A stretch of 63,980 nt of DNA, filler included, from Pelomyxa schiedti (Eukaryota; Protista; Evosea), in NCBI GenBank assembly GCA_020536535.1. It is 5 parts of 5 records of this genome, joined end to end, with 100 filler letters (N's around TTAATTAATTAA, not from the genome) between each part and the next. Parts side by side here need not be neighbours in the genome. Positions count along the whole stretch, not along the records: positions 22,663 to 40,867 come from JAHLWZ010001120.1; 4 more parts are not named here. One strand, 5' to 3'. The position numbers and the translations under genes are program-made. This document shows, piece by piece, positions 1-63,980 of this stretch. Under the pieces are notes generated by a model, which saw nothing but the letters and a program-made list of their open reading frames with translations, searched no databases and had not been told where the DNA came from. How positions within the stretch are numbered: the first letter of the stretch is position 1; each line of letters starts with the position of its first letter.

Positions 1-25767: not shown

Positions 25768-25821
25768 CCCCACCACAATCCGAAAAATGTTTTGAGTTGA
25801 AACTGATTTACAGTAACCTAA

Positions 25822-27552
25822 ATGGCAGACGAGGCCCCACGGGCGTCCGACGCACCCACCACGGCTGCCACAGCAACAACAACAGCAGCGGCGACCGTCG
25901 TAGCCACTCGTGCGTCGTCGACTGGTGGGCTGGGGGACGGGGGGTCGTTCAGTGAGCTGCAGCGGGGGTACCGCCGGGTCGTGGAGTGCGAGGCGGACGG
26001 GGTGGAGACGGCCGAGGTGACGCGGCGGATGGCGCAGCTCCACGCCGCGGTGGCGGCAGCGTCCCTCGTTTCGCGCAACGAGACCCTCGACGACATATCC
26101 ACTGGCTCCCTCAAGTTGTGTTGTTGTTGTTGTTGTTGCTGTTGCTGTTGGCGATGTTTATCCCATAATAATAAGAATAATAGTACCCCCTATTACATCA
26201 TCCTGTACAGTACATACAGTGCATGCGTGTGTGTTGTTGACGCTGTAAAATGATGGGGAGGGTTACAATGATGGGATAAATGTCTATATCGTCAATTAAT
26301 TAATATCCGTTATGGGAGTTGACTTGTTGTTTTTGTTTCACACACAGGTACCTTTTGGTGCCGTTTTACTTGGGCGATTTGATAAGCAGAGGTTACACTT
26401 CAAATAGGATACCAATGCTGAAGAGAGCAATCGTACGATTGACCCACCTACTCATGCAGTGTTTTTTAACACAAAGTGTCAAGGCTTCGATGTCGAGCTT
26501 CCTGGAGGACGTGGAGCGACTCAAATTGGTTCACCCTGACGTGAGTTCCTCTCAAAAAAAAATCCCACTTCTAATAAAGTTCGTGACTTCACCACTCACA
26601 GGATTTATTTTCGGTCCGGACAGAGTCTCCTGCCGACCCTTCTGCAGCGCGGGCAATGAAGTTGGCACAATACGCCAGAGAAAAACAGGCCAAACAAGCT
26701 TTGCAAGTGCACTGTCCTTCCATTTTTACTCACATTAATAACTAAAATTCCCACACAGCAACAAGTCGTTGCAAGTGATCTTGCCAGAAAGAGGAATGAG
26801 GACCCTGAGGAAGCTGACAGAGAGCAACTGCTTTGCCATCTCAGACTCTCCGCCATTCAGTGTTGCCAGCAACTCAAAGTAATGTTGAACGAAATAACAA
26901 TAACCATGTGTCATTGCCTCTGACTCGTCTCATCTCATCTCCCTGCCCTTGCAGATGACACAACAAGAACTGGATATGTTGGAGCAAATTGAGAAGATGA
27001 AGGCAACCGGAAGAATGCCCACCGCACCTCCTCGTCCACCGCCACCACCACAACAACCAATAACGATCCTCCCCGTTGCCTCTGCAAGCCGATTGCAGGT
27101 GCAATCGAGAGTTTTTCAGGTATATATATTCATGAATGCAACCAAAACTCTTTCCGTGGAAGTAATTGAACACACAGCCCGGATATTCTTTGCCGACAAT
27201 GACTCCGGAGCAAGCTTTTGAACTGGACATGCAGAACAACAGCAATTACATTGTCAGACAAGCGTGAGTATAAACTAATGCCATCTATATACACCACTGC
27301 AAGACATTCACATACAAATTCTCTCAGGGACACCACAACCCGAACAGAAGAAACAGAAAGAGATGAAGATGCCGGAGATGATGATCCTGACGCCGTGAAC
27401 AAGGTATTCTCAAATATATCTCTAATATAATAATAACAATAATAAAACACCAAACAACAACAATAACAACAAATTACCATAAGGCACGACGGTGGGATGC
27501 GTGGAAGGATACACACCCAACTGGTTCCGGCAACAAGAAAGGTCAAGGCTAA
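25822..27552 (+). CDS. TAP42: TAP42/alpha4 PP2A regulator, multi-exon
   Basis: SRNETLDDISTGSLK|YLLVPFYLG N-terminal signature and ARRWDAWKDTHPTGSGN C-terminal signature; stop TAA 27550-27552. Confidence 0.92.
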
Positions 27553-27663
27553 ACATTATCCTGTTGATCCACACCCATAAAGTTTCAAACACACCAACAT
27601 TTGTAAAACATTAAGGGGCCAAAAAAAGCCACCACAACAAGCTTGTTTGGTGTTGCAGCCAAT

Positions 27664-30041
27664 TTAAATTGAGTGTAATGCATGGAGAGCATCAGAAGCA
27701 GAGAGCCTGGTGGCACGATCACGTGAGACCATCCCAACAAGAACCTGTGCAATGCTGCCAATTGCTGTTGGCGATGTTGCTGTTGCAGTCTTGGTGGCAG
27801 CAGAGACCTTGGTGGAACGATCACGTGACATCATCCCAACAAGAGCCTGTGCGATGGTACCCACCACCGTTGTGTTCGATGGCGCTGCTGCTTCTGCAGA
27901 TGTGGTGGCGACGGTGGTGGGGGGTGTAGTGTGGGGAGTAGTAGTAGTGCCATTTGCTGTGGAGGTGCCATTGTCGCTGTTGATGTGGAACCATTGTGGA
28001 GGGAGAGGAGGGAGCAACTCGGGGGTGAAGGTGCACATGTCTTGTTTGAACCGGCCGATGAACTTGTTGGTGGGTGGCAGCATGGCATCGTAAAAGGTGA
28101 GGGCGAGGGAGAAGGAGTCGCACTTGGCGAACGAGAACACGCAGGATGGGCCGCGCATCCTCACGAGGTCCCTGGAGAGTGCACTCACCTCGGGTGGCAT
28201 CGTGCCTGTGTTGCCCCACACCTGCCCGTTCTCTGCCCTCGTAACTGTCACTAGAAGCTCATCATCGTCAGTGGAAGAACACTCCACGGCTTCTCCAAAG
28301 TCAATCAACGTGAGCTTGTGAGTGGCTGGGTCAACAAGTATGTTGTCTCCTTTGATGTCCCTGCCAAAAATACAACAACATGAACAAAACGGAATGGAAA
28401 AAACAAAAAACAACCTGTGGACAACATGTGCTCTTTCGAGGTGAGCCACAGCACTCAGTGATTGAAGAAGCAAGTTCCTCACTGTCCTGGCTGTTACATC
28501 AAGCAGAAATTTAACCAATGGAACACCACAGAAAGGAAGCAGGAAAGCAAGTGACTTGTTCAGTGCAAATTCTCTGTAAACTGGCTGATCTGAGGGAATT
28601 GCATCAATGAACTCGGGTGGGAATCTTTCTTTGTTGAGGATTCTGGCTTATTTGTACATTTACTCTTGATTGTTGTGCTTATATTATATACGTTCTTACA
28701 GTTAACACCTCATCATACACACCGAGGAATGACAAGAGTTCCAAGAGGGTGGATAACATTTGGATGAAGTGGCACCGATGCAAGAACAATGCACTCTTTC
28801 ATGTACTTCTGCTTGATAAGAGTCTGCCGTGGTGTGTTCTCCCAGTTGAACAGGACTTTCATTGCCATGGTCGTTGGTGGTGCGTTGTTTTCATCACTTG
28901 TGGTGTTGCTGTTGCCCAGAGGAGGATGTGTGGTGGATGGGGAAGGAGCAGAAGGTTGAAGGTGGTGGTGCAACTGCGGCACACTGCTGCATCCTCCTCC
29001 ACCCCTGGGGAAAAATTTGACCTGGAATGTGGCTGCATTTGAGCCTGAACCGAGGAATTTCATCATTGTAAAAGAATCAATGTTTACTCCAACCAACGAT
29101 GTCATCGTCTCTGCTCTCTCCTGGTTTTTTGTTAAAGTGGGAGTTAAGGGATTTTAGTCAGTGATGACCTTGTAACATGCTTTGAGAACAGAGTTCTCCT
29201 CCTCAAGTGCCTGGATCCTCTTCTCCTTTTCTTGAAGTTTCCCTTCGAGAATCAGTACCCTCTCGTTCATTTCTCTCAATGAATCACCAAGACGCTTGTT
29301 CTCCACTGTGATTCTTGCAATTTCTCTCTCTTTCTCACTCATCTCCAACTCGAATGTGCTATTTTTTGGTGTTGCTGTGGTGGGCTTTGAGGATTGTACA
29401 AATCGCGAGGTGTTGTGAGCCTTCAAGAGGTTGCAGATATCAGTGCAGTTCTTTCTTGTTGCCACATCGAGCGGTGTTTCACCTTGGCTGTTTTTGCAGT
29501 TTGCGTCGATTCCACAGACTTTGAGCAGAACCTTCGCCCCTTCCACGAATCCCTCTTCACAAGCCACGTGCAGTGCCGTTTGCCCGTTCAGATACTGGTC
29601 CCCTGGTGTCTTCACCACCAAGTTGACGTCCACACGTGGGCACCCAAGCAACGCCACCACCACGCCCACTTGGCGCCACAGACACGCGATGGCCAGCGGG
29701 CACCCCTTGTTGACATCCACGTCGGGCCTCGCCGCCAGCATCCTCGCCACTGCCTCGTGACCCTTCCAAGCAGCGAGGCACAGCGGCGTCATGCCGTCGC
29801 CGTCGGTTGTGTTTGGGTCGACCGGGGGGTCACGCCGCGCGCCCACCGGGCCGAGGAGCTGGCCCACGAGCGGCCCGTGGCCGTGCTGGCACGCGACGTG
29901 GAGCAGGGTATGGCCGGACCCGTCGATGGGGGCGTTGATGTCCCACGCGGGAGACGGCGGCAGCGCGGCCATGCGGCCGTCCGCGCACGCGGCGTACATG
30001 TCCAGCCGCTTGTCCCATGCCAGCCGCTTTGTGGTTGTCAT
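27664..30041 (-). CDS. Ankyrin-repeat + coiled-coil + PINK1-like Ser/Thr kinase, multi-exon
   Basis: ANK motifs TLLHVAC, TPLCLAA, TALHVAC, TPLDVA; kinase LGSGSNA, MAMKVLFNW, HPNVIH, HR|DIKGDNILV, IDFGEA, GNTGTMPPEV, FAKCDSFSL. Confidence 0.85.
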
Positions 30042-30171
30042 TGCGGTGATGGTATGGGTTATTCTTGGTGGGTGTGAGAGGTGTCACTAGATAATGGGGT
30101 ACAGAACGGCACCACCAACAGTCGCAAAATTTTGTTTTTGGTAGTCCACACTGGCTGTTGACACTCCTCAA

Positions 30172-30245
30172 ACGCCACAGGAGGAACATCATGCGCTGGG
30201 ACCTCCAAGCACCAACGACGTTGGAGTCTTCTGGCACTCCAAAAC
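30172..30245 (+). pseudogene. Degenerate inverted copy of a kinase catalytic-loop exon
   Basis: CACAGGAGGAACATCATGCGCTGGGACCT…TCTTCTGGCACTCCAAAA aligns to the minus-strand exon at ~32955-33028 ([22 protein letters not shown]). Confidence 0.7.
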
Positions 30246-30542
30246 GCACAAGTAAAAAAACAATACCGTTGTTGCCGCAAACGACCACAAGTGCACAACA
30301 ATCAAAACAACACATGCACAACACGTCTAGACAACTACAAGATCTGGCCCCTACCGAGACTTCGCACGCACATTCAGCCTCCTCTTCGCGCTCGCGTTTG
30401 TTGCCACGAAAGATCAAAGCACCCAAAGAAAATGTGTGATCTGCACAGGTACATCTCAACATATCCGACACATTCAAGCACTGAAGCAGCCTCACACAGC
30501 TGTCAAAGAGTGGCACCTTAATTGCCCTGCGTTGAGTCGGGA

Positions 30543-31732
30543 ATGGACGGATTAATTGGAAACACACCATTGGTGGAATTAAAGAAGATCTCACTGCACG
30601 CTGTTGTTGGCGGTGCGGGACGTGTGCCGCCAGTGCGGATATGGGCAAAGTTGGAGATGTTCAACGTCGGAGGCAGCGTGAAGGACCTTGTCGCAATGTC
30701 GATGATAAACGACGCTGAGGAGCGCGGCGCACTTTTACCTGGCGGTAAATTCTCGAGGCGACGTCGGGAAACACCGGCATTGGCCTGGCACTCGTCGGCG
30801 CGAGGCGCGGATATCACGTGACTCTCGTCATGCCAAGATCCGTGTCTGTGGAGAGAAGGAAATTATTGAAGGTAAACGCGTCTCTTCGGCCTTTGAGAAA
30901 AAGTAACTGGTTTCTCAGGCTTATGGTGCCGAGCTCACCCTGGTTGACGGGAGCACTGCTGCGGCTGTGAAGAAGGCACAAGAAATTCACACAGATCACC
31001 CTGGTTTCTATTTCTCTCTCCGTATTCCGTTTTTTTCACACTTGTGTGTGAAGAATACTTTTACGCCAGCCAGTTCACAAACCCCGCAAATCCTCGTATT
31101 CACGAGCAGACCACCGGGCCCGAGATTATCCAGACTTTCGAGAAGCAAGGACTCCATGTTGATTGCTTTGTTTCAGGAGTGGGCACTGGCGGCACCATAA
31201 CCGGTGTGGGTCATGCTTTACGCAAGGCATATGGTAAAATCACTCTCTGCATTTTCCTTCATTTAATTGCCACTCCAAGGTGACTCTGTCGCCATAATTG
31301 CTGTGGAGCCTGATGCATCTCCAGTCCTGAGCGGAGGGTCTCCTGGACCCCACAAAATACAGGTACAAACCCACCACCATCATTACAGTCTCCAACAACA
31401 CCCACCAATTTTAGGGAATAGGAGCTGGCTTTATCCCTGAGGTTCTTGACAGGACCGTTTACAACGAAGTTTACCGCGTGTCCTATGAAGACGCACTCCA
31501 GAAAATGACCATCTGTGGAACACAGGAAGGCCTCCACGTCGGCGTTTCTGCGGGTGCCGCACTTCACGCTGCGGTAACATGGGCCAAACAGGCTGCTGCG
31601 TCATCCCACTCCACCACCACCACCACTTCCGCAACAACAACAAGCCCCGCTTCAGCCACAGCACCGCTGAATGTGGTTGTGGTTCTGCCGGACACAGGCG
31701 AGCGTTACCTCAGCCTCGTCGATTCTGAGTAA
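30543..31732 (+). pseudogene. cysK: Cysteine synthase (O-acetylserine sulfhydrylase, CysK-like), intron-containing, with 1-nt frameshift
   Basis: IGNTPLVEL, AKLEMFNVGGSVKD, (shifted frame) [40 protein letters not shown]|IGAGFIP, LPDTGERYLS. One A is missing at 30747-30749. Family call is secure; pseudogene status is not. Confidence 0.8.
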
Positions 31733-31991
31733 ACACCGAATAAAGACACAATACATGTAGATAGGTCGTAATGATCTTCACTCTGTCAAACAGAGTGATT
31801 GTCTACCACGATTCTACAGTATTGTTGTGAACCATACCCAAATTGTTAAAGTCACAATAAAACAAACTTCTTTTTTTTTTTCAAGTTGACGGTTTTCGTG
31901 CTTATCATCTTCAGCTGAGACAAAGAGGGTCATTTGTGCATGGTGAGAGTGTGAGTGCCGATGATGATGGGGTATCTGATGATGGGGGTGC

Positions 31992-35685
<3,694 letters not shown>

Positions 35686-36648
35686 GACGGTTCAGTTTTT
35701 ACGTTGGTTTTTTACTCAAAAGGATGGTGCAGAAAGGAGAGTATTTAAAAAGTATGTTTGATTATTGAGGCAGTAGTAGATGAACGCGCACCCTCTGCCA
35801 ACAAGATTAGCACGCGAATGATAGGAATAATGAAGTAGGAACATATGCAAGAACAAGGCATCATGATTTTTGTATGTCATCATGTGATCAGTTCTCTCAA
35901 TTGCCGCAAATTACAGCAGGTTGCTCTCGGTGCTTCAAGTGGGACTTAAAATGAGAGTAGTGCGGAGAGGAGTAACAACCCCTGGAATAATCGTAGTCCA
36001 GGAGAGCTCTACCTGTGTAACATTCAACAAATAAAAGAACAAGAATAGATTATATGCACATAATTCCTCCTGTGTTCACTAAGTTTAAAAGAACGAAACG
36101 AATGAAGTGCGATAATTTGGCTTCCATGTCAAAAATCGTTTCCATTTCTAAATTAATCAGTTTTAAAGCATTATAAATCGATAAACAAGGCACTCTTTGC
36201 ATACTTTTCCCCTAGATTTAGTAATTCATACAGATTTTACAGACACAGTCACGGCATCGTGAGAGTACTCTTTTTGAGGGTAAACAGGGAATTAGACTCA
36301 TTTCCAACAACAAATGCCATTACCGCTTTGAAATGCCAGTGAAGAAAGTTTCTTCTCCCAATTTCTGGGACCGGTCCCTGACCCCAGAAGTACTAGTATA
36401 AGCCTGCACATCGGCGGGCTCTTCGCCCGATTATTCCCTTGCGTGATGGTAATTAAGATAACACATCACATGACGATAACGAAAATGACTGGTGATTCTT
36501 TTATATTATAAGGAAGATTGCCACTAATAACGATCATCCCGTTGCAAACCGTTTTGGAAGAGGCTGGCGTGATCCAGTTTTGGACCTCAGATATCTCGAT
36601 TGATCGCCAGCATGTTCACCAAAATTTAAAGACAACACTCGAAGTACG

Positions 36649-39600
36649 ATGGCAACAAAGACATGCAACCACCCACGTGTTGGGCCATGGGAGTGGTTCC
36701 TTGCTGTCGACGACGGGGACACCGAAGCAATGCGCCGCATGCTGGCCGGCGACCCCAGCCTCGTCCACTCGGTTAACGACAGACGCCAAATGGTGGTGCG
36801 TAGCGCGTGGAGTTGGGGGGGGCTCTTCGTTGCATCTCACTTTGGAGTTATTATAACTTACGTTTTCACTGCAGACAGCGTTGCACGCGGCGGCGTGGGG
36901 AGGGAAAGAGCGGTGCGTTGACTTACTGTTGTCAATGAAAATCAATGTCGGTTCCCAGGTTTGTACATCTTTCTTCACGTGTCGTGTGTGAACTCATCAC
37001 AAACTGCATCACACAGATTGTACGTAAATTCCTGTATATGTTCGCATTACACTCCCACATCCACCTTAAATGAAAAACTAAACCAAGTGTATGACATCTC
37101 CAGGGTAAAGCTGTATGTTTCATCCTCCCTCTTTGATGAATCATTCAATTTCTCACTCCCTCTTTCACTTTTAGGGAGTATGTAACTGCTCAACCCTCTT
37201 TGATTGATGCTCAGCTTCACACTCACTTCAATTCCCCCTTTTGCCTTGTTGCACTTTTAGATTGTGTGTCACTACCTATCCCCCTTTCAATTATCCACCA
37301 ACTTCTCACTTGCTTAAATTTCTTTTTTGGTTTGCCTTATTGGGCTTTCAGCTTGTGTGTAACCACCTCCAAACCTCTTTATATGTGTCACTCACTTCAA
37401 TTTCCCTTTTTATCTTTGCATTGGTCCACTTTTAGAATGTGTGTAAGGATCTGAACCTCTTTGAAATCACTAATTTGCTTTCAGGGAGTATGTAACAATC
37501 CTCAGGCCAATGATTCATTCTCATGCACTTCAATTTCCCTCTTTTACTTTGCCTTTTAGATTGTGTGTAACCGCAGCCCTCTTTGCATTCATCCATTTCT
37601 CACTCACTTCAATTTCTCTTTTACTCTGCCTTTTAGTCTGTGTGTAACCACCCGACACTCTTTGAATGACTCACCAATTTCTCACTCACTTCAATTTTCC
37701 TATTGCTTTTCCTTGCTGTGCTTTTAGTATGTGTGTAACCCAGCCCTCTTTGAATCACTCACCAGGTTTCTCACTAATTTCAATTTTCCTCTTTCAGGGA
37801 GTATGTAACTACCTCTTCAAATTATTATCCAATTTCTCACTCATTTCAATTTTCCTCTTTCAGGGAGTATGTAACTCCCTCTTCAAATTATTCTCCAATT
37901 TCTCACTTGCTCCGATTTCCCTCTTTTCCTTTGCCTTGGTGGCTTAGCTTGTGTGTAAATGCCAAACAGGCTTTGAGCGATTAACCAATTTCTCACTCCA
38001 ATTCAGGGAGTATGTCTCTTTGTTTGATTCATCAATTTCTCACTTACCTTAATTTCCTCTTTTAATTTGCTTGGTGCACCTAGTATGTGTGTTAACCCAC
38101 CCTCTTTGAATGATTCACCGATTTCTCACATAAATTTCTCCCTTTTGCTTTGCCTTGTGGCATTTTAGAATGTGCGTAATAACCCCATACATCCAGCAAT
38201 TTCTCACTCCTTTCAATTTCCCTCTTTGCCTTGTGGCCTTTTAGAATGTGCGTAAGCAGCCAAAACATCCATCAACTTCTAACTCGTTTCAATTTCCCTC
38301 TTTTGGATTTGCGCTCTTAGTATGTGTGTAGCCAACCAACATTCCTTGAATGATCCACTAATGTCCAACTCCCTTCCTTTTCCTTCTTTTGCTTCACCTT
38401 GGTGTGCTTTCAGTATGTGTGTAGCCTCAAACACTCTTTGATTAATTCACCCTCACTTCAATTTTATTCAGGGAGTATGTAACCACCCAACCCCGGGAAT
38501 GATCCATCTTTCTCACTCATGTCAATTTCCCCCTTTTCGCACTTTTAGATTGTGTGTAACCACTCAACCAACTTTACATAATTGACCAATTTCACTTTTA
38601 AAAAGGGAGTATGTAACTGTCCCACCATAATTAATTTCTCACTTGCTGAATTTCCCTTTGCTTTGCATGTTTCTGTTCTTGATCATATGATAGACTGTAT
38701 GCCAACCCCTTTTGATACTTCATATGCTTACATTTGTTGTGCAGGAAGTATGAGTGTTTTGTTTTGTTGGCACCTTACTTATTTCTTCTCTTGGTTCTTC
38801 TCTTTTAAATCAAGGGTGATGTATGTCTCCACTTTTTTGAGTTTAGTTTGGTTCAACCTTTCTTCTCTCTCAGACTGCACTTCACCTTGCCTCTAGACAG
38901 GGAAATGTTGAAATTGTGAAACGACTTCTCTCGTGTGTAGGTATTGATCCTCAGATCAAGGTCTCTCTTTCCCCAAGTGTGGTTGAAGTATAGTAATTTT
39001 CTATCTTCACAGAACAAGGAGGGAAAAACAGCTCATGAGTGCTCGAAAAATGATGAAGTTCAGCAACTCTTCCAATCTGTAATGTGTTGCACAATTCCTG
39101 CTGCCACACTTGTGCAGGCAGTCTCCACACCCAAAGTACCCAAAGTTTCTGTGCCACCAAGAAAAAAACTACCAGAACCACCCATCACAATCACTTCACT
39201 TGATCAACTTCACAGTCTCATCATCAAAGACCTATCTTCATTCGCTCCCAACAAACCATCACCATCACCATCATCCCCCTCCAGGGTTCTATCCAAAGTC
39301 GCTGAAGATGTCATCAACCACTTTGGGAAACAAAGTACCATCATGGAGGCATCAGTTCTAATGGTGGTCACAGACCAATTATCGCGAACCCTGCCAATTC
39401 TACTTGATCAGCATAAGGTTCACCAAAGCAATGTAGAAAACAATGCTGCGCAAGTTGAAGCCACAGAGAAGCAAGTGGCACTGGCACAGGCGCATGTGCA
39501 AGAACTGGAACACCAACTTGCACAAGCACAACAACTTCTAGTGGAAATCACCAAGGCCAACACTCTTGCAAAGGAGCAACTCATTGAGTCCCGCAAATTT

Positions 39601-40569
39601 GTGGAGACTACAACCCAAAACATTGGCATGTTACAAGAAAGGCAAGAGCCCCTCAAGTCCAAACTGGCTTCTCTCCAACATGTCCTATCCTCTCTGAGAC
39701 AGAAAGCAAGCACGCGAGATCTGCTGCAGTTCGACGTCAAGGACATTGGGGGCTTGCTCTGTGAACTGGGTCTTCAGAAGCACACTGAGAAGTTTACTGC
39801 AAATGAAGTTGATGGTGAGGTCTTCCTGCAACTGAACAAGACTGGGTTTGAGGAACTTGGAGTGATTGAGAGAGCAGAGCAGGACCTGCTGAACCACACA
39901 AGAGCAATGATACAGAACTGTGGCAAAATTCGTGCACCATGGAGCACAAGGGCAGCAGCAGCCTGGGATGTGGACAAGGTTACCGAATGGTTGCAATCCC
40001 AAGGAATACCTCCCCAGGCCATCTCATGGTTTCATGATAAGGGGATCACAGGCATCTCATTGCTTTTTATGGATGCACAGGAAATAAGCACAGTTCCAGG
40101 GCTGCCATTTGGACCCCGGCACAAGCTACTGAAGCGAATTGGAGAGCTTCAGTCCCAAGTCTACACACCAGGAAATTCCAATTCATCAGGTTTGTGGTAC
40201 CTACTCTCTAAGTCACCTACCACCCCATAAATAAAAAAACACAGGTCCAGGTCACACAACAGTACGTGCACATTATTCTGCTCCACCACCACCTGAATAC
40301 CTTTGCCCGATTACATGTGACTTGATGGACACTCCTGTTGTTGCTGCTGATGGGTGTGTGTTTGACAAAACCCTTTCCCTGTTTATAATTCCTGTGTTGC
40401 GTGCATGAAATCTAGTTACTGCTACGAGAAGCTCGTTATTGAGGATTGGCTGAGTACACACGACACATCCCCAATGACCAACACTGTTCTGCCCAGCAAA
40501 GTGCTGGTGGCCTGTGACACACTCCACAGATCCATTCTCGATTGGAAGACAGCCAATAACATTCCCTAA
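36649..40569 (+). CDS. Ankyrin repeats + coiled coil + 2 SAM domains + U-box E3 ubiquitin ligase
   Basis: ANK exons TALHAAAWGG…INVGSQ (ends 36958) and TALHLASRQGNVEIVKRLL…DPQIK|NKEGKTAH (from 38874); SAM motifs FTANEVDGEVFLQL and WDVDKVTEWL…GPRHKLLKRI; U-box EYLCPITCDLMDTPVVAADG|YCYEKLVIEDWL…TSPMT; stop 40567-40569. Confidence 0.9.
37017..38820 (+). other. Array of 25 predicted in-frame microexons (23 x 3 nt, one 9 nt, one 6 nt) inside the ANK-SAM-U-box gene
   Basis: Each unit is (pyrimidine tract)AG|NNN|GT(A/G)(T/C)GT or a close variant, usually with an upstream CTCAC/CTAAC-like branch motif; spacing 46-90 nt; no stop codons; the last exon GGTGAT completes the ankyrin G-x-TALH motif. Confidence 0.8.
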
Positions 40570-40967
40570 AAATGGATAGTCTATTAGGGTCCTTTCTTTG
40601 TAGTAGTGACGAGTCTGTGCCGGAAGACTTGGGCCTGGTGTAGTGAAGACAAATAGTTAGAAATGGGTGGAAATAGTGGCGGTATGGAGAGTACTTTCCA
40701 AATGGCATCGGCATCGTCAACGAGTTATGAGGTCACATTCACAACAGCAATGTAAAATAGTAGAGGTAATAACTGGCTCGTGGGGCCAGAGCGAAGGGAG
40801 GGCGGAAGTGTAAGGAACGTGGAGATACAGCCCGGCATAGTGACGAGAAATACTTCAGCATCACGGTNNNNNNNNNNNNNNNNNNNNNNNNNNNNNNNNN
40901 NNNNNNNNNNNTTAATTAATTAANNNNNNNNNNNNNNNNNNNNNNNNNNNNNNNNNNNNNNNNNNNN

Positions 40968-41655
40968 TTTTTCCCTGGGGTCGGGCTGTGGGGGGTCTCG
41001 TATCATTTTGGGGCACTCGTGTCGAAGGATCAAAAAAATATTGGGGGGCTTCCGTGTTTGGGGTTCTTCGTTTTTTATTTCTTCCCTGGGGTCGGGGCTG
41101 GGGGTTTTACATTTTTGTGGGGTGCTTCGCTATTGGGGGATTCGCTGCCCGCACCCCGGAGCAAGGGGCAGGGCGGGCAGGCTTCGACGAATTTATTTTG
41201 GGGGTCTCCGTTGGGGGTTTTTTATATTTTCCCTGGGGTCGGGGGTTTTGGGGTGCTTATATCATTCTGGGGGACTCGTGTCGAAGGATCAAAATATTGG
41301 GGGGCTTCCATGTTTGGTTCTTCGTTTTTATTTCTTCCCTGGGGTCGGGGCTTGGGGGGTCTCGGGTTGGGGACTCGTCCCCCGGTGAGAGGCTGGGGGC
41401 AAACTAAGGGCGAGTTTAACATTTTTTTGGGGGTCTCCGGTCTTTGGGGGTTTTCTCTTCTTTTTTCCCTGGGGTCGGGCTGTGGGGATCTCGTATCATT
41501 TTGGGGCACTCGCGTCGAAGGATCAAAACATTGTGGGGGGTTCTTTCTTTTTCGGCCAGCCCATCGGCGCCCAGCTTGGCGCCTCCCCGCTTCTTCCGCC
41601 GTTCTTGTCGCGGAGTCGAGGAGGAGGCGCAGCGTGACGCTTCGGGGCCGACCTC
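40968..41655. repeat. rDNA 3'-flank/spacer repeat family (CCCTGGGGTCGGG and GTCGAAGGATCAAAA units)
   Basis: 41370-41425 is the reverse complement of 22382-22438 just downstream of the LSU; 41465-41655 is repeated at 43745-43936. Confidence 0.85.
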
Positions 41656-41811
41656 NNNNNNNNNNNNNNNNNNNNNNNNNNNNNNNNNNNNNNNNNNNNN
41701 NNNNNNNNNNNNNNNNNNNNNNNNNNNNNNNNNNNNNNNNNNNNNNNNNNNNNNNTTGCCAGCGCCTCTGGGGGACCCCCGCGAGCACGACCTTGCAGCT
41801 TCAAGTCTTCG

Positions 41812-43071
41812 GGGAGGCTCTGTCTGGTGAGGTGTTGGTGCGGCGGCGTTGGTAAAAAAAAAAAAAAGTAGGCTGTACCTTGAGACACGACCCACAGATG
41901 GTGTGGCCCGAGCTCGGTGATCCGGCGGAGTACGGTACCGTTGTCGGTAATTATATTCCCGATGGTCCAGTCCACTGGAGCTGGTGATGGCGGGAGGGTC
42001 AGTGCTACTTGGGAAAGGGAATGAGCAGTGCTCACATGTAGCTCCGGACAAGACAAAATGATCGGGCGTGTTGAATATTCGGGGTCCTGAATGGGGAACA
42101 TGATCTATGGTGCGGAACTTAATGAAGCTTGGCTCCCAGATGTAGTGAGGTGGAGGTTGCACCAGCCACCCCGGTGGCCACCCCGGCTCTGCGACTGTCT
42201 GGTCTCAGGGGAAAAAATAAAGCTAAAAATGAAAAGTACCAGGAGGGGGCTTAGGGGCTGCGCGGACGTCCTCTCTGGCCTTGTTGCTTGCGGCCCGTTT
42301 AGCTTTTGGGGGTCCTTCTTCATGATCAGTAAAAAATAAATTTTGGTTGTGGGATCTTACGGGCGACTGTGGCCTCGACTGGAGGCTCGACTGGGGGTTC
42401 TGCTGGAGGCTCGTTCTCTTCGGCCTCGTCGTCGGCCTCGTCGGCTGCATTGGCGGTTAAAATTTCCAGAAAAAAACATGTCTGGCTGACCTGTCTTGGG
42501 ATCAGCAGCTTCGTTGGCTGGGTCACGTCCCTTCTCGTGGGAGTGGCTTTTTTCTTTATTGGGTAAAAACATTAGAAAATAAATTCGCTCTTTGGGAAAC
42601 TTTACTGTGGTGGTGCCTGTGGTGCCTTTTCTTCTTGTGGCCCACTTGCTCCACCTCCGTTCTCGCTGAAAAGATATCAGAAAAGAATGTTGATGCTGGG
42701 AAAGCTCACCTTTGTGGTGGCCCTTGCTCTTTTTGTGGTGGCTGTGGTGCGCCTTCTTTTTGTCGCCCGCGTGCTCAGCCCCTTTGTCTTTGTAAAAAGT
42801 ATTCAAAAAAATATTATTGGGAGACTCACCCTTGTGGTGGTGCTTCTTTCCTTTTTTGTGGTGGCTGCTGTGGTGCCTCTTCTTGCCGTGGCCCCTCGGC
42901 TCCACCTCTGGCGGGTAGTCCTTGTTAGCAATAAAATCTGGCGAGGGGGCTGGTCTTACCCTCTCGTTCTTTTTCCGCAGGCTTCTCCAGGCCTGCAGTC
43001 TCGCTCTCCTCTGGAGTCCGTTCTGCCGACTCCTCCTCCGTCATTCCCTCGTTATTTACTTTCTCAGACAT
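41812..43071 (-). CDS. Exons 1-9 and start of exon 10 of a hypothetical ~693-aa protein (acidic, His/Lys-rich N-terminus)
   Basis: Exons 43071-42960, 42907-42830, 42781-42710, 42665-42606, 42553-42491, 42444-42361, 42317-42240, 42194-42036, 41980-41879; nine GT-AG introns of 43-55 nt, all phase 1. Exon 10 starts at 41823 and matches 51579 onward. Confidence 0.8.
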
Positions 43072-44539
43072 CTGTTTGGGGTTTGGTCAGAATCCATAAA
43101 TACAGAAGAATTGACGTCCCCGTAAAAAAAAAGGTGCGCAAGTGTGACGGCCGCCCGGGGTGAACGGCCGCCTTGTCCCCTTAAATATCCCCCGGCGAAC
43201 GCCAGGGGTAACCGTGGGGCGACACACCAAACCGCGGGAGCGAATTTTCTTCCCTTTCGGGATGCCGCCAGACGTTGCTCGATGGCCCTACTGGCCATTG
43301 CGTTTCTTTTGTGGGGATCTGCAGGAAATCGCAGCGGGTCATCAGGGTCGCCTTGTACATGCTGGCGGCCATTTTAGTTCTTGGCCCGCCCCGTTCGGCT
43401 CACCTCTGGTCTGGTCGGCCTCGCTCGTCCACATCCCCACCAGCTTTGTTTTGCGCGGTGAGGAGACGGGATCTGGCCGCAGAGCTTTGGGGCGCCGGCG
43501 GGGTGTTGCCTTGTTTCGCTCGCGGTTGGTCTTGTGTGTCCGCCAACTGGCTTTAAATATTTCGTGCGGACGGTGGGGATTTCGGAACCTCGAGTTACCG
43601 GCTTCCGGCTGGGGGCCGTAATCCGGGTGGTGCGTTGCGGGCAGCCTCGCGGAGCGAGGCGTGGTCCCACCAGAGGCACTGGCCGGCCGTTCATCTCTTA
43701 CTTGGCAGGCCGGCTCTTGTTTCGAATTGGTTTTTTTTCTTTTCTCCCTGGGGTCGGGCTGTGGGGATCTCGTATCATTTTGGGGCACTCGTGTCGAAGG
43801 ATCAAAACATTGTGGGGGGGGTTCTTTCTTTTTCGGCCAGCCCATCGGCGCCCAGCTTGGCGCCTCCCCGCTTCTTCCGCCGTTCTTGTCGCGGAGTCGA
43901 GGAGGAGGCGCAGCGTGACGCTTCGGGGCCGACCTCGGGATGGGTTGTCGGGAGGTTGTGCGGGCGTGGAAAAAAGCCGACGGGACGCTCCCGAGCCGAC
44001 CAGGGGCAGAGGCCGCGGGGAAAGGCCGAGAGGGTGCTAACAGTTCGCCTGCGGCCCGGAGCGGGACCCTTTTCGGGGTCGGGTCTTTGGGGATCTGGCT
44101 CCCCGCTCCAACCAGGCTTCGGCGCGTTGGCCCTCCTCTCCTTCCCTCCGTTTCCTCTGCCCTCGGCCGCCTCTGGCAGCGACGCTCGTGGCCTTTTTCC
44201 TCCCCGTTCCCCTCTCGCCGGGACTGCTGGGTTCTCCGTCCCGGGCAGGGTCAACTTGATACCCCGCCGGCCCTGCTGGCGGATTTTTTGGGCTTTTCGC
44301 TGCGGCCATCTCGATTCCCCCTGGCCGCCTGAGGGGTGGTGTTGCCCGCCACACACCATTTCTTTTAAATCTGACCGACTCCCGAGAGGCGGACGCCCTA
44401 ATTTTTTTTCTGCAGGACCTCCGGCGGCAAGAACCCATTCTCTCGGTCCCGTCGCACATCATTTCACTTTCGTTTTTTTTCGGGTGTCTCTGGTGCGTGG
44501 GCAGCATCGCGGCCATCTGGATTTCCCCTGGCCACCTGG

Positions 44540-47500
44540 GGGTGCTAGGCATATATTTGGGGGTTCGGGGCCCGCTACCTAGCTCGGTTTCCCCTTTCGA
44601 TCGGCTTCCCTCCAAAGAACTTCTGGGTAGCTCCGCAACTTTTTTTTTCGTGTCGCCCCGCTACCGTATCCGCCCTGTCACACAGGGGCCAGTCCTTGCT
44701 CTCAATTTTTTTTTCCATTGGCGCCTGGCTCAGCGTACCCGGCACTGCTTTTCTGTTCACGCATGTCAGACTTTTTTTTTCTCATTTTCAAGGACGAAGG
44801 TGCCCCGGGCTCGTGGTAAAATGGCGGGAGGGTGCTAACGTCCGGACCGTTGGCCCTCCTCCATTTCACCCTTCGCCAGCGTGCTGCGTGGCACTCTCGT
44901 CCGCGTTGGCCCCTCGCTCCTTCTTTTTGGCTGGGCGTAAGCCTCATTGACTCTCCATATTTTTTTTCGGCGAGACCTTGGCGAAGTTTGGTCCTCGTAC
45001 CGTGGCGCTGCCCCGCAGCACGCCTGCTCGTGGTAAAATGGTTGGAGGGTGCTAACGTCCGGCACGTTGGCCCTCCTGTCATTTACCATTCGCCTGCGTG
45101 CTGCGCGGCCCCGTCCCGTTCCGCCTCTCCATTCGCCGTTACAGCTCCAGAGTACCCTTTTTTTCGTTGGCTCACCTCCCTGCTCGTCCTTGCATCTCTA
45201 CCTCGGCATTTTGTTCTCATCTGGGCAACCGCTCAGGCCCCCACGCCGCGTCAGGCAGTCCTCGCTCTATTTTTTTTGTCTGGCTGCAGGTCCAATTGAC
45301 CCCTCTAGAGTATTCCCGCTCGCTTGCATATATTTCTTTTTCTCACTCTTCCCGTTTTTTTCCCAAGAGCGCCGCACAACGGCTCGTGGTGAAATGGCTA
45401 GAGGGTGCTAACGTCCGGAACGTTGGCCCTCTTTCCGTTCGCCATTCGCCGGCGTGCTGCGCAGCCGCGTCCCCCTCGGGCACCCCTTTGGCACAAGAGG
45501 CCTAATTTCTTTGCCTTTTTTCCCACTGGGCATCTCTCCTGGTCGTCTGACTTCTCTCCTCGGAAAAGGCTTACCACTCGTCCCTCCCTTGGGACCCAAT
45601 CTATTTTCGCAGCAGGGCCACCATATTTTTTTCTCCTGGCGTCTGGTACCATGGCATCTCATCCGCTCGTCGCCCTCCAGCTGTAAAGCCACCTTTTTTG
45701 TCGCCCCAGGTTGAAGTCTCAGTCCTCACCCTAAACTTTTTTTCTTCAAAACGATGGGCCCCTCCCGACCAGTTCCACTCTTTTCTTTCCCGGCATTTTT
45801 CCCCCGGATAAAAGATCCCTCTCTCGTTATTTGCATGTCCGGACTCACTTAAAGATTTCTTTGCCTCGCTCTTTCCTTTTTTTTCAGGCTTTCTCACTCG
45901 CTGCACACTCCATTTTTGGCCGAGGCCCTTGGGCCGGCGACGTGACCACCGGCTGAGTTTCGTTCCCGTACCGTGGCGCTGCCCCGCAGCACGCCTGCTC
46001 GCGGTGAAATGGATGGAGGGTGCTAACGTCCGGACCGTTGGCCCTTCCCAAGTTCGCCACTCGCCTGCGTGCTGCGCGGCTGCGTCTCGTTCCGGTCATT
46101 CTACTCCGCCGTTGCCAGCGTTGGCCCCCGTATTCCGTCGCTTCCATTTGTTCCAATCTGGTCTCCCCGGCCTCTCGTCTCGTTCCCACATCTTTTTTCC
46201 ACTGGCAGCACCCCTGGGTACAATTTTCCTCCGTGTCTGGCTCTCCTCTAGCGCATTTTTTCCTGCGGGGCCTCCATCTTTTTTCTCGCAAAATTCCCTC
46301 GTCCAGTCTCACCATCCTTCGGGGGTAGCCGTAGCTCTCCGCGGCCACCAGGCTGACGCCGCATTTTTTGGTTGGCCCTCCTTTGGCGCCCCCCTCGGTC
46401 TGTCAGGGGTATTAAGGTCCCACCTCACTGCCGGGAGCCCGAGCTGGGGGTGCTACCCTGACCCCCGCGCCCTGCCCCGCAGGCGCCGTTCCCCGCTCTC
46501 CTTTTTCCTCTGAGCGGGGCCCGACGCACCCCGCCCGAACATATCCCGCTCTTTTCTTTTCCGGCATTTTTCACTCTCGTCGGGCCGCAGAACCCGACAT
46601 TTTCCGATTTTTCCCCCGGATGGGAAAATCCCTCGCTCTCGCATGTCAGACTCGCTCTCTCATTTTCCCCTGCCTGGGGTAACCCCTCCCTCTCGCATGT
46701 CCTGACTCGCTCTCGGGATTTTTTCTCTCTCGTCTCGCTCCATGTCTCGTCGGTCTCACCATCTTTCGGGGTAGCTCTCCGCGGCCACCAGGCTGCCGCC
46801 GCATTTTTTTTCGTGGGTGCTAGGTATATATTTGGGGGTTCGGGGACCGCTCCCTAGCTTGGTCTCCCCTTTGGGTCGGCTCCCCTCCAAGGAACTCCGC
46901 AGCTCAATGCCGCAACTTTTTTTTCGTGTCGCCCAGCTACCATATCCGCACAGGGGCCAGTCCTTGCTCTAAATTTTTCGCCTGGCTCGACGGACCCGGT
47001 ACTGCTTTTCTGTTCACGCATGTCAGACTTTTTTTTTCTCATTTTCAAGGACGGAGGTGCACCGGGCTCGTGGTAAAATGGTGGGAGGGTGCTAACGTCC
47101 GGACCGTTGGCCCTCCTCCCATTCACCCTTCCCCAGCGTGCTGCGTGGCGCTCTCCCCCGCGTTGGCCCCTCGCTCCTTCTTTTTGGCTGGACATAAGCC
47201 TCATGGACTCGCCATACTTTTTTTTCGGCGAGACCTTGGCGAAGTTTGGTCCTCGTACCGTGGCGCTGCCCCGCAGCACGCCTGCTCGTGGTAAAATGGC
47301 GGGAGGGTGCTAACGTCCGGCACGTTGGCCCTCCTGTCATTTACCATTCGCCTGCGTGCTGCGCGGCCCCGTCCCGTTCCGCCTCTCCATTCGCCGTTAC
47401 AGCTCCAGAGTATCCATTTTTTTTTCGTTGGCTCACCTCCCTGCTCGTCCTTGCATCTCTACCTCGGCATTTTGTTCTCATCTGGGCAACTCGCTCAGGC

Positions 47501-48747
47501 CCCAACGCCGCGTCAGGCAGTCCTCGCTCTATTTTTTTTTGTCTGGCTGCAGGTCCAATTGACCCCTCTAGAGCATTCCAGCTCGCTTGCATATATTTCT
47601 TTTTCTCACTCTTCCCGTTTTTCCCAGGGGCGCCGCACAACGGCTCGTGGTGAAATGGCTAGAGGGTGCTAACGTCCGGAACGTTGGCCCTCTTTCCGTT
47701 CGCCATTCGCCGGCGTGCTGCGCAGCCGCGTCCCGCTCTGGCACCCCTTTGACACCACAACGGCTCAAGAGGCCTAATTTCTTTGCTTTTTTCCACTGGG
47801 CAACTCTCCTTGTCAAACGTCTGACCTCTCTCCTCAGAAAAGGCTTGCAACTCCATCTGGGACCCAATCTATTTTCGCGGCAGGACCGCCATAATTTTTT
47901 CTCCTGGCGTCTGGTCCCATGGCAGTATAAAAATCCAATCGGCTCGTCGCTCTCCTTCGGCTGTAAAGCCAACTTTTTGTCGCCCCAGATTGAAGTCTCA
48001 GTCCTCGCCCTCAACTTTTTTTTTTACTCAAACCGGACCCCTCCCTGCGTGTTCTACTCTTTTCTTTCCCGGCATTTTTCCTGGATTAGAAATCCCTCTC
48101 CCTCGCTCTTTCCTTTTTTTTTTAGGCTTTCTCACTCGCTGCACACTCCATTTTTTGCCGAGGCCCTTGGGCCGGCGACGTAACCACTGGCTGAGTTTCG
48201 TTCCCGTACCGTGGCGCTGCCCCGCAGCACGCCTGCTCGTGGTGAAATGGATGGAGGGTGCTAACGTCCGGACCGTTGGCCCTCCTGCCATTTACCATTC
48301 GCCTGCGTGCTGCGCGGCTGCGTCTCGTTCCGGTCATTCCGCTCCGCCATTGCCCGCGTCGACGTACCGAGCAGCCCCCAGATTCCGCCGCTTCCATTTG
48401 ATACCACTGGGCAGCCCCCTCCCACATCTTTTTTCCCCAGTGGGCGGCCTTGGCGCAATTTTCCTCCGTGTCTGGCCCCCTTCTAGCGCATTTTCCTGCG
48501 GGTCCTCCATCTTTTTTCTCGCAAGTGGCAAAACATTCTCTCGGGCCCGTCGGCTCACTGCATGTCTCGTCGGTCTCACCATCTTTCGGGGGGGTAGCTC
48601 TCCGCGGCCACCAGGCTGCCGCCGCATTTTTTTTCGTTTGGCCTCCTTTGGCGCCCCCCTCGGTCTGTCAGGGGTATTAAGGTCCCACCTCACTGCCGGG
48701 AGCCCGAGCCGGGGGTGCTACCCTGACCCCCGCGCCCTGCCCCGCAG
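44540..48747. repeat. Diverged ~2.25-kb tandem duplication, each copy with four hairpin elements
   Basis: Motif CTCGYGGTRAAATGG…GAGGGTGCTAACGTCCGGNNCGTTGGCCCT at 44810, 45027, 45383, 45998 and 47067, 47285, 47644, 48236 (offsets 2238-2261). Confidence 0.9.
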
Positions 48748-49990
48748 NNNNNNNNNNNNNNNNNNNNNNNNNNNNNNNNNNNNNNNNNNNNNNNNNNNNN
48801 NNNNNNNNNNNNNNNNNNNNNNNNNNNNNNNNNNNNNNNNNNNNNNNCTTCCCTCCGTTTCCTCTGCCCTCGGCCGCCTCTGGCAGCGACGCTCGTGGCC
48901 TTTTTCCTCCCCGTTCCCCTCTCGCCGGGACTGCTGGGTTCTCCGTCCCGGGCAGGGTCAACTTGATATCCCGCCGGCCCTGCTGGCGGATTTTGGGGTT
49001 TTTCGCTGCGGCCATCTCGATTCCCCCTGGCTGCCTGAGGGACTGGGGGTCTACGGGCCCATTTTAATGGGCCATTGGGCCATTAGGCTGGCCGATATTT
49101 CTTCTCCAGGGCATATGGCATCAAACGTTCCCTCAGTCGCGCATCGTTTCTTGCAAATTTTTTTTCGGGCGTAGCTCATGGCGACCTCTAGGTATCGCCC
49201 TCTCCTTACCTCTCTCCTGGTCGTCCTGACCCTCATCTCCTTTCCTCTCGTCTCTCCCTGCGGCAATTTTTCCGGGCGTAGCTCATGGCGACCTCTAGGT
49301 ATCGCCCTCTCTCCATCCTTGTCGTCCTGACCCTCCTCACCTTTTTTTTCTTTTGGGCGAGACCGCTGGACCCGCGGGCGTAGTCCCCGGCGAAGGTCGG
49401 TGCTCGTACCGTGACGGGGCCAGGGGCGGGCACGCGCTTGGGCAGAATGCGGGATATCCCAAACGTGGGTCTTCCCCCCATTCCCCCCGCCTTTCATGCC
49501 AGGCATAACCGACGTCCCGTTCCGAGCATTCCCCTCCGCCGTTGACCCCGCCAACGGACCCAGCGGCCTCCCAATTCCCTCGCTTCCTTTTTTCCCCTGG
49601 GCGGCATCTCTCCTTGGTCGTCCCGACCCTCCTCTCCTCTCCTCTCGTCCCTCCCTGCGGCAATTTTTCCGGGCGTAGCTCGTGGCGACCTCTAGGTATC
49701 GCCCTCTCTCCATCCTGGTCTCCGGTCAGTTCTCATCATTTTCCGGCGGGACCGCCTCTTTTCCCGCGGTGGCAAAAAATTCCCCCGTCCCGTCGTCTCG
49801 CTCTGTCTCCTTGGTCTCACCATCCTTCGGGGGGTAGCTCTCCGCGGCCAGCAGGCTGCCGCCACCTTTTTTTTTTCGTTTGGCCTCCTTTGGCGCCCCC
49901 CTCGGTCTGTCAGGGGTATTAAGGTCCCACCTCACTGCCGGGAGCCCGAGCCGGGGGTGCTACCCTGACCCCCGCGCCCTGCCCCGCAGG
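46330..49990. repeat. Dispersed ~155-bp spacer repeat (3 copies: ~46330, ~48594, ~49833) plus 3 copies of a ~45-bp GGGCGTAGCTCRTGGCGACCTCTAGGTATCGCCC unit (~49166, ~49274, ~49671)
   Basis: Near-identical text CTCGGTCTGTCAGGGGTATTAAGGTCCCACCTCACTGCCGGGAGCCCGAG in all three long copies. Confidence 0.85.
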
Positions 49991-51081
49991 CGCCGTTCCC
50001 CGCTCTATTTTTCCCAGGAGCGGGGCCCGACGGACCCCGCCCGAACATGTCCCGCTCTTTTCTTTTCCCAGCATTTTTCCCTCTCGTCGGGCCGCAGAAC
50101 CCGACGTTTTTCCGGTTTTCCCAGGGATGGGAAAATCCCTCGCTCTCGCATGTCAGACTCGCTCTCCCATTTTTCCCCTGCCTGGGGTAATCCCTCGCTC
50201 TCGCATGTCCCGACTCGCTCTCGGGATTTTTTTTTATTTTTTCTCTCGCATCGGGCTCGCTCTTCCAAAAAAATGGCTTTTTTCCGAGAAGCGCCTCCTT
50301 GTTCGGAACAAGTCGGTTTCTCAATATGAAGTCGGATACCCTATTTTTTTTCCCTTAAGCGTTAACTGAAAAAAAACGTACTTTGCGTTGATGACTCCGA
50401 CCGAAATTCGAAGTTTTCCAGAGGAATCCATTCTGTATGACTTTGTGAATTTCGATTTTGACTTAGTGGTTCCACCGTTTTGACTTTTTGTGTTTCGGCC
50501 CGACTTTGCGATTTTTTACAGCGCGGACTTTGCGTTTTTCATGTTGTTTTCTTCTGTCGGACTTTGTTTTTGGTCTCGACTTTGCGTTTCTTGATAGACT
50601 TCGTTTTTCGGCTTTCCAGTTTCGTCAAAGTCGCAAGCCTAATCTCATGTGGTCCCGCCGGAAGAAAAACAAAGTCGAAACGAATGCGGTAAAGTCGATC
50701 CCGAAACGCAAAGTCGAATAATTTGTGAAGAGCGGGAGTCATGAGGGGTCTGCCGATTGGACCTCCCGCTCTCCGGCAGACCCCTCTCGAACCTTTCGGG
50801 AGACCCTCCCGAATGATTTTCCTCGCGACTTTGCGTTTTCGTTTTGCCTTTGCGTTTTTCTTTTCGGCTTCGTTTTTCGATTTTTTGCGAAATTTGAAGT
50901 GTCAGTCCCGGATGGAAATTCATTCCGCAGACCCTCATGGGTCTCGCGGTCCTATTTCTCGCCCGAGTTCTCGCTCTCGACTTTGCTTTTTCGTTTTGCC
51001 TTTGCGTTTTTATTTTCGACTTCGTTTTTCGATTTTTTTGCGAAATTTGAAGTGCCCGTCGGTCTTGAAAATAGGTTCAGA

Positions 51082-51445
51082 GACCCCTCCCGAACATTTT
51101 TTGACATTTTCAGCAGACCCTCCTGGAGCGACTCGCGGTCCTTACGGGAGCCCCCCGCTCCCCTGGGAAAAAGAAAAATAGAAAATAAAAATCAGCAGGG
51201 GGAACCATGAGGGGTCTGCTGATTCCCCGTCTCGCTCTCCCGCAGACCCCTCCCGAACATTTTTTGACATTTTCAGCAGACCCTCCTGGAGCGACTCGCG
51301 GTCCTTACGGGAGCCCCCCGCTCCCCTGGGAAAAAGAAAAATAGAAAATAAAAATCAGCAGGGGGAACCATGAGGGGTCTGCTGATTCCCCGTCTCGCTC
51401 TCCCGCAGACCCCTCCCGAACATTTTTTGACATTTTCAGCAGACC
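51082..51445. repeat. 163-bp tandem repeat (2.2 copies here and at ~52963-53326; 3.2 copies at 53948-54474)
   Basis: GACCCCTCCCGAACATTTTTTGAC starts at 51082, 51245, 51408 and at 53948, 54111, 54274, 54437. Confidence 0.92.
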
Positions 51446-51578
51446 CAAAATAAAAATCAACACTGAGACATGTAGCACCCCTGGTGCTGCGGCAAAAAAA
51501 GAAAGAAAGAAAGAATTGCTTGGGAAAAAATTTTATTATTTTTTTTTTACCAACGCCGCCGCACCAACACCTCACCAG

Positions 51579-52852
51579 ACAGAGCCTCCCCGCCAGACTT
51601 CAATCGAGTACTCTGGGATTTCATTGCTCACCCAGGCGACTACAGCGACATCCAGTCCATGCCACTGCTCTGCATGGACCCCATCAGACCATTGCCTATG
51701 CCGTACCCCAGGGTCGAGATCTTGGGCCGATATTGGGAGAGGCGCTGGGCCGCTGAGCCCCAACACGAAATGCCGGAGCACAGGCGTCTCCTCCGAATCT
51801 TCGACCAATGGGCCCGCGAGGCGGAGCTGCTGCTGACCAAATGGGATGAGAGATGGACCTTCTGGACATATAGGAGGCACAGGGGGCTGGACAGCCCGTA
51901 CAGGCAGTCGTGGCGCACGCTGGACGCGCAACTCAAGGACCACGGCAGGGCATTTATGGACTTCCAAGAAATATTTTGCCAGCGCCTCTGGGGGACCCCC
52001 GCGAGCACGACCTTGCAGCTTCAAGTCTTCGGGGAGGAGTTCATGGTGTACAGCAGCGAGATAGGGGGGCCAAAGAGGCGCTGGATGGCCAAAGGGTGGA
52101 ACCTCTTCAAGGTTCAGCTGGCTGGACACCTATCGTGCAGCTTTCGAAAAACGGGACTCAGCAAGAAGGGGCTACTCACGCCGTCGGACAAAATTACATT
52201 GAGCGCGGCCAGGGAGCACGTTGGGATTGTCCTCCAGAGTGTATTGGATGGCATGAGGGAGATGAACAAGGGCTTCCCGAAAAAACCGCTCGTGCCTGGG
52301 ACAAAGACCGGCTGGAAGTTCGACTTTCTCGCCATGCCAATGGACCATTGCCTCTCAAGGCTGGTGGGGTACCTGCTGAACGAGGCCCTCGCTAAGGGAT
52401 TCAAGGTGATTTTTCCCCGTGGCGCTGCCGGGGTGGCTGGAGCGCGAGTCGTGGGGCAGTACCCGATTGTGGCGCTGGCCGGAGGTGGGGCACCGTGGTA
52501 CTTCTGGCAAATACAGAAGGAGCAGCCGGTCACCGTCGTGCACCTGGAGGGATGGGGCTGGCACGTGGTGCTGGACGGGATCAAGGAGCGCTGGTGCCGT
52601 TTCTGGCTGTACAGAGACGGGGATGAGCAGTTCTGTGTGCCAGCCAGCAGAAGAGAAGGCTGGCATTTCGAAGTTCTTGGCGGATGGGGGAACCTGAACG
52701 AGGCTGTGGAGTCGGAGGTTGGCGAGGAATGGCTGCGGGGGGCTGCGGAGAGGGGAGAACCGGCATGGGCGAAGCGCACACTACTAGAGATCACTTACAC
52801 AGGGCCTACAGCAGTGCTTGCCCTCACCAAGCCACCCCCAAAAAAGATGTGA
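51579..52852 (+). CDS. Terminal exon (contains the 397-aa ORF) of the hypothetical spacer-encoded protein; Trp-rich domain of unknown family
   Basis: Frame is stop-free from the repeat boundary 51551 to the stop at 52850-52852; acceptor CACCAG at 51578 joins in frame to exon 9 (…VVSQ-D-RASPPDFNRVLWDF…). Confidence 0.8.
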
Positions 52853-54584
52853 ACAAAGTAAAAAAAAAATAATAAAATTTTTTCCCAAGCAATTCTTTCT
52901 TTCTTTCTTTTTTTGCCGCAGCACCAGGGGTGCTACATGTCTCAGTGTTGATTTTTATTTTGGGTCTGCTGAAAATGTCAAAAAATGTTCGGGAGGGGTC
53001 TGCGGGAGAGCGAGACGGGGAATCAGCAGACCCCTCATGGTTCCCCCTGCTGATTTTTATTTTCTATTTTTCTTTTTCCCAGGGGAGCGGGGGGCTCCCG
53101 TAAGGACCGCGAGTCGCTCCAGGAGGGTCTGCTGAAAATGTCAAAAAATGTTCGGGAGGGGTCTGCGGGAGAGCGAGACGGGGAATCAGCAGACCCCTCA
53201 TGGTTCCCCCTGCTGATTTTTATTTTCTATTTTTCTTTTTCCCAGGGGAGCGGGGGGCTCCCGTAAGGACCGCGAGTCGCTCCAGGAGGGTCTGCTGAAA
53301 ATGTCAAAAAATGTTCGGGAGGGGTCTCTGAACCTATTTTCAAGACCGACGGGCACTTCAAATTTCGCAAAAAAATCGAAAAACGAAGTCGAAAATAAAA
53401 ACGCAAAGGCAAAACGAAAAAGCAAAGTCGAGAGCGAGAACTCGGGCGAGAAATAGGACCGCGAGACCCATGAGGGTCTGCGGAATGAATTTCCATCCGG
53501 GACTGACACTTCAAATTTCGCAAAAAATCGAAAAACGAAGCCGAAAAGAAAAACGCAAAGGCAAAACGAAAACGCAAAGTCGCGAGGAAAATCATTCGGG
53601 AGGGTCTCCCGAAAGGTTCGAGAGGGGTCTGCCGGAGAGCGGGAGGTCCAATCGGCAGACCCCTCATGACTCCCGCTCTTCACAAATTATTCGACTTTGC
53701 GTTTCGGGATCGACTTTACCGCATTCGTTTCGACTTTGTTTTTCGATTTTTTGCGAAATTTGAAGTGTCAGTCCCGGATGGAAATTCATTCCGCAGACCC
53801 TCATGGGTCTCGCGGTCCTATTTCTCGCCCGAGTTCTCGCTCTCGACTTTGCTTTTTCGTTTTGCCTTTGCGTTTTTATTTTCGACTTCGTTTTTCGATT
53901 TTTTTGCGAAATTTGAAGTGCCCGTCGGTCTTGAAAATAGGTTCAGAGACCCCTCCCGAACATTTTTTGACATTTTCAGCAGACCCTCCTGGAGCGACTC
54001 GCGGTCCTTACGGGAGCCCCCCGCTCCCCTGGGAAAAAGAAAAATAGAAAATAAAAATCAGCAGGGGGAACCATGAGGGGTCTGCTGATTCCCCGTCTCG
54101 CTCTCCCGCAGACCCCTCCCGAACATTTTTTGACATTTTCAGCAGACCCTCCTGGAGCGACTCGCGGTCCTTACGGGAGCCCCCCGCTCCCCTGGGAAAA
54201 AGAAAAATAGAAAATAAAAATCAGCAGGGGGAACCATGAGGGGTCTGCTGATTCCCCGTCTCGCTCTCCCGCAGACCCCTCCCGAACATTTTTTGACATT
54301 TTCAGCAGACCCTCCTGGAGCGACTCGCGGTCCTTACGGGAGCCCCCCGCTCCCCTGGGAAAAAGAAAAATAGAAAATAAAAATCAGCAGGGGGAACCAT
54401 GAGGGGTCTGCTGATTCCCCGTCTCGCTCTCCCGCAGACCCCTCCCGAACATTTTTTGACATTTTCAGCAGACCCAAAATAAAAATCAACACTGAGACAT
54501 GTAGCACCCCTGGTGCTGCGGCAAAAAAAGAAAGAAAGAAAGAATTGCTTGGGAAAAAATTTTATTATTTTTTTTTTACTTTGT

Positions 54585-55858
54585 TCACATCTTTTTTGGG
54601 GGTGGCTTGGTGAGGGCAAGCACTGCTGTAGGCCCTGTGTAAGTGATCTCTAGTAGTGTGCGCTTCGCCCATGCCGGTTCTCCCCTCTCCGCAGCCCCCC
54701 GCAGCCATTCCTCGCCAACCTCCGACTCCACAGCCTCGTTCAGGTTCCCCCATCCGCCAAGAACTTCGAAATGCCAGCCTTCTCTTCTGCTGGCTGGCAC
54801 ACAGAACTGCTCATCCCCGTCTCTGTACAGCCAGAAACGGCACCAGCGCTCCTTGATCCCGTCCAGCACCACGTGCCAGCCCCATCCCTCCAGGTGCACG
54901 ACGGTGACCGGCTGCTCCTTCTGTATTTGCCAGAAGTACCACGGTGCCCCACCTCCGGCCAGCGCCACAATCGGGTACTGCCCCACGACTCGCGCTCCAG
55001 CCACCCCGGCAGCGCCACGGGGAAAAATCACCTTGAATCCCTTAGCGAGGGCCTCGTTCAGCAGGTACCCCACCAGCCTTGAGAGGCAATGGTCCATTGG
55101 CATGGCGAGAAAGTCGAACTTCCAGCCGGTCTTTGTCCCAGGCACGAGCGGTTTTTTCGGGAAGCCCTTGTTCATCTCCCTCATGCCATCCAATACACTC
55201 TGGAGGACAATCCCAACGTGCTCCCTGGCCGCGCTCAATGTAATTTTGTCCGACGGCGTGAGTAGCCCCTTCTTGCTGAGTCCCGTTTTTCGAAAGCTGC
55301 ACGATAGGTGTCCAGCCAGCTGAACCTTGAAGAGGTTCCACCCTTTGGCCATCCAGCGCCTCTTTGGCCCCCCTATCTCGCTGCTGTACACCATGAACTC
55401 CTCCCCGAAGACTTGAAGCTGCAAGGTCGTGCTCGCGGGGGTCCCCCAGAGGCGCTGGCAAAATATTTCTTGGAAGTCCATAAATGCCCTGCCGTGGTCC
55501 TTGAGTTGCGCGTCCAGCGTGCGCCACGACTGCCTGTACGGGCTGTCCAGCCCCCTGTGCCTCCTATATGTCCAGAAGGTCCATCTCTCATCCCATTTGG
55601 TCAGCAGCAGCTCCGCCTCGCGGGCCCATTGGTCGAAGATTCGGAGGAGACGCCTGTGCTCCGGCATTTCGTGTTGGGGCTCAGCGGCCCAGCGCCTCTC
55701 CCAATATCGGCCCAAGATCTCGACCCTGGGGTACGGCATAGGCAATGGTCTGATGGGGTCCATGCAGAGCAGTGGCATGGACTGGATGTCGCTGTAGTCG
55801 CCTGGGTGAGCAATGAAATCCCAGAGTACTCGATTGAAGTCTGGCGGGGAGGCTCTGT
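54585..55858 (-). CDS. Identical inverted copy of the terminal exon
   Basis: Same 397-aa translation in the ORF track; reverse complement of 51579-52852. Confidence 0.75.
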
Positions 55859-56107
55859 CTGGTGAGGTGTTGGTGCGGCGGCGTTGGTAAAAAAAAAATA
55901 ATAAAATTTTTTCCCAAGCAATTCTTTCTTTCTTTCTTTTTTTGCCGCAGCACCAGGGGTGCTACATGTCTCAGTGTTGATTTTTATTTTGGGTCTGCTG
56001 AAAATGTNNNNNNNNNNNNNNNNNNNNNNNNNNNNNNNNNNNNNNNNNNNNTTAATTAATTAANNNNNNNNNNNNNNNNNNNNNNNNNNNNNNNNNNNNN
56101 NNNNNNN

Positions 56108-57072
56108 ACATACTGTGATGCGGGCACTGTATTCAGAGGGTATGGACTGTACAAGTCCGTTGGAGAGTTGGTCCAAATCTTCAATTTGATTTTGCATAGA
56201 GGTGTAGAGACCTTCTAAATCGGCGCGGATTTCGGATACACCTTGCCGGGATTCGTGCGAAGGCGAGTCATCACCCTCACCTCCAGTGTGTGGTAAGAAG
56301 CTATTGCTTGTGAGTTCACATTGCATTTGGTGGAATTCTGTTAAGAAGGAAGGGAAGGGAAAAGGATACAATTGTGGAGAAAGGATTTTTGGTGCCGGGG
56401 GATTCAATTCTACAAAAGTCTGCAGTTCTTCAATGTGAAAGGGGTGCATAGAGAATAGCATTAATTAACAATTAAAAAGCAACATTTATTTGTAAAAAAA
56501 AACTGAGAATAACATACCAGTGTTGAATCTAGCTTGGCATCGAGCAATTCCTGTTCATCTGCAATCTGTTGCAGTTCCTACAGTGGGGTCAGGGTTTATC
56601 TTAAGTGAAGCTACAAACCCACATTCAACTCCCGGCTAAACTGATCACTGCACTCACGCACCTCCCCGTGCAACTTATCAATCTGGTTTTTTATCAGAAT
56701 AATTAATCATTGTTGGAGAGAAGCGTGGTTTGCGTGCGTGCAGGCGCCAACCAATTGGCACTCAAACTAACGCGGGTAATGGGTGCACATATTGTTCCCG
56801 CAAGAACAGTAGTAGAAGGCAAGGCATACCAGGGAGGCAGACAAGCACAACAAGTGGTGCAGCTTGTTGACGTTGGCGTTTGCTGTGACCACATCGTCCA
56901 CCGTTTCCCTCACCACCACCACCACCTCCTCCTCCTCCTCCACACCACAACCACCACCACCACTCCCCTGTGCCTGTGCCTGTGCCCGTGCCCCCCTCTC
57001 CTTGTTGTCGTCGTTGTCTCTCATTGCTGTTGGGCGCCCCGCCTCCTCCTCCTCGCCCACTGTGGGCATCAT
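56108..57072 (-). CDS. Multi-exon coiled-coil protein, 3'-truncated; weak resemblance to the Nup62/Nsp1 C-terminal domain
   Basis: Exon-like segments LIKNQIDKLHGEVRECSDQFSRELN|ELQQIADEQELLDAKL and ADLEGLYTSMQNQIEDLDQL; family call is by eye only. Confidence 0.4.
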
Positions 57073-57153
57073 CGTGCCTCGGTGATCACAAGGGACTTAA
57101 TGAAAACTACAAAGCTTCTTTTTTTTTATTGGTGAGTGTGGTGTGATTGATGT

Positions 57154-59181
57154 CTAGGAGATGTGTAAGGGGAGGCGGAAGGAACGTCCGGAAACAATGG
57201 GTTCAAGGTTCTCGCCATCAACACTGACTAGCGGGGATATCTCGCATAGGCTGCTATCTGTGGAGAGGTGGGTGAGGACACCTGGTCGTGTGTGTGTTTG
57301 AGTGGCGGATGAAAGGGTAACGACGAACCGGATGCATCCACTGTGCCGCCGGCTTTCTTGATCCACTCAATGTGAAGAGAGGAAAGGTCAGAGAGGCAAG
57401 TCTCGGGGCAATCGGCGCGGCTTCCACGGGGATTCTTGAGAGGTGAGAACTCGCCCTTGCGTGGCACCTATTCGTGGTGTTGTTAGTGTTAATAGAAGGA
57501 AGAGCGGTAGGTTGGAGCTGATGGGAGTCACCATCAGGCACATCATGTTTTCAGCATATTGGAAGATGTCGAAGATAAACATTTCAGCTTTGTATGCGTT
57601 GGGACCGGGTGGTATTATACTTTCACCCTGTGGGTTCACATAGTCAAGTTTCTTGAAGGCAAGGTGAAACCTGCTGTGTATTAGATACAGAAACGTGTGT
57701 AAAGAGTGAAGCGGCATACGGTAAAGGCTGCAGGGCGTTCTTCCTCAAAAACGGAACTGAAAATACATTGATACATATGTGGGAGGCACTGTACAGCAGT
57801 TGTCCGTTGTCATCCCTGAGAGATCGGGCGGCCGGTGTAATTTCACTGTATTCAGCAACGCCAGGCCTGCCATCCTTCAAACAAACAACGCCAACTTGGG
57901 TACTGTCAGGAGTAAAACCTGAGAAGAGAGGGTACCTGGTTCATCAGCATGTGCTTTTGGTACAACTTTGGCACACACATCAGCAGAGTTACAGTGAACG
58001 AAGCCCATCAAAACGGGATCAACCATCTGGCGACAAAGTCAATTCAGGTGCAACGAAACGGCAATACCTCACCTTGACTACAATGTTATCCACAGAATAT
58101 TGGAACAAGTACTCTACACCCCGTGATTCCAACTCGCTGAGCAATCCAGAGTCCACAAGTGCTATAACTGTGAACAAAAAGATCGAAGGGAAAGTGAAAT
58201 AAAACCTTGATGTACGCCTCCATTACCGTTTGGAGAGATTGCCAGCTTATTCCTCTTTTCTAACAAAATTTTGCCTGTTGCGTCCACTGCCGGAAGCATT
58301 CCTGGTCTGGTTGTGAGAATATGGGAATATTATGGAACGATTAAACAACCTTGCTGGAAGAATCTAACTGAATCCTGTGCGAGACATTCTGAGTCATTGA
58401 ATAGCTGGGAAAAAATAAATCATACAGGAAATAGGCCAAAAAAGTGGCTTCTTGTAAAATAATCAACGGTAGCCTGATGGGTAGCATCACTTGTCATGAC
58501 ACACCAGAGAATCAGTGGTCCAGATGGACAAACAATACCGTGCGCAGCAGCATGAGAGCGGGCCAACTGTGTCATTTTAAGAAGTCTTTCCGCTTGGAGC
58601 TGGAAAAGTGTCTTGTGTGAAGGTAAGCCGACATCTGTTTGATAAACTTAGAATTTGCATGTACACTGTGATTTGACAAGAGTACCGCGCACCATACATT
58701 CCTTTGGGGTGATCAAATCCGAGGCGCGTGCCCTTTGTACAATTAGAATGAAGAAGATTATTGTTGATTTCTTTCTTGGATACCTGGCCACCAGCAACAA
58801 GAAGTACAGCCACTTTGCCAGATGCAATCAAGTCCATTCCCACCTTGCCCCACTCGCTTGCGTGCTCATTCAAGGTGTTTGTGTTGTCATACAGAGGCAC
58901 TATGCGAGGCAGAGGCTTGATGTTGGATGCGTCACATTTGAGCCCTCCGGACGCAACTAAGTGTAAATTTGGTGGTGAATCGACAACATAACAAGCATGC
59001 TGTGTACAAACTTAGATCCTTAAGTCTCTGCACGGTGTCGGGGCGGCACGATGCCTACACGACAAAAAATGCTTAACACCATCGATGGATACGTTCCAAG
59101 ACTCACCATTTGCTCGTCTATACATTGTCTCTCCTCCGGACTGAATACCCCCTCGGGTGCGATCTCGTTTAACATCATCAT
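57154..59181 (-). CDS. UAP1: UDP-N-acetylglucosamine pyrophosphorylase, multi-exon, 5' end possibly cut by contig edge
   Basis: GKVAVLLVAGGQ|GTRLGFDHPKG, TLFQLQAERL, VMTSDATH, FFQQG, SPNGNGG, VAEYSEI, NAYKAEMFIFDIF, EFSPLKN, CEISPLVSVDGENL. Confidence 0.95.
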
Positions 59182-59305
59182 TTTTTCGGAATTGTTGTTT
59201 TTTNNNNNNNNNNNNNNNNNNNNNNNNNNNNNNNNNNNNNNNNNNNNTTAATTAATTAANNNNNNNNNNNNNNNNNNNNNNNNNNNNNNNNNNNNNNNNN
59301 NNNCT

Positions 59306-62300
59306 ATGTCCTGTGGTAGTCAGTCTACTGCAGCGACGGCACGTCGGAAGTTGGCTCCTTGTTCGGTTGCTCTTAGATTGCCTGTTTATGGGCCAGCGGC
59401 TACCCCTTCGCATGTCGCTACCAATCGATCTTGCTCCACACCTTGCGTTGGCCAGCTCTTGTCCACGGCCCCGAGATCTGTTCCAGGCAGCACGCAATTG
59501 ACGTCGCTGATGGCTGTCCGATCTCTACTCATGTCGGGTTTTTCTGGAGCACCTATTCGCTCTCAATCTAGCACCACTGTGGCAGTTGAACCGAAATCGC
59601 TTGGCACTGTTAATACACCCCACACCGATTCCCTCACTGTTATTCCCCAAGAAGAGAGCACTTCCCAAGTCCCCACACTCAGTCAGGACCAAGTCAATTC
59701 TGCACCTCAAGAGCCCCCACAAGATATCAATAAGGTGCCCCCTCTAAGTCGTGAAGAAATTAGACAGTTCAATCTCTGTATCAAGAAGGCAACCGAAGAG
59801 AAAAGTACAGGAGAATTGCAATCTGCTCTTTTATACTACAATAAAGCACTGCTGATACGGCCTGGATATCAGAAATTGATACACAAAATACGTAGCCTTG
59901 AGCTGAAAGTGCAGGACTCTAAAAACAGCAAATCACCTGAAAATGCAATGCCAACAACAGAGATTCCACCTGTCACAATCCATGAAAGAGATATTGAGGA
60001 AAGTGCTAATTCAAATGTTTCCGATAACCTGCAAAACGAACATTTGCCACACTCTCTGGAAACCGACACTGTCCATTTTGGCAATGAGCATACTTCAAAC
60101 AAAACCGTCAGCAATGTTGACCACCCAAATGCCCAGGTTCCTCTCTCTGAAGAACAACTTCTTGAACAGTTATTCCCAGAAGAGTTCCAGTTCTCAATAA
60201 ACTCTAAACCAGTCTCATACAATATACAAGTTGCGGAACCTTGTCCGCTTACAACAAGAGAGGAACTACAGGAAGTGCCATCATTCTCAGTTAAACCCAC
60301 CTCTGAACTTGTTTCGGGCACTGCAGCAATTTCCTCTGACTCTGATGAACATATCCCAGAGCAGAATGTCATTGAACCTGTCCCTGGCTGTTCTTTTGTG
60401 CACGATTTAAGCTCGAAGACATATAAACTAGTGTGTATTTCTGTGGCATATCTTGACCTACTGTTTCATTACCATAGGGAGATGTATTTTCGGTTCCACC
60501 ACGCATTTTTGAAGTGCTATTTTCATACCAAAAGCGGGGTGTAGAGTGGCTTTGGTCTATTCACAACCTGGAGCCTCCTGGAGGATGCTTGGGTGTATGT
60601 TTGCAGCGCCCTAGTTTTTCTTTTTTTTTATCTCCATGATTAGGATGACATGGGACTAGGAAAAACCCTGCAACTCATTGCATTCTTGTCCGGCTTATTT
60701 CTTAACAAATTGATAAAACAAGCTCTTATTGTGTGCCCTCTTAGTGTTATCAATCATTGGGTGTCTGAATTGCATAAATGGTTTCTCCACCCAATTTTTT
60801 TTAACTTAACCTTTTCTACTCAGGGCGCCTCAGATTTCAGTTGGTATTTTCCATGGTTCGAATCCAGCGCAGCGTCTCAAAGAATTCAAGAGGGTTCAAA
60901 AAATGACTGGAATATGTCTCACTACCTATGGAATGCTGTTAACCCAACAGGAAGAGCTGTGCTCTGTGACCTGGGATTATGTTATCTTAGATGAAGGTAG
61001 ATGGTTGGCATGATGAAAAAAAAAAGTTAACCCTTTTTAAGGGCACAAAATCAAAAACTCCAAAACACAGATTTCCAAAGTTGCCCGCCAAATTCCTAGC
61101 ACCAGAAGGATACTGGTTTCTGGAACTCCTATCATGAACAACCTGCAGGTATTCTTTTTTTCCTTCTTTCTATTATGGTTATTGCTGTCAGGAGTTGTGG
61201 TCACTCATGGACTGGGTGTGCCAAGGAAAACTTCTTGGGACTTTAAAAGAATTCAGGAGAACTTATGAGGACCCTATTGTCCAGGTGGGGCTGCCACGCT
61301 TGTTTTTCATTAGGCCTGATTTTCACAGGGAAATGACAAACATGCAACAGAGCTTGCCAAAGGAGTTGGATCCAAACTTGCAGAGTCTCTAAGGAAACTG
61401 ATCCACCCTTATGTTCTTCGAAGAGAAAAAAAAGATGTACTACAAGCTCCACCATCACCTTACCATTTGCCGGAGCCTCCGTCTAGTTCCGAAAAGATGA
61501 TTGAAAAAGCTACTTCCTCACCATCAAAATCTTCACTCAACCAGAGTGGAAAAGTGACTGTGTCTCCTGGTACCACCAAGCTACGCAGACGGTCAGTGAT
61601 TCTAACTGCACGGAAAAATGATTTCATCATTTGGGTGAAAATGAGTGATCAACAAGTCCGTTTGTATAAGGAATTCCTTGGCACGGACGAAATCACAGCG
61701 GTACCTTATACAACACACCTACAACCTTAATTTAATGCATGCAGGTTCTCAGTAGGAGTCGATCTCCTTTGGCTGCACTCACCGTACTTAAGAAAATATG
61801 TGATTCTCCGAATCTTCTGCATGAAGAAATGGTTACAACCTCTACCCTCGATCTGAGGTATAACAACACACTACCGGTTTTGTATTTAGTAATTTAGGCC
61901 TGTAAAGGAGCTTCAAGAAGTGTAGTCCGATAGAAACAAGTGCTAAGATGCGCTGTTTATTCGCACTACTGGAGAACCAAGTACCTTTGGGACACCGCTT
62001 CCTGATTTTCAGTCAGAGTGTTCGCATGCTGGACATTATTGAGAAGGAATTGATCGCCAAAGACTACAAGCTCTGCCGCATTGATGGCAGAATGACAAGC
62101 ACTAGTGAAAGGCAAGCGGTGATAAACGAATTTAACAGGTATCTTGCGTCACCCTAGAGCGTAAATAACTCCCATTGACAGTGATACTGAAATAAATTGC
62201 TTTCTTCTTACCACTCAGGTTGGTGGTCTAGGAATAAACCTTACCTCTGCTGATAGAGTTTGTATAGGTACTCCTAAAACCCCTCCATTGCACTTACAAG

Positions 62301-63634
62301 ATTTACCAGTGGATCCTTCATGGAGTACCATTGACAACCAGGCTGTGGATCGCGTATATAGGATAGGGCAAACTAAGGATGTGGTTATATATCGATTTAT
62401 GACATGCGGTTCAATTGAGGAGAAGATTTACCGCAAGCAAGTGTTTAAGGAATCGCTATTACGTATGACCTTCCAAGACAAGAATCAGTATCGGTATGCA
62501 CGTGTGATGTCTTTGAAGGACTGAAACTTCTTAAGGTATTTCTCTGCTCAAGAACTGAGGGAGCTCTTTACATTCGATGACCCTACCTTTTCCACAACTC
62601 AACAGCAGCTTGCAGCTTTACACTCTAATCGAGTTTCGTATCCAGAACTTGACGAACACCTTGCCTTCCTGCAGTCTCTTCCAGGTTTTTCAGCAAGTCC
62701 CACACCCATCTTACATTAATTAAGTTGTGGCTGGTCTCTCTGACCACGATTTGCTGTTCACCAAGGAGGCAATTGACAATCCGAATTGTGCGGAAGAAGA
62801 AATTAATTCTCTTGTATGATACTATTGTACAAGATTAAGCACTTATATCTTGTCAGATCAGTGAAGCAGAGCAAACACTGAAAGTGAAGTCATCACCGTC
62901 TCGAGGAAAACTTATTACCTCCACAACTAACAGTGAGTAGTATATCCTTGCTTATGGTAGTGCTGAGTGCACTTAGAAAAGAAGGACTCTGTCAATCGGA
63001 AATTGAGCTTTTCCAGTGATGAAGAATTAGCAGTCTCGACTCCCACAGTAGCACAACACAATCACTCTGTAATTATCATTTCAAGCGACGAGGATGCTGA
63101 AGCTTCAGCAACGCCGGTCCCGGGAACAGTGGCAGAAGTACCCGTTGACCTCACTGAACCTGACAACGAGGCGCCTACACCAACACCCGTCGATCTCACT
63201 GAACCCGATGATGAAGCACCTCTGCCTCCATCATTACCAGATGAAGTTGAACAAGGAACCACAACATCACCTTCATCCGAAAAGGCTCAGCCTGTTACCC
63301 CTGACACAGAACCACGAGTTACACCCACCCCGCCGCCGAGTCGTGTTTGTGAAACCCACCTTAGGGAATGCTATCCAATCGCGCCTCAGCATTGCCGATG
63401 CTTTCTATCACCTGAAAATCTTGAAGCATACAACTCCTTGATTGCCAAATCCAGGTTCCCTTTTCTTTCCCTCTTTGTGTGACGAGAATTACCGCTTAAT
63501 CAACCTCTCTCACTAGTATTGAGCGAGGCGGGAAGGAAGAATTGAAATGGCTACTGGCAGCCTTGGAGCTTTGTGACGACGACCTGCAACTGCACAAAAG
63601 AGCGGCGTACCTCGGATTCCTTTTGGGTTTCTGA
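59306..63634 (+). CDS. ERCC6L: SNF2-family DNA translocase PICH/ERCC6L, multi-exon; start uncertain
   Basis: TPR-like ends (QFNLCIKKA…YYNKALLI; YNSLIAKS…LLAALEL), DDMGLGKTLQ, VILDEGHKIKN, SGTPIMNNL, RKNDFIIWV, LIFSQSVRMLDII, LLTTQVGGLGINLTSADRV, DPSWSTIDNQAVDRVYRIGQ. Confidence 0.9.
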
Positions 63635-63697
63635 TGGCACAAAAGCAAACAAAATAGAAATGAAAGCACAAGTTTTTCTGTTTTTTTTGAGGGACCA

Positions 63698-63980
63698 TCA
63701 ACAGTAGGAGTTGTATTTTTCATACATGGACACAGCCACCTCAGTGGAATCACCCACAGTCTGTGTGGAGTAATTCCAGTCATCAAACTGCAATGTCCAA
63801 GCTTGTTCGGCCTCACTGACCAGCTTCATGTACACAGAGTGCTTCCACGTCTGAGGCTTGTCAATGGAGTCTCTCAGGCTGTTAATGAATGTCTGCCACC
63901 GCGTTGTTTGGTAGGTACGGGTCAGGCCTGCCCACATTTTGTACCTGTTTGTGAGGTTGGTGGTTTTAAGCTTAATATGA
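63698..63980 (-). CDS. NAGLU: 3' end of alpha-N-acetylglucosaminidase (GH89)
   Basis: KMWAGLTRTYQTTRWQTFINSL…EQAW…YSTQTVGDSTEVAVSMYEKY matches the NAGLU C-terminal pattern (WAGL..YY.PRW..F…EQ.F…Y…GD…KY). Confidence 0.75.
   Translation of the reverse strand, partial: HIKLKTTNLTNRYKMWAGLTRTYQTTRWQTFINSLRDSIDKPQTWKHSVYMKLVSEAEQAWTLQFDDWNYSTQTVGDSTEVAVSMYEKYNSYC

Follow-up and report, generated by a model that had tools for sequence, protein, structure and literature searches.

A family of ankyrin proteins in the amoeba Pelomyxa schiedti carries a hypervariable loop encoded by consecutive one-codon exons

The gene Pelo_16390 of the anaerobic amoeba Pelomyxa schiedti contains, between two ankyrin exons, an array of codon-sized exons that is a real, RNA-supported and unannotated system and a variant of a rare known design. 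It lies in a window of 63,980 nucleotides (the whole stretch of DNA that was analysed), whose positions 22,663-40,867 come from record JAHLWZ010001120.1 of assembly GCA_020536535.1. Within 36959-38873 there are 25 microexons, each preceded by AG and followed by GT; 23 of them measure 3 nt, all are in phase 0, and they are set among 26 introns of 46-90 nt, every one of the GT-AG type. Inclusion of all 25 yields an insert of 28 aa in a protein of about 613 residues. An earlier note, made from the sequence alone, had listed the same exons, introns and insert, and our parse confirms all three. The gene is laid out as follows.

36649..36795, plus strand: exon 1 (49 aa), which carries the start codon and an ankyrin-like N-terminal capping repeat (reading frame)
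36875..36958, plus strand: exon 2, ankyrin repeat 5' of the array, ending in phase 0 (Pfam Ank, E=5e-5)
37017..37112, plus strand: 5' framework microexons at 37017 (3 nt, Ile) and 37104 (9 nt, Gly-Lys-Ala) (paralog conservation)
37175..38551, plus strand: variable array of 19 three-nt exons (motif parse, in part RNA), starting at 37175, 37261, 37352, 37436, 37485, 37560, 37637, 37728, 37798, 37864, 37948, 38007, 38084, 38169, 38245, 38321, 38414, 38472 and 38549
38606..38820, plus strand: 3' framework microexons at 38606 (Gly), 38694 (Thr), 38745 (Glu) and 38815 (6 nt, Gly-Asp)
38874..38960, plus strand: ankyrin repeat 3' of the array, starting in phase 0 (Pfam Ank, E=2e-7)
39013..40189, plus strand: large exon with the end of the ankyrin block, a Pro/Ser-rich linker, a probable coiled coil and two SAM domains
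40245-40353 and 40416-40569, plus strand: last two exons, U-box and stop (Pfam U-box)

The domain order, ANK-coiled coil-SAM-SAM-U-box according to Pfam, agrees with the ankyrin-SAM-U-box architecture of E3 type proposed earlier. The U-box is recognised on the annotated protein (E=4e-14; 53 bits against a curated cut-off of 21.4) and again on each of the last two exons, and the large exon matches SAM_1 and SAM_2 with E<1e-13, the matches to coiled-coil families being weak. Pfam scans and precomputed domains gave no NACHT or NB-ARC match in the gene or its paralogs. Exon 1 has a homologous exon in paralogs (tblastn) and an identical junction in the annotated Pelo_4155; searched alone it gave no Pfam match, and it had no RNA coverage in the contigs examined. 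Exon 2 shows 54-75% identity to its paralogs. Downstream of the array, RNA covers the large exon and shows removal of introns 38961-39012 and 40190-40244. The public annotation of Pelo_16390 is wrong, with a false N-terminus built from array introns, and every family member examined was similarly mis-annotated, being either split or given a false N-terminus. The genome is rich in introns, with 7.43 per gene, and the words "exon" and "ankyrin" are absent from the main text of the genome paper (PMC8887013); our literature search retrieved no report of microexons in Pelomyxa.

Several observations concern the surroundings of the gene. In run X4, one RNA contig terminates with a poly(A) tail immediately 5' of the U-box coding region (window 40275), where the genome has no A-run; an AATAAA lies in the intron preceding this site, and the contig is possibly an early-polyadenylated form without the U-box, or an artefact. 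The neighbouring gene on the minus strand (window 40600-40800) gives a spliced transcript with an intron at about 40634-40693, which ends a few dozen bases from the stop of the U-box gene, so that the 3' ends of the two genes are convergent. Further upstream, an ORF of 781 aa on the minus strand (window 23698-26043), Gln-rich and with a CCHC zinc-knuckle-like motif at its end, resembles a retrotransposon Gag by eye.

The regularity of the array exceeds chance by far. A strict acceptor-NNN-donor motif matches 22 times in 36959-38873 and only 2 times in the rest of the 18-kb piece; 1000 dinucleotide shuffles averaged 0.04 matches and never exceeded 2. When the motif is relaxed slightly, 23 matches are found at a spacer of 3 nt, and at most one at any other spacer between 0 and 12 nt. 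The introns between the variable exons are related to each other and carry a branch-point-like CTCAC or CTAAC and a pyrimidine tract; they differ by 33%, and the array is older than those at three paralogous loci, L006-L008, whose young units nearly all have a branch-point-like CTGAC about 47 nt upstream of the acceptor. By comparison with the paralogs the 25 exons are read as six framework and 19 variable exons, because the first two (37017 and 37104) are conserved there as well. It is true, as noted earlier, that none of the microexons is a stop codon; this is uninformative, however: a variable codon is either GGA or has T or C as its last base, and so can never be a stop. A different parse, in which GGA units would contain a TAT exon 4 nt downstream, was refuted at the unit tested, where RNA has the GGA of 37485, and in paralogs it yields TGT, TGC or stop codons.

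Direct evidence for splicing comes from assembled contigs of two single-cell RNA runs, a type of data in which assembly drops rare variants. One contig of run X3, 217 nt long and at a depth of 2.8, extends over part of the array. It joins ATT 37261 to CTT 37352 by an exact GT..AG excision of 88 nt, and reads AAT 37436, GGA 37485, ATT 37560 and TCT 37637 contiguously, three introns having been removed; the introns spliced out are thus 37264-37351, 37439-37484, 37488-37559 and 37563-37636. The introns after GGA 37175 and after CTT 37352 are kept, and the contig ends inside the intron after TCT 37637. Over 212 nt it is identical to the consecutive-microexon model, with five more letters at its start unaligned. 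The joints are missing from both DNA runs. They result from splicing, because deletion of a DNA unit would take a triplet along with each intron, and because the first joint has no shared letters that would allow template switching. Three-nucleotide exons are thus kept while individual introns are removed; splicing of the molecule is only partly complete, introns leaving one by one and out of order. The claim that the microexons are real and spliced is borne out by these four exact excisions. Expression is low, and a fully spliced transcript across the array was not seen among the RNA contigs.

The position of the insert in the protein follows from the four 3' framework exons (G-T-E-GD), which supply the five residues of the canonical D-x-x-G-x hairpin; the same five-residue spacing separates the end of one repeat from the TxLH motif of the next in canonical ankyrins. 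Because these exons supply the five residues, the insert sits at the start of an ankyrin beta-hairpin. That the end of the array restores the hairpin had been recognised previously, but the last four exons (38606, 38694, 38745 and 38815) are needed for this and not the last three. The ankyrin beta-hairpin lines the binding face of ankyrins and DARPins. Placement of the insert within the hairpin agrees also with an AlphaFold model of the annotated N-terminus of Pelo_4155, which has a hairpin of canonical length and is predicted as a DARPin-like stack (pLDDT 92.5, TM about 0.8 to DARPins); this model is alignment-based, a single-sequence run being poor (pLDDT 51).

Homolog searches recovered relatives in no species other than P. 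schiedti; outside Pelomyxa, protein searches seeded with the ankyrin portion matched only generic ankyrins and, being length-limited, are uninformative on other amoebae. In scans with DNA patterns, a three-unit pattern found just three unrelated satellites in metagenomes (L009-L011) and a two-unit pattern had no match in viral or prokaryotic contigs, in collections that do not cover most protist genomes. Within P. schiedti the array occurs at the same position in eight further intact paralogs, six of them complete and two cut by contig ends (L005 10670 and L008 1604), in addition to one decayed and one deleted copy. Because two arrays run off their contigs, array lengths and family size are underestimated. 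Separately, reads of DNA run X1 cover a conserved exon piece about 11 times as deeply as its surroundings (308 versus 28).

The complete paralogs contain 10-19 microexons each, compared with 25 in Pelo_16390, and the number of variable one-codon exons in the seven complete arrays is 4, 4, 5, 13, 13, 13 and 19. The six framework exons, which flank this variable centre, are identical in plan in all seven: the 5' framework reads I/T and then G/E-x-P/A in all intact paralogs, and the 3' framework is kept as G, I/T, E/Q and GD in 7/7 complete arrays. AG and GT are intact at all 113 of the 113 microexons in these arrays. The decayed copy (L002 16390-18509), which is 95.7% identical to Pelo_6819, served as a control; it has a frameshift in the second ankyrin exon and large deletions, and acceptors, donors and framework exons have been lost. 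The deleted copy (L004 6500-7884) lacks the region from the 9-nt framework exon into the linker and is annotated as a truncated, SAM-only protein (Pelo_6014).

At L007 the same module stands upstream of a protein kinase, not of SAM-SAM-U-box. This kinase is related to an array-free ankyrin-kinase gene adjoining Pelo_16390, one of two on the minus strand of the window (32900-35685 and 27660-30041), each with its ankyrin block in one continuous, microexon-free ORF. In its kinase-side region, the gene at 32900-35685 is 61% identical to the L007 paralog, which points to domain shuffling between the ankyrin-kinase and array families. At L002, at least four ankyrin-kinase genes are interleaved with three microexon-array genes in a layout like that of a receptor cluster.

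The variable codons evolve in a manner altogether different from the introns that surround them. In the young arrays (L006-L008), introns differ by 2.7-5.5% and codon position 3 hardly at all (about 0%), whereas positions 1-2 differ by 58-67%. When 34 young units are placed on trees, 8-13 changes are needed at each of these two positions, while the 96 intron columns average 1.2 changes and none needs more than 6; the bases that determine the amino acid thus change about 10 times faster than the surrounding intron. Units cluster by gene, with 11 label changes against 45 with shuffled labels, a pattern of concerted evolution. Most of the Gly (GGA) units of L007 and L008 have their own acceptor variant and form a separate unit lineage common to both genes. 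The tandem paralogs L001a and L001b have flanks that are 98.6% and 99.0% identical, and variable codons that read DGLG in one and LSLP in the other. Comparison of the paralogs thus shows the loop to be hypervariable across the gene family, with diversification at the level of DNA. Because diversification acts on DNA, one invariant insert per gene would be compatible with it, contrary to what had been argued.

The range of this variation is limited. The 79 variable codons encode only G, Y, L, D, I, P, F, N, H and S; GT is absent from the interior of all of them (0/79), and GGA is the only Gly codon used. The array codons are under splicing constraint. The changes comprise both transitions and transversions and thus show no evident sign of a simple deaminase. 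The fast codon change is most simply explained by diversifying selection; short-tract gene conversion or a targeted mutator could be an alternative cause.

With moderate confidence we favour a two-tier model in which diversification of the DNA is combined with exon skipping. The array would be a codon-by-codon cassette for the hypervariable loop of an intracellular ankyrin sensor, each unit of about 50-100 nt consisting of one intron and one codon. The differences among paralogous arrays demonstrate gain, loss and within-gene homogenisation of units; loops of 4-19 variable residues result, and loop length shifts in frame by single residues at a time. Diversifying selection would act on the ligand-binding loop at the start of the beta-hairpin, held by the six conserved framework microexons. 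In the second tier, some variable exons would be skipped, giving many loop variants per gene; we consider the chances of this about balanced, and it is suggested by the phase-0 symmetry of the exons and by a precedent in truffles discussed below. With the framework fixed, the computed ceiling for Pelo_16390 is 2^19 splice paths and 138,633 distinct peptides. Bound targets would be handled through SAM-mediated oligomerisation and putative U-box ubiquitination, and in kinase paralogs through the kinase instead, as the domains suggest.

A real possibility, if short of a probable one, is that splicing is constitutive, that each gene makes one fixed loop, and that all diversity stems from unequal crossing-over and codon selection in the DNA, with the introns acting as handles for recombination, so that a single codon presents a target of 100 nt. 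Genomes with short introns splice by intron definition, in which skipping is disfavoured, and the partial, out-of-order intron removal in the X3 contig fits this mode. Many plant microexons are likewise included at levels >0.5 next to detained flanking introns (PMC8831610). Intact arrays contain zero dead units, and the loops of paralogs already differ strongly. The X3 contig, the sole RNA contig covering the array, includes every exon that it spans and skips none; however, just two internal exons are truly tested by it, a result compatible with moderate skipping, and skipping of 10% per exon would already alter about 87% of 19-exon transcripts (0.9^19 = 0.135 unchanged). The phase of the exons means that skipping preserves the frame, and the analogous truffle arrays are extensively alternatively spliced according to the source passages cited below. 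The annotations of Pelo_4155 and Pelo_4154, which include only some microexons, were discarded as evidence for skipping because these models conflict with each other and are output of an Augustus/EVM/PASA pipeline.

It is improbable that the array acts mainly as a brake on expression, with 26 closely spaced introns that splice slowly, intron retention that limits or times the E3 ligase, and a loop that is a neutral linker. RNA depth is low and the only array contig retains introns, and several retained introns carry stops or frameshifts; but a neutral linker predicts a codon rate no higher than that of the introns, in contrast to the tenfold excess at positions 1-2, and the restricted residue set also argues against it. 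A plain intronic minisatellite, removed as one 1.9-kb intron with the triplets as a by-product of the repeat unit, is rejected by the RNA joints in X3: Tandem Repeats Finder calls parts of the array as 66-77 nt repeats and fully spliced mRNA is missing from the contigs, but single introns are removed precisely with the triplets retained, a protein made by splicing one ankyrin exon straight to the other would lack the five hairpin residues, and every functional copy has kept its splice sites, in contrast to the pseudogene, where they have decayed.

The codon-exon arrays have their closest known counterpart in a fungus. The earlier note knew of no run of 20 or more one-codon exons, but such a design had been reported: the nank (NACHT-ankyrin) genes of Tuber melanosporum contain tens of codon-sized 3-bp microexons that are alternatively spliced (Iotti et al. 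2012, PMID 22289772, according to the passages on it in PMC4986451, PMC3689799, PMC10197012 and PMC13449251). As described in these passages, nank is, like the Pelomyxa family, an expanded ankyrin gene family with tens of 3-bp microexons, which were proposed to diversify a non-self sensor. This precedent lowers the novelty of the Pelomyxa arrays, yet makes skipping more plausible. In contrast to nank, the Pelomyxa genes belong to an amoebozoan, lack NACHT and have SAM-SAM-U-box or a kinase as output; alternative splicing is reported for the truffle genes, whereas the Pelomyxa contig shows consecutive inclusion, a comparison in which nank is represented by those descriptions. For the Pelomyxa arrays, turnover of units at the DNA level and codon-specific hypervariability are shown. 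Compared with nank by description and lacking NACHT, the Pelomyxa array family is not a member of it, and the codon-exon arrays of amoeba and truffle are probably convergent.

Other systems share single features. Fungal NLRs with high internal conservation, such as the WD40 repeats of Podospora NWD/HET proteins (PMC13449251), have near-identical repeats, concerted evolution and a few hypervariable codons, and their repeats are frequently gained, lost and shuffled, as are the Pelomyxa DNA units. However, the NWD/HET repeat unit codes for an entire domain of about 40 aa, whereas in Pelomyxa the NLR core is absent, the homogenised part is an intron, and the repeat is intronic except for one codon per unit. 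[quoted passage not shown] Schistosome MEG genes generate variants from series of 10-20 short exons, most of them symmetric (PMC10526429), but their exons are mostly 15 bp (6-81), their introns 0.1-5 kb and their products secreted, in contrast to exons of 3 nt, introns of 46-90 nt and a single loop in a folded domain that is cytosolic by its predicted context. LoopDARPins, engineered ankyrin scaffolds with a protruding diversified loop and a broader binding range (PMC5405424), are a synthetic library, and their likeness to the Pelomyxa loop is a functional analogy only.

The most likely role of the array proteins would be recognition of foreign proteins from bacteria, symbionts, viruses or parasites, a putative immune role. 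Passages of PMC10579272 describe prokaryotic symbionts in P. schiedti. In its widest form, which we put forward tentatively and as rather doubtful in its entirety, the family may be an independently evolved anticipatory repertoire of at least about ten genes, each with thousands of loops made by skipping on a fixed framework; unit shuffling in the DNA and strong diversifying selection or a targeted mutator would refresh the codons, and the module would be swapped between ubiquitin ligases and kinases, possibly policing bacterial and archaeal endosymbionts.

If the two-tier model holds, codon-sized exon arrays in ankyrin sensors arose both in a fungus and in an amoeba, and what appeared to be an oddity of truffles would become a recurring strategy of receptor diversification, wired in Pelomyxa, judging from the domains, to ubiquitination or phosphorylation and not to an NLR. 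Encoding and diversifying a loop codon by codon in an ankyrin family would surprise experts on splicing as well as experts on immune evolution. The arrays offer a natural system for studying how the spliceosome handles more than 20 consecutive 3-nt exons, and introns that are 95-97% identical next to saturated codon positions give an unusually clean signal of diversifying evolution. As the family members are mis-annotated, similar arrays have probably been overlooked in other intron-rich protist genomes. For P. schiedti itself, the array family suggests a separately evolved route to many different recognition proteins.

Follow-up and report, generated by a model that had tools for sequence, protein, structure and literature searches.

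A ten-exon gene of Pelomyxa schiedti, probably broken up in its scaffold by amplification chimeras

Comparison of a Pelomyxa schiedti scaffold with independently assembled contigs points to one ordinary nuclear gene, comprising ten exons and nine short GT-AG introns, that has been broken in the scaffold by amplification chimeras; we put the probability of this reading at about 0.85. The locus occupies positions 40968-56007 of the window (the whole stretch of DNA that was analysed, 63,980 nucleotides including filler) and corresponds to scaffold JAHLWZ010000108.1, a 15-kb piece of the genome of this anaerobic amoeba. The direct observations are the colinearity of the independent contigs, the anatomy of the junctions, the annotated introns and the existence of a paralogue. 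The features of the locus are collected in Table 1.

The P. schiedti assembly was produced from amplified single-cell DNA using SPAdes in single-cell mode and P_RNA_scaffolder (PMC8887013), a program that links contigs via RNA-seq pairs and places 100 N between them (PMC5834899). The two 100-N gaps of the scaffold are such joins, separating contigs C1, C2 and C3, and they are not measured distances. Neither gap is crossed by coding sequence, and the flanks of the C2/C3 gap are repeats that do not continue into one another. The RNA-seq pairs that bridge C2 and C3 presumably stem from the transcript of this gene.

Table 1. Features of the locus, in window positions.
Feature	Positions	Strand	Remarks
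100-N scaffolder join, contigs C1/C2	41656-41755	none	
Chimeric contig end	41756-41817	+	inverted piece of exon 10, identical to 51976-52037
Intron 9 and first 14 nt of exon 10	41810-41878	-	intron 9 is 41878-41824, 55 nt
Exon 9	41879-41980	-	donor at 41879; Pelo_1298 mapping
Exon 8	42036-42194	-	onset of Trp-rich part of protein; Pelo_1298 mapping
Exon 7	42240-42314	-	Pelo_1298 mapping
Exon 6	42361-42444	-	acidic and Pro-rich, PPVEP motif; Pelo_1298 mapping
Exon 5	42491-42553	-	Pelo_1298 mapping
Exon 4	42606-42665	-	third His/Lys-rich unit; Pelo_1298 mapping
Exon 3	42710-42781	-	second His/Lys-rich unit; Pelo_1298 mapping
Exon 2	42830-42907	-	first His/Lys-rich unit; Pelo_1298 mapping
Intron 1	42908-42959	-	52 nt
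Exon 1	42960-43071	-	ATG at 43071, start codon as chosen in the initial annotation; acidic N-terminus; Pelo_1298 mapping
First repeat unit upstream of gene	43729-43936	+	recurs at 41449-41655 (97%)
100-N scaffolder join, contigs C2/C3	48748-48847	none	made by P_RNA_scaffolder
Arm A	50664-51550	+	exact reverse complement of 3' flank
Exon 10, intact	51579-52852	+	424 codons and stop; main exon of Pelo_1300, acceptor identical
3' flank of gene, arm A'	52858-53744	+	163-nt tandem repeats from 52962
Second exon 10 copy, inverted	54585-55858	-	100% identical (Pelo_1301)

The initial annotation had spliced nine minus-strand exons onto the distant plus-strand segment that is now exon 10. This join is right, because the contigs of four DNA runs (X1-X4, assembled per run and all from one sample and one study) show, on a single contig per run, exons 1-9 followed colinearly by the 55-nt intron 9 and by exon 10. 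These contigs follow the scaffold from 43700 to 41810 and, 383 nt further on, reach 51976-52037 and then 52038 onward, the spacing being equal to 51976 minus 51593. The colinear contig measures 3364 nt in three runs and 2444 nt in X3; the larger size is that expected for 43774 to 52991, and the independent contigs do stop inside the upstream repeat unit at about 43774 and extend into the 3' flank to about 52991. The distance between exons 9 and 10 in the DNA of all four runs is 55 nt, not 8.5 kb. Intron 9, together with the first 14 nt of exon 10, forms the last stretch that is colinear with these contigs, and no differences were seen down to 41810. Of the 31-mers sampled from 41756-43400, 99% occur in these runs, and the remaining 1% may be those lying across the chimeric joint. 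A run of another study, X5, contains 8% of the words. Word depths of 9-30x in the contigs derive from amplified single cells without a baseline and are not copy numbers. Treating exons 1-9 and exon 10 as two genes was considered and rejected, since only 55 nt separate them, the reading frame is kept and the intervening intron is canonical. In its true genomic form the gene would be compact and colinear, spanning about 2.5 kb between ATG and stop, with repeat arrays on either side.

The nine upstream exons are real and match a GenBank product, Pelo_1298 (275 aa), which maps in one way only, as nine minus-strand exons with nine GT-AG introns. According to this mapping, introns 1-9 measure 52, 48, 44, 52, 46, 46, 45, 55 and 55 nt. 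All nine introns, 44-55 nt in length, begin with GT and end with AG, and in five of them a branch-like YTRAY motif lies 15-22 nt away from the acceptor. The spliced model amounts to 2079 nt and 692 aa. The earlier figures of 2082 nt and 693 aa, with introns of 43-55 nt, described the same gene and differ in size through nothing but neighbouring AG acceptors in introns 2, 6 and 7; for exon 3, an acceptor at 42787, 6 nt upstream, would preserve the frame too. When introns of 40-56 nt are allowed, 48 of 288 acceptor combinations, or one in six, remain open, and the open frame by itself is weak evidence for the gene model. In the model it is splicing that yields the 692-codon frame, and retention of any intron but intron 2 introduces a premature stop. 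The GC fraction of the introns is 0.27-0.58, versus 0.59 for the exons, and exon-plus-intron units 2-4 are tandemly triplicated, their donors and acceptors aligning in register. An intron-rich gene on an rDNA unit had been viewed as a non-standard feature; nine introns are ordinary in this species, since its genes contain 7.4 introns on average (PMC8887013).

The first 2 nt of exon 10 finish a split codon, and its stop-free run of 458 codons exceeds the longest one seen in 200 shuffles, which was 268. The gene is not hidden, as had been supposed, and is already known from public annotation in the form of separate models, the locus being annotated in GenBank as three genes (Pelo_1298, Pelo_1300 and Pelo_1301). 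Pelo_1298 contains exons 1-9 and the nine introns at the donor sites proposed initially, but runs into a false stop six residues past the start of exon 10. This stop (41803-41801) is created by the chimeric joint, and the product accordingly ends in ...DRASPKT. Pelo_1300 contains exon 10 with the same acceptor, preceded by an invented two-residue first exon, while Pelo_1301 represents exon 10 with an internal ATG start and a spurious internal intron. The three gene calls arise because the scaffold breaks the gene into pieces on a string of three contigs. Hence, the three hypothetical proteins should be corrected to one 692-aa gene. These gene identifiers are not mentioned in the supplements of the P. 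schiedti paper (PMC8887013).

Both breaks bear the marks of multiple displacement amplification (MDA) chimeras. More than 85% of such chimeras are inverted, and more than 70% are joined through 2-21 nt of complementarity (Lasken and Stockwell 2007, PMC1855051). At the end of contig C2, the inverted 62-nt piece of exon 10 is joined at an 8-nt microhomology, CCTCCCCG (41810-41817), so that in the scaffold exon 10 is interrupted after 14 nt by this piece and the N gap. At the other junction, arm A meets the end of intron 9, inverted, at a 12-nt microhomology consisting of T10AC (51539-51550). The likeness to the published chimeras extends to the inverted orientation, the intervening deletion or loop, the complementary junctions of 8 and 12 nt, the 100% identical arms (over 887 and 1898 nt) and the phi29-amplified source DNA. 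The present case differs in that the amplification origin is inferred here rather than observed at the level of reads, and in that the flank duplication is in part only 95% identical: the distal portion of the second flank copy (53692-53960) differs to this extent from arm A. Therefore, the duplication is not wholly a simple fold-back, and there is a second allele or repeat unit. The X1-X4 contigs are colinear past both junctions; as they come from one sample and one study, and contigs drop rare variants, an A/X junction present at low frequency in real DNA could escape them.

The chimeras appear to have arisen in amplification. Phi29 amplification of single-cell DNA would have produced inverted chimeras at short microhomologies, the first of which would terminate contig C2 just inside exon 10. 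In the second, within contig C3, the 3' flank would have folded back onto intron 9, giving exon 10 twice in opposite orientations; the second copy is probably an assembly or amplification duplicate. The RNA-seq-pair scaffolder may then have chained the three contigs with 100-N spacers, in consequence of which the annotators would have called Pelo_1298, Pelo_1300 and Pelo_1301. Pfam searches with eight ORFs of the flanking repeats returned no family, and the repeats gave no sign of a transposon or another gene. The palindromes and 100-N gaps of this scaffold should not be taken as biology; assemblies of amplified single cells scaffolded with RNA pairs can give inverted duplicates and split genes that resemble exotic arrangements, and caution is warranted.

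The 692-aa product combines a charged, His/Lys-rich N-terminus with a Trp-rich C-terminal domain. The N-terminal region is alternately charged (acidic, then His/Lys-rich, then acidic and Pro-rich) and is probably disordered. As the acidic N-terminus is accompanied by no hydrophobic segment (maximum Kyte-Doolittle value of 1.25), the protein is probably soluble and non-secreted. Among 1.84 billion cluster-representative proteins, the single relative is a P. schiedti paralogue, Pelo_8201 (KAH3759975.1), with which exon 10 shares 32-34% identity over about 355 residues (E = 2.7e-42). The Trp-rich domain common to the two proteins may adopt an alpha/beta fold. They share the motifs GWKFDFLAM, YPI.ALA and GWGWH...DGI, and a Pro-rich PPVEP stretch lies upstream in Pelo_8201 too, whose open frame continues upstream through this region. 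In contrast, the paralogue is located on another scaffold among ordinary genes, is apparently intronless there, with a frame uninterrupted for 560 codons, and lacks both the His/Lys-rich repeats and any detectable similarity to exons 1-9. Conservation at the protein level is thus seen for exon 10, and none was found for exons 1-9. Many Trp, Gly and Cys positions are invariant between exon 10 and Pelo_8201, and at 34% identity this indicates selection on the protein.

As the initial annotation had noted, the C-terminal part belongs to no recognised family. Pfam returned nothing for exon 10, Pelo_1298, Pelo_8201 or the upstream ORF of the paralogue, and PDB sequences searched with a profile yielded no match up to E = 10. 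In word searches, exon 10 and a two-member profile matched only P. schiedti's own proteins. The queries of these searches were exon 10, one unspliced ORF and deposited database proteins; the joined 692-aa model, assembled in scripts, served for checks of frame and composition. ESM Atlas feature searches reached recognition scores of 1087 and 1206, far below the useful level, and their matches were disregarded. The AlphaFold2 models were unusable, with pLDDT values of 34 for exon 10 alone and 32 for the two-sequence alignment. A scan for bacterial-type promoters and terminators was set aside, the host being eukaryotic. Judging solely from composition, our tentative and rather doubtful guess is a soluble protein of the nucleus or nucleolus with affinity for polyanions or nucleic acid. 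The His/Lys tract would then serve to localise the protein or to bind its target, and the specific activity would reside in the C-terminal domain, which is lineage-specific. A nucleolar role would be compatible with the basic His/Lys tract. The protein is an orphan with one paralogue, and its interest is confined to those working on Archamoebae.

Could the inverted duplication of exon 10 instead be real, as a palindrome or a flip-flop invertible segment of which the truncated Pelo_1298 is a natural isomer? Both orientations of exon 10 do lie between perfect 887-nt inverted repeats, and there are two versions of the flank, 95% identical over the distal 269 nt and differing by one extra 163-nt unit, which would imply that the genome truly has more than one copy of the flank. 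However, the junctions fall in the T10AC run of intron 9 and in an 8-nt match within the exon rather than in repeats of a recombination type, the contigs of four runs cross both points colinearly and unbranched, and phi29-amplified DNA yields just such structures; this makes genuine inversion quite unlikely. We consider it very unlikely that the locus is a decaying or unexpressed copy, i.e., an intron-exon model without a functional transcript. The stretch was found in no run on record as RNA, it has no relatives beyond P. schiedti, and the open frame of the 5' exons could easily be due to chance in a stop-poor sequence. Against this, the 692-codon frame is intact on colinear DNA, and the invariant Trp, Gly and Cys residues shared with the paralogue suggest selection at the protein level. 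Furthermore, the scaffolder that linked the contigs holding the two halves requires RNA-seq pairs, and the annotators' evidence-based pipeline found the same nine introns.

The initial annotation had itself favoured a multicopy gene on an rDNA unit or rDNA episome, serving a nucleolar or episome-maintenance function, which we now regard as highly improbable. The tandem and inverted repeats on both sides, the strong strand asymmetry and the spacer-like look of the locus would agree with this, and the His/Lys tract would suit nucleolar targeting. The sole link reported, a 57-nt match between a repeat in contig C1 and the 3' flank of an LSU gene, lies outside the piece, on another part of an artificially joined window, and a short common repeat does not amount to physical linkage. 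Within 40968-56007, Rfam detects no rRNA and no other family at gathering score, 18S, 5.8S and 28S all being absent from the 15-kb scaffold. Protein-coding genes of rDNA units or episomes, such as the rDNA circles of Entamoeba and Naegleria, resemble this locus only in their repeat-rich, spacer-like surroundings; the P. schiedti piece differs in lacking an rRNA gene and any demonstrated linkage or common copy number. It is equally hard to believe that the flanking arrays are rDNA intergenic-spacer repeats enclosing a spliced, co-amplified Pol II gene, although, if true, a multinucleate archamoeba would carry, within its rDNA unit, a gene whose His/Lys-rich product is specific to the lineage. 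Nor does the extra copy speak for amplification with rDNA: the duplication is limited to exon 10, without exons 1-9, and the duplicate is 100% identical, inverted and joined through a chimera-type junction with 12 nt of microhomology, as amplification chimeras predict (PMC1855051). The paralogue, for its part, lies on a different scaffold with ordinary gene neighbours.

Read on the minus strand from an ATG at 43071, the 15040-nt scaffold JAHLWZ010000108.1 from assembly GCA_020536535.1 of Pelomyxa schiedti presents short exons between AT-richer stretches that start with GT and end with AG. The public annotation places a 275-aa gene here (43071-41801, minus strand), and its product, Pelo_1298 (P0004), maps to the DNA in one way only, as nine exons and nine introns. 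The initial annotation had proposed the same nine exons and donor sites for a gene it described as hidden; exons 1-9 are, however, already public as Pelo_1298. The length it gave for the entire ten-exon gene (2082 nt) differs from that of our 2079-nt model only by the choice among neighbouring AG acceptors.

An open frame alone is little proof of such a model, since many acceptor combinations stay open, numbering 13020 when introns may be 30-74 nt long and 48 out of 288 when they are limited to 40-56 nt. Better support comes from three other features. Retention of an intron introduces a premature stop for every intron but the second, the GC content of the introns is 27-58% against 59% in the exons, and the units made up of exons 2, 3 and 4 and the intron downstream of each (42554-42920, minus strand) form a tandem triplication (mean column identity 71%) in which the donor GT and acceptor AG are in register. 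It is by this triplication of one exon-plus-intron unit that the His/Lys-rich tract of the product grew. For the nine junctions there is indirect support from RNA-pair scaffolding and evidence-based annotation. P. schiedti genes were called using Augustus, PASA and EVM with a transcriptome, and average 7.43 introns, 98.4% of which are GT-AG (PMC8887013). Upstream of the start lies another ATG, at 43097; its frame of 13 codons (43084-43097, minus strand) runs across the main start codon in a different register, and could represent a short upstream ORF within the 5' leader.

Features of the scaffold, with positions along the window, and of the 692-aa product of the colinear model (exons 1-9, terminal piece and introns from the mapping of P0004)
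Feature	Position	Strand	Detail
Exon 1	43071-42960	-	
Exon 2	42907-42830	-	
Exon 3	42781-42710	-	
Exon 4	42665-42606	-	
Exon 5	42553-42491	-	
Exon 6	42444-42361	-	
Exon 7	42314-42240	-	
Exon 8	42194-42036	-	
Exon 9	41980-41879	-	
Terminal piece of Pelo_1298	after exon 9	-	23 nt
Introns 1-9		-	52, 48, 44, 52, 46, 46, 45, 55, 55 nt
Exon 10, intact copy in C3	51579-52852		preceded by last 28 nt of intron 9
Exon 10, second copy in C3	54585-55858		inverted, 100% identical
Contig C1	40968-41655		
Contig C2	41756-48747		
Contig C3	48848-56007		
Upstream repeat array			234-259-nt units
Tandem repeat	44.7-49.3 kb		unit ~2.26 kb, 93-98% between units
Downstream repeats			163-nt units
Product, residues 1-40			acidic, 15 Glu
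Product, residues 41-115			23 His and 20 Lys, three repeated units
Product, residues 116-160			acidic and Pro-rich
Product, residues ~185 onward			Trp-rich, holds all 27 Trp

The scaffold contains exactly two runs of N, of 100 nt each (41656-41755 and 48748-48847), and is therefore composed of three contigs, C1 to C3. P_RNA_scaffolder links a pair of contigs when RNA-seq mates map uniquely, one to each, and by default places 100 N between them (PMC5834899). Both gaps are arbitrary spacers that give no measure of continuity or frame between the contigs; no coding sequence crosses either of them, and the flanks of the second are mutually non-continuous repeats. The right end of C1 (41449-41655) and the left end of C3 (48848-49041) are 97% copies of two stretches of C2 (43729-43936 and 44141-44335) that lie ~200 nt apart upstream of the gene, and hence the order C1-C2-C3 is doubtful. 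From this similarity, C1 and C3 together resemble another copy, or another allele, of the region upstream of the gene in C2.

In C2 a stop ends the frame six codons after the start of exon 10. The contig follows that exon for 14 nt and then carries 62 nt (41756-41817) identical to an internal piece of exon 10 (51976-52037) but inverted, with an 8-nt match at the joint (CCTCCCCG). The intact exon lies in C3, where a word search with its long ORF (51581-52849) matched one protein, the hypothetical protein Pelo_1301 [Pelomyxa schiedti]. The join between exons 9 and 10 was examined by comparing public sequencing runs with 41756-43700, which yielded four runs, all of one sample; no run recorded as RNA contained the stretch. 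The four runs are genomic, since their contigs add up to 23-50 Mb and the longest measure 47-84 kb. In each, one contig covers the gene (3364 nt in three runs, 2444 nt in run X3), with zero differences from 43700 down to 41810 and every intron present. Past 41810 these contigs continue for 383 nt, followed by the 62-nt piece in the direction of the gene, and then the letters that follow 52037 in C3. As 51976 - 51593 is likewise 383, the contig runs colinearly from exons 1-9 across intron 9 into exon 10. From its length, the 3364-nt contig should span ~43774 to ~52991, each end lying ~30-45 nt inside a repeat. The proposed join of exon 9 to exon 10 is thus correct and the scaffold is wrong, and the reconstruction of the initial annotation improves on the public one.

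Each of the two false junctions inverts the sequence at a short complementary stretch. That of C3 lies at T10AC, a motif present both in the poly-T of intron 9 and, as its reverse complement, in the poly-A after the stop codon. Owing to this inversion, exon 10 is flanked on its left by 887 nt (50664-51550) that match, as an exact reverse complement, the 887 nt on its right (52858-53744). The P. schiedti DNA was obtained from seven cells isolated by micromanipulation and was amplified using a phi29 kit, and Illumina and Nanopore reads were assembled with SPAdes in single-cell mode and then P_RNA_scaffolder (PMC8887013). Among chimeras of phi29 amplification, >85% are inverted sequences that carry an intervening deletion, and in >70% the two sides of the joint are complementary over 2-21 nt (PMC1855051); the scaffold shares these inverted joins at short complementarity. 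The independent contigs of the four runs show no branch at either point. In our reading, the palindromic arrangement of C3 and the end of C2 probably derive from amplification chimeras that entered the assembly. The 3' flank also occurs in another version (53692-54579), which has 3.2 copies of the 163-nt repeat against 2.2 in 50664-51550 and whose distal 269 nt match that stretch at only 95% identity; the flank therefore has a genuine second allele or repeat unit. A fold-back of one sequence does not account for the whole of the C3 duplication.

The gene had also been read as a multicopy, rDNA-linked one. The multicopy claim was based on the second copy of exon 10, for which an artefact is the best explanation, and depth from amplified single cells is uninformative on copy number. 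The linkage was drawn from a reported 57-nt repeat common to this scaffold and an LSU flank elsewhere in the window, a concatenation of unrelated pieces. Rfam detects neither rRNA nor any other family in this scaffold. As the gene lies between repeat arrays, placement in an rDNA spacer is conceivable, though unlikely and unsupported; the rDNA or episome reading is likewise unsupported. In the eight longest ORFs of the flanking repeats no Pfam family was found. The ~2.26-kb tandem repeat (44700-49300), which matches no Pfam or RNA family, has internal sub-repeats of 165-250 nt and a strongly pyrimidine-rich plus strand (AT skew about -0.4); a 128-aa gene annotated within it (49051-49481, minus strand) is probably spurious. 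The gene is an ordinary, already annotated and species-restricted one, fragmented by a known class of assembly artefact.

Similarity searches used exon 10, one unspliced ORF and database proteins as queries. Exon 10 has no Pfam family, and an exhaustive HMMER scan against 1.84 billion representative proteins returned only itself and the paralogue Pelo_8201 (34% identity, E = 2.7e-42); a profile of the two found no further relatives. On JAHLWZ010000641.1, Pelo_8201 occupies an open 560-codon frame (positions 4701-6383 of the locus examined, plus strand) that begins before the annotated start and includes, in this upstream part, a PPVEP stretch rich in Pro, which makes an N-terminal extension a family trait; exons 1-9 show no significant similarity to the paralogue. 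Pelo_8201 is annotated as 392 aa with a start at 5106 and a 99-nt intron, where the DNA has an uninterrupted frame from 4701. The upstream part overlaps a minus-strand gene model (1625-4965), and one of the two is probably wrong.

The 692-aa product contains no hydrophobic segment. Since no relative was found in the PDB by sequence, two AlphaFold runs gave pLDDT values of 34 and 32, and Atlas searches stayed below recognition level, function is guessed from composition. This tentatively suggests a soluble protein whose N-terminal region, of alternating charge, is probably disordered and contains a His/Lys tract that could serve nuclear or nucleolar targeting or polyanion binding; the C-terminal domain is lineage-specific. 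In run X5, a DNA run of 2025 from another study and under another organism label, 8% of sampled words of 41756-43400, in the 5' part of the gene, are present, and its origin may be a related Pelomyxa species or an environmental sample.
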